From NCBI GenBank assembly GCA_963717465.1, contig OY970340.1, positions 160,001 to 224,000 of the forward strand: a stretch of DNA of 64,000 nt, given 5' to 3'. The stretch is from Candidatus Bathyarchaeota archaeon. GTDB taxonomy: Archaea > Thermoproteota > Bathyarchaeia > Bathyarchaeales > Bathycorpusculaceae. Positions 1-64,000 of the stretch are shown here, one piece after another. The position numbers and the translations under genes were made by a program. Under the pieces are notes generated by a model that saw nothing but the letters and a program-made list of their open reading frames with translations, was not told the origin of the DNA and did not search any database. The stretch's first letter is position 1. Every line of letters starts with the position of its first letter.

Positions 1-806
1 ATAACCCTAAACCGAAGCTAATAGCGTAGGAGAGCAAAAGTCGATGGTTGTATCTTTTTAGTATAATCATTACAAAAGCGAATATCGCCACTAGGCCGAA
101 GAGGTAATACGCTGATCCCCAACCACCGGTGAAGAAGGCGAGGGCTAAGCCTGCGAGCACCGAATAAACGATGCAACTGTTTAAGGAGCGTTTTGTATCG
201 TTAGCTCTTAGGAAAAGCAGGATGTACAGTAATAATCCGAGGACGCCGACTGCTTCTGTTTCGTACCAGCCCAAATTTGATCTGCCGATAACTGATGGGT
301 CTAATGCTAAAAATAATGCTGCGAGTAAGCCGACTGTTTTTCCGCCCAGATCTTTGCCTATAAAGTATAGCACTAGTACCGCTAATGTGGCAAGAAATAC
401 AGGTAGGATTGATAAGAAAGTCATAAGGTTAATGTTTATGCCAATGGCGGAGACAGCTTCGTATGTTATTGCACCTACCCAGGGCAGGATGGGCAGGGAA
501 TTCATGTCTAGACCCCACGGATAGTTTTGTTGCATGTTAATCCAGTGAGTTGGCCAGTATGGTGATCCCAAGCCGTACTGGATCATGTGGCTGGTTAGGG
601 AGTATTCAAAGAATGAGTCAAATTCCCCAAGTTGTAACGTGCCGCTAGATAACGGTTCCCAAGCCATCGGCAATATTCGAATTGACGAAAGCGACAAAGA
701 GAATTAAAATTAAAGCTGAGTAGGACATTACCGTGGTTCGGTTCGCTTGAATGCGAAGCCTGCCAAAAGATTTCAAGCCCTTAACCAGTCTTTCCCTTTT
801 TGACAT
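1..806 (-). CDS. aglB: Oligosaccharyltransferase AglB/STT3, N-terminal part (runs off window start; 1-nt frameshift near 681)
   Basis: Manual minus-strand translation MSKRERLVKGLKSF...ILFVAFV/IRILPMAWE...LGEFDSFFEY...WINMQQNYPWG matches the STT3 EFDP/YPxG region. Absent from the ORF track because it is broken and partial. Confidence 0.85.
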
Positions 807-1091
807 TGTGTCTCTTTTCTCCATTCATCAGCGTTGAATGTAATTTTGAAGTTATAACCTTGTATATCGCAATGTGGTTTATTTATGGCTTTCCAACATA
901 GTTAACAATGCTTCGATTATCTCTGGCTTGCATATTTGCATTATTAATCAAATACGCGGTTTGTTTTTTGAAAAAATTTTTTCTTTAAGAATTGCTTTCA
1001 GATTAGCGAAACCAAATTTGGTATTTTGTTTTTTCGTTTTTAAAATTTAAAAATATAAAATGGTGACGTCTTAATTCTAAAAAGTTTTTTC

Positions 1092-1262
1092 TTAAGTTGC
1101 CTTTAAGGGTTTAACTTCTACGTTTAGAGGCATCAACGATAGTTTTCTGCCACATTTAGGGCAGTTTCCATTATGTAATTGAAGAATTTCATCTGGAGGC
1201 TTAAGCTCCACGCCTTCATATAATAGATTATTACAACCATGACAAATGACTCGTTGTGGCAT
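1092..1262 (-). CDS. Small Zn-ribbon protein (56 aa)
   Basis: MPQRVICHGCNNLLYEG...NCPKCGRKL has two CxxC pairs; GGAGG upstream; below the ORF-track length cutoff. Confidence 0.8.
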   Translation of the reverse strand: MPQRVICHGCNNLLYEGVELKPPDEILQLHNGNCPKCGRKLSLMPLNVEVKPLKAT

Positions 1263-1384
1263 CCCATTACCCTCCAGTATAACAGCCTGTGAGATATTTA
1301 TTGGTTACTAAGTAACCGTTACTAAGTGATCATTAATCTAAGAAATGCTTTAAGCGTAATTCGAATAAAAATGTTCAAGACTGG

Positions 1385-3478
1385 TTGTGCTCTTTGGAAA
1401 AGTACACTTTGATAATCACTGAAAAACCGGATGCTGCTGACAGAATAGCTAATGCACTTGATATTTCAGGTAAAGCTAAACGACTAGTAGAACAAGGTGT
1501 TCCATATTTTTGGGCGACAAGAAACGGTGGCATAGTTGTCGTGCCTTCATTGGGACACTTATACACTGTTGCAGGTACAAAACAAAGTAAAGCGAACTAT
1601 CCAGTTTTTGATTATCAATGGGTTCCAAGATACTGTGTTGAACGAGGATCGCAGAGAATCAAGACTTGGCTTAGGGTTATTTCAAGACTTGCAGAAAACG
1701 CTGAAAAATTCATCGATGCGTGCGATTTTGATGTTGAAGGTAGCATAATTGGCTATTGCATACTCAAATACGCTTGCGGCGATAAACAGGACATTGCTCA
1801 GCGAATGAAATATTCAACATTAACTGAAGAGGAAATTCAAAAATCGTACAATCAACTCATGGAAAATTTGGATTTTAAAATAATTGAGTCTGGACTTACA
1901 AGGCATGAAGTTGATTGGCTTTATGGAATAAATTTATCTAGAGCCTTAACATCAGCAGTCAAGAACTGCAGCGGGCAATACGCTACGCTTAGTACTGGAA
2001 GAGTTCAGGGGCCGACTTTAAAGTTTCTTGAAATTCGTGAACGTTACATACGCTCTTTTGTTCCCTCGCCTTATTGGAGTATAACTGCAAAAATAAACGT
2101 AGACAACTTTGTTCTTGAAGCGAAATACGAAAAAAGTGTATGCGAAACAAAAGCTGAAGCAAAAACGATTCTTGACGCTTGCAAAGACAAAGAAGGCATT
2201 GTAGAAAACATCGCTGTTAAAAAGTTTTTACAGAGTCCACCTTTCCCTTTTGATTTGGGTACGCTTCAAAGCGAAGCATATCGTCTTTTCAGGTACAAGC
2301 CACTGTATACTTTGAGTATTGCTCAACATTTGTATTTGAACGCTTTAATCTCTTACCCAAGAACCAGTAGCCAAAAATTGCCTCAGGCAATCGGTTATCA
2401 AGCCATACTTCGAAAATTATCTAAATGCTCTGCGTACAAACAACTGGCATTGATACTGCTCGCTAAATCAAGATTAATACCAAATGAAGGAAAGAGATTT
2501 GATTCAGCGCATCCGGCGATTTATCCAACGGGAAATTTGCCCACTAAACCTCTTGATAAATCTGAAAGCAACGTTTTTGATCTAATCGTTAAAAGGTTTC
2601 TAGCAGTTTTCGGTGAACCGGCGGTGAAGCAAAGCGAAAAAATGGATTTTAATATAAATGGGAAAATTTTCTTTTATTCAAGTCAACGAACATTAGTTGA
2701 CGGTTGGCTACAATTTTATAAACCTTATATCCACTCGTTAGACTTGCCTTTACCGCCTTTTGTTAAAGGACAGAAAATTAACGTTGAAAAAATAAGTGCT
2801 AAGAAAAATTTTACTAATCCACCAGCAAGATACAATCCCAGTAGTTTGCTTAAGAAGATGGAAAAAGCGGAAATTGGAACAAAAGCAACAAGGGCAGGAA
2901 TTATACAAACGTTGCTTGATCGAAAATATCTTCAAAGCGGGCAGAGTTTTACTGTAACTGATTTAGGTTTTGAAGTTATCGAAGTTTTAAGAAAATATTG
3001 TCCCACTCTATTATCCTCAGAATTAACAAGAGAATTAGATGAAAAAATGAATGAAATTCAGTTAGGAAACATGTCCAAAGAAGAAGTTTTGGCGCAAGCA
3101 ATTGAAATAATAAAGACTGCTGCAAAAGAACTTAAAGAAAACGAAGCCAACGTAGGTTTAATCTTAAGTCAAGCCCTAAGGAAATCCAGATTTGAAGAAA
3201 AATCCTCAACCAATTGCCCAGTGTGCCTTAAAGGTAAACTGGTGATTTTGCGTTCAAAGAAGACGGGAAAACGTTTTATCGGTTGCACAAATTATTTTGA
3301 AAACAAATGTAACGCCTCGTTTCCGCTTCCACAAACTGGCGCGATAAAACTTTTAAGGGCTACTTGTAAGAGTTGCGGTTGGCCCATCATAAGAGTCCTG
3401 ATCAAGCCGAAGCGACATTGGGACTTTTGTCTTAATCCTGAATGTGTATCAAAGAGGAAAGAGAAAAATGAAGTGTAA
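1385..3478 (+). CDS. topA: Type IA DNA topoisomerase
   Basis: TOPRIM ITEKP, DACDFDVEG, STGRVQGPTL, catalytic ISYPRT, C-terminal Zn ribbons. Confidence 0.95.
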   Translation: MCSLEKYTLIITEKPDAADRIANALDISGKAKRLVEQGVPYFWATRNGGIVVVPSLGHLYTVAGTKQSKANYPVFDYQWVPRYCVERGSQRIKTWLRVISRLAENAEKFIDACDFDVEGSIIGYCILKYACGDKQDIAQRMKYSTLTEEEIQKSYNQLMENLDFKIIESGLTRHEVDWLYGINLSRALTSAVKNCSGQYATLSTGRVQGPTLKFLEIRERYIRSFVPSPYWSITAKINVDNFVLEAKYEKSVCETKAEAKTILDACKDKEGIVENIAVKKFLQSPPFPFDLGTLQSEAYRLFRYKPLYTLSIAQHLYLNALISYPRTSSQKLPQAIGYQAILRKLSKCSAYKQLALILLAKSRLIPNEGKRFDSAHPAIYPTGNLPTKPLDKSESNVFDLIVKRFLAVFGEPAVKQSEKMDFNINGKIFFYSSQRTLVDGWLQFYKPYIHSLDLPLPPFVKGQKINVEKISAKKNFTNPPARYNPSSLLKKMEKAEIGTKATRAGIIQTLLDRKYLQSGQSFTVTDLGFEVIEVLRKYCPTLLSSELTRELDEKMNEIQLGNMSKEEVLAQAIEIIKTAAKELKENEANVGLILSQALRKSRFEEKSSTNCPVCLKGKLVILRSKKTGKRFIGCTNYFENKCNASFPLPQTGAIKLLRATCKSCGWPIIRVLIKPKRHWDFCLNPECVSKRKEKNEV

Positions 3479-3698
3479 AGTTTGCGGTCGAGAGGCTAAA
3501 GAAAAAGGATTTTGCCCATTACATTTGAAGGCGTACATGAACATAGTGGACAAATATGATGTCTGGGCTAAGGCGCTATCGATTTCTTGGAAACAGTATT
3601 TATCTGAGATTCAGAAAAATTCATTAACTGGAACATGGGCTAGAGAAGTGATAAAGTGCTTGACGGAGGAAGAAAAGCAAGTTGTCAAAGAGACCTAA
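3468..3698 (+). CDS. Conserved hypothetical protein with CxxC..CxxH
   Basis: MKCKVC...FCPLH; overlaps the topA stop. Confidence 0.7.
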   Translation: MKCKVCGREAKEKGFCPLHLKAYMNIVDKYDVWAKALSISWKQYLSEIQKNSLTGTWAREVIKCLTEEEKQVVKET

Positions 3699-4101
3699 AA
3701 AAAACGTGCCAAAACGTGCCTCATCATTTAGCCGAATGTACCGCAGATTGTCAACAATTCATCCTTCAACAGTTGTAATTGCTGCCGTTTTCGTTGCGTG
3801 TGCAATTTTCATTTTCAGCGGTGGGGTATGGACGGTTATTAATGCCCCGCCTCCCGCAGTATACTACAACAGTGAGTTTTACTTTTTATATCCAAGCTTA
3901 ACTAGCCAGTTCATATCAGATACAGTCATTTCTGCTGTTCTTTACTTGCTTGGTTTTGTAGGTTTACTAGCTATCTACCAGAGTACGAAGAACGCTTATA
4001 ATCCAAGACAAGCTTACATGCTACTAGCCATCGGGATTTCACTTTTAGTCGTGGCATACATAGCTTTGGAGGGTTCAATAGCCTTCAAAATATCAGGCTA
4101 A
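3682..4101 (+). CDS. OST3/OST6-like membrane subunit of oligosaccharyltransferase
   Basis: Three TM segments; FSGGVWTVINAPP and SQFISDTVISAVLY resemble the eukaryotic OST3/6 C-terminal motifs (SGxMWNxIRxPP, QFxxETxIV). Confidence 0.65.
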   Translation: MSKRPKKNVPKRASSFSRMYRRLSTIHPSTVVIAAVFVACAIFIFSGGVWTVINAPPPAVYYNSEFYFLYPSLTSQFISDTVISAVLYLLGFVGLLAIYQSTKNAYNPRQAYMLLAIGISLLVVAYIALEGSIAFKISG

Positions 4102-4113
4102 ATTAATCATACT

Positions 4114-4608
4114 TCACCAAGGATTACTTTTCAATTTTAGTTTGTAAGCAAGGAAGTTAGTAAACAAGTGAATCGGCGGCGTAACAATTAGAACTATCAC
4201 TGCCACTTCCCAGCCTATTATTGAAAGCGGAATCGCGAACAATAATGCGCCAACGACAAAATCTATTTGATCAACAACTGGCAATAGCCCTCCTGGATTA
4301 ATTCCTAAACGCCTCTTTGTGAAGGCACCAGCTAAATCACCAATCAAAGCACCTAAAGGTATCAACACACAAAATAAAATTGGAAAATTAAAAAGCAAAC
4401 ATTCAATTAACCCAACACCAGCCCCGACAAACCAACCGAAAAAAAAACCCTTAAAAGTCTTATTATTTCCAAAAATCCGCTTGCCATCAAAAAAATTCTT
4501 TCCAAAATCCATTGACAATCCGCCACCGGCAAGCACGGGTGCACCATTTGCACAATAAGCTGGAAAAATAAACTCCAAAGATGCAATAATCGCCGTAACT
4601 ATATCCAT
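4114..4608 (-). CDS. carS: CDP-archaeol synthase
   Basis: PAYCANGAPV, DGKRIFGxNKT, GDLAGAFTKRR, DQIDF, KLKSNPW. Confidence 0.93.
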   Translation of the reverse strand: MDIVTAIIASLEFIFPAYCANGAPVLAGGGLSMDFGKNFFDGKRIFGNNKTFKGFFFGWFVGAGVGLIECLLFNFPILFCVLIPLGALIGDLAGAFTKRRLGINPGGLLPVVDQIDFVVGALLFAIPLSIIGWEVAVIVLIVTPPIHLFTNFLAYKLKLKSNPW

Positions 4609-4623
4609 GTCCCATACCCGTTA

Positions 4624-5325
4624 TCAGTAGAGTTCAGTGTCACTAATTCCGCTTTCACCTATTTGTACATAACAGGTGGATTCCTTCAAGTTTTGGGAGG
4701 GCTTCTCCACTACTGCCTTAATGGTTTGAGGATTCTCGGTTTGCTCCATGTTGATAATGTTATCAGCCCAGAATTTTAAAACGCGACTAGCTACTGGAGC
4801 GATACTCACGCTTGAATCGTTAAAAACGCTGCGCACCTGACTTGTGATTACAAAGGGAATTTTTCTGATCGCTGCAGTTTGAGCTAGAATCGCTAATTGT
4901 CTGTTTAATTCACGATTTACTTCAAATCCCTTTTTCCCTTCGCTTTGAGAAACCTTTGCCCCATAAAGCGACGTTAAAGTGTCAATGATTACTAAACCAA
5001 AATTCTTGGCTGTATAATCCGAAATGCTATCAACCACCACTGCTTGCTCCTTAAAGTCAACTGGTCTTAACAAGATAATCAGTTCAGCGATTTTATCAAA
5101 GTTATTTGACGATAACTGGGATAACCTTTTGGCTGAAAAAGTATTATCGCAATCAACAAACAATGTTTTGAATCCTTGCATGGCACAGTTAACTGCGCAT
5201 TGCATAGCCAGTGTTGATTTTCCGGTTTCAGGTTCACCGTAAATTAACGTAACACTTCCAGGTGAAATTCCTCCGCCAAGGTTTCTGTCTATGCATTTGC
5301 AGCCTGTAAGGATTTTTTTAATCAA
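4624..5325 (-). CDS. radB: RadB-like RecA-family ATPase
   Basis: LTGCKCIDRNLGGG, Walker A GEPETGKS, Walker B VIIDT. Confidence 0.85.
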   Translation of the reverse strand: MIKKILTGCKCIDRNLGGGISPGSVTLIYGEPETGKSTLAMQCAVNCAMQGFKTLFVDCDNTFSAKRLSQLSSNNFDKIAELIILLRPVDFKEQAVVVDSISDYTAKNFGLVIIDTLTSLYGAKVSQSEGKKGFEVNRELNRQLAILAQTAAIRKIPFVITSQVRSVFNDSSVSIAPVASRVLKFWADNIINMEQTENPQTIKAVVEKPSQNLKESTCYVQIGESGISDTELY

Positions 5326-5403
5326 GATGTATGCACATCAATGATTATTAACTGTAAAACTAATAATGTGTTGCGCTTAGATTATAAGTATCTTGGAAGA
5401 TGT

Positions 5404-6053
5404 ATGAAAGCAAAAGTTGCAGTAGCGACAGTCCAGGGAAAGGTATACTTTCTTGTCGTAAATGAGCTGAAAGAAAGAAGCATTCCTTTTTTAAGTTTAA
5501 TTCCAGGTCAATCAGTGCCTTCTGGAAGTTAAAGCAGTCATAACTACGGAGAAAGAGCAGAGTTTGGTTGATTATGGTGAAAAAATAGTTTTAAGCGATG
5601 AATCTGAACTGGAAGGAGTAATAAGCAGAGTAACACAAATGCTTCAAGGCAAAAAATCCTATGATAAAATAGTTATCGGGGTCGATCCAGGCGAAGTTTT
5701 CGGTTTAGCAGCAATATTATGATGGGAAAGTAAACGAAAAAGAAAACTTGTATAATGTGCATGAAGTTGCAATTAAAATAAAAAGTATCTTAAAGAACGT
5801 GGATTTTGCTTCAACCAGCGTTATCGTCAAAATAGGCAACGGCGTTCCAACATACAAGGAATTAATCTTAGAGCTGGATGAAACTCTGCCAGTTCATGTT
5901 AATTTGGAAATCGTCAGCGAAGCTGGATCAAATAAGCCATTAAAAGAAAATAAACGCAGCCGAAGTCTAAGACACATTTCTTCTGCCATACGTATCGCCG
6001 CAAGAGAAGGCTACATTTATCCACGGAGAAGAAATATTGAACAAAACAGTTGA
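5404..6053 (+). CDS. Hypothetical protein with an RNase H-like IGVDPG motif; two apparent 1-nt frameshifts (~5521, ~5720)
   Basis: MKAKVAVATVQGK... continues across the shifts into IVIGVDPGEVFG and VKIGNG...HISSAIRIA. Confidence 0.6.
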
Positions 6054-7090
6054 TTCAAACAAGACATTGTTGATTGATGGCCCCGCTTCCTTAACGGTTG
6101 TTTCTGGCAAAGTTGAGGTTTTCGGCGCGCAAGCTAAATGGTTTGGAAGAATCTTAATCCGAGATGGAAAACGCCTGCCTTTCTATGTTGAAGAGAAGGC
6201 GAGTTTTGAATTGTCGCTGGGATCAAAGGGCGCAGCAACCGAAGTCGATGGCAACACTATTCCAGCATCATGGATTCAACTTGCCAAGAATTTATTCCTT
6301 ATCAAGAAAAAGCCCGCGGATGTAATGTTTTTGGGGAAATCTGATTCTGGGAAAAGCAGCCTCTGCACTTACTTGCTTAACAAATTAGTTAATGGAAGAA
6401 AAGTTGCTGTTTTAGATGGTGACATGGGACAATCTGACATTGGTCCACCGTGTACAATTGGATATGCTTTTTCAAATAAGCCTATCACAGAATTGTATGA
6501 GTTAAAGTTGGAAAATGCGGTTTTTCTGGGTGTTACGTCACCAGTTAGAGCTTTAGTTGAAACGATTGAGGGTTTAGTTCAATTGGAGAATGCTATCTTT
6601 AGATATAGCCCAGATTTTATTTTAGTTAACACCGATGGTTGGGTGACGGGTGATGCCGCAGCAAAGCATAAGGCTCAAATGGTTGAGGCGTTGAAACCAG
6701 AAGTAGTTGTGTGTTTTGAAGAGAAGGATGAGCTAAAATTTTTGCTTGAAAACTTGACGAATACTTTAGTTGTTAAAGTGGAGCCATCTGTTTACGTTAA
6801 CGAGAGAAGCGCTGATAGACGCAGAATGATTCGAGAAATGAGTTATGCGAAGTACTTGGATGGCGCTAAAGTAAAAACCTTTGTTCTATCTCAACTGAAA
6901 TTGGAAAACACGAATGCTTTGCATGTAATTAGCAGCTGCGGAGAATTTGTTGGTAGCTTTCAAGGATGCTTTGGGCAAGTTTTTAGGAATTGGTGTTTTG
7001 CTTGAATTGAACAGTGTTAGAATGAAAGTTTTAACGCCTGTTTCCGTTAAGCCAACAGTCGTCATTATTGGTCAAGAGTGTATGCTTTAA
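6037..7090 (+). CDS. Clp1/Grc3-family polynucleotide 5'-hydroxyl kinase (frameshift near 6935)
   Basis: GKSDSGKS, DGDMGQSDIGPP, NTDGW, RRRMIRE; the C-terminus FLGIGVL...KVLTPV continues in another frame. Confidence 0.85.
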
Positions 7091-7092
7091 TT

Positions 7093-9028
7093 TTAGGTTT
7101 TTTCTTGTTTGAAGAATTCAGTTATTTCTTTTGCTAATATGCCGTCTACTTCAGGAAGAGTTTTCAATCCATTTGTTATCCATGAAGGGCAAAAATCTTC
7201 GGCAGTAACTTGTGGAAAATCTGGAATCGAGAAAAACTATAGCACCATAGTCTTCCAGCGTCCTGATTGGTCTGCCTGCCGCTTGAGATGCCTTTTTCAT
7301 AGCGGGAAGAACGTAGCCGTATTCACGACCAAAGCCTGAGAAACATTTTTCGTAATATTCGATTTGCGCTTTAACTCTTGGCGTTGGCTCCGCATATGGA
7401 ACCCCAACAATTATGACAGAGTTCATTTGGTTACCTGGAAAATCCACGCCTTCAGATGTTCTTCCTCCTTGAACGCCCAGAAAAACTGCGCCGCCTTTAT
7501 CGCCGCATGCTTTGAAGTCAGATACTATTTTCTCGTTTTCTTTAGATGTCATGCCTCTTTTCTCATGGAAGAGCGGTCTTTCGATGGCAAATCCTAAGCC
7601 TTCGTTGACTAGAGAGTTTAGAACCTCAAAAGAGGCGGCGAAGATCCCAGTGTTTGTAGGAGTATTCTTTACGACTTCATTTATTCTCTTAATTATTGTA
7701 TGGTACATGGTTGGTGTTCTTTTTTCCATCGAAGTTGTGACGCCCATGGAAACTGCGGAAAACACGTGTTCTTTTGGAAACGGCGATGGAACAAGATATT
7801 GCACCGTATTTCTTGGAAGTTTTGTTATTTTCGAGTAAGCATCCAAAGGCTGCAGGGTTCCCGACATTACAACGTTAGCGTAGGTGGATGAAAAGACGGG
7901 TTCAGTAATTTTTGATGGGTCTAACGCCACTATTTCCAGCTTGGCAGTTTTCCCTTTTTCTTTACTTGAATAACTACTTGCAATATTTATGAATGAGTCA
8001 TCGCCCACAGTTTCAAGCCAACTAAGCAAAAATTCGCTTAAGGCATGAATGTATGAGCGCGGATTTTTTCCTTCAGAAAGCAAATTTCGTTTTATGGTTG
8101 CTCCGACTTCATGAAGCTCCTCAAAATATTCACGTGGATTACCTACGCCATGTTTTTGAATTTTGTCAACGAGTGTTTGGGCAGAAATTATTTCTTCACG
8201 ATTTATTTTATCGGTTAATTCTTCAACCTCTTGACGAAGGAACACTACAAAATTTTCAACGCCTTTATCTCCGAATTTGACTGCTTCAAGTTCAGCTTGT
8301 TTTAACCCAAAAAGTGATAGCGAGCTGCTGGAAATGTCGATTGCTGTTTCAGGCAAGTTATGAGCTTCATCGACGACTAAAATAATTTTTGAAAGGTCTG
8401 TGCCCAAGTTTTTTAGGAATGAAGTTCTAATCGCTGGATCAAAAACGTACAGGTAGCTTAAAGCAATAACTTTGCAGTCTGAAAGCGAAGATTTCACCAG
8501 TTCATAAGGACACAATTCCTTTTTCTTGCAGACACGCAAAATTTCAGACGCCGTGTAAGGCCGACTTGACAGTTGCTGTTGAAGCTGAAGGTAATCATAA
8601 GTTTGCTCATCTACGTTAAGGTAGTAGGGGCATCGGCCTTTAGCTTTAAGCAACTCGCAAACTTCCATAAGTGATTTAGAATCAAAAGCGCCCTTCGCAG
8701 CAAAAACGTTGAGGCACATTTCATTGCGTCCTCGAATTGAAACACCTGTGACGGGGTGTTTCTTGTAAACCGCTCGCAGTTCTTCTATAACTCGGTCATG
8801 TTGTCTGTGTGTTCTTGCTACGTAGAGAATTCTCAAGTTTTTTTCGAAAGCAACAGGTAAGCATGCAGCTAACGCGGAGATTGTTTTTCCTAAACCGTTA
8901 CTTCCTTCGATGAGAACAGATTGCCTATCATGGACTGACGCGTAAACAGTGTTTATGAATTGGTCCTGATGCGGTCGTACACTGCTATAGGGGAAGTACC
9001 CTGAGACTTCTTTAGGCATCTGCATCAT
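7093..9028 (-). CDS. XPD/Rad3/DinG-family Fe-S DNA helicase (frameshift near 7187)
   Basis: GSNGLGKT, Fe-S cysteines, VDEAHN, SEGVDF, QAAGRPIR; the true C-terminus SWITNGLKTL... is in a shifted frame. Confidence 0.9.
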
Positions 9029-9705
9029 TATTTCCACTGTCCTCTTGTCGGGCAATACATGTTAATGGGGCATTTTTCACATAGCGGATGCCTGGCTTTG
9101 CAGTATTTTCTTCCATGCTCTATCAACAAAACGTGTACAGGAAAGTAATCTTCGGCTTGATAAAGCCCTTGAAGGCTAGCGCGGACATCTTCGTACTTAC
9201 CATTGGCAGGCGCAAAGCCTAAACGCTTTGAGACTAAGTCTACATGCGTATCCACGGGAATCGTCGGTTTCTTAGCGGAAAATAATAGAACGACATCTGC
9301 CGTTTTCGGTCCTATCCCTGGCAGTTCGAGAAGTGTTTTTCTTGCCTCAGCGAAAGGCAGAATTAAAATCGGTTTTAATGAGCCATGATATTTTTCCATG
9401 AGAACCTTCGATACCTGCTTGATTACTTTAGCTTTATTCCTGTATAATCCGCCAGCGTGCAGGCAACGTTCAATCTGACTGATTTTAGCGTTCGACAGAA
9501 CTTTTGGGTCAATTTTGAAATGTTTCGATAAATTTTCAAAAGCTCTCGTCGTGTTTTGCTCGGACGTGTTTTGCGAAATAATCGTTCTAACAAGTGTTTC
9601 GTATGGGTCGCTTAATTCAGGCCATTGAGGCATAGACAGAGCTGACTTAAGCCTCTGCAATATTTCTGCTGCCCGATTCTCACCCATTAATTTTTCCCGC
9701 ACCAA
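9028..9705 (-). CDS. Endonuclease III-like HhH-GPD glycosylase
   Basis: LPGIGPKTA, PVDTHV, Cx6Cx2Cx5C. Confidence 0.9.
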   Translation of the reverse strand: MVREKLMGENRAAEILQRLKSALSMPQWPELSDPYETLVRTIISQNTSEQNTTRAFENLSKHFKIDPKVLSNAKISQIERCLHAGGLYRNKAKVIKQVSKVLMEKYHGSLKPILILPFAEARKTLLELPGIGPKTADVVLLFSAKKPTIPVDTHVDLVSKRLGFAPANGKYEDVRASLQGLYQAEDYFPVHVLLIEHGRKYCKARHPLCEKCPINMYCPTRGQWK

Positions 9706-9900
9706 ATCCAGAATATCCTCAGTGTGACATCGAGTATAAATATGCTCAGCGTTGAAGCGGCATTTTGAAGTTTAAAACTAGCTGTAATATTTGTTTGTGG
9801 GATTGAGATCAGAATGACAGCATCATTCGTTTTCGTTTATCGGTTATGAAGTCTTTTTAAGTGGACACGCCATAAATCAACTATTCCAAGGTGCAGAAAA

Positions 9901-10272
9901 GTGGAGAGGGCAAACGTTATCAAAGAGGAGTTAACTAATGAGGAAAACCGTTTCTTAGCCGTTTACATTGAAGCAAAAAATAGTTGCTTAGTCTTGCTAA
10001 GCGAAAAAGAAGACAAACTTGGAACAACTGCTATAGCCGTACCAAAACCAGCAGACCAATTGGGTTTAGCTTCTTCTTCTGTGCTCGTCGGCGACAGAAA
10101 CGTTATTTCTGCACGAATGTTTGCTGAGTATGTTGCTGCGAAGAAAGGAAAAATCGCGGTTGTTTCTGTTTATCTGGATACCATTGATGAAATGCAGGCG
10201 CAGTCCATTTTCTTGAAGCTTCTTGAAAAGGTTCTGCAGGCGGAAAAAAGTAAAGAGGCAACTGCAACCTAA
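9901..10272 (+). CDS. Conserved hypothetical protein (possibly proteasome assembly chaperone-like)
   Basis: Clean ORF with GGTG upstream; KLGTTAIAVP motif. Confidence 0.55.
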   Translation: MERANVIKEELTNEENRFLAVYIEAKNSCLVLLSEKEDKLGTTAIAVPKPADQLGLASSSVLVGDRNVISARMFAEYVAAKKGKIAVVSVYLDTIDEMQAQSIFLKLLEKVLQAEKSKEATAT

Positions 10273-10300
10273 AAATAGTCAAAGGTAAATCCTTTCGTGC

Positions 10301-10805
10301 ATGGTGAAGGAAACGATCCGCAAATTATCAAGTCGTGACTTCAACGCAATCTTAACTGTGGTAAATGATGCAGCTATTGCTTACAAGGGAGTTATTCCTT
10401 CTGACAGGTGGAAGGAACCTTACATGCCCGCTGATGAACTGGAATTGGAAATGAAGAGTGGAGTTCAGTTTTACGGAGTATTTTGAAGACAAAGAGTTAG
10501 TTGCTGCAATGGGGATTCAGTCGGTTAAAGATGTTACGTTAATCAGGCATGCATACGTGCTTACTAGTCGTCAACGCAGGGGACTTGGGGAAAAATTGCT
10601 GACTCATCTTAAGGGTTTAGCATTGACGCCTAAAGTTTATGTCGGAACATGGAGTGCTGCTTGGTGGGCAATTCGTTTCTACGAGAAGAACGGCTTTAAG
10701 CTGGTTTCGCAATCGGAAAAGGATAAACTCCTAAAAGAGTATTGGAATATTCCTGAAAGGCAAATAGAAACTTCTGTTGTACTTGAACTTAAAAGGCAAG
10801 CATGA
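10301..10805 (+). CDS. GNAT acetyltransferase (1-nt frameshift near 10478)
   Basis: The two track ORFs join into one protein: IRHAYV..RQRRGLG, AIRFYEKNGF. Confidence 0.85.
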
Positions 10806-11876
10806 TGAAAAAAACCTTAATTCTCAAAGTTGACAAGCAAAATCCTGAACTGGAAAAAATAAGGATTGCAGCAAAAAGGATACAGGATGGGGGATTAGTT
10901 GCTTTTCCAACTGAAACAGTTTATGGTTTAGGGGCAGATGCGTTAAATTCAACCGCGGTTTTAGCCCTTTTTGAGGCAAAAAAGCGACCCTTGGATAATC
11001 CGCCTATTGTTCACGTTGCAAATAAAAGCACAGTCTACGAACTTGCCAGGGATGTTTCACTTAAGGCTGAAAAGTTAATGAAAATAGTTTTGGCCTGGTC
11101 CATTAACATTGATTCTTAAGCATTCAAAAATCGTGCCGAAAGTCACAGTTACCGGTTTAGACACGATTGCATTGAGAATGCCCAATCATGAAGTTGCTTT
11201 AGCATTAATTAAGGAGAGTGGTTGCCCCATTGCAGCACCAAGCGCAAATCTCTCAGGCAAGCCAAGCCCAACATGTGCTCAGCATGTTTTTGACGATTTG
11301 AACGGAAGAATAGATGTTATTTTAGACGGAGGTGCCGCGGATGTTGGTGTTGAATCTACTGTCGTTGATTTAAGTGTTGATCCACCGATGATTCTTCGTC
11401 CAGGCGGAACACCGTTTGAGAAGTTAAAAGAGGTTCTTGGCGACTTGAAGCTTCATCCCATGGTTGAAGCTCAAGAAGAATTATCCATTGCACATGTGCC
11501 CTCGCCTGGAATGAAACATAAACATTACGCACCTAATGCACAAGTTATTCTTGTTGAAGGCGATGTCTCTTTAGTTGTCGAAAAAGTGAAAGCTTTGGCA
11601 GAGGATTACCGCCTTAAAGGATTCAAAGTTGGAATTTTAGCCACCGACGAAACTAAAGCCGCGTACAGGGCTGACGTAGTTAAAACGTTGGGGAGCCGTT
11701 CATACTTGGCGTCAATTGCTCAAAACCTGTTTAAACTCTTAAGAGAATTCGATTCAGAAAACGTGGACGTAATTATCGCTGAAGGCGTTTCTTCACAAGG
11801 ACTCGGCTTGGCTGTGCTAAACAGACTTCGCAAAGCTTCAGGCTATCACATCGTTAGAGTGGGAAACAGCAAATGA
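10802..11876 (+). CDS. sua5: Threonylcarbamoyl-AMP synthase Sua5 (frameshift near 11085)
   Basis: AFPTETVYGLG, KKRPLDNP, FWPGPLT (shifted frame), AAPSAN, PGMKHKHYAP. Confidence 0.92.
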
Positions 11877-12060
11877 AGAGCCTCATGTTATGTAACGGTA
11901 GAATTACAGTCACATATTCTTAAATTATCGCTAAATCTTGTTAAATTGTATATTTCGTGTTAAATATCCCTTAGAAAAGACGAAGCATAACTGTCTTTTC
12001 ACTTGACGCGAAAGGAGAGAATTTCGAAAATGCAGGATTTTTGTTTTTGGAGGTGAAAGT

Positions 12061-12639
12061 TTGCCTGAACTATCCAAGGCAGAAAAAGATAAAATTCAAA
12101 AATCTAAAAAGAACAATAATCAAGCTAACAAAGAGCCACATGATATTGAAAAAAGTGATAAACCCAGGTTCGCTGAGGATTTAACGGAGAATGAAAAGCG
12201 GACTGGAGAGGAATCAGAGGATAATTGGGTTGCTAAAACTCAGTCGCCTATGGCAGGCAAAATTTCTGGCAGTATGGAGGATCTGGAGCGGATTCGTGAA
12301 TCCGAATTCTCAATGAGCGATGAAGTCAAAGAATGCATCCAAGATTGTGTAGACTGTTACAGAACATGCACAGAGACTCTGACAAGATGCCTAAGTTTAG
12401 GCGGTAAACATTCTGAAGGAAGGCATATCAACTTAATTATAGATTGCAGTAGAATATGCAATATTAACACTGATTTCATGCTGAGAAATTCAACCCATTA
12501 TTCGCAGACTTGCAAAGTCACCGCTGACATCTGCGATGCATGCGCCAACAACTGTGAAGAATTTGATGACGATTTCATGAAAGACTGCGCCAGCATTTGC
12601 AGAAAATGCGCTGAATCTTGCAGAGAAATGGCAAGATAA
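12061..12639 (+). CDS. Four-helix-bundle Cys-rich copper-storage-like protein (DUF326/Csp) with a charged N-terminal extension
   Basis: Repeated Cx3Cx2Cx3C helices: CIQDCVDCYRTC, CADACANNC-like, CASICRKCAESC. Confidence 0.8.
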   Translation: MPELSKAEKDKIQKSKKNNNQANKEPHDIEKSDKPRFAEDLTENEKRTGEESEDNWVAKTQSPMAGKISGSMEDLERIRESEFSMSDEVKECIQDCVDCYRTCTETLTRCLSLGGKHSEGRHINLIIDCSRICNINTDFMLRNSTHYSQTCKVTADICDACANNCEEFDDDFMKDCASICRKCAESCREMAR

Positions 12640-13030
12640 AACAAGTCTACTGATTAATTTAGAGTAAAATATTTTTGTCTATATAGATGTTCTTTGGATA
12701 TAACAGTCATTTTTCTTTAGCTATTCTATATCTTTAAAAGAGGACCGCGAAAGTGAACGACAATTGTCGCTGTTCACCGTCGCTGTCCAGGACCTCATCC
12801 ATTGTCATCACAGTTATTGCCTTGCTTGTTCAAACGCATTTGCTTTATGTATTCTCTTTCAGCCTCAATTCGTGCAACTTTCTCTTGACAATTCAGGCAG
12901 TAATCATGATTATCCCATGGAGCAAGATACTCGCCAAGCGAAATCCCGCACCTTTGACATTTATACTCTGGCATCTTCTAAACCTAACGAAAACTAGGTT
13001 AATAATAATTTAAACTTTACCGAGGGCGGG

Positions 13031-13357
13031 ATGATATTAAAAAAATGGAGTTTGGATCATTATTCAAAGAAAATAAAGCTTTTACTCAAGCGCTACCAAA
13101 TGAAATGGAAACACTTGGCTGAAACAGGATTTCAGGCAAGGCGAAAACTGATAAAAAGTAAGGTTGCTCAAATGAAGACAAAAAACACGTGCATCAATTG
13201 TGCAATGTTGAATTGTGGTGTCAGGTTTGCCTGTGAAGATAATGAACTCGAGATCCCAATTCAAAAAATTCAAGAAAACATCGAAAACACCGCTACTACC
13301 GCTCAAGTTATAGAGCCAAACCTTGTTGCTAAACCTGACAAGCCATCAAAGAAGTAG
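13031..13357 (+). CDS. Hypothetical Cys-cluster protein (true start possibly 13172)
   Basis: CINCAMLNC..C motif; no recognisable family. Confidence 0.35.
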   Translation: MILKKWSLDHYSKKIKLLLKRYQMKWKHLAETGFQARRKLIKSKVAQMKTKNTCINCAMLNCGVRFACEDNELEIPIQKIQENIENTATTAQVIEPNLVAKPDKPSKK

Positions 13358-13533
13358 TATCAAGAACCCTTTTACAAACTAATTTTTCCATTCCTAACAG
13401 CTTGAAGTTATAATTTCAAGTTTAGGCGTGCGTCTTGTTGGTGATCATGGTTTTTTGAGCCTTTTTGAAGCGAATTCGCAGTAACGTTTAAGATTAGGAT
13501 AATGGCTAACTGCTTTTTTAGGGGAAGGATTCA

Positions 13534-15615
13534 TTGAGTATCAAACGGTTAGGTTTACTGTTTGCAGTTTTGCTATGCTTTATTTTGGCATATTCTGCTT
13601 TTAATCTAAAAGCTGTTTCTGCAGATTCCGCAAGCTGGCCCATGTTCCATGCTGATTCCGCTCATAGCGGCGTTGGCACGGATAATTTAACAGTCAGCGA
13701 CAGCCTGCTTTGGAGTTACACGACTTACGGCCAAGTTTGGTCTTCGCCAGCTGTCGTCGGCAATATCGTCTATATAGGTTCAACTGACCATAACGTGTAT
13801 GCTCTAAACGCTAGCACAGGAAGTAAAATTTGGAATTATACTACAGGTTACTATATTGTTACTTCTCCAGCAGTCGCAAACGGCATAGTGTACATCGGCT
13901 CTGAAGACGACCAAATCTACGCTTTAAACGCCTCCTCAGGAGCTTGGATATGGAACTACACAACAGGTGACCAGATCAATACTTCACCCACAGTCGTTAA
14001 CGGTATAGTTTATTTTGGTTCAGACGATGCAAACGTTTATGCTTTAAATGCTTCCTCGGGTGCCTATATTTGGAATTTCACGACAGGAAAATCACTTGGA
14101 TCAAGTAGCCCTGCAGTAGTCGGCGGCGTTGTCTACATAGGCTCTGAAGACCATAACATTTATGCTTTGAACGCTTTAACGGGCACTCAGATTTGGAATT
14201 TTACAACTGGAAACGCAACTTTTTCCAGCCCTGCTGTAATAAACGGCGTAGTTTACGTAGGTGACTATGACCAACACGTTTATGCTTTAAACGCTTCCAC
14301 CGGCTTAGAAATTTGGAATTTCACCACCGGGAACCAAGTCAACGCGTCACCTGCTGTAAGCGGAGGAGTTGTGTATGTCGGTTCATTAGATAATAATACT
14401 TATGCGTTAAATGCCGCGTCAGGCACCCAAATTTGGAATTATACAACTGGAAACGAAGTTGGTTCTTCAGCCGCTATTGTTAACGGCGTTGTTTATGTTG
14501 GCTCTCATGATGACAGCTTTTATGCTTTGAATGCCACCACTGGCTCAAAACTTTGGAGCTATGCCACCGGCGGCGAGATTAGATCTTCTCCAGCTGTCGT
14601 GGGCGGAGTTGCTTATTTTGGATCCTTGGATGATAATGTTTACGCCATAGGTACATCTAACTCGTCAAACTCTTCAAGTTCGCCATCACCATCACCCAGC
14701 CCATCAAGCTCGCCAAGCTCGTCACCTTCACCCAATCTGTCAAACTCGTTAACTGCGTTTCAATCAGCTTTATCCTCTGCGTTATCCTCAGTTTATTCAT
14801 CTTTAACCAGAAACGTTTGGGTTCCTTCACAAAAAACAAGTGCCGCTTATGCTGTTGCTGCATCAGCGGTTGTGTTAGGGTCTGTTTCAGTACTGTTTTC
14901 CTTGCTGAGTAACCCCTTAGGAGGGGCTGGTGGAGCAGCAGGTGAAAAGCTTAATGGTCTTATTCCTAATAATATAAAGCAGTGGCTTGAAGATTTTATT
15001 TCTTCTAAACATAAACTCGGAGTCGAAGAGAAGAAAGGTTTTATATTCAGACCTACGGGAACGGAGATTTTGGCGTACGCCATTTCAATCGTTGCTCTCA
15101 CAATTTCCTTTTCATACGTCAAAGTAGCTTCAATTGATCAAATATTGCAGGTACTTCCAGTCTTTTTTGCAACAAGCATCCTTGTGGGTTTTGCACAAAA
15201 GTTCTTTTCAATTGTTTACATGCGAAGTAAAGGCGTTTGGAGCGAGCATAAGATTTGGCCTCTCGGCTTAGCTATGTTTCTTGTAACAACTTTCGTGTTT
15301 AAGGTTCCCTTTTCTGCCCCAACGAAAAGTGAGCATAAAGAGGATGAACGTGCCGAAAAATTGGGTGCTATTGCCTCTGCATCGGAAATTCTTATCAGCC
15401 TAGCTTTTGGCTGCATCTTCTTTGTTCTGTTGATTTTAGGCTACGGAGGCATAGGTGGAGCTGGCTTAACAATGTGCGTAATAGGCTCTTTCTTTGGAAC
15501 CTTACCTATAACACCGATGAGTGGAAAAGACATTTTTGACCATAAAAAGTCTCTATGGGCAACACTTTTTGTCGTAACATTAATTATCTTTGTCGCCTGG
15601 CTATTTTTACTGTAA
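13534..15615 (+). CDS. Secreted PQQ-like beta-propeller protein with Ser/Pro linker and multi-TM C-terminal domain
   Basis: Signal peptide; about 8 repeats of SSPAVxxGxVYxGSxDxxxYALNAxTGxxIWNxTTG; SPSPS linker; hydrophobic C-terminus. Confidence 0.9.
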   Translation: MSIKRLGLLFAVLLCFILAYSAFNLKAVSADSASWPMFHADSAHSGVGTDNLTVSDSLLWSYTTYGQVWSSPAVVGNIVYIGSTDHNVYALNASTGSKIWNYTTGYYIVTSPAVANGIVYIGSEDDQIYALNASSGAWIWNYTTGDQINTSPTVVNGIVYFGSDDANVYALNASSGAYIWNFTTGKSLGSSSPAVVGGVVYIGSEDHNIYALNALTGTQIWNFTTGNATFSSPAVINGVVYVGDYDQHVYALNASTGLEIWNFTTGNQVNASPAVSGGVVYVGSLDNNTYALNAASGTQIWNYTTGNEVGSSAAIVNGVVYVGSHDDSFYALNATTGSKLWSYATGGEIRSSPAVVGGVAYFGSLDDNVYAIGTSNSSNSSSSPSPSPSPSSSPSSSPSPNLSNSLTAFQSALSSALSSVYSSLTRNVWVPSQKTSAAYAVAASAVVLGSVSVLFSLLSNPLGGAGGAAGEKLNGLIPNNIKQWLEDFISSKHKLGVEEKKGFIFRPTGTEILAYAISIVALTISFSYVKVASIDQILQVLPVFFATSILVGFAQKFFSIVYMRSKGVWSEHKIWPLGLAMFLVTTFVFKVPFSAPTKSEHKEDERAEKLGAIASASEILISLAFGCIFFVLLILGYGGIGGAGLTMCVIGSFFGTLPITPMSGKDIFDHKKSLWATLFVVTLIIFVAWLFLL

Positions 15616-15754
15616 TCACAAATAACCAGTTAAGCCCTTTTTCTCAGTGCTTTTCGCTTGAAGTTGCTATTAATCTCCAAGCGTCCAATAAAGCGTACAA
15701 TAAACATAAATACACGCTTATAAAGAGAGTATAGAAAAAAAGGGGAGGGCTAAA

Positions 15755-15979
15755 ATGGCAGAAACACAAAAACCAGCTACAACAAGCAGTACAAGTAACA
15801 AGAACTTGCATGCCATCATTCTCGCTGTAGTAGGAATCATCGTATTCATTGCCGGTCTATTAGTTGCAACTGTTCGTGGAACAGGTCTACGCGGTTCAGG
15901 TTTAGGCACAGTTTTAATCGTGATAGGCGTCGTGATGCTACTTATTGCTATCTTAAGATTCTATTATAAACGCAAATAG
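15755..15979 (+). CDS. Small two-TM membrane protein
   Basis: GGGAGG RBS, two hydrophobic helices, basic tail. Confidence 0.7.
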   Translation: MAETQKPATTSSTSNKNLHAIILAVVGIIVFIAGLLVATVRGTGLRGSGLGTVLIVIGVVMLLIAILRFYYKRK

Positions 15980-16430
15980 AAAAAAATTTTTTTCTTAAGT
16001 TCACCCACTTTTTTTAATTATTGTTCTATATTAAAAATGCAATAACCAAATTCTTAGGTGCCCAAAGCTAGTGTTATCCTCTTAGCCACTGAAATAACCA
16101 GTTACTCAGTGGCAAGCGATTTAGAACCAGTGGGATTCCATATTTAATTGATTTTTTTTAGTAAATATGAAATGATTATTAATTATTAATATTCGATTCA
16201 GAAGCCATATCTAGAAATCGTTAATTCGCATGATATGCCGCAAAGAAAACCATTTGGACCAGCTAAAAAATGTTCTCTGTTGAATGGCTTGTTTAACACT
16301 CACATGCCCTTGACAAAAATAGTCTTTCTGCAGTAGTGGCTATAGGTTTAGAATGCGTTTTCCTATAGCCACCACACGGTGAATAACGCGTTGCTTGGTA
16401 AACCACGCGCGTGAATAAAGTGACTTAATG

Positions 16431-16545
16431 GATATTTAAGTTGCGTTAACTGTTGGGTTCGACTTTGTACTCCAAAATGTTGCTTTATGGGCAAATATTG
16501 TTAACATTATTGCGTATAACATATTCTTTTTGATACAATGTGCAA
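16431..16545 (-). promoter_or_regulatory. Copy of the mttB-type promoter architecture
   Basis: Plus-strand blocks GATATTTAAG, CAAAAT (+42), TATTGTTAACATTATTGCG (+65), TGATACAATGTGCAA (+100) match 19279-19394. Confidence 0.7.
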
Positions 16546-16697
16546 TATCATTTTAATCATAAGGGCATGGTCAAGCAAGAGCCATTTTCAGCACTCATCA
16601 GCGTGAGCCGTAGTTTAAGCTAGCCTGGTTTTCAGCGTGCTACCGTCAACGACACGATTTTTCGTGTAAATTGCCATTTCTAAGTCTTAGTATGATG

Positions 16698-17279
16698 TTA
16701 TTGTTTTTTATTGTGCCCAGGGCTTGATGCAAAAGGAAACAGTAATTCCAGGTCTTTGTATGAGAATGGTTTTGGATACAACTTGTCTGTGTAAAACATG
16801 ATTGCATGTCTTTCCATGTGTGGCTGGTACATACCGGATATATCATCTTTTATTTTCTGGGTGAATTCTATAAAGGCATCATAATTTTTGTGCACAGTTA
16901 TAGCAAACCAGTTTGTTCCTTCTAAACCTTGATTTTCTAAGAGGCATAATATTTCAGGATTTTTCTGCGCCAACACATGAGCCTCTTTTAATTGCGCTTG
17001 GGATAAATTATCAGTAGTTGAAGCAAATGAAACGACAATAACGCCTAGTCCTAACTTGCTCAAGTTGGGTTCAACAGTGTACGCTTTTATGTAACCCTTC
17101 TGCTCCAAATTTCTTCTTCGCCTAGACAATGATGTGTTACTTATCCCCAAAACTTTAGCGATCTCCCTATCGCTTTTACCACTCAGCGCCATCAGAGCAA
17201 ACAAAATTTTTAAGTTCTGCTCGAAATTCCTCTCCGCCCTATCTTGTTTACTCTTAAGTTTCTTGTTCATCACTGACAA
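16698..17279 (-). CDS. Lrp/AsnC-family transcriptional regulator
   Basis: SDREIAKVLGISNTSLSRRRRNLEQKGYIKAYT..PNLSKLG winged HTH. Confidence 0.85.
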   Translation of the reverse strand: MSVMNKKLKSKQDRAERNFEQNLKILFALMALSGKSDREIAKVLGISNTSLSRRRRNLEQKGYIKAYTVEPNLSKLGLGVIVVSFASTTDNLSQAQLKEAHVLAQKNPEILCLLENQGLEGTNWFAITVHKNYDAFIEFTQKIKDDISGMYQPHMERHAIMFYTDKLYPKPFSYKDLELLFPFASSPGHNKKQ

Positions 17280-17487
17280 TATTCAATTTTAACGGCTTTA
17301 AGTCTTTTCATAGAATTTCTTTTCATCTCTAAGGTAAAATATTGAAACTTTGTAAACAGTAGCGTTCAAAAACAGCGAAAATGTTGCAGCAAACAAAATT
17401 TTAGTCTTTAGCATATTTTAGAAAAAAAGGAATGCACTTTAGGCTGACTACTATGAAGACTTTTCACTTTTAACCCCTGATATATAT

Positions 17488-17624
17488 GGATAAGCCCATT
17501 AGCGATAGCGTAGATTATTTTCAGCTTAGCCTCAACTGCTTCTCTTGCCACTGCAACAGTGCATCCTCATTTTAGTCAATTACATCTTAGCGAGGGGTTC
17601 AAGTATGTCAGCCTTAGTTGCCAG
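17488..17624 (-). pseudogene. Decayed N-terminus of a corrinoid (MttC/MtbC-like) protein
   Basis: Stitched reading ATKADILEPLAK-VID*NEDA-TVAVAREAVEAKL..IYAIANGL resembles the B12 cap domain; lies directly after mttB. Confidence 0.6.
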
Positions 17625-17644
17625 AAAGCTTTCTTTCCTTCTTC

Positions 17645-19219
17645 TTAGAATCTTGCGCCTGTTCCTGTTTTGTCTGCTACGTAACCGCCGATCTGGTACA
17701 TTTTGTCGTACTTGGCTATTATTGCATTCATTCTGTCTGCTACGTCTTTTGGTGGCAATGGAGCAGGGAATTCCTTAATGATCTTCTGGGTTAGAGCGTA
17801 TGCACGGTCATCCATGTTAAGTTTGTCTTCGATCCAACGTAGATATTGTCTTGTTTCGTATAAGCCGTAACCGTGACGCATTGGATAAAAGCCAGTGTCT
17901 ACCATGTTCTTTAGCGTGAATGGGTCTTTCATGAAGTCTCCTCTTGGACCCTTTGCAAGCCAGCCGCTGTAATTGTATGAATCGGTTGAAAAGTCAAGGT
18001 CTTTGAAGTAAAATGTCATCATCTTGATGACTTCAGCCGTGATAGCGTAACCTTCGGGTCGGATTCCGTTTGGTCCAACAGTTACTGACCAGCATCCATG
18101 TTGATCGGTGCCGCTTTGAAGTGCATTAAACGTGTGGTAAGATAAGAGACCGTTTTGCGTATCTGAAGCACCTGCTGTGCCGCCTATGGCTCCTCCGGGC
18201 CACATGGTAGCTTTTGGGTGATTGTAGTTTCGGTGCCAAAAGTTTACGTGCAGAGCTAGTCCTTTGCTGAATTGATCTCCGCAGGCTGCTAACATTTGAG
18301 TGTAGGGTTCCATGGGCATTACCAGGTCGTAAGTCATGTCAGGGATGTATCCTTTTCCAACTCCATTCTTTCCAAGACCTAAACCTACTGCCATGGATGC
18401 GGATGCGGCAACAGTCACTGCGTAAGCTCCAGTTAAGGTGCATGGACCTTGGAACCCAGGTATGCAAACATCAGTATGATCTATAAGCAGGGGTCTGCCT
18501 TTCTCCCAGCCTTCTAGTGTTCCAGTCATTCTGTCACTGGTTTTTTGGCCGAAAACTAAGCCTGGAGTATCTCCATGGTTGGTGATGAAGGGTCTTTTCT
18601 GAAGCTCTTCGAATCCTCCAAGAACCTCAGCTGCTAACTCAGTGTAACATTCAATATGATCAATTGCGTCAATGTGCCAAATGTGCTTGGTATTGCATTG
18701 AATAGTACTGTTAAGGTCATGAGTGTCTACGGGTAAGCCAGCTTCTGCCAGATCCATAGGCAGAAAAATTGGACTAACCATATCGAACTCGTTAAAGTAC
18801 TCAGTAATTTTTTGTTCTCTCCAGTTATCAGCATCCACGCAGTCTCGGAAATCGAATTTTCTTGTTTCCGGAACCCATTTACCGTATAGAGCCATAATTC
18901 CGAAGGCTCCAGCGAAAGTTCTGTTGCTCCCAGCCACCATGAGAATATCATTCTGCGGCGTTCGCCCAGGCAAAATCATCTCGCTCGGTATTGCATTTAC
19001 GGCTTCCACAGCTACATTTTGAGGTATCTTTACGACTCCTTTCTTTTCATCAACAATGGTGCAGCCAAGTTCTTTGTAGATTTTTTGAAGCTTAGGAGTT
19101 ACTCCTCCTACTCCGATTCTTTCAAGAAGGAACATTGCTGCTCCATGAATTGTTGAAAGTTCTACGTCAGTCGCAATCGGTGGAGCAAATCTTCTAGGTA
19201 CAGATATACCGTATCTCAA
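17645..19219 (-). CDS. MttB-superfamily methyltransferase, no in-frame amber codon (non-pyrrolysine type)
   Basis: IHGAAMFLLERIGV, LPGRTPQND, NTKH, GPCTLTG, GPRGDFM, C-terminal PLPPKDV motifs. Confidence 0.85.
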   Translation of the reverse strand: MRYGISVPRRFAPPIATDVELSTIHGAAMFLLERIGVGGVTPKLQKIYKELGCTIVDEKKGVVKIPQNVAVEAVNAIPSEMILPGRTPQNDILMVAGSNRTFAGAFGIMALYGKWVPETRKFDFRDCVDADNWREQKITEYFNEFDMVSPIFLPMDLAEAGLPVDTHDLNSTIQCNTKHIWHIDAIDHIECYTELAAEVLGGFEELQKRPFITNHGDTPGLVFGQKTSDRMTGTLEGWEKGRPLLIDHTDVCIPGFQGPCTLTGAYAVTVAASASMAVGLGLGKNGVGKGYIPDMTYDLVMPMEPYTQMLAACGDQFSKGLALHVNFWHRNYNHPKATMWPGGAIGGTAGASDTQNGLLSYHTFNALQSGTDQHGCWSVTVGPNGIRPEGYAITAEVIKMMTFYFKDLDFSTDSYNYSGWLAKGPRGDFMKDPFTLKNMVDTGFYPMRHGYGLYETRQYLRWIEDKLNMDDRAYALTQKIIKEFPAPLPPKDVADRMNAIIAKYDKMYQIGGYVADKTGTGARF

Positions 19220-19278
19220 TTTTAATTTCTCCCTTTTTTACGTTTTTTAGAACAAAATAAGATATATAATGCCTGATT

Positions 19279-19394
19279 GATATTTAAGGTTAAAATATCA
19301 GCCAGTTTCAAAATGTGACACAAAATAAGGCAAATCAACGATGTATTGTTTACAGTATTGCGCATTAAGCGCTAAGCCCTGATACAATGTGCAA
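19279..19394 (-). promoter_or_regulatory. mttB promoter with upstream putative regulator boxes
   Basis: Minus-strand TTAAATA box ~60 nt upstream of the start, plus three blocks shared with 16431-16545. Confidence 0.7.
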
Positions 19395-19503
19395 CAAATT
19401 TTTACTGAGCAAAAAACTCAGAATGTGCTAAATTATTGAGTAAGTTGAGTCTTAATGCGAACCAGAAGAAGAATATCGCCAACCTATTTGTTAATTCATA
19501 AAA

Positions 19504-20451
19504 TTACGCATAGGGGATTGTTATATAAACTGTGAAGTTGAACTCTCCCGTATACATTTGTTGTGGCGTTGTGAACGTATAGTCTATTGTGACATTGTTT
19601 CCCGCAGTAATTATGATTGGGAAAGTCTCGGACGAATTGGTGAGAGCGCTGACAAGTGTAAAGCCCGTGGTGTTGCAAACGGCACCTGTAATGTTAATTT
19701 CGCCAGAGCTACAATTATACGGGATATTAATTGTAAAGTTGCAATCTGCTGGTAATTCTTCAAAAAGAGGGCCTAGCGAAACAGTCGATGTATTTGTTTG
19801 TCCATTTAGAGTGTAATATGACACAATGGTCTCGTAGAAGCCGGTAAAAGTACTGGAATTGGGCGTGTCGCTAATGTAAACTGTGAAGTTGAAGTTTCCA
19901 GTGTATTGTTGTGCTGGCGAATTAAACCTGAATTCTATCGTCAAGTTATCCTGCGCTGCTGAGTTGCTGTTTGGAATAGTTGCAGGCAAAGAAGTGGATG
20001 AGCCTGAAAAATTAAATCCGTCTGTTCCGCTTGAGACCGCAGTTATTTGTTCTGTTCCGTTTTCAGCATTATAATAACAAATGTTTAATCCGAAATTTGC
20101 GCCTACTGCGTCCCATTTGCCTGCACAACTGGTTAAGGTAATTGTATTCGTGGTTGTTTGATTTGTTACAGTATTATTGGTTACTAAGTATTCGTAAACA
20201 GCAGTAAAATTGTTATAAGCAGTCGTTGAAACTCCTGTTGGAGATGCCGTTGGAGTTGCTGTTGGAGAGGTCGTTGGAGAGGAGGAGGAGGAATTGTTTG
20301 AATTTTTTGAAAACGATAAATAGTAAACGCTTAGGCAAGCGGCAATTAGAACAAGAATAAGCACAACAGCAAGGATTGCCTTCTTTTTTGAACTGTGTTT
20401 TGTAGTCTCAGGTGAATTAACGTTATTTACGCTTGAGTTGTCAGCTGTCAT
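19504..20451 (-). CDS. Membrane-anchored Thr/Ser/Asn-rich surface glycoprotein
   Basis: N-terminal TM, PT-rich linker, many NxS/T sequons, internal repeat (PxQQxYTGxFNFTVYI twice). Confidence 0.75.
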   Translation of the reverse strand: MTADNSSVNNVNSPETTKHSSKKKAILAVVLILVLIAACLSVYYLSFSKNSNNSSSSSPTTSPTATPTASPTGVSTTAYNNFTAVYEYLVTNNTVTNQTTTNTITLTSCAGKWDAVGANFGLNICYYNAENGTEQITAVSSGTDGFNFSGSSTSLPATIPNSNSAAQDNLTIEFRFNSPAQQYTGNFNFTVYISDTPNSSTFTGFYETIVSYYTLNGQTNTSTVSLGPLFEELPADCNFTINIPYNCSSGEINITGAVCNTTGFTLVSALTNSSETFPIIITAGNNVTIDYTFTTPQQMYTGEFNFTVYITIPYA

Positions 20452-21366
20452 GTTTTTGGATTGTTCGTTTACTTACTTTTTAAGGTATTGCAGAACGAAG
20501 CAAGATCTTATTTATGGTATTAGATTAAAGTATTAAGTTGGCTCTGACAAATTGATAATTAACCAATCAAATAAAAAGCGAGCTGAAAATATCGGTTCGC
20601 AAAGAAGGGCGTAGAGAACTATTTTTGGCTTTCCATTTTCTCATGTAAATTACTTGAATATAATTTGATATTGTTATCATGATCCATCAGTAACATACGG
20701 AATCAAATAATCGTACATTATGAAATCTTTTGAATTACAATATTTCAAGTAATTTGTCTACCTTTCTCTCTAACGCTTCCCCGTCGTTCTATTTAACGCT
20801 TTATAGTAGTCTTAATACAGTCACAAATACTTAAATCGAAAATTTTAGAATAACGATTGCTTGCAGACGAAACAAGCGAGCAATCAACAGCTGGTTTGAT
20901 TGACGTTTAGCCTAAGCAAGAACCCCTATTCCCTCTATGACATCCATCTATATCTTTTCGGTTCACCTTAGGTTGAAACAAGGTCAACTTAAACCAACAA
21001 AACTTTTTCATTAAATATTTAAGCAGTTAGGTTGTTTCGTGTTAACGTGCGGTTTCATGTCGATTAGGAAAGGTCATATTTTGCCTTCAGGTTAAACTTT
21101 TTACATCGCAACTGAAAGAGACTCCAAAGTCTTCCGAAGTTGTTTGCGCGCTGGCTCTATAGAAGAGATTAATCAAATATTGTAACAACTATTCTCTCGT
21201 ATTATATGTAAACTCTATAAGCGAACTTTATTAGCACGGATAAGAAAAGCTGAACTTAAGAATAGAAAGTGCAAATGAATGGCGAGACGAAGCATTTGCA
21301 CCGATAAAGAATCAAAGGACAAAGAGCTAGGCAAACATTAAAAATTAAAGCAAAAGGTGAATTAAA

Positions 21367-21450
21367 ATGGAAGTACTTGGATTGTTAATTGTCATTCTTA
21401 TGAGCGGCATTTCGGCAGCTATAACATTTTTGTGTCTAAGAAATGTCTAG
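21367..21450 (+). CDS. Putative 27-aa single-TM peptide
   Basis: AGGTGA RBS then MEVLGLLIVILMSGISAAITFLCLRNV. Confidence 0.4.
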   Translation: MEVLGLLIVILMSGISAAITFLCLRNV

Positions 21451-21729
21451 CCTTTCGAACCACATAAAGCTATTTTTGGTTCTCCGGGATTAATAATAAA
21501 CAACACTTTTTGTCCAGTAACTCGATAACTTTATGTTGGGTTACTAAACTTAACAAATCCTATTTCCTAGAAAAGTTTTTCAAAGCGAACCTTAACTTTG
21601 GATTCTTATTAAGTTAACTTTATCAAAGACTAGTATGCGCTCAATGATATACGGTGTAAGCTTAACCATTGACCGTTATAGAAAAGCAACGTGTAGACCA
21701 AGCTTCGCAATATTATTAAGAAAAATAAT

Positions 21730-21981
21730 TTAGACTTTCATTCCAGCTTTGTTTGGTCTTCCAGGTCTTTCTTTCTTGAACACTATCTTGGCTATTCTTA
21801 ATTGTCCCGCCAAAACGCTTAATCGCTCGCCTTTACGGATGAATTTTCCCCGTTTAGCTAGTCGTGCGTCAGTTAAAGCTTCTATAAAGTATCTCTGACT
21901 ATATCCTGTGCTTGGAGCTTTGCCCAAGATTCTTACGGGATAATGACCATTTAGGTATCGTATGTCTTCAATCATCACCAA
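21730..21981 (-). CDS. Hypothetical basic protein
   Basis: ORF preceded by GAGGTG. Confidence 0.5.
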   Translation of the reverse strand: MVMIEDIRYLNGHYPVRILGKAPSTGYSQRYFIEALTDARLAKRGKFIRKGERLSVLAGQLRIAKIVFKKERPGRPNKAGMKV

Positions 21982-21985
21982 TGCT

Positions 21986-22195
21986 TTACACCTCTGGCCT
22001 TGGGATCAAGATTGGTTTTTGCTGTTGAAAGCCACATTGATTTTTACTTATGCATGTTTGGTAATAGTAGTCTTTTCCTCGGCTACTATGCTTGTTCTTA
22101 GTAGTAAACTTGTTTGGGCACCTATCAGTTTTACAACAGAAAATCCATCGATTAAAATGCAATCGTCTATACCTTAATGAATTGCTTACAGACAC
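21986..22195 (-). CDS. Hypothetical Cys-containing protein
   Basis: ORF ends 4 nt before the next gene; no family recognised. Confidence 0.35.
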   Translation of the reverse strand: MSVSNSLRYRRLHFNRWIFCCKTDRCPNKFTTKNKHSSRGKDYYYQTCISKNQCGFQQQKPILIPRPEV

Positions 22196-22456
22196 CTTTC
22201 TTCGTCACCTACACTTTATGGATTTCTCAATCCAGATCTTCTTGCTACGAAGGCTACTCGTTCTTACCATTTAGCAAATTATCTAATCCACTATAAGCCT
22301 TTTAGTTCATAGTTCAAGTAATCTATATTTACTATATTTTAGTAGAGCCAAATTTCAAAAATTTGCAAAAACACACTAAAAGAGGATAGTAGCCAATTAT
22401 CCTAAGTACACTAAATCAACAAACGTCAATATTGTGAGATTTTAAGAAAGATGGAG

Positions 22457-22509
22457 TGGCAAGGTATGTGGGATTTGAACTCATGAGATCTTTCGATTAC
22501 AGACTCGCA
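22457..22509 (-). repeat. Degenerate copy of the 3' part of tRNA-Ser (att-like)
   Basis: tggcaaggtatgtgggatttgaactcatgagatctttcgattacagact aligns with tggcgcgggatgtgggatttgaacccacgcggcctttcgaccacagact at 24475. Confidence 0.8.
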
Positions 22510-22579
22510 TGAAGAAAATAATTGACTTTTTCTTCTTGAAACAATGGTTAAGTCGCACAATTGCTCATTACGCGGAGAC

Positions 22580-23419
22580 TTACTTTTGGCATTTTGGGCA
22601 GTAGTACACTTGTCCGCCGCCTAAACTCAGCCTCTCCACATTTGTGCCGCATGCGGTGCAGGTTTGTCCCTTCCTGTTGGATCCCATGGCAGACAGGTAG
22701 CCGCCTCGTTTGCCGTATAAGTCGATAAACTGGTTCTTTCCGCCCGCTTTGATTCTTTCCTTGACTACAAATTGAATGGCGTCAAATAGTGACCGCTGTT
22801 CAGCCTCATTCAGTTCTGAGGCTTTCCGTTTGGGATGAATCCGTGATAGGTAAATTACATCTTGAAAAGCGCTGTTGCCTAAGCCAACGATGACGGCATC
22901 TTTGCCCACAAGGACTTGTTTGAGATTAACATTCGTCACTGCAAGTTCCCTTGAAAAACGTTTAAAATTAAAACTCTCCTCCAAAGGCGAAGCCACCGAA
23001 GAAAAGTCGCGTTTGTAAACGTAGCTGTCTTCAAGTTCTGAATCCGTGAGGGCTTTGATAACCCCCATGCCAGTCAAAGTAACCGTCAACATTGTTCCAT
23101 CAGTGAAGCCTAGTTTAAGATGATACTTGGAGTTGATAATTTCGCGTTTTGGATGAAAACGAATTATTCCACCATATTCTGGCGCGAGAAGCAAATTCAA
23201 TCCCCCATCAAGCTTGAGCCGGATTATGTTTCCTCTGGAGACTACGGATTCAATTTTGCAGCCGCGTAACCGATCAAAATCTGATAGGGGCTTGCTGATG
23301 AACCCCATTTTTTGGAATTTAGCACAATTTTGCAAATCAAAGGCTGCGACTTGCTTTCCAGTTATTTCCCTGTTCATCTGTATGGCGAGGAGGTAGGCTT
23401 CTGGCAACTCCACGCTCAT
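22580..23419 (-). CDS. Fpg/Nei-family glycosylase-like protein (H2TH plus Zn finger)
   Basis: VELPEA, GLGNSAFQDVIYLSRIHP, CTAC...YYCPKCQK. Confidence 0.88.
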   Translation of the reverse strand: MSVELPEAYLLAIQMNREITGKQVAAFDLQNCAKFQKMGFISKPLSDFDRLRGCKIESVVSRGNIIRLKLDGGLNLLLAPEYGGIIRFHPKREIINSKYHLKLGFTDGTMLTVTLTGMGVIKALTDSELEDSYVYKRDFSSVASPLEESFNFKRFSRELAVTNVNLKQVLVGKDAVIVGLGNSAFQDVIYLSRIHPKRKASELNEAEQRSLFDAIQFVVKERIKAGGKNQFIDLYGKRGGYLSAMGSNRKGQTCTACGTNVERLSLGGGQVYYCPKCQK

Positions 23420-23591
23420 ATTGTTTCGCACCTTGGAGTTGACATTTGTTTCTCCTTTTAGCATTATGAGCTTTTATAAATATAGGCTTGCCCTGACTTG
23501 GCTTGGGGTTTTATCTTTGTTCTGAGATAAAGCTTATGACTGCATTGCAAATCTGCAATCTTGCCATTACAATATATGTAAATATGCGAGA

Positions 23592-24470
23592 TTGCCATTA
23601 TATTGTAATGGTAACGTATGCGCTGTAGTTAAAAGAGTGAAAGGCACGCAAGCCTACTTCTATTTACAGCATTCGTATCGTAGAGACGGAAAAGTTATCA
23701 CTAGAGAGCGCTATTTAGGCAAGAGAATACCTGAAAATATTGAAGAAGCAAAAGCCCAGCTCCTGCATGAGGCACAAGACTCCATAATAGAGAAGTTAGA
23801 GAAAATAAGAAGCGAGTTCCAAAAGGAATGGCAAACATACCCCAAATCTGTAAAAGAAAGGGAGCTTTGGGAAATTACTATCGCTTTCACGTATAACACT
23901 AATGCAATCGAAGGGTCAACCATAACTCTTGAAGAAACAAGGGTAATACTGGAAGACCAAGTTGCCCCAAACAAACCTCTTAAAGACATCAGGGAAACGG
24001 CAGCTCATGCTAAAGTATTCCTTCAAATGCTAAAAGAACAAACTCAGATACCTCAAGCCGTGCTGCTAAAATGGCATGAAGAAATCTTTAGGGAAACGAA
24101 ACCGGATATAGCAGGAATATACAGACAGTGGCCTGTAAAAGTGGGACCCTACCTAGCGCCTGATTGGCAAACAATAGAAAAATCGATGGAACAACTAATA
24201 AAATTCATAGACAAGTCGACATTAAACCCAGTTGAACTTGCCACTCGGGCACACTACATATTTGAGAAGATACATCCCTTCGGCGATGGCAACGGCAGAA
24301 TAGGCAGGCTTCTAATGAACCACATCCTATGGAAAAAAGGCTACCCTATGCTCATAATTGAGAATTTAAAAAGAAAAAACTACTACAAAGCCCTTCAGCA
24401 ATCCGAGGAAGGTTTTAGAAACTATCTAGTTCGAAAGTACATAGCAACACACCAAAGATTTCTGAAATGA
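23592..24470 (+). CDS. Fic-domain protein (start uncertain)
   Basis: HPFGDGNGRIGR catalytic motif; TNAIEGS inhibitory-type motif upstream. Confidence 0.92.
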   Translation: MPLYCNGNVCAVVKRVKGTQAYFYLQHSYRRDGKVITRERYLGKRIPENIEEAKAQLLHEAQDSIIEKLEKIRSEFQKEWQTYPKSVKERELWEITIAFTYNTNAIEGSTITLEETRVILEDQVAPNKPLKDIRETAAHAKVFLQMLKEQTQIPQAVLLKWHEEIFRETKPDIAGIYRQWPVKVGPYLAPDWQTIEKSMEQLIKFIDKSTLNPVELATRAHYIFEKIHPFGDGNGRIGRLLMNHILWKKGYPMLIIENLKRKNYYKALQQSEEGFRNYLVRKYIATHQRFLK

Positions 24471-24474
24471 GGAT

Positions 24475-24561
24475 TGGCGCGGGATGTGGGATTTGAACCC
24501 ACGCGGCCTTTCGACCACAGACTTAGCAGGCCTGCCCCCTACCAGGCTAGGGCAATCCCGC
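24475..24561 (-). tRNA. tRNA-Ser(GCT), CCA encoded
   Basis: GCGGGAT/ATCCCGC acceptor stem, CAGGC-CT GCT AA-GTCTG anticodon arm, long variable arm, GGTTCAAATCC. Confidence 0.95.
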
Positions 24562-24944
24562 ATGAAGATACGTTGTTGTTCTAAGCCTGCTCTTAACTCA
24601 TTTAGGTGTGCAGTCTGAACACTTAGGTGATCAGTCTCAGCCATTTCAGTATATGATAATTTAATTAAAGTTTTCTGAACTTTAAACTGATAATCAAAAA
24701 AGTCTCAGTAAGAGATTTTTTAACTTACAATTAATTTTCAGAGATACCACTTTTTAATCGACCAATTATATCTTTAGATGGCGTCACAAAAGATTTGCTT
24801 TGAAACTCTGCTTAGAATAGAATTGATACAGAATATGTAAAAATAGACTTTAATATGATGGTTTTAGAAAAAAAATAGCAATTTTTATTAATAAGTCGAT
24901 TTTAATTAAGAATTTGATAAGCTAGTAAGCAAAGGATTGGCGAA

Positions 24945-26108
24945 ATGATGAAACAAGTCATGCAAGATATTGAACCAGAGTTACTTGACCGAGCTATTAA
25001 AATGTCTTTAGATGGAATTGTAATTGGCGAATTAACGGGTAAAATAACCTATGTTAATGATTCAATATTAAAAATGTTTGCCGTTCCAAATCAAAGCTAT
25101 GTGATAGGGAAGCATGTCTTAGATTTTATAGCTGATAAAGATAAGCGTAAAGCCTTTGATAATTCAATGGAATGTCTAATAGCAAATCAGGGCAGGAAAG
25201 AGCAATACACAGTTGTGGCGTTTGATGGCAGGGAAGTTCAAGCTGAAATAACAATTGCTTTAATAAAAGATGAGAAAGGAACGAACATAGGATTTGTTGA
25301 TGTGGTTAGAGATTTAACAAGTCAGGTATTAGTTCAAGATTCGCTTAGACTACGCTCGGAAGAATTGGAAGCTTTAGTTGATAAAAGAACTAAAGAGCTA
25401 CAGGAAGCCCAAAGTCGATTAATAAAAGCAGAGAGGTTCTCTGCAATTGGTGAATTAGCGGGCATGGTTGGGCATGACTTGCGCAATCCCCTTACAAGCA
25501 TCAAAAACGCAACTTTCTACTTGAAAAGAAAACTGGGTCAAACTGCTAATGCGAAAGAACTGGAAATGCTTGATATCATTGAAAAGTCAGCTAATTATTC
25601 AAATAAAATTATTACTGACTTGCTTGATTACTCAAGAGAAATTACTTTGGAAATTGAAGAGACAACACCAAAAGCTCTTGTTGATTATGTGCTTCTGCTC
25701 TTTCCATTTCCTAAACATATTATTGTTAAGGACAGGACAAGCAATGAGCCTCAAATTTGGGTTGACGTAAATAAACTTGAAAGGGTTTTCACTAACATAA
25801 TGAAGAATGCAATTGATGCTATGCCTGAAAAAGGAGTATTTGAGATCAGCAGTCAACAAGTAGGTGACAATGTTGAATTCATTTTTACTGATACAGGTAT
25901 CGGCATGTCCGAGCAGACTTTAGCCAAGATTTTTTTGCCACTTTTTACAACTAAAGCGCAAGGAATGGGGTTTGGCTTAGCAATTTGTAAGCGCATTGTT
26001 GAAGCTCATGGAGGAGAAATACAAGCTAAGAGTGAAACAGGCAAAGGCACCACATTCACAATAACTATGCCGATAGAAAAAAGCTCTCCAAAAGTCCAAA
26101 CCAAATAA
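24945..26108 (+). CDS. PAS-domain sensor histidine kinase
   Basis: PAS domain, HDLRNPLTSI H-box, N, G1, F and G2 boxes. Confidence 0.93.
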   Translation: MMKQVMQDIEPELLDRAIKMSLDGIVIGELTGKITYVNDSILKMFAVPNQSYVIGKHVLDFIADKDKRKAFDNSMECLIANQGRKEQYTVVAFDGREVQAEITIALIKDEKGTNIGFVDVVRDLTSQVLVQDSLRLRSEELEALVDKRTKELQEAQSRLIKAERFSAIGELAGMVGHDLRNPLTSIKNATFYLKRKLGQTANAKELEMLDIIEKSANYSNKIITDLLDYSREITLEIEETTPKALVDYVLLLFPFPKHIIVKDRTSNEPQIWVDVNKLERVFTNIMKNAIDAMPEKGVFEISSQQVGDNVEFIFTDTGIGMSEQTLAKIFLPLFTTKAQGMGFGLAICKRIVEAHGGEIQAKSETGKGTTFTITMPIEKSSPKVQTK

Positions 26109-26435
26109 GTTCCCTTTTGCATTAAGCTTGCCTGGATTATTTTGGCTCTTCAGTTTTTAAGTGCTTTTTGAATTTCGCTCAATTCATTCAATAAAGCGAT
26201 TATGTCTTTTTAACTTCTTCTAGATCTGCGCTAATGCGTATAATTTAAGAGTTAATGCCACCAAGTTCTTCGCGCAATCTATCATTGCTGAACTAATGAC
26301 AACTTTTTCAAGCAGGACAATTTTTTAAAGACCCAGCAATATTAGCGCCAAGGATTGAAGAACGCCACGATTTTTTGTGTGTCTGGATTTTCAACTCACT
26401 TATGCTTTAATGCTGCATGAGCCTTTGCGTACCTG

Positions 26436-26603
26436 GTGATAGATATAGCGAATCCAGAAAAATGTCCTGTTTGCAACGGTAGTGGAGTTTTAGAAGAAAA
26501 AGGAACAGTTTTCATTGCCTCTAGTTTTTATGGTGATAAATTAGTTAGAACCGAGAAAGGAGAAATTCGTTGTCATGAGTGTGAAGGAAAAGGAATTATC
26601 TGA
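26436..26603 (+). CDS. Small DnaJ-type zinc-finger protein (55 aa)
   Basis: CPVCNGSG...CHECEGKG, i.e. two CxxCxGxG motifs; below the track cutoff. Confidence 0.75.
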   Translation: MIDIANPEKCPVCNGSGVLEEKGTVFIASSFYGDKLVRTEKGEIRCHECEGKGII

Positions 26604-26802
26604 GTTTCACAACTTATTTGCAAAAGAATACATTCAGGTTAATCCTTTCTTTTTCAATTAAATACGTTTCAAGAAATTTTTAGTGATTATTTACTTTCTG
26701 CAGTTGTCCTTTTCATTATTTGATTTTTCTAAAAAGCAAATAATTTTTATGTACTTAGCAAGCATGTATTCTTATAAAGTAGGAGAAGAGTAGGAGAAGA
26801 TC

Positions 26803-28176
26803 TTGATGGACCCAAGTACGATGGAACTTTTTGATAGATTCTTATTTGCTTTCACCATTGGATCTCATATTGCACTTGTTTCCGCGAGTATAGCATTAAT
26901 TGTTATAATTTCGATAGCAGAATTTTTATCAATACGCAGAAGCGACAAGTACTATGGCACTTTATCTAAGCGGCTTTCCAAAGCGTTCGTCATAGTTTTT
27001 GGGATTGGAACAGCAAGCGGCATAGTCATGGCAGTGGAGCTTGTAACCCTTTTCCCCACGTTCATGACACTTGTTTCCACGACTGGAGCAATCGCAATCA
27101 TTTACATTGAAATTTTCGCGTTCTTCATTGAGACAATACCGCTGGTGATGTACGTTTATTATGCTAATTATTTCAGCAAGTACGCCCACTGGGCACTGTC
27201 AATAATTATCGCGGCAGGCGCATTTCTTTCAGCTGTACTTATTACAATGCTTAACGCGTGGATGAACACGCCTAACGGCTTTGACCAATCTGCCTATGCA
27301 AACAGCGGAACAGTCACGGGAATTGACGTTTGGGAGCCATTCTTCACAACTTCAACTTTAAGCGAGGTAGCCCATGTTCTCCCAACGGTGTTATTCGCAG
27401 GAGTAATGCTCGTAGGAGGCTACTTTGCATGGCGTAGCATTAAATCAAAAAATAAAGAAGAAAAAATCATGCTTACAAAAGGCCTGAAAATTACGGCGGT
27501 GCTCGGAATAGTCACAATTGTCCTGTCAGTACTAACTGGAATAGTTCAGATAGGGACATTGCTTCAGCTTCAACCGTTAAAGTTTGCAGCGCTTGAACTT
27601 AACCCCATGCCAGGCACTAACCTGCCTGAAAAATTGTTTGGCAGTCTAGTCAACGGTCAGTATGTCGGCGGCATCGAACTTCCTGGGTTGCAATCATTCC
27701 TTGCGCGGACCGAAACTGGAATCACACAACTTCCAGGGCTATCACAGTATCCATCAACAGACTGGCCTCCGCTCTTTGTACATGCCACTTTCGATATAAT
27801 GGTAATCGGAGGCATGTTACTTGGATTATTCTTCTTAGTCTATCTTATTGATTGGGCAATCTTGAAGAGAAAACCCCACGAATCCAAACTCTTCGTGTAC
27901 AGCTGGGTCCCTCTGGGTTTCTTCGCGTTAATAATTATGGAGTTGGGTTGGGTAACAGACGAGGTTGGGAGACAGCCTTGGATAGTCTACAACGTAATGC
28001 GGGTCGACGCGGCAGCCAACTACGGCTCAGGCTTCCTAATTCCAGGCATCCTAATCATCGTTTTCTACATCGTCTTATTGCCATTAACGTATTACTTCTT
28101 CTCAAGAATCTTCAATTCCAACCCGATGCCTGAAGCAGAAAACCCCAAACAAAAAGATACTGCAAAAAAGGTGTGA
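26803..28176 (+). CDS. cydA: Cytochrome bd oxidase subunit I
   Basis: GSHIALV, NAWMNTP, QPLKFAALE, GWVTDEVGRQPW. Confidence 0.93.
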   Translation: MMDPSTMELFDRFLFAFTIGSHIALVSASIALIVIISIAEFLSIRRSDKYYGTLSKRLSKAFVIVFGIGTASGIVMAVELVTLFPTFMTLVSTTGAIAIIYIEIFAFFIETIPLVMYVYYANYFSKYAHWALSIIIAAGAFLSAVLITMLNAWMNTPNGFDQSAYANSGTVTGIDVWEPFFTTSTLSEVAHVLPTVLFAGVMLVGGYFAWRSIKSKNKEEKIMLTKGLKITAVLGIVTIVLSVLTGIVQIGTLLQLQPLKFAALELNPMPGTNLPEKLFGSLVNGQYVGGIELPGLQSFLARTETGITQLPGLSQYPSTDWPPLFVHATFDIMVIGGMLLGLFFLVYLIDWAILKRKPHESKLFVYSWVPLGFFALIIMELGWVTDEVGRQPWIVYNVMRVDAAANYGSGFLIPGILIIVFYIVLLPLTYYFFSRIFNSNPMPEAENPKQKDTAKKV

Positions 28177-28180
28177 ACAA

Positions 28181-29137
28181 TTGAACCTCATATTTGAAGT
28201 ATACTTTGCTATCTTCGCAATATTTGCATCAATTCTAATAACAGAAATCATGGGCTCTGTACTGTTGCTTCTTTTCTGGAAACAAGCAAAATCCAAAGTT
28301 CTCGAATACGTTGCACCCATATGGGAAGTAACAGGCACATTCGCAGCATTCCTAGTAGTTGCCGGAGACTTTGCCTATCCCACACTTCTGATTCCAGTCG
28401 CTGACCTTTTTGCGCCGTTGCTAACAGTGTTTTTGATACTGTTTGTTGCAAGAAGTGCCTCATTGGCTTTTGCAGAGTCCATAATCAAGAAAAGATGGCT
28501 TGATCAAGAAAAACTATACAAGGCGTATGCTGTAGCAACATTGATTCTCGGTATAACCGTTCTAGTTCTTCTTTCCGCCCTAATTAGCGGCGCAGGCATT
28601 AATCTTACTGCAGATACATTTTCAATCGGAAACTGGGTTTCCTCCTCAGGCTCCCTTCTTTTCATGGTAGGCACGTTGCTCATAGGCATAGGCGCTGCAC
28701 CCATATTCTTCTCCCTTGATTCAATGAAGAAAATCGTTCTGCCAGTAACTGCGGTCGGCATCGGCCTCTCAGTCCTCGCTTACTACTTGTACCTGCCGTC
28801 GTCTCTCTCCGTCCTTATGCTTATTCCAGTTGTTCTCACTCTACTAGTCGGTCTTCTCTTTGTAGTGTCGAAAAAGACGGCTGCAATAGTGTCAAACAAG
28901 GCAGTCTTCATCGCAGCACTTAGCGTCGTAATATTTTCTCTTCAGTTTCTGGTTTACCCCTCCGCAGCTGGCGGAGCAATCACAATTGACAACGTAACGA
29001 CATCAGGCCCATTAACATCAGCATACTTTGCCATCACAGCCGGCGGAGTACTGTTGCTGGCAATTCTACTCGGATTCTACATGAAAACTGTAATGCACGC
29101 TAAAAACTCCACACAAGGAGCAAATCAAACTTACTAA
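28181..29137 (+). CDS. cydB: Cytochrome bd oxidase subunit II-like
   Basis: Multi-TM protein, PIWEVTGT motif, directly after cydA. Confidence 0.75.
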   Translation: MNLIFEVYFAIFAIFASILITEIMGSVLLLLFWKQAKSKVLEYVAPIWEVTGTFAAFLVVAGDFAYPTLLIPVADLFAPLLTVFLILFVARSASLAFAESIIKKRWLDQEKLYKAYAVATLILGITVLVLLSALISGAGINLTADTFSIGNWVSSSGSLLFMVGTLLIGIGAAPIFFSLDSMKKIVLPVTAVGIGLSVLAYYLYLPSSLSVLMLIPVVLTLLVGLLFVVSKKTAAIVSNKAVFIAALSVVIFSLQFLVYPSAAGGAITIDNVTTSGPLTSAYFAITAGGVLLLAILLGFYMKTVMHAKNSTQGANQTY

Positions 29138-29203
29138 GTTTAAAAAGCTACAATACCAAGCTAGGGCAATCGTAAAGCTTCTACAACTAAGTGGTCTTTA
29201 ATT

Positions 29204-29893
29204 TCAGGATTTATACGTGTTTATTACTTGTTTTAGTTTCTCCAAAACTCTGTCAGCAGCCTCTTTATCTGGAAATTCAAGGTCGCCTTCCTTGGGTGTT
29301 GTTGCGGCAAAAAGGCATAAAGCTTCAATGTTTTTAAGTTTTGCAAGTCCAAAAACCAATCCTGAAAAACCAAGAAAAGGTCCTTGGTAGCCGGTTCCGA
29401 TATCAAATTTTTCTTTCATTTCAGTGATGAGTTTAGGACTGTTTGCTGCACAGTATACTTTTTTGTCTTTCGACCCATACCCAGCAATCACAACCATTCG
29501 CTTAACACCTTTTTCACTGAGAAAGCTAACTGCATCATCAGCTACGTTGTATTGTCCTTCAAAGTTTGGATGGTAGCCTCGAACTAAAATTAGCGATTGC
29601 TCAGTGCAAGCGTAAAACTGGACTTTAGGCAAATCCAAACTACCATGCTCAACGATTACTCCTCCTTCGCCTGGAAGTAGCGGGTTAGCAGCATAGGAAG
29701 GCATCGTTTGATAAATTGAAGGCAAATGTGTCGAGTATAATTCTGCGATTAGTTGAGCTTTCGTTTCCACGATGAGACTGTCAACGGCGAGTTTGCCGAT
29801 GGATCGCAGTCCAGGCGACCCGACAACCGCCACTGGCTCAACAAGCTTGGGAATTTCATAACGGGTAATCCATATGTCTTTTTGCGTTTCCAT
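29204..29893 (-). CDS. PAC2-family proteasome assembly chaperone-like protein
   Basis: GSPGLRSIGKLA, GFSGLVFG, PDKEAA. Confidence 0.85.
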   Translation of the reverse strand: METQKDIWITRYEIPKLVEPVAVVGSPGLRSIGKLAVDSLIVETKAQLIAELYSTHLPSIYQTMPSYAANPLLPGEGGVIVEHGSLDLPKVQFYACTEQSLILVRGYHPNFEGQYNVADDAVSFLSEKGVKRMVVIAGYGSKDKKVYCAANSPKLITEMKEKFDIGTGYQGPFLGFSGLVFGLAKLKNIEALCLFAATTPKEGDLEFPDKEAADRVLEKLKQVINTYKS

Positions 29894-29904
29894 GCAACTC
29901 AGCC

Positions 29905-30681
29905 TTAAGTAACATAGCTTGGTTTCTTGCTTGACTGCTTCATTTCTTCACTTAAACGTTTTTCAATCTCTGTCATTCTTGAAATAGCCTCATCCATCTG
30001 GGAAGCCTGCTTCTCCATTGGACCCATGTCAATTTTTACGCCTAAGAGTTTCGTCAAAATATTCAGCGCTGCATTACCAGCTTTAGGATCAATCATGAAT
30101 TCTCCAGCTGCAGTCTGGTAACCATGAGTTTCAGCCAGCAAACATACCCCCTCAATATCCTTCTTTTTGGCAATGCCCATGATCAACCCGTTTTCGCCGC
30201 CGATAATACCTTCATCCAAAGCCTGCACTCCAAGAGCCTTAGCCTCTTCAAGCATAGGTGCTGATGTCGCAGTACAATAAACTGTAGGCACATCAAATGG
30301 CTTCTCAGTCACCAACGCCGCAACCGAAACCACTTTCTTCACACCATTTTCCTTAGCCCAATCAATAACTTTCTCGGTAATTTCATATTGACCTTCCGGC
30401 GAGAAAACCTGCGAATTACCAGACAAAAACACGAAAACTCTCCCGTTTTCATCGTTAAAACAATATAATTCATTCCTAAGAAGCTCTACCAACCCATCTT
30501 TATTTATAACGACGTAGGGAGGAAAATGTTTTGAGTAAATTTCACCAATTAACTCAGCCTTAAGCTGCTGAACCATGAAATCAACTGGTAATTTTCCAAC
30601 GTAAGCTGTACCAGGCAACCCGCAAATAAGAGTGAACTCTTTCGCAGGAAGCGATTTTAGAATCTTTATTTCGGAATCCAT
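29905..30681 (-). CDS. PAC2-family proteasome assembly chaperone-like protein
   Basis: GLPGTAYVGK, IIGGENGL, CLLAETHG, DPKA, C-terminal SYVT. Confidence 0.88.
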   Translation of the reverse strand: MDSEIKILKSLPAKEFTLICGLPGTAYVGKLPVDFMVQQLKAELIGEIYSKHFPPYVVINKDGLVELLRNELYCFNDENGRVFVFLSGNSQVFSPEGQYEITEKVIDWAKENGVKKVVSVAALVTEKPFDVPTVYCTATSAPMLEEAKALGVQALDEGIIGGENGLIMGIAKKKDIEGVCLLAETHGYQTAAGEFMIDPKAGNAALNILTKLLGVKIDMGPMEKQASQMDEAISRMTEIEKRLSEEMKQSSKKPSYVT

Positions 30682-30784
30682 AAGTTAAGAATTCACGCGC
30701 CCATTATTAAGTTAAATGTATTGTTGCTACGACAGAAGACAAATCCAAGAGAAAAAACGAAAATCAATAATTACGAAAAAAGTT

Positions 30785-30947
30785 AAAATTCAGGTGCCAT
30801 TCAACGGATCGCTTTGCGTGCAAACGGGATGCTTAGAAGAACACTTTGGGAGCCTAAGCCCCATAGTGCTAATCCAGAACTATCCTCGTTGAAAGCAGCA
30901 GGCAATCCGTCGAACAGCGCAAACATTTTGTTCGCATTTGTTTGGCA
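30785..30947 (-). ncRNA. Candidate structured non-coding RNA (long irregular hairpin)
   Basis: 17-bp closing helix 30918-30902 / 30812-30796 with four G-U pairs that work only on the minus strand; nested inner stems; U-tract downstream. Confidence 0.6.
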
Positions 30948-30954
30948 ATAATAG

Positions 30955-30972
30955 TTATTTCAATTGAAATAA
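30955..30972. promoter_or_regulatory. Perfect 18-bp palindrome TTATTTCAATTGAAATAA
   Basis: Lies between a minus-strand TATA-like box and the candidate ncRNA. Confidence 0.5.
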
Positions 30973-31045
30973 GATAAAATTTTGTGGTTGCGTTTAAGCA
31001 GTCACAAAGAAGGTTCAAAGTTGCAGAGGATTCTAAAAATGTAGC

Positions 31046-32008
31046 TTAGGTTTCTTCGCATTTTTTGAGAAGCCATTGCCAACGTTCATCTGTTAATCGT
31101 TGAATTTCATCGAGCAAAGGCTTGTTTTCCGCGGTGAAGACGTGCCTGTATCGTCCTTGTCCTTGAAGGTACTCTTTTACTGGCTTTTTCTTTTGGGGTG
31201 CTAGTGCGATTACTTTGCTTGGTATTGACAGCTGGCGTTTTCCTTTTACTGCTTCCCAGATTGGAAACACGCATGATTCCACGGCTAGTTTGGAGTATTC
31301 GATTGATTTTGCAGGGTCGGTTCTCCATCCTCTGTGGCAAGGAGCGAAAACATGCAGGAAAGCTGGGCCTTCAACTTCTAAGCCTTTGCGCACTTTTGTA
31401 AGCAGATCTTTCCAGTAGTATGGTGATGCTGTAGCGACGTATTCCATTTCGTGAGCCAGCATGATCTCGGTGATTGGTTTTTTGCGTTCAAGTTTGCCGT
31501 GCACGACTGAACCAGCAGGCGTTGTTGTTGTTGAAGCACCCAACGGCGTACCACCGCTTCGTTGGATACCTGTGTTCATGTAAGCCTCGTTATCATACAA
31601 GACAAACAAGAAATCGTGTCCACGTTCAACTGCACCAGACAAGGCTTGCAGACCAATATCGTAAGTGCCTCCGTCTCCAGCAATAGCAATAATGTCAACG
31701 TGCTCCTTTATTTTGCCTTTCTTCGTCAGGGCTTTTAATGCAGCGTCAATTCCCGAAGCGTTCGCTGCGGCTGTTTCAAATGCAGTGTGAAGCCAGGGAA
31801 CTCCCCAAGAGGTGTAAGGGTAAGTTGAAGAGGTAACTTCCATGCAGCCTGTTGCTTGAGTGACAATTGTGGGGCCGCGTGTAGCCTTCATGATTAAACG
31901 CATCACGACGGCAGGAGCACAGCCCGCGCATGCTTTGTGACCTGAAAGGAACAGATCAGGCTTTAACGCGATATCTTTATTCGTGAACTTCCATTCTTGA
32001 CTTGTCAT
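31046..32008 (-). CDS. porB: Pyruvate/2-oxoacid:ferredoxin oxidoreductase beta subunit
   Basis: GHKACAGC, GDGG..YDNEAYMNTG, APCHRGW. Confidence 0.93.
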   Translation of the reverse strand: MTSQEWKFTNKDIALKPDLFLSGHKACAGCAPAVVMRLIMKATRGPTIVTQATGCMEVTSSTYPYTSWGVPWLHTAFETAAANASGIDAALKALTKKGKIKEHVDIIAIAGDGGTYDIGLQALSGAVERGHDFLFVLYDNEAYMNTGIQRSGGTPLGASTTTTPAGSVVHGKLERKKPITEIMLAHEMEYVATASPYYWKDLLTKVRKGLEVEGPAFLHVFAPCHRGWRTDPAKSIEYSKLAVESCVFPIWEAVKGKRQLSIPSKVIALAPQKKKPVKEYLQGQGRYRHVFTAENKPLLDEIQRLTDERWQWLLKKCEET

Positions 32009-32023
32009 TTTTTTCTCTCCTTT

Positions 32024-33256
32024 TTACTCCCTTAACCCTAAAAATGTAATTTGCTTTTCAACAGATCCAGTCTTGTTGATTCGAAGCAGGTCTTCGAAAA
32101 CTTTTCGAAGCGTTTGCGGACTTGAGTCTCTTCCGCCTAAACCGTAAACATATTCTACTATTGCAGGATGCTTCTTAGATTCGTACATCGCATGTCGAAC
32201 TTCATGGAATACTGCACCACCGTTCCCGCCGAAGCTCATGCTTTTATCCATGACGGCTACTGCAGAAACGTTTCCTAGGGCACTTCGAATTGCTTCTGCT
32301 GGAAAAGGTCTAAACGTTCGTAACCGTAACAATCCAGCTTTAATTTCTTTAGCACGCAACTCATCAACGATAGTCTTAAGCGTACCAGAGGTTGATCCGA
32401 CACTGACAACGGCAATTTCAGCGTCATCAAGCCTATAATTCTCTAAGAGCCCATTGCCATATTTTCTTCCACTTACCTTTTCGTAGTCAGTGTTAACTTT
32501 TTGTATCAGAGCAAGAGCAGTATGCATTGCTTCTTCTTGTTGACGCTTAAATTCGAAATAATAATTGGGTAGAGCCATTGGACCAATGCTCATCGGGTTT
32601 TCAGGATCAAGCTTAAACGAAGCAGTCTTTCCTTCATGAGTCAAGACTTTTGGAAATTCGCGTTCTCCGATGAATTTTTTTACATCTTCATCTGAAAGAA
32701 CACTAACGTTTTCCAATGTGTGACTTGTTGTAAATCCGTCCAAGCCAACGATAATCGGTAAAGCCACATCAACGTTTTCTGCTATTTTGAAGGCCTGAAT
32801 AATAGAGTCATAAGCTTCTTGCGCGTTCTCAACATAGATTTGCAGCCAGCCAGAATCTCGCTCCGCCATGCTGTCCGATTGGTCACCGTTAATGTTTAAA
32901 GGAGCAGATAGTGCACGATTAGCAATCGCCATAACAACTGGAGCACGAGAACCCGAAGTTACAAACAGCATCTCATGCATCAAAGCTAACCCTGCTGATG
33001 CACTTGCAGTAAATGTTCGTGCACCCGTAGCGGATGCTGCGAGACATGCAGCTAAAGCGCTATGTTCTGATTCAGTGCAGACAAATTGTGTTCGAACTTC
33101 TCCGTTGGAAACGTATTCGCCGAATTTTTCCACGATAATTGTTTGTGGAGTAATGGGGTATGCTGCAACAACGTCTACATCTGCCTGCTTGACTGCGTAG
33201 GCGACACACTCGTCCCCGTTTAGAGCAAGAGATTCTTGCCTATTAACTTTCGTCAT
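32024..33256 (-). CDS. porA: 2-oxoacid:ferredoxin oxidoreductase alpha subunit
   Basis: AAYPITPQT, ESEHSA, GLGGRD. Confidence 0.93.
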   Translation of the reverse strand: MTKVNRQESLALNGDECVAYAVKQADVDVVAAYPITPQTIIVEKFGEYVSNGEVRTQFVCTESEHSALAACLAASATGARTFTASASAGLALMHEMLFVTSGSRAPVVMAIANRALSAPLNINGDQSDSMAERDSGWLQIYVENAQEAYDSIIQAFKIAENVDVALPIIVGLDGFTTSHTLENVSVLSDEDVKKFIGEREFPKVLTHEGKTASFKLDPENPMSIGPMALPNYYFEFKRQQEEAMHTALALIQKVNTDYEKVSGRKYGNGLLENYRLDDAEIAVVSVGSTSGTLKTIVDELRAKEIKAGLLRLRTFRPFPAEAIRSALGNVSAVAVMDKSMSFGGNGGAVFHEVRHAMYESKKHPAIVEYVYGLGGRDSSPQTLRKVFEDLLRINKTGSVEKQITFLGLRE

Positions 33257-33262
33257 CCTATT

Positions 33263-33544
33263 TTACTCCTGTTCCAGTTTCATCGTAATTGCCTTTGCGG
33301 GGCATTCATTTGCGCAAATTCCGCAACCTTTGCAAAAGCTAAGATCAAACTCGACTTTTTTGAGTTCTGGACGCCAGCGAATTGCTCCGTCTGGGCAGAA
33401 TAATACGCATGTTAGGCAGAGAGTGCATTTCTCCAAGTCTCTAATAGGCATGAAAGTTTTCCAGTCTCCAGTCATGAAGCCAACGCTTGATTTAGGGCAA
33501 ACGGCAGCCATAGAAATTTCTTTCCAATTTTTTTCTCGACTCAT
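33263..33544 (-). CDS. porD: 2-oxoacid:ferredoxin oxidoreductase delta subunit
   Basis: TGDWKT and two [4Fe-4S] motifs (CKGCGICANECP). Confidence 0.93.
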   Translation of the reverse strand: MSREKNWKEISMAAVCPKSSVGFMTGDWKTFMPIRDLEKCTLCLTCVLFCPDGAIRWRPELKKVEFDLSFCKGCGICANECPAKAITMKLEQE

Positions 33545-34104
33545 TCTGTTTTTGCCTCCTCATATGCTTCCTTGATAACTTTGAAGTTTTTTTCTGCAAC
33601 ATCGGGTCTGAAACGTTCATTTACAGTTTTTTCAACAGTGTCCAAAGAAATTATTCCTGTTGCACGTGCGACGGCACCAAGCATTGCCGTGTTTGTTATC
33701 GGTGCACCTAATATTTTCAGGGCTATTTCAGACGCTGCAACTGTCCAAACCTTGCCTTTAACTACTCTAAGATTTTCCTTTAAAACTGAAGGCGTCTCAG
33801 TTGAATTAAGTATGATTATATCGTCATCCTTGTTTAAACCCGCCGTAACAGGCACAGTTTTAAGCAAAGTATTATCCAAAACTATAACAACATCTGGATC
33901 GTACACAGCGCAATGTAACCTAATTGGTTCCTCACTTATTCGTGTAAAAGCTGTTACAGGAGCACCCATCCTTTCAGGTCCAAACTCTGGAAAAGACTGA
34001 ATATACTTCCCTTCAGCATGCGCTGTTCTAGCTAATAATTCGCTGGCTGTCCAAGCGCCTTGCCCACCACGCCCATGCCATCTGAATTCAACTAGTTTTT
34101 TCAA
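33541..34104 (-). CDS. porG: 2-oxoacid:ferredoxin oxidoreductase gamma subunit
   Basis: RWHGRGGQG, FGPERMGAPV, NTAMLGA. Confidence 0.93.
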   Translation of the reverse strand: MKKLVEFRWHGRGGQGAWTASELLARTAHAEGKYIQSFPEFGPERMGAPVTAFTRISEEPIRLHCAVYDPDVVIVLDNTLLKTVPVTAGLNKDDDIIILNSTETPSVLKENLRVVKGKVWTVAASEIALKILGAPITNTAMLGAVARATGIISLDTVEKTVNERFRPDVAEKNFKVIKEAYEEAKTE

Positions 34105-34314
34105 GTAATCTTTCTCCAAATAATGTTCACAAATTAAATACACAATACCTAAATATACATTTTTATTGCAAAAATACGTTTCTATTTATCTTCATACGAT
34201 AATCTTTCTATCGACATTGACATAAGTATCGCTAATATGCAACCAAGCTCAACACTACTGATAAAATTTAATCAGTTATAGGATATGTTAAAAAGGTATG
34301 CGTTGCATTATTTT

Positions 34315-35038
34315 ATGGTGCCCAAGGTGGAGAAATCGGATTGGGAAAGACTTATTGACAGCTTGGTGAAACAGGGAATTCTCCATTCGCCTAAGGTAAT
34401 TGCGGCAATGCGCTCGTTACCCCGCACAAAGTTTCTGCCTGCTGACATGCAATCGTACAGTTCCACTGACACGCCTCTTCCAATTGGTTTTAGCCAGACA
34501 ATATCGGCGCCACATAACTTGGCTTAAATGCCTTGTTAGGCGAAACATGGTTTCAATCATGAATGAAGCCCTCCAATTGGAAGTTGGAAACAGAGTCTTG
34601 GAGATAGGTGCAGGCTCAGGCTGGCATGCAGCGACGATAGCGGAGCTGATAACTGCTAAAGATGCTCCAAGAACCGAATGGGGACACGTTTACACGGTAG
34701 AGATTATTCAGGGGTTAGCTGATTTGGCAAGAAAAAACATCATGAACGCAGGTTACGGTGACCGAGTGACCATAATAAACGCTGACGGCTCGAAAGGGTA
34801 CCCTCAAAAAGCACCGTACGACAGAATATTAGTTACCGCAGCAGCCCCTAAAGTTCCAGAACCATTGCTTGAACAATTAAAAATCAATGGTATAATGATG
34901 ATTCCAGTAGGAAGCATGACGCTCTTCCAAAACCTATACAAAATAACTAAAACCGCTGATGGAAAAGTCAAGCGGGAAAATCTTGGTGGGGTAGCTTTTG
35001 TTCCTTTAACTGGGGAACATGGACAGAACCTAAAATAG
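34315..35038 (+). CDS. pcm: Protein-L-isoaspartate O-methyltransferase, interrupted by a 31-nt BHB intron (join 34315..34513,34545..35038)
   Basis: Exon 1 ends DTPLPIGFSQTISAP; exon 2 reads (H)MVSIMNEAL..VLEIGAGSGW..YDRILVTAAA..FVPL. Spliced length 693 nt is in frame. Confidence 0.92.
34514..34544 (+). other. Bulge-helix-bulge (tRNA-type) intron in mRNA
   Basis: CGCC-ACA-UAAC-UU-GGC-UUAAAU-GCC-UU-GUUA-GGCG-AAA-C: 4-bp central helix, two 3-nt bulges, intron hairpin. Confidence 0.85.
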
Positions 35039-36073
35039 CTAACCGAACCATTTAGTCAGCGTGGTTTTGCCTTTTTCTTTCTTTGTGCCCTCAAGCATTT
35101 TATCTAAGGACTTTTTCACCCGATCTTCCGAAAAATCTTTTTCATGACACAGAAAATCAACCGTGCCGTCAACATTTGGCTCTTGCCAATCTAAAGAATA
35201 ATTGTCAGTAACTTCAGGATGCAAGAAAATTTCGCGTATCCGTTCGGGTTCAACTGGGAAAACTGCATTTTTTATGCTCGGTAAAGCCTTTTCTATTGTT
35301 CCATTTTCTTTGATGAGTTTAAGTGCAGTCTTTGGGCCTAGCCCTTTTATGCCGTTAGGGTTAAAATCCGTGCCAATCAATATACCTACATCGATCAACT
35401 GCTCAAAAGTTAACTCGCACTCTTTAAGCGCTTTATTGAGCTCGATTACTTCTGGAACAATGTCGACGTAAACGTTTTTGCTTGGAAGTTTTCTTCTTCC
35501 AGAAATAGTCACGTTCCTAAGCAGCAAAGGCGCCCCGAAAAGCAGACTGTCATAATCTTGACTTGCACAGTAATCAGCTTTGCCACTTTTGGTCATGTGT
35601 GCTGCTTGGGCTTCGCCTTCACTTGGCGCTTGAACACAAGGTATCCCCATAAGATTTAGCAGTTTCTTACTGTCATCCTCCATGTAATCCTTCATCGTCA
35701 TCGTTGCCTGAGCGAACCGTCGCATCTTCTCCTTATCACCCTTTGCAACGGCTTTCTCATAATGCGCAGAAGCTTCGATCTTGATTTGCCTGCGCCGCTC
35801 AATCTCTGCAGCTTTCAAAGTCGGCGGAGTGCCATCAAACACGTAGATTGGTTTTAAACCCATTTCCAGCAGGTTGCTTGTGCGGTAAAATAATCCGCTA
35901 AGGTGACTGGTTATTTTTCCCGTGGCATCTTTTAGCGGCGTGCCATCTGGTTGACGAATAATTGCAAGAAACTGGTAAAGAGCATTATATGCATCTATGG
36001 CGATGACTTTTCCGCTTAAATCTTCAAGTTTAACCTGAGTTTTCGGTATAAGGTCTTTGAAGTTTACGCCCAA
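35039..36073 (-). CDS. fen: Flap endonuclease 1
   Basis: MGV, IDAYNALYQFL, APSEGEAQAA, SQDYDSLLFG, PIP-like TLTKWF. Confidence 0.97.
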   Translation of the reverse strand: MGVNFKDLIPKTQVKLEDLSGKVIAIDAYNALYQFLAIIRQPDGTPLKDATGKITSHLSGLFYRTSNLLEMGLKPIYVFDGTPPTLKAAEIERRRQIKIEASAHYEKAVAKGDKEKMRRFAQATMTMKDYMEDDSKKLLNLMGIPCVQAPSEGEAQAAHMTKSGKADYCASQDYDSLLFGAPLLLRNVTISGRRKLPSKNVYVDIVPEVIELNKALKECELTFEQLIDVGILIGTDFNPNGIKGLGPKTALKLIKENGTIEKALPSIKNAVFPVEPERIREIFLHPEVTDNYSLDWQEPNVDGTVDFLCHEKDFSEDRVKKSLDKMLEGTKKEKGKTTLTKWFG

Positions 36074-36176
36074 AACTTACCACAAATAAACAAAAAGCAA
36101 GAGCCTTAATAAATTTGCCAGTCTTCTTAAAAGAGTATAAATGCAGGTAATACATTAGTATAACGTGTGGTTATAC

Positions 36177-36440
36177 ATGCTTGAAGAAGAAATGAAAGTC
36201 GGCCCAAAGGGACAGGTCGTTATTCCAAGGGCAATGCGTAAAGCATTGAAAATAGAACCAGGCTCCAAAGTCTTGTTTAAACTGGAAGACGATAAGTTAA
36301 TCCTAAAGAAACCTGCTTTCGATGCTGTAGCCGTTTTTACAAGAATTGCCAATGAAATCAAGAGCAATGAAAAAATAAACCCACATGCTTACGAAGAAGA
36401 ACTTGAAGAGAGAACCCGCCGTGCTCTATCTGGACGCTAA
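36177..36440 (+). CDS. AbrB/MazE-type antitoxin
   Basis: KVGPKGQVVIPRAMRKAL. Confidence 0.88.
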   Translation: MLEEEMKVGPKGQVVIPRAMRKALKIEPGSKVLFKLEDDKLILKKPAFDAVAVFTRIANEIKSNEKINPHAYEEELEERTRRALSGR

Positions 36441-36816
36441 CGTCTTTATCTACGCAACAATAAACACTCAGAAACCCGGCGAAAACGCAAGGGAGCTTCT
36501 ACAAAAAATCCAGCAGGGAGAAGAAACAGCAGTAACCTCGGCGTTAACTTTTGATGAAGTCTTCTGGGCAGTAAAAAAATATAGTGCCGAATTAGCATTT
36601 CATTCATGCACAGCGCTATTGAATTTTCCCAATTTAGAGATAATACCCGTTGACAGAGAAACAGCTATTTCAGCCTTGAAAATCATCGATGAATACCACT
36701 TAGCGCCAAGAGATGCCATCCATGCTGCAACCGCAATAGCAGAAAAAGCAGATTTTATAGTTTCAACCGATGCACACTTCGACAAAGTTAAGGAATTAAA
36801 ACGGAAAGAAACATAA
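36421..36816 (+). CDS. VapC/PIN toxin
   Basis: YLDANVF, DAIHAATA, STDAHFD; overlaps the antitoxin. Confidence 0.88.
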   Translation: MLYLDANVFIYATINTQKPGENARELLQKIQQGEETAVTSALTFDEVFWAVKKYSAELAFHSCTALLNFPNLEIIPVDRETAISALKIIDEYHLAPRDAIHAATAIAEKADFIVSTDAHFDKVKELKRKET

Positions 36817-36933
36817 CACAACATACCTCTTGTATGAAGGTTGAAGAAACCAAGTACCTTCCTTTCTTGACTTGTTGAGCACAGCAAATATAAGGAAGAG
36901 TCACAATATGGAACGGCAAAGACGTGTTTGCTT

Positions 36934-37122
36934 ATGACAGAAAAAGCAGCAACATTATCATTAGTTACATGCACAAGTTGCGGAAAACCGATCCCGCCGG
37001 GTACAGAATCGACAAAATTCATGTGTCCAAACTGCGGGGAAATCCAGATAAAACGCTGCGGAAAATGCAGAAAATTCGGTCGCCTTTATAAATGCCCAAA
37101 ATGTGGTTTTACAGGACCATAA
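36934..37122 (+). CDS. Zn-ribbon RNA-binding protein (DUF1610-like)
   Basis: [28 protein letters not shown]; sits upstream of EF-1beta as is usual in archaea. Confidence 0.9.
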
Positions 37123-37135
37123 ACGGTGAAAGTTA

Positions 37136-37411
37136 ATGGGCAGCGTTCTTGTAACATACAAGGTTTTTCCGGAAGACATAGTGAAGAACTTTGACCCGTT
37201 GAAAAGCCAAATCCAAGCGTGCATGCCTGAATTTGCTTCGGTAGAAGGCTGGGGAGAAGAGCCCATAGCTTTCGGATTAGTAGCGCTTCTAGTGCAGATA
37301 AAGTTTCCAGAAGACAAAACGGGCATAGTTGACGAATTTGAAACTTCACTTGCCAAAATCCCAGGTGTAAGTCAAGCTCAAACATTCAACGTTCGAAGAA
37401 CAAGCAGGTAA
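37136..37411 (+). CDS. ef1b: Translation elongation factor 1-beta
   Basis: KVFPED, EEPIAFGLVAL. Confidence 0.93.
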   Translation: MGSVLVTYKVFPEDIVKNFDPLKSQIQACMPEFASVEGWGEEPIAFGLVALLVQIKFPEDKTGIVDEFETSLAKIPGVSQAQTFNVRRTSR

Positions 37412-37652
37412 ACGGCAGAGAAAAGCTATTTACCGTTAAATTATGGATTTTTTGTTCAAAAAACCAAGTTTTTCCTTATCATTAATGGCGTCAGGGTTTT
37501 AGGTTCCTTTAAAACTGGAAAAACAGCCGCAAGCAACATTTAAAACTAATTTAAGAATCTGAAGGTTTTTATCCCTACGCTTTAAAGTTTATATAGGAAT
37601 AAAAAGTTCTCAATCATAAAAGTCAAAGTAATAAGTTATTGAAGGATTCATT

Positions 37653-39824
37653 ATGAGCGAAACGCAACTACGTGTAGGAGATGCAAGACAAAGAGACGTA
37701 GGCAGAGGAATAGCACGGATTGACCAACGAACCATGCAAAAACTTGGTATAAGCGCAGGAGACGTAATCGAAATTGTAAATAAACGCACAACGTCTGCTA
37801 TTGCCTGGCCAGCCTACAGCGAAGACCAAAACCGCGACATAATACGCATTGACGGTTTCACCCGTAAAAACAGTGGTGTGGCAATAAACGAGTATGTTGT
37901 CGTTCGGCCAGCAAAAGTCAAAACGGCATTAAGTATAACCTTAGCGCCTGTTGACATGCGACTCAACGTTGATGAAGATTTCACAAATTTTGTCAAGAAT
38001 AGACTAATGGAAAGAACCTTAGTCGAAGGAGACACAACGCTAGTAATGATGCTGGGACACGCAATACCCTTCACAGTTTCAAAAACTAGGCCTCACGGAA
38101 TCATAAAAGTTACAGCTGAAACTCGGCTAACCATTTTAAACGAGCCAGCTCCTGAAGGTAAAGGGTTGCCAAGAACCACTTATGAAGACATTGGTGGTTT
38201 GCATGAGGAGATTCAAAGAGTTCGAGAAATGGTGGAATTGCCTCTTCGGCACCCAGAATTGTTTCAGCGTTTAGGAATAGAACCGCCCAAAGGTGTGCTT
38301 CTTCATGGTCCGCCAGGATGCGGCAAAACCTTACTCGCCAGAGCCGTAGCAAACGAGTCAGAGGCAAACTTTTACTCGATAAACGGACCCGAAATCATGA
38401 GCAAATTTTACGGCGAGTCCGAAGCAAAATTGCGCGAAATTTTCCAACAAGCCCAACAAAACGCTCCAAGCATAATATTCATTGATGAACTGGATGCCAT
38501 AGCTCCAAAAAGAGAAGAAGTAACGGGAGAAGTCGAACGACGCGTTGTCGCTCAACTTTTAGCTTTGATGGATGGCTTAAGCGGCAGAGGAAACGTAATC
38601 GTAATCGGTGCTACAAACAGACCTGGCGCGCTGGATCCTGCTTTACGTCGTCCAGGACGATTTGATAGAGAAATCGAAATAGGTGTTCCAGACAAGAAAG
38701 GAAGATACGAAGTTCTGCAAATTCACACAAGAGGCATGCCGCTTGCAGAAGACGTTGACCTAAAGAAGTTATCTGATATGACCCATGGCTACACAGGTGC
38801 AGATTTATCCGCTCTTGGCAGAGAAACAGCAATGAAGGCACTCCGAAGGTACCTGCCACAGATAAATCTTGAAGAAGAACGCATCCCACCAGCGGTCTTG
38901 GAGAAGATGGAGGTTAAAATGGATGATTTCATCAGCGCATACAAAGAAGTCACTCCGACAGCCATGCGGGAAGTCTACATTGAAGTATCAACAGTCCACT
39001 GGGAAGACGCAGGCGGATTAGAAGAAGTCAAACAACATCTAAAAGAAGCAGTTGAATGGCCACTTAAAACCCCAGAAGTCTTCAGCCGAATGGGAATAAA
39101 ACCTCCAAAAGGCATACTCTTATACGGTCCACCAGGATGCGGCAAAACCTTACTCGCCAGAGCCGTATCAACAGAAAGCGAAGCTAACTTTATCTCGATT
39201 AAGGGTCCTGAAGTTTTCTCCAAATGGGTTGGAGAATCAGAAAAAGCCATAAGAGAAGTCTTCCGCAAAGCCCGAATGGCAGCGCCAGCAGTAGTATTCC
39301 TCGACGAGATGGATTCACTTGCGCCAAGACGTGGCAGTGGAATGTCGGATAGCGGAGTATCTGAACGAGTCATAAGTCAACTATTAACGGAAATGGATGG
39401 AATCGTCACTTTACAAGACATAGTAGTTATCGCTGCCACCAACAGGCCGGACATGGTTGATTCAGCAGTTCTAAGGCCAGGCAGATTCGACAGATTAATT
39501 TACGTGCCTGAACCGGACGAAAAAAGCCGACTGCAAATCTTCAAGATTTACACCAAAGACATGCCGGTAACATCTGATGTCGATTTAAATCAGTTAACAA
39601 GCATAACCAAGTACTATACAGGAGCTGACATTGAATCAGTATGCAGAGAAGCAGCAATGCATGCTTTACGTCGCGACGTGAACATTAGAGAAGTTACGAT
39701 GAAAGATTTCCAGGATGCACTAAAAGAAATGGGTCCCTCAGTTACACCTGACATGGAAAAATGGTACAAGAGCTTCATGCAACAAGTCCGTCAAGTTCAA
39801 AAGCCAGCAACACCAGTAGCTTAG
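37653..39824 (+). CDS. cdc48: CDC48/VCP AAA ATPase
   Basis: N-domain plus two AAA modules (GPPGCGKT twice, RPGRFDR). Confidence 0.97.
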
Positions 39825-39834
39825 GAGAAAAATT

Positions 39835-40065
39835 ATGCCGCAAATAAAAACATGGAAAACTAGACCAGCCCACTTCGTTTTGCTTGAGATTTTAGGCAAA
39901 AAGGGAGACATGAATGATGACGACCTATTTGACCAGTTAAAAGACGAGTATGAAGACTTAGGTTTCAAAGACTTCAACGATCTCCTACTGAAGCTAGAAG
40001 TAAGCGGAAAAATCCGAACATCATCCATGTCGCGTGGAAAAAGACATATTGAATTAGCTCAATAA
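39835..40065 (+). CDS. Small winged-helix-like conserved protein
   Basis: Operonic position; LLKLEVSGKIR. Confidence 0.7.
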   Translation: MPQIKTWKTRPAHFVLLEILGKKGDMNDDDLFDQLKDEYEDLGFKDFNDLLLKLEVSGKIRTSSMSRGKRHIELAQ

Positions 40066-41303
40066 TGATGATGGCGCACAACGTGCAACCAACGACCAGT
40101 GAGGATGTAATAGTCGTTGGCGGAGGTCCCGTTGGCTCCTATACAGCCCTAAACTTGGCTAAATTAGGCGCTAAAGTAACTGTTTTTGAAGAGCACCCTT
40201 CGATTGGGATTCCAGCCCATTGCGCTGGTCACTTAAGTATCCGTAGTTTGAAGGCAATTGGACTGTATCCTCTTCCAGAAGGCATTGTTGAAAATACTTT
40301 TGATGCAGCAAATTTTTATTCGCCTTCAGGTTTCAAGTTTCCACTTCACCTGTCTTGTCCAGTTACTGCCGTCTTGAACCGGTCACTCTTGGATCAATAC
40401 TTAGCCAAGCAGGCGCAAGCGGCAGGAGCAAGATTCCGCTTAAACTCACGCGTCCAATCGTTAATTATAGTTGACAATTATGTTAAAGGCGTAAAATTGG
40501 ATGATAACCAAAACGTTTATTCTAAAATTACTGTTGACGCCGAAGGAATCTCGTCTAGGCTAATAAAGCAAGCAGGTTTGAAGCCGCTTAATCCAGACAA
40601 GCTTGTGTTTGCTGCACAAGCTGAAGTAAGCAACGTGAAAAATGTTGAGCTACATGCGGTTGAAGTTTACTTAGGCAGACCCTATGCACCAGGATTTTAT
40701 GGGTGGCTTATTCCAAGACCTGACGGATCAGCAAAGGTAGGCTTAGCAACAAACAAGGGAAACCCAGCTGATTTCCTCAAAAACCTCATGTTCAAGCATC
40801 CTGTTGCTTCAAAACAGCTCGCAAACGCAAAAATCACCAAAATATCATTTCACCCAATTACACTGGGCGGATTAATCCCTAAACTTTATTCGAACGGCTT
40901 TTTAGCTGTTGGAGATGTAGCATCTCAAGTTAAGCCGACCACGGGGGGCGGAGTAATTTTTGGCTTAACAAGCGCACAAATTGCTGCCCAAGTAGCAGTC
41001 AAAGCGCTACAAAAAGGTGATTTCTCCTCCGATACTTTGATTGCTTACCAGAAACGATGCAAAGACGCATTAAATTTTGACTTAAGCTTCATGCTTAAGC
41101 TTAGACATTTTCTCGATAACCTTTCTGACCGAAAAATTGAAGAAGCATTCAGGTTCTGCAAGCAATTCGGAGTAGACAACGCATTTCGTGATGTTACAGA
41201 AATTGATTTTCAAGGACAAATGATTCTAAGACAATTAAGCAAGCCATCTATGCTTGTGGCATCCGCTTACCTCTTGCTGCTCTACCTATCTACAAACTTG
41301 TAA
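40065..41303 (+). CDS. Geranylgeranyl reductase-family flavoprotein
   Basis: VVGGGPVG, HCAG, YGWLIP, VGDVASQVKPTTGGG. Confidence 0.9.
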   Translation: MMMAHNVQPTTSEDVIVVGGGPVGSYTALNLAKLGAKVTVFEEHPSIGIPAHCAGHLSIRSLKAIGLYPLPEGIVENTFDAANFYSPSGFKFPLHLSCPVTAVLNRSLLDQYLAKQAQAAGARFRLNSRVQSLIIVDNYVKGVKLDDNQNVYSKITVDAEGISSRLIKQAGLKPLNPDKLVFAAQAEVSNVKNVELHAVEVYLGRPYAPGFYGWLIPRPDGSAKVGLATNKGNPADFLKNLMFKHPVASKQLANAKITKISFHPITLGGLIPKLYSNGFLAVGDVASQVKPTTGGGVIFGLTSAQIAAQVAVKALQKGDFSSDTLIAYQKRCKDALNFDLSFMLKLRHFLDNLSDRKIEEAFRFCKQFGVDNAFRDVTEIDFQGQMILRQLSKPSMLVASAYLLLLYLSTNL

Positions 41304-41448
41304 TAGCAAGTCAAGCATGAAACCGAAAATTGCCATTACCTTTTGAATCTGACAGTTACTGGTTTAAATGATCAAAAGTAACTTTTTTATCTCCAGAAAA
41401 GTAAAGTCATTGTGAAAGCAACCTCATAACCTTCTGGAGAAATTTAAA

Positions 41449-42105
41449 GTGAAAAAGCCTGAAATTTACCTTGAACCCAAATCGAGAACGTTGAAAGTAT
41501 TAGATTTATTGGGAAAAGAGTATCCGAACGCGAAAACAGCTTTAGACTACACGAATCCACTTGAAATTTTAGTAGCCACGATGCTTTCTGCGCAGACGAC
41601 TGATGAAAGAGTGAACATTGTTACGAAAACGCTTTTCAAGAAGTACAGAAAACCGGAAGACTACGCTGGCGTGGATATAAAAGATTTAGAGCAAGACGTC
41701 CGCTCAACTGGTTTTTACCATAACAAGGCAAGTAATCTTAAGAAATGCGGCCAAATGTTAGTTGAAAAGTATCATTCTCAAGTTCCAAAAACAATGGATG
41801 AGCTGCTCGAGCTGCCAGGAGTAGCACGCAAAACCGCTAACATAGTGCTATACAATGCGTACGGCATAACAGCAGGAATAGCGATTGACACTCATGTACG
41901 CAGGCTTTCGCAGCGTCTAGGGCTTACTGAACAAACTGACCCAGCAAAGATAGAAGCAGAATTAATGAAGATAACTCCTAAAGAAGAATGGATGCAACTA
42001 ACTGACCTACTTATTCTTCATGGACGACAAGTTTGCTTTACACAAAAACCAAAATGCGAAGCATGCGTGCTAAACAAAATATGCCCCAGTGCTTTCATGT
42101 TTTAG
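41449..42105 (+). CDS. nth: Endonuclease III
   Basis: LSAQTTD, LPGVARKTAN, IDTHVRR, Fe-S cysteine motif. Confidence 0.95.
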   Translation: MKKPEIYLEPKSRTLKVLDLLGKEYPNAKTALDYTNPLEILVATMLSAQTTDERVNIVTKTLFKKYRKPEDYAGVDIKDLEQDVRSTGFYHNKASNLKKCGQMLVEKYHSQVPKTMDELLELPGVARKTANIVLYNAYGITAGIAIDTHVRRLSQRLGLTEQTDPAKIEAELMKITPKEEWMQLTDLLILHGRQVCFTQKPKCEACVLNKICPSAFMF

Positions 42106-42333
42106 TTAAAAATCAACATTTGATCCCTTAATGTTCATCGTACCTGCTTTCTTTGAAAACTCGTCTCTGAGCCTTTTCTCCATGAAGATTGAAATCCAAA
42201 CGTTCAGAATTAAGGGTTTTTCTTGACTGAAGAGGGCATTATCTTTTAGTTTTGTATGCTCTGATTTTCGGCTTCGGAAATCTTCTGGGAAAGCATTGAT
42301 TAGTATGAAAGTAAAATATTCTTACTGATAATT

Positions 42334-42600
42334 ATGACAGAAGATCTTGAAGTTACTACAATGAGTGAAAAAGGACAAGTTGTCATCCCTCAGTCGATAC
42401 GAAAGGAACTTGGAATAAAACCAAAAACCAAGTTTTTAGTCTACGGAAGAGGCGATACTGTCATAATGAAGAAACTCGAGCTCCCAGACATAAAGAAAGA
42501 ATGGGAAGACATATTCAAGCTGATGGACAAAAAAGAACTAAAGATTTCTGATAAAGAAGTACAGAAAGAGATAGCAGAGGCTAGAAAGGCTACCAGATGA
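42334..42600 (+). CDS. AbrB/MazE-type antitoxin
   Basis: MSEKGQVVIPQSIRKELG. Confidence 0.88.
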   Translation: MTEDLEVTTMSEKGQVVIPQSIRKELGIKPKTKFLVYGRGDTVIMKKLELPDIKKEWEDIFKLMDKKELKISDKEVQKEIAEARKATR

Positions 42601-43017
42601 TTCGACGCTCCGAGTTGTGCTTGACACTAAGTTAGCGCCATAATTTCCGATGGCAAACCGAGAGATCTTTTAAGAAAGGGTATCTCGAAAGAGTTCTGCA
42701 TTGTCACTTCAGACTTGATTTTGAATGAGCTAAGCAGCGTTCTTCGCAGACCAAAATTCAAGACTAACAAGGATGAAATTCACAGAATTATTCTATCGTT
42801 AATACAGACAGCAGAGATTGTAGAGGTTATTTCAAAACTCAATCTGATTAAAGAAGATCCTAAAGATGATATGGTTGTTGGGACAGCTTATGATGGAAGC
42901 GCCGACTTTATTGTTTCCGGAGACAGCCATCTTTTGGAGCTAAAGAATTTTAAAGGCATAAAAATAGTCAATGCCAAGCAAATGCTCGTTTATCTCGAAG
43001 AACAAACTCCTAAATAA
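42600..43017 (+). pseudogene. PIN-domain toxin with a small deletion/frameshift near 42630
   Basis: LRVVLDT(N) then VSAIISDGKP in a different frame; DPKDD and IVSGDSHLL downstream. Confidence 0.75.
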
Positions 43018-43283
43018 TGTTGTACCAGTTGAACCATGTATTTACACTGAAAATACCGATGACTTCAAAAAATACCTGTTTCTGAACGCTCCTAACCCTC
43101 TTAAGTGACCACAGACACTATTGTAACCACGAGTTGAAGATCCTTAGCAATTAGCTAAAGCAGTTGATTCGTCAGTCGACTTCGGTATAAAAGTGTTATG
43201 ACAACCGGAATTTAAGGTTAAATGGTAGTACTATTGTCATAAATTAGGACAAAACTTTTAAGGTAGTACCATTATTTTGCTCA

Positions 43284-43526
43284 TTGGAGATAATTGTGAC
43301 TTCAATTGTGAAGGTTACTCGAAAGGGTCAAACAACAATACCAGTAGAAGTTCGACAGAAGCTGGTAATACGGGAAGGAGATAGACTCTTGGTTGAAGCG
43401 ACTGAGCGTGGTCAAGTCGTTTTTACACCTATCAGAAAGCTCGAAGATTGCGCAGGAATTTACTCAAAGTACGCGAAGCCAAAGGAATTGAAGAAGCACA
43501 TTGACAAGCTGCGAGAGGAATACTAA
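43284..43526 (+). CDS. AbrB/MazE-type antitoxin
   Basis: KVTRKGQTTIPVEVRQKL. Confidence 0.88.
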   Translation: MEIIVTSIVKVTRKGQTTIPVEVRQKLVIREGDRLLVEATERGQVVFTPIRKLEDCAGIYSKYAKPKELKKHIDKLREEY

Positions 43527-43528
43527 GG

Positions 43529-43927
43529 TTGAAAACGGTTGTTGACAGCCGATTCGTAATAGAATATTTCTATTCAGATGAAACGGAAATCAAGCAAAAA
43601 GCCACAAAAAAGCTTAGAGAAATAATTCAGCGTAAGGAAGGCATATTGCCAACAATCGTCATCAGCGAAGCCATCCAAACGGTTTGTGAACAAATCGGGA
43701 AAGAAGAAGCAGAAATATGCTATGCAAACCTGACTCAGAGTGGGCTGAAGATCCAGAGCTTGACTTCTGTGATAGCCAAGCAAGCGGGTCTGCTTAGAAG
43801 TAAGTACCGAAATATCCCGATGGGCGACTGCATTATCGCTGCCACAGCTATAGAGAACCATGCAGTTGTTTTGTCCGACGACGTTCACTTTGATTCAATA
43901 CATGAAACGAAGAGAAGCTGGATTTAG
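43529..43927 (+). CDS. VapC/PIN toxin
   Basis: VVDS, DCIIAATA, SDDVHF. Confidence 0.85.
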   Translation: MKTVVDSRFVIEYFYSDETEIKQKATKKLREIIQRKEGILPTIVISEAIQTVCEQIGKEEAEICYANLTQSGLKIQSLTSVIAKQAGLLRSKYRNIPMGDCIIAATAIENHAVVLSDDVHFDSIHETKRSWI

Positions 43928-43998
43928 AAGCCAAGGACTTTTTGATCTTAGTCATTTCTGTGAGCGCGTTAGAAGTTTTTGGCGCAGGGAATCAACTG

Positions 43999-44264
43999 TT
44001 ACCGTGACGATTTATCGTAGATTCTTTTACGATGCCCAACTGTCCTAACAAGGATGTTTTTACCTGTGACTTGGTAGATGACTCGATAATCGCCCACACG
44101 TAAAGACATAAGATCGTTGAGCCGTCCTACCAGATGTTTAGCTGCAAAAGGCTGTTCTTCAAGAATCTTGATTTGCGAAAGTATCCTTAACTGGTCTTGC
44201 TTATCTATTTGTTTTAGTTGCTTAAGGAATTCTCTGTAAACTGAATTTCACATTTCTTTTTCAT
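43999..44264 (-). pseudogene. RelE/ParE toxin with a 1-nt frameshift near 44235
   Basis: MKKKCEIQFT / EFLKQLKQID...SLRVGDYRVIY..VGHRKRIY. Confidence 0.75.
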
Positions 44265-44478
44265 CAATTTTCAGCTCTGCGAGGAGTTCCTTGTAGCTGA
44301 ATACTTTGCCCTCCTTGATGTCTTTAGAGCTGGCGTCAATGCTTTTAATCAGTTTTTTATCGCTTAGAACTTCCAGAGTTTCCGCTAACTCTTCAACGAT
44401 AAGGCGCAGTTTTGGAAGCTCCTCAGCCAACGTTTTAAGGTTCTTCTTGTCTTCTTCAGTGAATACAGTTTCAACCAT
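44248..44478 (-). CDS. RelB-like antitoxin
   Basis: EELAETLEVLSD...DIKEGKV; lies upstream of RelE. Confidence 0.75.
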   Translation of the reverse strand: MVETVFTEEDKKNLKTLAEELPKLRLIVEELAETLEVLSDKKLIKSIDASSKDIKEGKVFSYKELLAELKIDEKEM

Positions 44479-44485
44479 TTTTAGG

Positions 44486-44745
44486 TCACCAAACTGTTGA
44501 ATACTTAGAACATATAGTTACTATTAACATTTCTCCAAATACTCTAAGAACAGCATACTGCTTTTCCGTGTTTTCTAGAAACTCTTTTTCTGTTACGCCC
44601 GTCATGAAACAGTTTATGTTTTGAATCGCTTCCAAAAATGTGTTTAAGGTAAGAGCTCTATCGTTTTTCATAAATAATGCGCATTTCCTTTTTAACATCG
44701 TCTGCAGCGAAAGGGTTTAGCTGTGGAGTAAGTCCGGGTTGATTT
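44486..44745 (-). pseudogene. Relic of an MNT-HEPN (DUF86) pair
   Basis: LEAIQNI..F..EF.....QYAVLR is a HEPN N-terminus, truncated before RNxxxH; LNPF-type MNT tail upstream. Confidence 0.55.
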
Positions 44746-44854
44746 TTTGTTTAAATGCTTTTGTTAACGCGTTTTCTGTATGAATCTAGGTTTGAGGGAG
44801 TGAATAGCATAGTTAAATAACAAACTTTTTTAAAATGTGTGTGAATTCAACTTT

Positions 44855-46144
44855 ATGGAAGTTGAAGAGTTAAAAGCCATCGTTACGTCGCAGCGCCAGG
44901 CCTTGGAGGAACTGTTCAAAAAAGAAAAAATCATAGATCGGGATATAGATAGCCAGCATGTTAAAACTTTCTTGTCAAAACCTAACGTTTTAGCCATACT
45001 CGGTGTGAGACGATGCGGTAAATCTATATTCTCATGGCTACTTCTCGGGGCAGAAAAATTCGGGTACATAAACTTCTTCGATGAAAGATTAGTTGGACTT
45101 GAAGCTAACGAGTTAAACAAGGTTTTGCAGGCTTTTTACGAGTTGTACGGCAGCGAAATAGAATACTTCGTATTTGATGAGATACAGAAAGTTCTGGGAT
45201 GGGAGAGATTTGTAAGCAGACTTAGAACCGCCAACAAGATTATAATAACTGGAAGCAACTCTGATTTTTTGCGAGGAGACCTCGCCACTTTCCTAACTGG
45301 AAGACACGTTGACATTGAACTTTTGCCATTCAGTTTCAAAGAGTACTTACATGCTGCGGATGTGCTTTTAGTTGAGAATTGGGAGTACTCAACGAGCAGT
45401 ATTGCAACTGTGAAGAGGGCTCTTTCTAAGTATATGGAGAAAGGTGGTTTTCCGGAGGTTGGCAAATTTGGCGGTGCAATTTTAAGCAGTATTTACAAGG
45501 ACATTATAGAGAATGATATAATTGGTTATCACAGAGTTAGGAACCCTCAGATTTTAAGAGAAATGGCGAAGTTTTTAATTTCAATGGCTGGAAAGGAAAT
45601 AACCTTCAGCAAGTTAAAGTCGCTGGGAATAAAAGATACGCATACCTCATCAAAATATTGCACTTATCTCTCAGATGTATACCTCATATTTTTTCTGGAA
45701 AGGTTTTCATACAAACTAAAAGAGCAGTTCAAAGCCCCCAAAAAAGTCTACTGCATAGACAGCGGCTTAGCAGGCAACGTAGCCTTCAAACTAAGCAAAG
45801 ACCTCGGCAGACTGATGGAAAACTTGGTATTCATAGAGCTGCTGAGAAGAAAGCTCTACCAAAATTCATACTGGGAACTTTACTACTGGAAAGACCACCG
45901 AGGCAGAGAAACTGATTTCGTCATCAAAACTCAAGAATCAGTAAAGCAACTCATACAGGTAACCTATGCTTCAGGTAAAAATGAGATAGAAGCTCGAGAG
46001 CTTGAGGCACTCGAAATTGCCGCATCCGAGCTGAAATGTGAAAATTTACTTGTTATCACTTGGGACTACGAAGGAACAACATCAATTGGCGACAAAACAG
46101 TCAAGATTGTTCCGTTATGGAAATGGCTACTCAAACCCCAATGA
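44855..46144 (+). CDS. AAA+ ATPase with DUF4143 (COG1373-like)
   Basis: GVRRCGKS, FDEIQ, ITGS, GGFPE, KKVYCIDSG, ETDFV, IQV. Confidence 0.9.
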   Translation: MEVEELKAIVTSQRQALEELFKKEKIIDRDIDSQHVKTFLSKPNVLAILGVRRCGKSIFSWLLLGAEKFGYINFFDERLVGLEANELNKVLQAFYELYGSEIEYFVFDEIQKVLGWERFVSRLRTANKIIITGSNSDFLRGDLATFLTGRHVDIELLPFSFKEYLHAADVLLVENWEYSTSSIATVKRALSKYMEKGGFPEVGKFGGAILSSIYKDIIENDIIGYHRVRNPQILREMAKFLISMAGKEITFSKLKSLGIKDTHTSSKYCTYLSDVYLIFFLERFSYKLKEQFKAPKKVYCIDSGLAGNVAFKLSKDLGRLMENLVFIELLRRKLYQNSYWELYYWKDHRGRETDFVIKTQESVKQLIQVTYASGKNEIEARELEALEIAASELKCENLLVITWDYEGTTSIGDKTVKIVPLWKWLLKPQ

Positions 46145-46515
46145 AAAAAGAACGATTAGGCATGTATAAACATGTTATTTATAGACAAAGCCTTTCTATC
46201 CATAAGCCGAAGTCTTATTTCACCAACGTAAACTTGTTTTGTTTTAGCTAAAACGGAAGCTTACTGCCAAATGCCGATACTTGATCCAGTTAAAAAAACA
46301 ATAGCACAAAAGCACATGATGAAGGTACCATTAATGGTTAGAAAAAAACAAAATCATGCTGTGCTATCCCTCATTTCAGTAAAAGAACTTCGAAAAAGAA
46401 TCGCTTAGTATGTTAGAGTGCTTTCTATACCATTGAAAGATTGTTAGCGTTTGAAAATCACACAAAAAGTTATAACGAATAAAACAAATCAGTTTCTATA
46501 ACAAGTGAATCCTAA

Positions 46516-47373
46516 TTGTCGATTGGAATTGAAGAACTCCGAGATGTCATAAGAGTCATTGTTTTTCTCAACGTCAGCAGGACTGGAATAAAAAAGACCA
46601 CCCTTAAAAATAAAATTGACCGAGTCTGCTCAAAGTATGTTTGTGTTGAAGCTTCCGATGTTGAAAAAACGTTGAAAGAAATGTCTGATGAAGGACTTCT
46701 AGTAGAATTTGATGACAAGGTTGAGTTAACTGAGAAAGGACACGAAATCGGCAAAGAATGGCAAAGCCTGCTTCTTAAAAAAGAACCCATCATGGAAGTA
46801 GTTGCTGGATTAGTCGATGGGTCAATAACAAGTCTGGTTATTGTTCTATCAGCTTTCATAGGAGCAATGACGGGCAAAACAATTTTCTCTAACCCTTCAT
46901 TGGTAGTTTTTGCCGCTTTCTTAACGTTAAGCGCGGTTGCAATAACCAATTTCTCCAGTTTTCTGTTAGGAGGAATCACCGAAGATATGGCAGATATCTT
47001 AACCCTGCAAAACTTGATGAATTACAGCTTAAGCAACATCCCAGACAAAAACGAGCGAACCAAATCGTTACAGCTAGTTAAAGACCTATTTTCTTTGCTT
47101 AGCAAAGAAATTCACAGATCAAACATTTACGCAGCAATAATATGCGGAACAACCGCGTATCTCGCTGGAATAATTCCAATCGTTACTTACTTAGCTCTTC
47201 CGCCTTTCTACAACATAACGGTATCTTTAGCCTTGGTCCTTCTAATCGTAGGCGTCTTTCTAGTTAGATATCGATCAAAGAAAACCCGAATTAACTGGAA
47301 AATAACATTAGCTGAAACACTGGCGATTGTAGTTATCGCAACAGTTGCTTCTTTGATCTTGGGCGCGATCTAA
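46516..47373 (+). CDS. Membrane protein: N-terminal wHTH-like region plus VIT1/CCC1-like TM region
   Basis: VELTEKG; VVAGLVDG followed by five TM helices. Confidence 0.6.
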   Translation: MSIGIEELRDVIRVIVFLNVSRTGIKKTTLKNKIDRVCSKYVCVEASDVEKTLKEMSDEGLLVEFDDKVELTEKGHEIGKEWQSLLLKKEPIMEVVAGLVDGSITSLVIVLSAFIGAMTGKTIFSNPSLVVFAAFLTLSAVAITNFSSFLLGGITEDMADILTLQNLMNYSLSNIPDKNERTKSLQLVKDLFSLLSKEIHRSNIYAAIICGTTAYLAGIIPIVTYLALPPFYNITVSLALVLLIVGVFLVRYRSKKTRINWKITLAETLAIVVIATVASLILGAI

Positions 47374-47378
47374 GCAAA

Positions 47379-47807
47379 TTAAGCGGTCAATTGCTGATGC
47401 TCAACCATCATGCACTTATCCATAACCACGATCATTCCTGCATCGCGGGCAACTTTAGCAGCCTGCTTGTTGACAATTTCAAGCTGCATCCAAACAACAA
47501 AAGGCTTACCATACAATTCTTTGAGCTTTACAGCTTGCTCAACTATAGGCATCACATCTTTTGAAGACCTAAAAATATCCACAATCTCAATCGTTCCTTG
47601 GATTTCGGGTGGAATGTCCAGCAGGCTTTTGTAACTTTTTTCTCCTAAGATCTCTTCTGCATTAGGGTTTACAGGTATAATTTGAAAGCCTTGTTGCTGC
47701 AAATAAGAAGCTACCGTATGGCTCGGCTTATCTATGGTTGGCGATAGCCCGACAACCGCAATTACCTTGTAGTCAGTCAAGATATTTCGAATTTGGTTTT
47801 GGGTCAA
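47379..47807 (-). CDS. CoA-binding protein
   Basis: IAVVGLS, IPVNP, VDIFR, VWMQL, DKCMMVEH. Confidence 0.92.
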   Translation of the reverse strand: MTQNQIRNILTDYKVIAVVGLSPTIDKPSHTVASYLQQQGFQIIPVNPNAEEILGEKSYKSLLDIPPEIQGTIEIVDIFRSSKDVMPIVEQAVKLKELYGKPFVVWMQLEIVNKQAAKVARDAGMIVVMDKCMMVEHQQLTA

Positions 47808-47835
47808 ATATGATACACCACTTTAGGGAGGTAGG

Positions 47836-48771
47836 TTATGGCGTTTGGCTTAGGGTTAAATCGAAAAAGAGTTCTCTGCCGTCACGTAATGCAGCTATGT
47901 TAATTTTTTCTCCGATTTTCTTTTTATGAATTTCTTTAACTAAATCTTCAATGCTTGAAACCTCTAGAGTTCCGACTTCCAGAATGATATCGCCATTTGT
48001 CAAGCCGGCTTTTTCAGCAGGGCTTCCTGGAGCAACCTTGGTTATAATTACGCCGTGGTCTACTGGCAACCCGTAGTAGCTTGCAATGTCATTAGTTAGT
48101 GTTAAGCCTACTATTCCCAGCCAAGGGTTTTTAGCTGAACCTTCAGTCATTATGCCGTTAGTGCATGTTTTTGCTGAGTTAATTGGAATTGCAAAGCCTA
48201 TGCCCTGAGCGTAGGGTATGATGGCAGTGTTAATGGCGATAACTTGACCAGTTAAGTCAACCAATGGACCGCCACTGTTTCCAGGATTAATCGCCGCATC
48301 GGTCTGAACAAGGTTTTCTATTAAACCTGTTTGAGCTTCTATTGTCCGGTTGATTGCACTTATTACTCCAGAAGTTACGCTTGGGCCGCCTGTCAAACCG
48401 AAAGGATTCCCAATTGCATAAACTCTTTGCCCAACCCGCAGTTTATCCGAATCACCAAGTTGAGCAGCCTGAAGATTTTTCGCATCAACCTTTACAACTG
48501 CAATATCATGAACAGCACATGAACCAGCTATTGTACCTTCGACCACTTGATTATTCCACAGCGTAACATTAATTTTTTCAGCTCCACCAACCACATGATT
48601 ATTTGTAAGAACCAGACCCGCTGAATCGATTACTGTGCCTGAACCCATGCCTCCCACCGGCACAGCCTGATAAAAAATATTGCTTACAAGCCTAACTGTA
48701 CTTATGTTAACAACACTTTTACTCACTTTCTCTAGAATATCCAAAACATCATTTTCACTATAAGAAGACAT
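47836..48771 (-). CDS. HtrA/DegP-like serine protease with PDZ domain, no signal peptide
   Basis: GSG, TNNHV, DIAV, INPGNSGGPL, PDZ. Confidence 0.92.
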   Translation of the reverse strand: MSSYSENDVLDILEKVSKSVVNISTVRLVSNIFYQAVPVGGMGSGTVIDSAGLVLTNNHVVGGAEKINVTLWNNQVVEGTIAGSCAVHDIAVVKVDAKNLQAAQLGDSDKLRVGQRVYAIGNPFGLTGGPSVTSGVISAINRTIEAQTGLIENLVQTDAAINPGNSGGPLVDLTGQVIAINTAIIPYAQGIGFAIPINSAKTCTNGIMTEGSAKNPWLGIVGLTLTNDIASYYGLPVDHGVIITKVAPGSPAEKAGLTNGDIILEVGTLEVSSIEDLVKEIHKKKIGEKINIAALRDGRELFFDLTLSQTP

Positions 48772-48827
48772 CAGGTTACCCTAGAACCACTAAAAGCGCG
48801 CTTTTTAATAAATCTTCAATTCGAAAC

Positions 48828-49208
48828 TTAAGTAGAACCGCAAAACGAACAGGATTGAATCCAATCTCTCTGCATTTCCTTTTGACACAACTGACACATC
48901 AACCCTTTCTCCCTGATGGTGTGGCAAGTTTGACAGAAAAGACGAAGAATCTCCATTTTTCTAGGCGGCTCTTCAATTAGGAAAGCTACCATTTGATCGA
49001 TAAGTACCTGAATTTCTTCCACGTTTTCGATGTCTAAAAGATTTCCGCGATCTTTAGTGACGTATCGACTTACTGCGGACTGAGATAAACCAAGAAGCAC
49101 AGCAGTCTGTTTTTCGTTAAGTTTGTGTTTTTCTATGATTGATCTCGCCATAATCGCCTTTACAGCGGGCAGCACTGTTTTAACTCCTACTTCGCAGGGT
49201 AATAGCAA
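48828..49208 (-). CDS. HTH transcriptional regulator with Cys-rich C-terminus
   Basis: PCE....LPA, LGLSQSAVSRY, CxxC motifs. Confidence 0.85.
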   Translation of the reverse strand: MLLPCEVGVKTVLPAVKAIMARSIIEKHKLNEKQTAVLLGLSQSAVSRYVTKDRGNLLDIENVEEIQVLIDQMVAFLIEEPPRKMEILRLFCQTCHTIREKGLMCQLCQKEMQRDWIQSCSFCGST

Positions 49209-49252
49209 GTTTGCACCTTGATACCGTATTTTTATAGGAAAATCTATTTAAG

Positions 49253-49289
49253 TATGACGCTTGTCATAAAATTTATGACGCGTGTCATG
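49253..49289. promoter_or_regulatory. Tandem ATGAC-N4-GTCAT palindromes in a divergent promoter
   Basis: TATGACGCTTGTCATA and TATGACGCGTGTCATG, 21 bp apart. Confidence 0.65.
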
Positions 49290-49379
49290 ACGGGGGCAAG
49301 CACAAAACATCTGTCTCACACCAATCTCCTCACCTCCTTAACCCGCCAGACACACGCCAAAGGGGAGGGGGCTAAACAA

Positions 49380-50321
49380 ATAGGAAACGTCTTATCATCA
49401 AATGAACAATCAAGACAAGACTTGGCAGAAATGCTCAAGAATTTGGACGCTGAATGTAGAAACTGCGCGCCAATAACACCTTTAGAATGCATAACGCGAT
49501 GCCAAGTGTGGAAACTTAAGAATGAATTACGTTCGTTAAGGGAAATAATGGGCAATCCCAATTTTACGAAAGAACTGTTAAATGCCTTAAAGAATCAGAC
49601 GAGAGTTAATATTTTGAAGTCAATGGTTAAGACTCGGTATTCGATAAGTCGACTTCAGCAAGAACTTAAGAAGAATGGTCAATTATGCAGTGTAGAAGTG
49701 ATTAGTGAAGAATACATCCAGCCGCTAGTGGCACTTGGACTTGCAGTTCAAGCAAGAGAAGAATATTACGCGACAAATTTCGGAGGTCAACTTTCACAAG
49801 TAATTGGAGATACAACGCCTGAATTCTCAACTCTTCCAGCGCACTCAGAATGCTACGAAGAAACGTTGCTTCTCGCCTTGTTATCGGGTCCAAAAACGTT
49901 CGAAGAAATAAAGCAACTCATCTCGCCGTCAATTGCTTCAAGAATTCTAAAACGATTAAAAGCCACAGGCTTAATAGAGAGACCAGAAGAAAGAGACTAC
50001 ATTTTCTTTTTTAAGACCAAGCGGGATCCAAGCAGAGAACAATTGAACCCAATGGAAGAAAAAGTCTACAGTAACATTGCCGACGAGGGAATGTCAGCAA
50101 AAAATATTTCCAAAAAAACTGGGCTTTCAATAAGAATAATTTACAAACATTTAAGAAAATTGAAAGGGAAAAAACTTATCTTTGTAAGAAAAGCCCCCAA
50201 ACCTTACGATTTAACGGTTAAAGGCAAAGAATTTGCGGAAGTTTTGCAAGAACTAACTCAATTGGTTGACCAAACCTGGACTTCAACTGAACAAGTGGTG
50301 AACGGGAAAATGAACTCTTAA
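49380..50321 (+). CDS. Multi-wHTH (ArsR-like) regulator with N-terminal Cys motif; start uncertain
   Basis: CRNC....CITRC, repeated HTH segments; purine-rich RBS at 49362-49371. Confidence 0.75.
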   Translation: MGNVLSSNEQSRQDLAEMLKNLDAECRNCAPITPLECITRCQVWKLKNELRSLREIMGNPNFTKELLNALKNQTRVNILKSMVKTRYSISRLQQELKKNGQLCSVEVISEEYIQPLVALGLAVQAREEYYATNFGGQLSQVIGDTTPEFSTLPAHSECYEETLLLALLSGPKTFEEIKQLISPSIASRILKRLKATGLIERPEERDYIFFFKTKRDPSREQLNPMEEKVYSNIADEGMSAKNISKKTGLSIRIIYKHLRKLKGKKLIFVRKAPKPYDLTVKGKEFAEVLQELTQLVDQTWTSTEQVVNGKMNS

Positions 50322-50490
50322 AAACACCTTTTTCCTCTATTTTTAGACTTTAGCATATTCGAAATTTCTACCAGAATTTTATTTTCAAAAGCATGCGATT
50401 TTTTCATAAAGATAATATTTAAGCGGAAAGATTGTATGAGTGAGGATCAATCAGTTAAGTGCAAGGTTCTTGAGGCGATTTGAATTGGGT

Positions 50491-51129
50491 ATGTTGCCTG
50501 ATGATAAGAAAGAGTTGCTTAGAAGCGAGTTAAAGGAGAAAATTGAAAATCCAGTAAAAATTGTCATGTTCACGCAGGAAGCTGAGTGTGGATCTTGCTC
50601 GAGTACAAAGCAGCTTGTTACAGAGTTAGCGGCGTTGAACGATAAAATAACTTTGGAGGTTTATGATTTTATTGCCAATGCTGATAAAGCTAAGGAGTAT
50701 GGTGTTGACAAGATTCCAGCGTTAGCAATAATAGGCAAAAAGGACTATGGCGTTCGAATCTATGGGTTACCCTACGGTTATGAACTTCAAACTTTAACTG
50801 AAGCAATTGCTAATGTTTCTAAAGGTAAAACAGATTTATCAGAGAAGACGAAAGCGATTCTTGCAGATGTCAAAATTCCCGTTCATATTCAAGTTTTCGT
50901 CACTTTAACGTGTCCACATTGTCCTGAAGCTGCTGTGATTGCTCATAAGCTGGCTATTGAAAGTGATATGGTGCGTGCAGACGTAATTGATAGCAGTGAA
51001 TTCCAGTCTTTAGCCATGAAATACAATGTCATGGGTGTCCCAAAAATCATAATTAATGAAAAGATAGAGTTTGTTGGAGCATTCAACGAAGACTTGTTTG
51101 CTGAGCATGTGCTTCTCGGCGGCATGTAG
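50491..51129 (+). CDS. Protein disulfide oxidoreductase (two thioredoxin folds)
   Basis: CGSC and CPHC, GVPK, FVGA. Confidence 0.92.
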   Translation: MLPDDKKELLRSELKEKIENPVKIVMFTQEAECGSCSSTKQLVTELAALNDKITLEVYDFIANADKAKEYGVDKIPALAIIGKKDYGVRIYGLPYGYELQTLTEAIANVSKGKTDLSEKTKAILADVKIPVHIQVFVTLTCPHCPEAAVIAHKLAIESDMVRADVIDSSEFQSLAMKYNVMGVPKIIINEKIEFVGAFNEDLFAEHVLLGGM

Positions 51130-51304
51130 AAAATTGTTGTAGAAGCATTCTTCAAGTTCTCTTGTCACTTGTCTGCCGTTTATCGTGCGTGCTCATAAAG
51201 CTAAGTGGTATAGCTAAAGATTGATGAAATCTTCAAAGGTAAAATGCCCAGATTTAGGAGATATTTGTAAAAAGTTAAGTAAACCTTAAAAAAATTTGAT
51301 TTTT

Positions 51305-51559
51305 ATGGTGGAAGATACGCTTGAAATGCGCCTATTTTCGTTAAAGCTTGAAGGAGACGGCTTTAACAAGGGGAAAATTGTTAAGGTTTGAGGTGTATAA
51401 GTTAAGGTTTGAGGTGTATAAGTTAAGGTTTGAGGTGTATAAGTTAAGGTTTGAGGTGTATAAGTTAAGGTTTGAGGTGTATAAGTTAAGGTTTCAGGTG
51501 CTAAATTGGGGTGTTTTTTAGGTTACTGCCTACATTGATTTTAACTGTGGCACGCGATC
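51305..51559 (+). pseudogene. Relic of the terminase-small-subunit-like gene, paralogue of 61815
   Basis: Nucleotide-level similarity to 61811-61958 on both sides of the tandem array. Confidence 0.8.
51380..51500 (+). repeat. 21-bp tandem repeat GTTAAGGTTTGAGGTGTATAA, 5 copies plus a partial copy
   Basis: Units start at 51380, 51401, 51422, 51443, 51464; partial at 51485. Confidence 0.97.
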
Positions 51560-51749
51560 AAAAACAACTGCTTTCCGAATAGTTCAAATGAGCTAAAATG
51601 AACCGAAAGCAGGGATTACAGAAAAGTTATTGTTAGTCGCTTAGATGCAATCTAGGAAACAACCATCCGTTGGCTCTCAAGGAATCAACTGCCCTTTAGT
51701 TCCTTTAGTTTAACCATAGGGTTTAACTCTATCCAGAAATAAATTAAAG

Positions 51750-52026
51750 TCATCTTATCGTATCCCTCGTAACTGTAGTACCTGTAGTACCTTAGTAACT
51801 CATGGCAATGCTCCATGCAATGATGAAGTTGATGGCTTAAGGAACGCCCGCCGTATGCGCATTTCATTAGTACGCCATCTGTCGTGTCGGTTCGTAACCA
51901 TGCCAGCAGTGAACAGAAGCGGGCATACAAGGAAATACACCAGGAATACTGTTAACAGCAAGCGTGGTGCCGATCGCTAAAAGAGCAACATAGGTTGCAG
52001 TATCGAAACCTAACCCGAAAAGTACG
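51750..52026 (-). pseudogene. Degenerate fragment of a second NiCoT gene
   Basis: Aligns with 53063-53490 (LFGLGFDTA...TTDGVLM.CAY) with indels and an internal deletion. Confidence 0.8.
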
Positions 52027-52066
52027 ATTATCAATACGGGCAGGTGTTATGCGAATTATTGTATGG

Positions 52067-52492
52067 TTATAAATCTAATTTATCTTTGAAATATTTTTCA
52101 AACGATTTTTTTGCTTCTGTTTTTGCCCACTCATTTACGCCCATTTTTTTAATTAAGCACAAATTGTATACCTTTGTATTATGCGGTAATGTGGAGGCTT
52201 TGTCAGCAAGCGGGTGCAATAAATTACATGGAAAATCACTGCATTCATAACAAAAAGTCACACGTTTATTTTTAGCACATTTGTAAGTTTTACATTGTTC
52301 GCTGTAGCCTAATGCTTTTAAGAACAAACATTTTCCTTCAATATTCCTGCAACCATTACAAGATATAGTCTCAACTAGCACATTATACCTTTTCGACAAA
52401 AATGATTTTAGAGATTCATTATTTTTTGATAAATAAGCTGGGCAATTAAAACAATCCCTTCCACAAGGAGCGGTCATTAAAGTATAATCCAT
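52067..52492 (-). CDS. DUF3795-like Cys-rich protein
   Basis: APCGRDCFNCPAY, CNGCR, CxxxxCA, FCYECSDFPC. Confidence 0.85.
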   Translation of the reverse strand: MDYTLMTAPCGRDCFNCPAYLSKNNESLKSFLSKRYNVLVETISCNGCRNIEGKCLFLKALGYSEQCKTYKCAKNKRVTFCYECSDFPCNLLHPLADKASTLPHNTKVYNLCLIKKMGVNEWAKTEAKKSFEKYFKDKLDL

Positions 52493-52553
52493 TATTTCGG
52501 CCTTCTAAATTTTAAATCGGCAACAAATTGATGCTTGTTGTGCTTAGATAAAA

Positions 52554-52581
52554 GTCTTACTAATTTATAAAAAAGTGTTAC
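52554..52581. promoter_or_regulatory. Putative NikR operator
   Basis: GTCTTAC-N14-GTGTTAC over the TATA box of the DUF3795 gene. Confidence 0.6.
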
Positions 52582-52919
52582 TGCTAATCCACAATAAAGT
52601 TAGCGTGTAAGCAAGCCGAAGAGCAACATTATTGGCAATACCTTGCGCGTTAGTTGCAAATATCGCTCATAAGCCCACAATTATCCTGATAGCCATCAAT
52701 GCTCTTAATATTATTAAGAGCCCATAATAGTTTTATGCCATTGAAATAAAACGTGAAAAATTGCTATAAAGTTGTCGGTACGTATCTTTAGGTTAAGTTA
52801 AGTTCGTCAGAAACAACTTCTGCTGAGCCTTTGCCAAGTTTCTTACTGATTATTTATTTTGGTTATTTTAAGATCCACCTTACCAAATTCGAAAAGAAAA
52901 AATGATGGAGGGTCAATGC

Positions 52920-54101
52920 TTAATGACCTTTTGCACCTTGATTGCTTTTTGTGGTATTAGCCTTTGCAGCTTTTTGGTCCGAAGTGGAGGTGGCTGTTGC
53001 TTTAATGGCGGGCGCTGAGGTGGCGGGCGCTGAGCTCTTGGTTGGAAAGGTTGTCATTTTTTCATATCCCTTGTGCCTATAGTAAGCTAATGCGACTGTC
53101 CATGAAATAAGAAAAGTTCCGATTATGGTATAGCCTATCACGCCAAAATCAAGATTCTGTAGAAAGCCCCAGAAACCACCTGTCAAGCCCATCTCTGTTG
53201 AAACCACCTGACCAACCTCGATGGCGCCTATAATGAAAGCAACCATTACTGAGATAATGGTGATTGTCAGGTTGTAGAAGATTTTCCGCATCGGCTTAAG
53301 GAACGCCCAGCCATATGCACATCTCATTAATACGCCGTCCGTTGTGTCAATCGTAACCATGCCTGCAGTGAACAGAAGCGGCAACACGAGGTAATACGCC
53401 ATCGGCACATTTGTCACAGCAAGAGAGGTACCGATTGCAAAAAGAGCAACCTGAGTAGCAGTATCAAAACCTAAACCGAAAAGCACACCGATAGGATAAA
53501 TTTGCCAAGGTGCATCAATAAATTTGAATAATCGTTTATAGGCTTTGCCCATCGTACTGTTTTCGTTGATAGATTCATCTATTTTATCCGATGTGACTGT
53601 GCCGTTTTTTAAGCCCTTGAATGTCTTATACACGCCTCGCACAATAATGAGGTTAAGGCCTCCGATGACGAAAAGGAATACGCCACTAATCCAAGTACCG
53701 AGTATATTGCCGCCTGACTGTAGTCCCGGTATAGCCCCTTTGATTACTTCAGTTGCAAAAACTAAGGCTACGAATAATGCCATTACGATGGTTGAATGTC
53801 CCAGAGAAAACCATGTGCCGACCGTTGTGGGTTTTTTACCTTGCTGTAGTAGTTTTCGAGTGGTGTTGTCAATCGCAGCGATGTGGTCAGCGTCAACTGC
53901 GTGCTGCAAACCATACACATATGCTACTAAGCCTAATCCTGCAAGGAGAGCATACTTGAATCCGATAAAGGTTGCAAGAATCAAAAGTACAACTGTTATT
54001 GCAGTTAAGATGACGTAAATAGTGCCTGCTTTAATTTTCTCTCTATTGGTTAAGCCTAATCTATCGCATTTCTCGGTTTCCTGATTTATGCCCATTTTCA
54101 A
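52920..54101 (-). CDS. NiCoT high-affinity nickel/cobalt permease (HoxN/HupN/NixA family)
   Basis: QHAVDADHIAAIDN, FSLGHST, LFGLGFDTA. Confidence 0.95.
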   Translation of the reverse strand: MKMGINQETEKCDRLGLTNREKIKAGTIYVILTAITVVLLILATFIGFKYALLAGLGLVAYVYGLQHAVDADHIAAIDNTTRKLLQQGKKPTTVGTWFSLGHSTIVMALFVALVFATEVIKGAIPGLQSGGNILGTWISGVFLFVIGGLNLIIVRGVYKTFKGLKNGTVTSDKIDESINENSTMGKAYKRLFKFIDAPWQIYPIGVLFGLGFDTATQVALFAIGTSLAVTNVPMAYYLVLPLLFTAGMVTIDTTDGVLMRCAYGWAFLKPMRKIFYNLTITIISVMVAFIIGAIEVGQVVSTEMGLTGGFWGFLQNLDFGVIGYTIIGTFLISWTVALAYYRHKGYEKMTTFPTKSSAPATSAPAIKATATSTSDQKAAKANTTKSNQGAKGH

Positions 54102-54110
54102 AGTCTCTGA

Positions 54111-54138
54111 GTAATACCTTTCTTAGAAATGGTGTTAC
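54111..54138. promoter_or_regulatory. Putative NikR operator
   Basis: GTAATAC-N14-GTGTTAC between the TATA box and the NiCoT start. Confidence 0.7.
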
Positions 54139-54273
54139 CGCAATATAAAAATGTTTAGGCTCAATCCACAATTTTTGAAGGCGTTACTTATTCTACTTGA
54201 TCTTGCTTTAATAACCACTATCAGGAGAAAGTTGGTTCAATTTTGGTCAGCAGATGTTTCTGCACTAAAACTA

Positions 54274-54624
54274 TCAACGGGTTAATTTATCCTCGAGCTT
54301 CTGCAATGCCAAAATCAGGGCACCATAGGACTCAAGCAGATGGCTACCTTCATGCCCAGCTTCGCCTTGCTGTATCATTGCTTTACTGAAGGCTTCTTCA
54401 CACTTTGTTTTAAGCGCTAACGCTTCAGCGATTTCGTTTGCGTCAGGCTTTTCGTTTAATTTTTCAATCAAGGAATACAACGATTTAAACTGGGCAATGC
54501 AAGCACGTACTGCGGTAACGAACGCTTCCTCCTCCTTCAAATAATTATCAAGCCTAACCTCCAGCTTACGCGCTTCTCTAAAGAACTGTTCAGAGGCAAC
54601 ACTTAAAGTGCGTTTGTTCATCAT
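54274..54624 (-). CDS. Helical hypothetical protein
   Basis: Clean ORF; HEGSH motif. Confidence 0.6.
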   Translation of the reverse strand: MMNKRTLSVASEQFFREARKLEVRLDNYLKEEEAFVTAVRACIAQFKSLYSLIEKLNEKPDANEIAEALALKTKCEEAFSKAMIQQGEAGHEGSHLLESYGALILALQKLEDKLTR

Positions 54625-54881
54625 AGTTCACGCTCAGCCTATTATAACACACTTTTAAATAAACGTGCTAATAGTATTTGTCTATTTTTTGGAAATAAAT
54701 TAGATCTTTCTTCGAACAATCAAAAATAAAGTCGCTTATTTAAACCCAGAAAATCTTGCAATTGGTTGCTTTTTTGCTTTCAAATACTGCTCTTCATTGA
54801 AACTTATTAGTACTTGCCTTGTTAAAAAAGCGAATTGGCCACCGCATTCTTTTAATGTTGTTTTCGAGTTTCAGTTGGCTC

Positions 54882-55280
54882 ATGCATGAGTGGGCTTTAG
54901 CAGAAGCAGTCTTAACATCAGCCAGCGAAATTGCTAAGAAAGAAAAATTGAGAAAAGTTACCGTAGTCACCATAAAGATAGGTGAACTTCAACAAGTTGA
55001 ACCTAGCATTTTGAGGATGGCTCTCTTGGAAATGAAACAGCCGCCCTTTAGAGACGCTAAATTCCGCATTTTAAAAGCTAAAACAATGTTAGAGTGCAGG
55101 GTTTGTGGAAACATCTGGCACTTCAACAGCAAAAATTTGGACAAAGAAAAATCCGAAGCCATCCATTTCATTCCAGAAGTTGCGCACACTTATATCAAGT
55201 GCCCGAAATGCGATAGCCCTGACTTTAAAATCGTCGGTGGACGTGGAATATGGCTTGATAGCATAAAAGGAATTAAGTAA
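54882..55280 (+). CDS. hypA: Hydrogenase nickel metallochaperone HypA
   Basis: MHEWALA, IGELQQV, CRVC...CPKC, GRG. Confidence 0.95.
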   Translation: MHEWALAEAVLTSASEIAKKEKLRKVTVVTIKIGELQQVEPSILRMALLEMKQPPFRDAKFRILKAKTMLECRVCGNIWHFNSKNLDKEKSEAIHFIPEVAHTYIKCPKCDSPDFKIVGGRGIWLDSIKGIK

Positions 55281-55281
55281 A

Positions 55282-55360
55282 TGGGGCACTTAACGCAAGC
55301 AGAATTGGCGAGCATTTAAGGGAAATAAGCCGAATTATTGCAGTTAGCAGCAAAGCCGCA
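55282..55360 (+). pseudogene. Relic of an Mrp/NBP35 ATPase N-terminus
   Basis: ASRIGEHLREISRIIAVSSK breaks off at the expected SGKGGVGKS; lies directly after hypA. Confidence 0.55.
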
Positions 55361-55466
55361 AAACACTAGAACCGCTATAAGCTTTCCATTGGATGCTTAG
55401 CAGGCATATTTTTGTTGAATATAAAACTTTAAAGGCTAAATCGTTACAATTACGGATGGAGTAGAA

Positions 55467-55877
55467 ATGACCAAAATTACAAGAGCTGGTGTGACGTTTC
55501 CACCTGATCTTCTCAAAGACTTCGACAAAATTATAGGCAAAATGGGTTACGAGAGCCGTAGCAAAGCCATTCAAGATGCGGTACGACTATTCGTGTCTGA
55601 GAGAAAATGGATTCAGCAAGAGGAAAACACTGAGCAAACCGGTATGATAATAATGGTTTACGACCACGAAACCAGAGGTCTAGAAGAAGAGCTAACAGAA
55701 ATACAGCATCAACACAAGGAGACAGTCACGTCCACCATGCACATTCACATCAGTGAAAGAGACTGCCTTGAAGGAATAGCAGTCAAAGGCAAAGTCTCAG
55801 CAATCCGAAAACTCAGCGATGAACTCGCGACCCGAAGAGGCGTAAAAATTATTAAAACAGTCGTTGCAGCAGAATAA
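55467..55877 (+). CDS. nikR: Nickel-responsive regulator NikR
   Basis: RHH domain GYESRSKAI, YDH, QH, HIH...CLE. Confidence 0.95.
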   Translation: MTKITRAGVTFPPDLLKDFDKIIGKMGYESRSKAIQDAVRLFVSERKWIQQEENTEQTGMIIMVYDHETRGLEEELTEIQHQHKETVTSTMHIHISERDCLEGIAVKGKVSAIRKLSDELATRRGVKIIKTVVAAE

Positions 55878-55931
55878 ACCATTTCTAGGCTCCTCAACAG
55901 GTAAAATAATTGCGAATTAATTGCTTTCGAA

Positions 55932-55959
55932 GTATTACTTTTATTATTAAAGATAACAC
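55932..55959. promoter_or_regulatory. Putative NikR operator
   Basis: GTATTAC-N14-ATAACAC upstream of the larC-like gene. Confidence 0.6.
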
Positions 55960-56100
55960 TTAAATTTAGGTACATGTTTTATTAAATTGTAATAAGGAAC
56001 AGCAATCGGTCGATATTCATCCTTCCGAGCAGTCGCCAAGATTAAACCGGTAGGTTGACTGTTAAAATATAATTGGCCTGCTTGATAAAACGACTTTTTT

Positions 56101-56937
56101 GTGATAAATATGCTTGAACTTGAAAAAATATTTAAAAAAATATTAGTAATTGATTGCCAAACTTCTGGTATTGCGGGAGACATGATTTTAGGAGCATTAA
56201 TAAACCTTGGAGGGAACGTTGACAAAGTTGTCTGTGCGATCAAAACGCTGGAAGAGCCCGAATATGGTTACGGAAACATCAGAATAAAGATTGAAGAGGT
56301 AACTCGAGGCGAGTTTAAAGCAATCAACATCGATGTAACCTCCGAAACTGCCAACAAAACCCAACGCGACGAACTCGTCAACATAGTAGAAGACGTGGCA
56401 ATGCAACTTGATATTTCAGTAAAAGCTAAGCAGTTCGCCTCCAAAGCTATTCACACATTAATCAATGTCGAAGCTGATTTGCACAATACAGGATTTGATG
56501 ATGGCGCTCTGGATGAAGTGGCAATGGTTGATACAGCCGCTGAAATAATCGGAACTGCAGTTGCGCTTGATGATTTAGGCTTATTTGGATCCAAAATTTA
56601 TGCTACACCATTGGCGGTCGGTGGAGGAACGTTCATGATTTCACACGGTATAGTTTCAAGCCCTGCACCTGCAACATTAGCCATACTGCAGTCAAAAAAA
56701 TTTCCATTTCACGGTGGACCAATAGAAGCGGAACTTGCAACGCCGACAGGTGCTTCTATCTTGGTTAACTTGGTTGATGAAGTCAACCGTTTCTATCCGC
56801 TTCTTGTTCCGTTAAAGGTTGGTTACGGAGCTGGAACTAAAAATTTTACTGAATTGCCAGCAGTTTTGAGGCTTACAATGGGACGGACTTTGGATGAAGC
56901 AGTTACTGATGGTATCACTGTTTTGAAAACCCTCTAA
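56101..56937 (+). CDS. LarC-like (DUF111) nickel insertase, N-terminal domain only
   Basis: DCQTSGIAGDMILGAL, SHG..SPAPAT, ELATPTGA, GYGAG. Confidence 0.85.
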   Translation: MINMLELEKIFKKILVIDCQTSGIAGDMILGALINLGGNVDKVVCAIKTLEEPEYGYGNIRIKIEEVTRGEFKAINIDVTSETANKTQRDELVNIVEDVAMQLDISVKAKQFASKAIHTLINVEADLHNTGFDDGALDEVAMVDTAAEIIGTAVALDDLGLFGSKIYATPLAVGGGTFMISHGIVSSPAPATLAILQSKKFPFHGGPIEAELATPTGASILVNLVDEVNRFYPLLVPLKVGYGAGTKNFTELPAVLRLTMGRTLDEAVTDGITVLKTL

Positions 56938-57133
56938 AAAATGATTAATTAGACTAAATGATTCATAGTACGTCGCGCATTCTATATTTTAACGCTGAAT
57001 TCTATATCCGAAGTTCTGGGCATCTCATTTCCAATTATGTTAAAGACAATCGTTAAGTTGGATAGTTAGAGGGGGAATGAAGTACTGAGACGAGGAGTGT
57101 ATACCCCCTAACTACCTATAACTACCTAATATA

Positions 57134-57161
57134 GTGTTACTTTTGTATATAAAAGTATTAC
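57134..57161. promoter_or_regulatory. Putative NikR operator
   Basis: GTGTTAC-TTTTGTATATAAAA-GTATTAC. Confidence 0.65.
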
Positions 57162-57397
57162 TATTTTCTTTGCCGAACCAAAACGGTTCTGCGGAAAGCA
57201 AAATAATCTTTAGCAGCAGGTTTGTTCCTTAATTTGTTCAAAAATGGTTTTAGTCTATAGTTTGCACATCTGTAGGGGCAGTTTCGTGAGTTGCAATTGT
57301 TTCTGCCTTCTTTGCAGAGCCTGTCTTTCTCAAACCTGTACAGATGTTTTAGCCGGCTGAACGGTAAAGGAACGATATCCCGTGTTTGCGGGTCTAA

Positions 57398-57425
57398 GTG
57401 TTACGATTTTGTAAAATAATAATAC
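57398..57425. promoter_or_regulatory. Putative NikR operator
   Basis: GTGTTAC-N14-ATAATAC upstream of the ABC binding-protein gene. Confidence 0.6.
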
Positions 57426-57468
57426 TTAAATAGCGTTAACGCTTTTTAAAAGTGGTAACACGAATCAA

Positions 57469-58563
57469 GTGATATGTATGAATAAAAAAGCTCTTACAAA
57501 AATTCAGGCAGTTGTGCTGCTTGTAGTAATTATTGTTGCAGCAGCCTCAATAGCATTTGTTTTTTATTACAATTCAGAATCATCAAACAATAACTCGAAA
57601 TCATCAAACAATGGCGCGCTGACTATTGTTGATCAGGATGAAAGGACCGTGCAAGTCCCAGCAAATGTGCAGAGGGCTGTTATAATCGATTCCTACTGGG
57701 CAGAAGTCGCCTGCGTGCTCGGCGACCAAAACAAGATAGTGGGCATCGGGACATATGTCCCAGGGTCGCCCTTCATCCCCTCCGCCGTGCAGAACCTGAC
57801 TATCGTTGGAGACCAATTCGGCGGCATCAACATGGAGACAGTGGTAGCACTGAAGCCGGACGTTGTGATAATGGACATCGGTTTTGGGTCCGCTGACCAG
57901 GAAGTGAGTACGCTGGAAAATCTGGGCATCTCCGTGATCACCCTCAACCCAGCGATCTACAGGGATGAGATGGGCGCAATAAAGATCATCGGCGAGGCAC
58001 TTGACTCGAACAATCAGGCAAATAAGCTGATAGATTATATGCAGAGCGGCTTGACAAATATAACCCTAACAACAATCCAGATACCGGACTCTTCCATGCC
58101 GTCGGTGCTCATAGGCTCTTACAACCCAGAATATTATGGCACCTCGTTCTCCGCAGACTCCGACAGCGAGTGGGGGACTGCCGTGAATCTGGTTGGAGGG
58201 AACAACACAGCCTACGTCTATGCTCCGACCCAGGAATATCCCATGATCAATGCGGAGACGGTCCTTGGTTGGAACGATAGCATAGTTATCATCACCGACT
58301 ACAGCAGCACGAGCGTCGCCTCCGATGTTGCTGCCTTTGAACAGCAATATCCGACGCTGGCGGCCGTTGAGAACCATCAAGTCTATGGTGTGATAGTCGG
58401 TGGCGAGCAGCAAGGGGCTTATCTGGATGACGGCCCCCGTGCCCTTCTTGGTCTTGACGAGCTTGCCACGATAATCCAGCCCACGTACTTCAACAACATA
58501 AACATAACGAGCGCGGCAGACCAGCTATTCTCCCAGTTCTACCCATATGCCATAGGAAGTTAG
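57469..58563 (+). CDS. BtuF/FhuD-type ABC substrate-binding protein
   Basis: TM anchor, IVDQDERTV, NMETVVALKPDVVI, GPR.LLG. Confidence 0.9.
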   Translation: MICMNKKALTKIQAVVLLVVIIVAAASIAFVFYYNSESSNNNSKSSNNGALTIVDQDERTVQVPANVQRAVIIDSYWAEVACVLGDQNKIVGIGTYVPGSPFIPSAVQNLTIVGDQFGGINMETVVALKPDVVIMDIGFGSADQEVSTLENLGISVITLNPAIYRDEMGAIKIIGEALDSNNQANKLIDYMQSGLTNITLTTIQIPDSSMPSVLIGSYNPEYYGTSFSADSDSEWGTAVNLVGGNNTAYVYAPTQEYPMINAETVLGWNDSIVIITDYSSTSVASDVAAFEQQYPTLAAVENHQVYGVIVGGEQQGAYLDDGPRALLGLDELATIIQPTYFNNINITSAADQLFSQFYPYAIGS

Positions 58564-58701
58564 TGCTAGTATAAGCTAGCTGACTACAATAATTCAGCCG
58601 CAATATTTCAATATAAGCGTGCAGAACGGCCGACCAGCTGTTCGCTCAATTCTACCAGTTTAATAGCACAAATTAGAGTTAAAAAAAGAAAAGGAAAAAA
58701 G

Positions 58702-59739
58702 ATGAAGTCAACTCAAGGCAGGCTGCGATGGAACATACTTGCAATCTTGCTTTTGCCCATTCCAGTATTTGTATTGTCTATGTTCATAGGCACATACTAT
58801 CTCCCTCCCGGAGTTGTGCTGCAGGTAATTTTTGACAGGATTGTTACGCCTTTCTCATCGTCTGCCTCCTCGCCTTCGGTCTATGGAACCATAATTTTTG
58901 ATATCAGGCTTCCAAGGATAATTCTGGCGTTGATGGGTGGCATCGTACTCGCGACTACGGGGTCATCGCTGCAAGGGGTCTTCAAGAATCCGCTGGTGGA
59001 CTCGTACATATTGGGCATTGCAGCGGGGGCAGGCTTCGGGGCAGCCATTGCAATAGCCTTTCTGCCCAGCGTGCTGGCAATGAGCCAGATACTTGCCTTC
59101 GCCTTCGGGATACTTGCTTTCCTTTTGACTTTTTTTGCTGCCCGAACTAGGGGGAAACACCCACTGTGTCACTTGTGCTGGGTGGAATAATTGTTACAGC
59201 ACTCTTCTCCGCGGGTATCTCGCTGATCGAATTCCTTACCAACCCTGACCAGCTTGCAGGGGTAGTTCTACTGGCTTATGGGAAGTCTGTCCTCGGCGAG
59301 CTGGAACGGGGTTCTCGAAATACTGCCCGTTACCATTGCTGGGTTTATAATCATTTTTCTGATGCGTTGGCGGCTGAATGTCATCTCCATGGGCGAGGAG
59401 GAGGCAAAATCACTGGGAGTGAACATAGGGAGGGACCGGCTTATTGTATTGGCGGCGTCAACTTTAATGGTCTCAGCCATTGTCTCCGTCACCGGCATTA
59501 TCGGATGGATAGGGCTGGTCGTGCCCCACATCGTGCGGATGCTCGCAAGGACCCCTGACAACAGGGTAATCATACCACTCTCGGCTGCGCTGGGGGCGGT
59601 CTTTTTAATCATAGCCGACGATCTGGCGCGGTCTCTCTTCGTTTTTGAGCTTCCAGTAGGCCTCCTAACCACGGTTATAGGTGCCCCCTTCTTCCTATAC
59701 TTGCTGAAAAGGCGAGGCGGAGCGGTGTGGAGGCAGTGA
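58702..59739 (+). CDS. FecCD/BtuC-type ABC permease (two 1-nt frameshifts, ~59158 and ~59268)
   Basis: IRLPRI, QGVFKNPLVD, GEEEAKSLG, IGWIGLVVPH, ELPVG..GAPFF. Confidence 0.88.
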
Positions 59740-59740
59740 T

Positions 59741-60514
59741 ATGGCTGAGGTAATTTCTGTTAGCGGTCTCCGCTTCTCCTATGGGCTCGGCTTTGAGTTG
59801 CGGGACATCTCGCTCACCGTGGGGCGGGGGAATGTAACCACGTTGCTTGGGCCGAATGGCTGCGGCAAGACTACCCTTCTGAAGTGCATGAATGCATTGC
59901 TGATGCCCGAAGAGGGAATGGTCAAGATAAACGGCAAGGATGTCTTCAGAATAGGCAGGGGCGAACTTGCCCGCCTGGCTGGTTTCGTGCCACAGTCACA
60001 TACCCCATCCTTTCCGTATTCGGTCGGGGATGTCGTGCTCATGGGCAGGGTATCCTGCATGAGCATATTCCAGCAGCCCTCCTGTTTGGACTATGCAAAA
60101 GCGGGGAATGCCATAGAGGCGGTTGGTCTATCTGCTCTTAAGGACCGCTCCTATACCCAGATAAGCGGTGGGGAGCGGCAGCTCTCACTTATTGCAAGGG
60201 CTATAGCCCAGGAGCCGGCCGCGTTGCTGCTCGATGAGCCGACCGCCCACCTTGACTTCAAAAACCAATTCACGGTACTGCAGATGGTTAGAAAGGTCGC
60301 AAGAGAGAGGGGAATGGCTATCGTGATGAGTTTGCATGATCCAAACCAGGCCATGCTTTTCTCGGACACCATAGCCCTCATATCCTCTGGAAGGATGGTG
60401 TCTATTGGAAAGCCCGAAGAGGTAATCTGTTCCGAGAGCATCAAGCAGCTTTACGAGATTGACACTGAAATTATTGTCCACAACGGCAGAAAGCTTGTAA
60501 TGCCTTTGATTTGA
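59741..60514 (+). CDS. ABC ATPase (FecE/BtuD type)
   Basis: GPNGCGKT, ISGGERQ, LLDEPT, LHD. Confidence 0.93.
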   Translation: MAEVISVSGLRFSYGLGFELRDISLTVGRGNVTTLLGPNGCGKTTLLKCMNALLMPEEGMVKINGKDVFRIGRGELARLAGFVPQSHTPSFPYSVGDVVLMGRVSCMSIFQQPSCLDYAKAGNAIEAVGLSALKDRSYTQISGGERQLSLIARAIAQEPAALLLDEPTAHLDFKNQFTVLQMVRKVARERGMAIVMSLHDPNQAMLFSDTIALISSGRMVSIGKPEEVICSESIKQLYEIDTEIIVHNGRKLVMPLI

Positions 60515-60724
60515 TCTGGTGAAAGTTTGCTTTCCAGTCTGGTCTTGGACATTTTTGAATATTTTCAATCTAACAAAAGTTACTAGCCAATATGCAAGCG
60601 TAAATTTTCTGTCGGGATCTTGTGGTCGTTCCCTTTTTTCACAGTCGGTTTCTTGCTGCCCGAATGGAGAAACAAGTTTGCTCCACATTCTTATGCACAA
60701 ATAGCTAGCTGTAGCCAGTCATCT

Positions 60725-61468
60725 CTATGCAATTACCCTTACAATGAATCGGTCGTCTCTGGCAGCCAAGTCCAATGCCTCTTGGCTAGTAAGATTCGAG
60801 ATGGCGACATCGCTTAGATGCTTTCGGCAAGCCTCGGCTGCGGCGGCCATCTGTTCATCCGTCGGACGTTTATATGGCTGTCCGGGCACTGGTATGTACC
60901 CCATAATGTGCAAGGGAATTTTGCTATCTAGCATGGCCAACCATGCCGCAATTGCCTCGATTTGGTCCACATCTACAAAGCCAGGGATAAATACCACATT
61001 AGCCTTCATCTTCAGCCCTGCACGAAAGGCAGCCTCGAAGTTGCGAAAAATCATGCTCTTTGGCTTTCCAGTATATCGCAGATGAACCTTTTCATCCCAA
61101 GCTTTTATGCCGACATTGGCGCCGTCTAAATTCGGCAGAGGTAAGCGGCTCCCATTTGTGTGCCCCAGATACGTTCTGGCTCCCAGAGTGTTTTTGATGA
61201 AATCGAGCATTTCAGGTAGTTCCTTTGATACAGTAGGTTCACCACCCATGAAGTAAACCTTATCCAAGGGTACTGAGAGGAGAGTTTGTTTCATCTGGTG
61301 AACGGTCAGGAACCTCTCAGGTCGGGGAAAGGAAAGACCTGACGGACCAGCTGCTCCGCTTCGTAACTTATAGCTACATACTTCACAGTGGAAGGTGCAA
61401 CCGTAATTGTGCAGCGTAGCGAAGCGGTATTTGTCATTGTAGGTAATCTTAGAGAAGGCCATATTCAT
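60725..61468 (-). CDS. Radical SAM protein (PFL-activase-like)
   Basis: GCTFHCEVC, MGGEPT, HTNGS. Confidence 0.88.
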   Translation of the reverse strand: MNMAFSKITYNDKYRFATLHNYGCTFHCEVCSYKLRSGAAGPSGLSFPRPERFLTVHQMKQTLLSVPLDKVYFMGGEPTVSKELPEMLDFIKNTLGARTYLGHTNGSRLPLPNLDGANVGIKAWDEKVHLRYTGKPKSMIFRNFEAAFRAGLKMKANVVFIPGFVDVDQIEAIAAWLAMLDSKIPLHIMGYIPVPGQPYKRPTDEQMAAAAEACRKHLSDVAISNLTSQEALDLAARDDRFIVRVIA

Positions 61469-61526
61469 TCACAACCGTCATGGGCCGACCAACTTGATGT
61501 GCTCATCGGAGTCACTCGCTCAAAAG

Positions 61527-61554
61527 GTGACATTATATTAACATTTCGTGTTAC
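61527..61554. promoter_or_regulatory. Putative NikR operator
   Basis: GTGACAT-N14-GTGTTAC upstream of the radical SAM gene. Confidence 0.55.
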
Positions 61555-61814
61555 TTCTTACATATATAGATATGTCATACCAAACCCTATTTTGCATCCT
61601 CAATTAGGTGATAGTGCATCCAGCCGAGTACGGAAGAAGCGGGTAAGGCAAGTTGAGAAAGGCTTAAACAATCTTGGCACGGTGCTAACTAAAGTTTGGT
61701 GTCCAGTGGTACAATTGCTTAAAAGCAGAAACCGATCAAATAAGGAATAGGTAATTTGATGGTTAATGGTAAAGTTTGCAAAAAGTAAAGTTTGTCTTAG
61801 AAAAAGTGGTTTTT

Positions 61815-62345
61815 ATGGCGAAAGATACTCTTGAAAGGCGCTTGTTTTGGTTGAAGCTTGAAGGGGATGGCTTTAACAAGAGGGAGATTATTAAGGAAGT
61901 GTGTGCCAAGTTTGGGTGTTCTAAGGTTACTGCCTACAATGATTTTAATACGCGATCTGCTTGGCAGCCTTTGCTACAGGAGTTCGCTGAGGCGTTATCT
62001 AGGGCTAAGAATTGTCATGCGCAGTTGTACCGTAAAGCCAGCTTTTTGTATGCTCAAGCTAAGAATGATCGGGAGCGTTTGGTTGCTTTGAATCTTATGC
62101 GTCAGATTAATATGGATCTTGCTGAGCTTAGCGGTGCTAAACCCTCTGAGCAAAAATCAACTGAGGAAATTCATATAGTATGGGAGGACCCTGAAGAATG
62201 CAAAAAACAGTATCAACAAAACTGCGAATCAGATACAAGCCCCATCCAGGACAGCGCCAATTCCACTTCTATCCCGCCCGTTTCCGAATCCTCAACTGTG
62301 GGAGACGGTGGGGTAAAACCGTCTGCGGCGCCAACGAATTCATAA
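61815..62345 (+). CDS. Putative terminase small subunit (N-terminal HTH)
   Basis: HTH-like AKFGCSKVTAYNDF, helical middle, IHIVW; immediately upstream of and overlapping terL. Confidence 0.6.
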   Translation: MAKDTLERRLFWLKLEGDGFNKREIIKEVCAKFGCSKVTAYNDFNTRSAWQPLLQEFAEALSRAKNCHAQLYRKASFLYAQAKNDRERLVALNLMRQINMDLAELSGAKPSEQKSTEEIHIVWEDPEECKKQYQQNCESDTSPIQDSANSTSIPPVSESSTVGDGGVKPSAAPTNS

Positions 62346-63499
62346 GACAAATGTGGCAGCAAGGCCAAGGATTGGAGAAACTGGGCATCGTCGGTTTCGC
62401 TGTTGCTCCGACTTATTGGCATACGCAGCGGCAGTGGAGTGAATTCTTCAACTATTGCCCAGCGGAGCTTATCGAGGAGATTCACCGAGCCGATCGTCAT
62501 GTGATCTTGAAAGGTAACCGGCATGTCTGGTTCAAGAGTGCAGACAATCCTGATTCTCTGAGAAGCCAGGGCATCAAAGTCTTGTGGGTTGATGAGGGTG
62601 CACAGATCGTTGAGGAAGCTTGGACGCTGGCGCTAAGGCCTGCTTTAATGGATGAGAAAGGCATCGCTTTCTTCACGGGTACGCCTCGTGGGCATAACTG
62701 GTATTTTCAATTGTGGACTCGTGGGCAGGATCCTTCGCAAACTGATTATAAGAGTTGGAGTTTCCCAAGTGGCAGCAACCCGTACTTGGATCCTGCGGAG
62801 ATAGCTTCTTTTGCTCGGGATATGCCTGAGCTTGCTTATCGTCAGGAGGTTCTGGCTGAGTTTTTAGAAGATGTAGGCAGCGTTTTCCGAGGGGTGGACC
62901 GTATAGTTAAAGGCACACTTCAACTGCCTGATCCGCATAAGCAGTACGTTATCGGTGTTGACTTGGCAAAGCTCCACGACTTCACCGCCTTGACCGTCTT
63001 GGACATGGATGGGCGCTTGGTTGGTTTTGATCGTTTTAGCCAGTTAGATTGGGTTTTTCAGCGTAAACGCATAGTTCAACTGACCCAGCAGTACAATAAT
63101 GCCCGCTTACTAATCGATAGTACGGGTGTTGGTGATCCAGTCTGTGACGAGCTTCAAAGGGAGAGCGTGCGAGTTGAGGGGTACAAATTTACCAATGCTA
63201 GTAAGAAGGATTTGATTGAAAATTTGAGTATGATGATTGAGAACCAACAGATTACCATACCGCCGATTCCTGAGTTAATTAATGAGCTTAAGCTGTTCGG
63301 CTACAAAACTTCAGCGAGTGGAAATGTTCAGTATGGAGCACCCGAAGGCTACCATGACGACACTGTTATTGCTCTTGCACTTGCAGCCTGGCAAATTAAA
63401 CACAGTAACCCAGGGCCATCCTCAGGCATAGGCATTGCATTTCCAAGAAAACAAAAATATGAACGTTTGTGGATACCCGAAGAAAAAGGAAAAAATTAG
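62198..63499 (+). CDS. terL: Viral terminase large subunit
   Basis: PHPGQ, GRRWGKT, WVDEGA, TGTPRG, YRQEVLAEF, IGVDLA, IDSTGVG, HDDTVIALALA. Confidence 0.93.
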   Translation: MQKTVSTKLRIRYKPHPGQRQFHFYPARFRILNCGRRWGKTVCGANEFIRQMWQQGQGLEKLGIVGFAVAPTYWHTQRQWSEFFNYCPAELIEEIHRADRHVILKGNRHVWFKSADNPDSLRSQGIKVLWVDEGAQIVEEAWTLALRPALMDEKGIAFFTGTPRGHNWYFQLWTRGQDPSQTDYKSWSFPSGSNPYLDPAEIASFARDMPELAYRQEVLAEFLEDVGSVFRGVDRIVKGTLQLPDPHKQYVIGVDLAKLHDFTALTVLDMDGRLVGFDRFSQLDWVFQRKRIVQLTQQYNNARLLIDSTGVGDPVCDELQRESVRVEGYKFTNASKKDLIENLSMMIENQQITIPPIPELINELKLFGYKTSASGNVQYGAPEGYHDDTVIALALAAWQIKHSNPGPSSGIGIAFPRKQKYERLWIPEEKGKN

Positions 63500-64000
63500 A
63501 AAAAAAGTTTGTTCTTCTGAAAAAATACTACTAGTAGAGATGTATCTACAATAAATTTGGGTTCAAGTCCATTCGTTAATAGAAGAATTTGTTTTTTTTA
63601 TCCAAAACATTTTGCCCAAGCAAGAGACTTAATATGCAAACTATTGGCAATATTAAAAAAAGAATGGGAAAAAGTTGCTTTTCAGTATAAAAGTGTACGT
63701 TGGCCATTGAATCCCTTCGGACTTGATTGCTCAGAATTTATTTTTTTAAAAAAGTCGTTCGCAGTAAAAAGAGAATTTAGTGCTTAAATGATTTATTTAT
63801 GATGATTAAAAATTGCGAAAAATGTTAAAGTATCTGCTTTGTTTATAATGCACGACTTTGAGGGTGTTTACTTGCTCACAAACGATAACACGAACCCTAA
63901 TCATGCTGGCGAATGGATTTTCGACCAATAAATTCTACTGAAATATCTCAAGAGACAGCTTTTAGAGCATTAAGGCACCTTCCTCTTAAAGTCAAGAACG

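Follow-up and report, generated by a model that had tools for sequence, protein, structure and literature searches.

Does the pcm gene of a bathyarchaeal genome lie broken, or is it interrupted by an intron that its host removes from the messenger RNA? The question is raised by the 64,000 nucleotides at 160001-224000 of contig OY970340.1 (C1) from a Candidatus Bathyarchaeota archaeon, the stretch of DNA analysed here and called the window, in which the reading frame of pcm, the gene for protein L-isoaspartyl methyltransferase (PIMT), is broken by the 31 nucleotides 34514-34544. Comparison of genes across archaea indicates that this insert is a real and conserved intron with a relaxed bulge-helix-bulge (BHB) motif. 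It adds to a class of mRNA introns known to be very small, and its range is much wider than reported. We consider it highly probable that the insert is an mRNA intron of the type known from cbf5, removed by the splicing endonuclease EndA together with RtcB, and that full-length PIMT is made.

The interrupted gene and its fold

The break in pcm has a simple structure. A stop codon (TAA, 34525-34527) lies in the frame of exon 1, and the remainder of the gene lies in another frame. Deleting 34514-34544 at the BHB cut sites yields S-A-P-H-M-V in a frame that stays open as far as the native stop at 35038, and the joined product, 226 residues from a GTG at 34327, has Q-T-I-S-A-P-H-M-V restored. This GTG is the likeliest start, with ATG codons at 34315 and 34285 as alternatives; full-length relatives are mostly 225 amino acids long. 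The restored product is possible only if the deletion starts at 34514 or 34515. We place it at 34514 because of the BHB rule, by which EndA cuts after the second nucleotide of each bulge.

The two pieces of the gene match abutting stretches of PF01135 (Table 1) and positions 6-66 and 65-213 of TIGR00080. An intronless relative (L002) scores above the TIGR00080 cut-off and, aligned with the solved PIMT 1JG1, has the same QT(I/V)SAPHM motif; QTISAPHM we take to be the PIMT-specific pre-I region. From full-length coverage of both profiles and from this motif, the gene can be assigned as pcm. The full gene is present in a single copy in the genome. Its nearest named relatives are Candidatus Bathyarchaeia at about 77-80% identity, among which it nests in a tree. 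Among neighbours of pcm loci the commonest cluster is fen1 (82 loci).

Table 1. Coordinates of the pcm locus and its neighbours in the window
Feature	Position	Strand	Remarks
POR, 2-oxoacid:ferredoxin oxidoreductase gamma-type subunit, divergent neighbour	33541..34143	-	context
pcm exon 1	34327..34513	+	PF01135 4-63; ends with first base of His codon
Central helix, 5′ (exon) strand CGCC, 4 bp	34508..34511	+	paired in 159/159 intron loci
5′ bulge ACA, 3 nt	34512..34514	+	predicted cut 34513/34514
Intron, 31 nt	34514..34544	+	hairpin 34515-18/34535-38 and 34521-23/34530-32, loop 34524-29 (6 nt)
Central helix, 3′ (intron) strand GGCG	34539..34542	+	covaries with exon strand
3′ bulge AAA, 3 nt	34543..34545	+	predicted cut 34544/34545
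pcm exon 2	34545..35038	+	last 2 bases of His codon, Met at 34547, stop at 35038; PF01135 61-208
fen1 flap endonuclease (XPG_N + XPG_I), convergent neighbour	35039..36073	-	profile domains; context

An initial annotation of this DNA had described the 31-nt insert with its in-frame stop, the BHB with its bulges and intron arm, and the restoration of A-P-H-M-V in frame to the native stop. Each of its coordinates holds on re-computation. It had also called the exon-side helix weak, and indeed a single pair, G34507-C34546, closes the motif, with mismatches beyond. A strict BHB has at least two exon-side pairs; the motif of the window, with one, is relaxed. The fold has a predicted energy of -15.9 kcal/mol (z -1.97), and 9 of 200 shuffles were equally stable. 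Alone, such a modestly unusual fold is weak evidence, and the case against chance comes from relatives.

Other kinds of element were looked for at the locus. Positions 34300-34800 gave no Rfam match at E values up to 1, and the insert, at 31 nt, lacks the characters of a group I or group II self-splicing intron. Elsewhere in the genome there is no copy of 14 nt or more, except one 17-nt match with a mismatch. A sigma-70 promoter scan, whose model is unsuited to archaea, returned matches at chance level.

Inserts at the same site across archaea

Altogether, 159 distinct loci (the window included) carry an insert of 22-48 nt at the same codon, and 60 are precisely without it; the loci are related by descent, so that these counts overstate independence. 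Carriers are found among Bathyarchaeia, other Thermoproteota, and Asgard archaea. The 159 loci hold 156 different insert sequences, and 137 are 28-32 nt long. No insert exceeds 48 nt, and there is no endonuclease reading frame inside any of them; nor was a recurring nuclease family recognised on inspection of the clusters of neighbouring reading frames. The 219 distinct loci were collapsed from 272 that could be parsed, the parser requiring His-Met after removal of the insert. Left out of the counts were other methyltransferases (L028-L030), a chance match in Rhizobium (L140), an off-target match (L224), L265, and loci of other genes.

The searches behind these counts differ in what they presuppose. 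A protein search, using no DNA pattern, covered 61 genomes and a further 401 of the class (305 with a match) and returned 54 distinct pcm loci. All 54 can be parsed: in 43 the His codon is split by an insert behind its first base, and 11 are intronless. Scanning species genomes with a degenerate pattern gave at least 120 loci, with titles mostly of Bathyarchaeia. Further carriers among those listed are Baldrarchaeota (L039, L125, L137), Jordarchaeia (L070), Atabeyarchaeia (L106, a complete chromosome), Nitrososphaerota (L121, L145), and unclassified Thermoproteota, besides one chance match in Rhizobium. Because that pattern fixes the 3′ end of the intron, the central-helix count of these loci is partly built in, and the unbiased subsets carry the weight.

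A free-gap pattern finds both intron-bearing and intronless states, and genomes it does not match may be diverged in the motif or incomplete. Within the window's own class it matched 60 of 141 genomes: the intron is present in 27, which represent seven families, and absent from 28, and 5 matches are off-target; thus, 28 of the 55 with a readable junction are intronless. Across the phylum it matched 130 of 301; beyond the class, a further 14 genomes, belonging to four families, have introns. Among Asgard archaea 202 of 301 genomes matched, and the 150 matches listed include at least 17 BHB introns, most of those listed being intronless. Misbinning does not explain the Asgard carriers, because two of them sit on contigs of 3.58 and 1.11 Mb. 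Five Asgard carriers were tested, and each has one pcm, which is interrupted.

Two loci from this survey stand apart. The 6.6-kb contig of L114, titled Candidatus Wukongarchaeum yapensis, bears a pcm 75-78% identical to Bathyarchaeia proteins and a Bathyarchaeia-type intron; it is either misbinned or recently transferred, and is not counted as Asgard evidence. L265 (G656:C212:3282-3307), from an Asgard-sample genome, is a second junction match with only 2 extra bases that could not be parsed; it may preserve the remains of an intron or be off-target. Nearer to the window, this query found pcm in 4 of 36 and in 6 of 38 other congeners, and nearly all other genera have the gene. The four congener copies inspected are all intronless.

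Gene databases bear the mark of the insert. Among the best 120 database hits, 86 are proteins of 162-163 amino acids that start at the Met just after the intron. The 31 full-length proteins among the same 120 reach no more than 84% identity with any spliced translation, and for that reason are uninformative on splicing. Metagenome contigs gave six matches to the intron-free form of the junction, all at most 81% identical to any intron-bearing locus compared. None can be read as a spliced transcript, given this identity and the length of two of them (33 and 160 kb), by which at least two are genomic intronless alleles.

Covariation and codon constraint

Pairing of the central helix is universal among intron loci. 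Its states are CGCC/GGCG in 140, CACC/GGTG in 15, and CGCC/GGTG in 4, while the mismatched combination, CACC/GGCG, does not occur. The 43 intron loci of the protein search show the same four states as 39/2/2/0, and the 74 from protein or free-gap searches as 64/7/3/0. Exon and intron change together, because the exon base that varies is the wobble position of the Ala codon. On a tree of all 159 loci the state of this pair changes at least 12 times. When the tree is taken into account there are 5 independent contrasts, 4.7 in the same direction and 0 in the opposite one (p 0.06, five being too few to reach 0.05).

The hairpin of the intron covaries as well. Its first pair is U-A in 84 loci, C-G in 57, G-C in 14, U-G in 3, and mismatched in 1. 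The tree-aware comparison gives 7 independent contrasts, 6.9 the same way and 0 opposite (sign test, median p 0.016). For the second pair the signal is weaker: of 11 contrasts, 5.1 agree in direction, 0 are opposite, and 5.9 are unchanged owing to G-U. A stem of at least three pairs forms in 155 of 159 loci, compared with 6.4% in shuffles of the first 154; the sequence of the loop is free. In local folds the central helix exceeds a probability of 0.5 for 119 of the 159 loci. The exon-side helix comprises a single pair in 95 loci, two pairs in 57, and three in 7, and the ensemble probability of the exon-side pair exceeds 0.5 in only one of the 159. It is because of this short helix and its rarely high probability that the motif does not count as a strict BHB.

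The intron also leaves its imprint on the codons beside it. In all 159 intron loci Ala is encoded by GCG or GCA and Pro by CCA or CCT, whereas among the 60 intronless loci every one of the four codons occurs for either residue. It is only in the presence of the intron that the synonymous sites are constrained. At the bulge cut sites, the joined product matches the sequence of intronless relatives. The initial annotation had proposed aligning pcm across relatives, and that alignment has brought out what it predicted: inserts at the same site, with covarying BHB pairs.

Coding consequence and selection

Nearly all inserts destroy the message in its unspliced form. Translation is broken by 158 of the 159: 128 cause a frameshift, and of the 31 that keep the frame, 30 contain a stop. 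The single in-frame, stop-free insert (L052, 27 nt) could add nine residues to the protein if the ribosome read through it. Purifying selection acts on both exons. Exon 1 has a median dN/dS of 0.10 and a maximum of 0.29 (39 usable of 40 disjoint intron-bearing pairs), exon 2 a median of 0.06 and a maximum of 0.13 (35 usable of 40). Decaying exons, which had been named in advance as grounds for refutation, were not seen.

Four other explanations of the insert were weighed. The best of them, which we hold improbable, is a split gene without splicing: the insert would provide a stop and a ribosome-binding site, and polypeptides of ~66 and 163 amino acids (the second from Met 34547) would reassemble. 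In every parsed locus the insert is followed directly by an AUG, the GGYGA that precedes this AUG by 4-8 nt resembles a ribosome-binding site, and the 16S tail of this genome has the usual anti-SD. Purifying selection on both halves and the annotation of the 162-163 aa piece by gene callers would fit too. However, the poorer SD match, GGCG, is the one used in 140 of 159 loci, and the better match, GGTG, occurs in all 15 loci with A in the exon strand and in only 4 others, which points to selection for pairing and not for SD. Further, the frame of exon 1 runs on for between 2 and 56 extra codons before it ends, and in 46 of the 159 loci the unspliced frame has Leu, Gln, or Arg instead of the conserved His. 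The AC before the AUG, present in 43 of 43 protein-search loci, matters only if it completes the His codon, and intronless alleles whose proteins are 87-91% identical show this joined junction to the letter.

Somewhat less probable again is cleavage of the BHB by EndA with the exons left unjoined, as a route to decay or a switch-off signal like the mRNA decay initiated by yeast TSEN. Available text of PMC10485636 describes cleavage of mRNAs by the yeast tRNA endonuclease without ligation, and the exon-side helix that would hold the ends has only 1-2 bp. Against this, RtcB is present. Some joined product is also needed, because 158 of 159 unspliced messages cannot encode the protein, the exons are conserved, and there is no second pcm. 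Partial decay alongside splicing is possible.

Translational recoding, in which the ribosome would shift frame or hop over the hairpin, is very improbable. Known ribosome bypass sites have a hairpin and a stop after the take-off point, and pcm has a stable hairpin with a stop just past that point. Yet insert lengths fall in all three frames, so that no single shift works; there is no matching His codon before the AUG, nor any His on the take-off side in those 46 loci, and two 3-nt bulges at fixed spacing would be left unexplained.

Least probable, to the point of being negligible, is an assembly error or dying pseudogene in the window genome: this assembly does have unexplained frame breaks in cbf5, mtnA, rnhB, and carB, and a strong pcm match occurs in only 4 of 36 other congeners, all four intronless, but those breaks look like single-base slips and not 31-nt hairpins, the window genome's exons have dN far below dS against their nearest relatives, and 158 other distinct loci from independent assemblies, including the complete Asgard chromosome L106, have the insert at the same base, by which an artefact is already refuted for the element as a class.

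Splicing enzymes and a second intron

The genome encodes the enzymes that removal of the intron would require. It has two EndA genes, L178 and L179. The first is closest to crenarchaeal catalytic alpha subunits (2CV8, E 1.6e-40) and keeps a loop in which K-P-K aligns with K-P-K of 2CV8 and K-P-R of 3P1Z and 3AJV. Portions of PMC12397907 tie the crenarchaea-specific loop, with K44-P45-R46, to cleavage of relaxed motifs. The weak exon-side helix had been said to fit an endonuclease of relaxed specificity, and the loop of the catalytic subunit agrees with that expectation. L179 lacks the catalytic-stretch His when aligned with 1A79 and is probably the structural subunit. Judged by its genes and loop, the host EndA would belong to the two-subunit, broad-specificity (alpha-beta)2 type, an assembly that is predicted; epsilon2 enzymes are the other form with broad specificity. 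RtcB is intact and full length (PF01139, E 2.8e-177). Two EndA genes are likewise present in all five Asgard carriers tested.

A second intron of the same kind lies outside the window. On the minus strand of C1, cbf5 has a 23-nt BHB intron (771103-771081, L180) with a good exon-side helix, placed in the catalytic Asp codon of G-T-L-D-P. The crenarchaeal cbf5 intron similarly interrupts the triplet that encodes the catalytic residue, as reported in accessible sections of Yokobori 2009 (PMC2738675). Inserts at the same cbf5 site were found in the tested Jordarchaeia, Atabeyarchaeia, and Nitrososphaerota-titled genomes and are absent from the tested Baldrarchaeota one. They occur in many families of the class among the 150 of 212 matches listed, some of which are off-target. 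The cbf5 insert thus extends beyond the published range found in our literature search. A cbf5 junction match at G063:C39:5821-5851 is only 11 nt longer than the intronless form, and would be a very short intron.

The introns of pcm and cbf5 come and go independently. The Atabeyarchaeia-1 chromosome CP147779.1 has both (L106 in pcm, L184 in cbf5), G139 and four f6 genomes have only that of cbf5, and G089, G042, and G181 have only that of pcm. The window genome is unusual in its genus for keeping both: five congeners tested lack the cbf5 intron, and four inspected lack that of pcm.

Taken with the same-site covarying inserts and the intact exons, the enzyme genes support the reading that the initial annotation gave of a BHB intron in pcm handled by EndA and RtcB, and carriers very probably splice their pcm mRNA. 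The pcm transcript would fold as a relaxed BHB, in which the Ala-Pro codons of exon 1 pair over 4 bp with the 3′ end of the insert, together with two bulges of 3 nt, a stable intron-side hairpin, and only 1-2 exon-side pairs. Heteromeric EndA would cut after the second base of each bulge. RtcB would then ligate the exons, rebuilding the His codon of QTISAPHM and hence a full-length PIMT, and the 31-nt intron would be released as a circle. Transcription, cutting, ligation, circle, and protein are steps that we infer from the genes.

Other introns and irregularities in the genome

The suggestion that further introns hide behind broken annotations stands for pcm, with 86 of the best 120 database hits truncated, and for cbf5, and goes no further, since neither of two genome scans yielded a third credible case. 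The first scan, for frame-restoring BHB-like motifs, returned 1087 candidates, compared with 1584 under decoy pairing rules; the raw filter is powerless, because decoys give more. Ranked by pairing probability, 13 candidates exceed 0.5, with pcm first of the 1087 and cbf5 fifth. The other 11 were judged by eye to be chance. A looser scan, which allowed short first exons, gave 4386 candidates, 128 of them above 0.5, with pcm fifth, and no third credible mRNA intron was seen by eye among its top 70. Both scans covered introns of up to 70 nt with a frame shift or stop and motifs no more relaxed than those specified.

Individual genes were also considered and rejected as interrupted by an intron. 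The catalytic motif of rnhB (near 2103330) is intact and its frame breaks later, a GatB_N-family gene read as gatE sits in a 638-aa open frame, and the frame break of carB (near 422200) comes without a recognisable BHB. Frame breaks lacking a recognisable BHB were noted in cbf5 near 770835, mtnA-like L179 1-1160, rnhB at 2103330, and carB at 422200. Those in these four housekeeping genes are probably single-base assembly errors, and gene calls in this genome need care.

The tRNA complement has peculiarities of its own. Two tRNA-Sec genes are called, at C1:845695-845779 (+) and 2829638-2829723 (-), one of them beside a full SepSecS gene (845799-846923, -), which suggests that selenocysteine is used in the window genome. 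Other tRNA genes called by ARAGORN have unusual anticodons or intron placement (for example C1:295325-295430, 837152-837255, 1957468-1957578, 2316394-2316504, 2904636-2904789), hinting at tRNA introns that are non-canonical or multiple, which a relaxed EndA would lead one to expect.

History and possible function of the intron

Phylogeny records repeated change in the state of the intron. FastTree was run on 135 of the 180 long-enough rows, near-copies having been thinned; the deep branches are poorly supported, and the position of the root is an assumption. On this tree the intron changes state at least 13 times, 5 of them forced by strong branches. A strongly supported clade with Bathyarchaeia-type genes comprises 83 rows, 69 with the intron and 14 without, and because intronless rows nest among intron-bearing ones, repeated precise loss fits. 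Asgard intron-bearing genes fall outside this clade on several deep branches, which argues against one recent transfer. The tree fits either one ancient gain or repeated gains at the same site, and independent gains would look alike, because the exon sequence dictates the ends of the intron.

Repeated precise loss argues that the intron is dispensable. In the simplest view it persists cheaply, with occasional precise loss, because the cell's own tRNA and rRNA machinery removes it. Yokobori (PMC2738675) proposed that the cbf5 intron serves in negative regulation, and the pcm intron could conceivably act as a gate on expression, although we think this rather unlikely. Tolerated persistence fits at least as well as regulation, because losses are frequent and the loop sequence is free.

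More tentatively, and with doubt predominating, we speculate that mRNA splicing by EndA and RtcB is an old trait shared by Thermoproteota and Asgard archaea, that the pcm and cbf5 introns are ancestral and often lost, and that the output of protein repair is tied to RNA processing. If true, Asgard archaea, the closest relatives of eukaryotes, would splice mRNAs, and more introns would be hidden in truncated gene calls. Splicing of Asgard mRNA is directly testable in existing data, because Atabeyarchaeia-1 has both inserts and its metatranscriptomes are reported in the part of PMC11291895 consulted.

Comparison with known systems

Archaeal mRNA introns have been reported rarely. Excerpts of PMC7714728 (2020) give cbf5 as the only earlier mRNA case, and those of a 2023 review (PMC10485636) list two archaeal mRNAs, those of cbf5 and HVO_1309, that the tRNA endonuclease splices, describe the cbf5 intron as limited to a small group, and expect more cases. 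Predicted introns in other archaeal protein genes are mentioned in part of PMC2738675 (its refs 39, 50). Our literature search, from which supplements and most subscription journals lay outside coverage, found no intron in an archaeal pcm, in keeping with the initial annotation; a prior mention is possible. The pcm intron would thus add a further intron-bearing gene, one that has no connection with RNA metabolism, and its natural variants, numbering more than 150, would define the enzyme's tolerance towards mRNA substrates. It also extends the known inserts, together with those of cbf5, to Bathyarchaeia and Asgard archaea. For databases the consequence is practical: PIMT proteins from carrier lineages are widely truncated at the intron, and re-annotation is needed.

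The closest counterpart is the crenarchaeal cbf5 pre-mRNA intron, for which Watanabe 2002 and Yoshinari 2006 are cited in sections of PMC2738675 and PMC10485636. As far as the accessible text of PMC2738675 describes it, the cbf5 intron is 16-44 nt long (pcm, 22-48 nt), and both are short, without a reading frame of their own, and inside coding sequence. Each interrupts, one base in, the codon for a conserved residue of a motif, often with a relaxed BHB, and both are patchily distributed with losses, in hosts with hetero-oligomeric EndA. Published cbf5 introns belong to Desulfurococcales and Sulfolobales in that text, whereas those of pcm occur in Bathyarchaeia, other Thermoproteota families, and Asgard archaea. 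PIMT repairs proteins while the cbf5 product modifies RNA, so that pcm offers no obvious feedback on RNA processing. Splicing has been shown for crenarchaeal cbf5; for pcm it is deduced from the genes.

Other systems share fewer features. HVO_1309 of Haloferax volcanii is likewise an mRNA substrate of the archaeal splicing endonuclease, but in the portions available of PMC7714728 and PMC10485636 its BHB intron lies in the 5′ UTR, breaks no reading frame, and is handled by an alpha2 homodimer, unlike that of pcm. Atabeyarchaeia and Freyarchaeia have non-canonical tRNA introns of the same motif, size class, and enzymes, situated in tRNA genes (PMC11291895 and bioRxiv 10.64898/2026.10.13.758758, in part). 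The main texts of these two sources, so far as available, leave cbf5 unmentioned, with 'isoaspart' absent from the former and mRNA from the latter.

Beyond archaea, the nearest parallel is the splicing of HAC1 and XBP1 by IRE1, in animals with RtcB as the ligase. Here, too, an endonuclease and a tRNA-type ligase remove a short, frame-breaking mRNA intron, as set out in the available part of PMC13149111. The nuclease of IRE1 is unrelated to EndA, and HAC1/XBP1 is a regulated stress switch, unlike pcm as it is known here.
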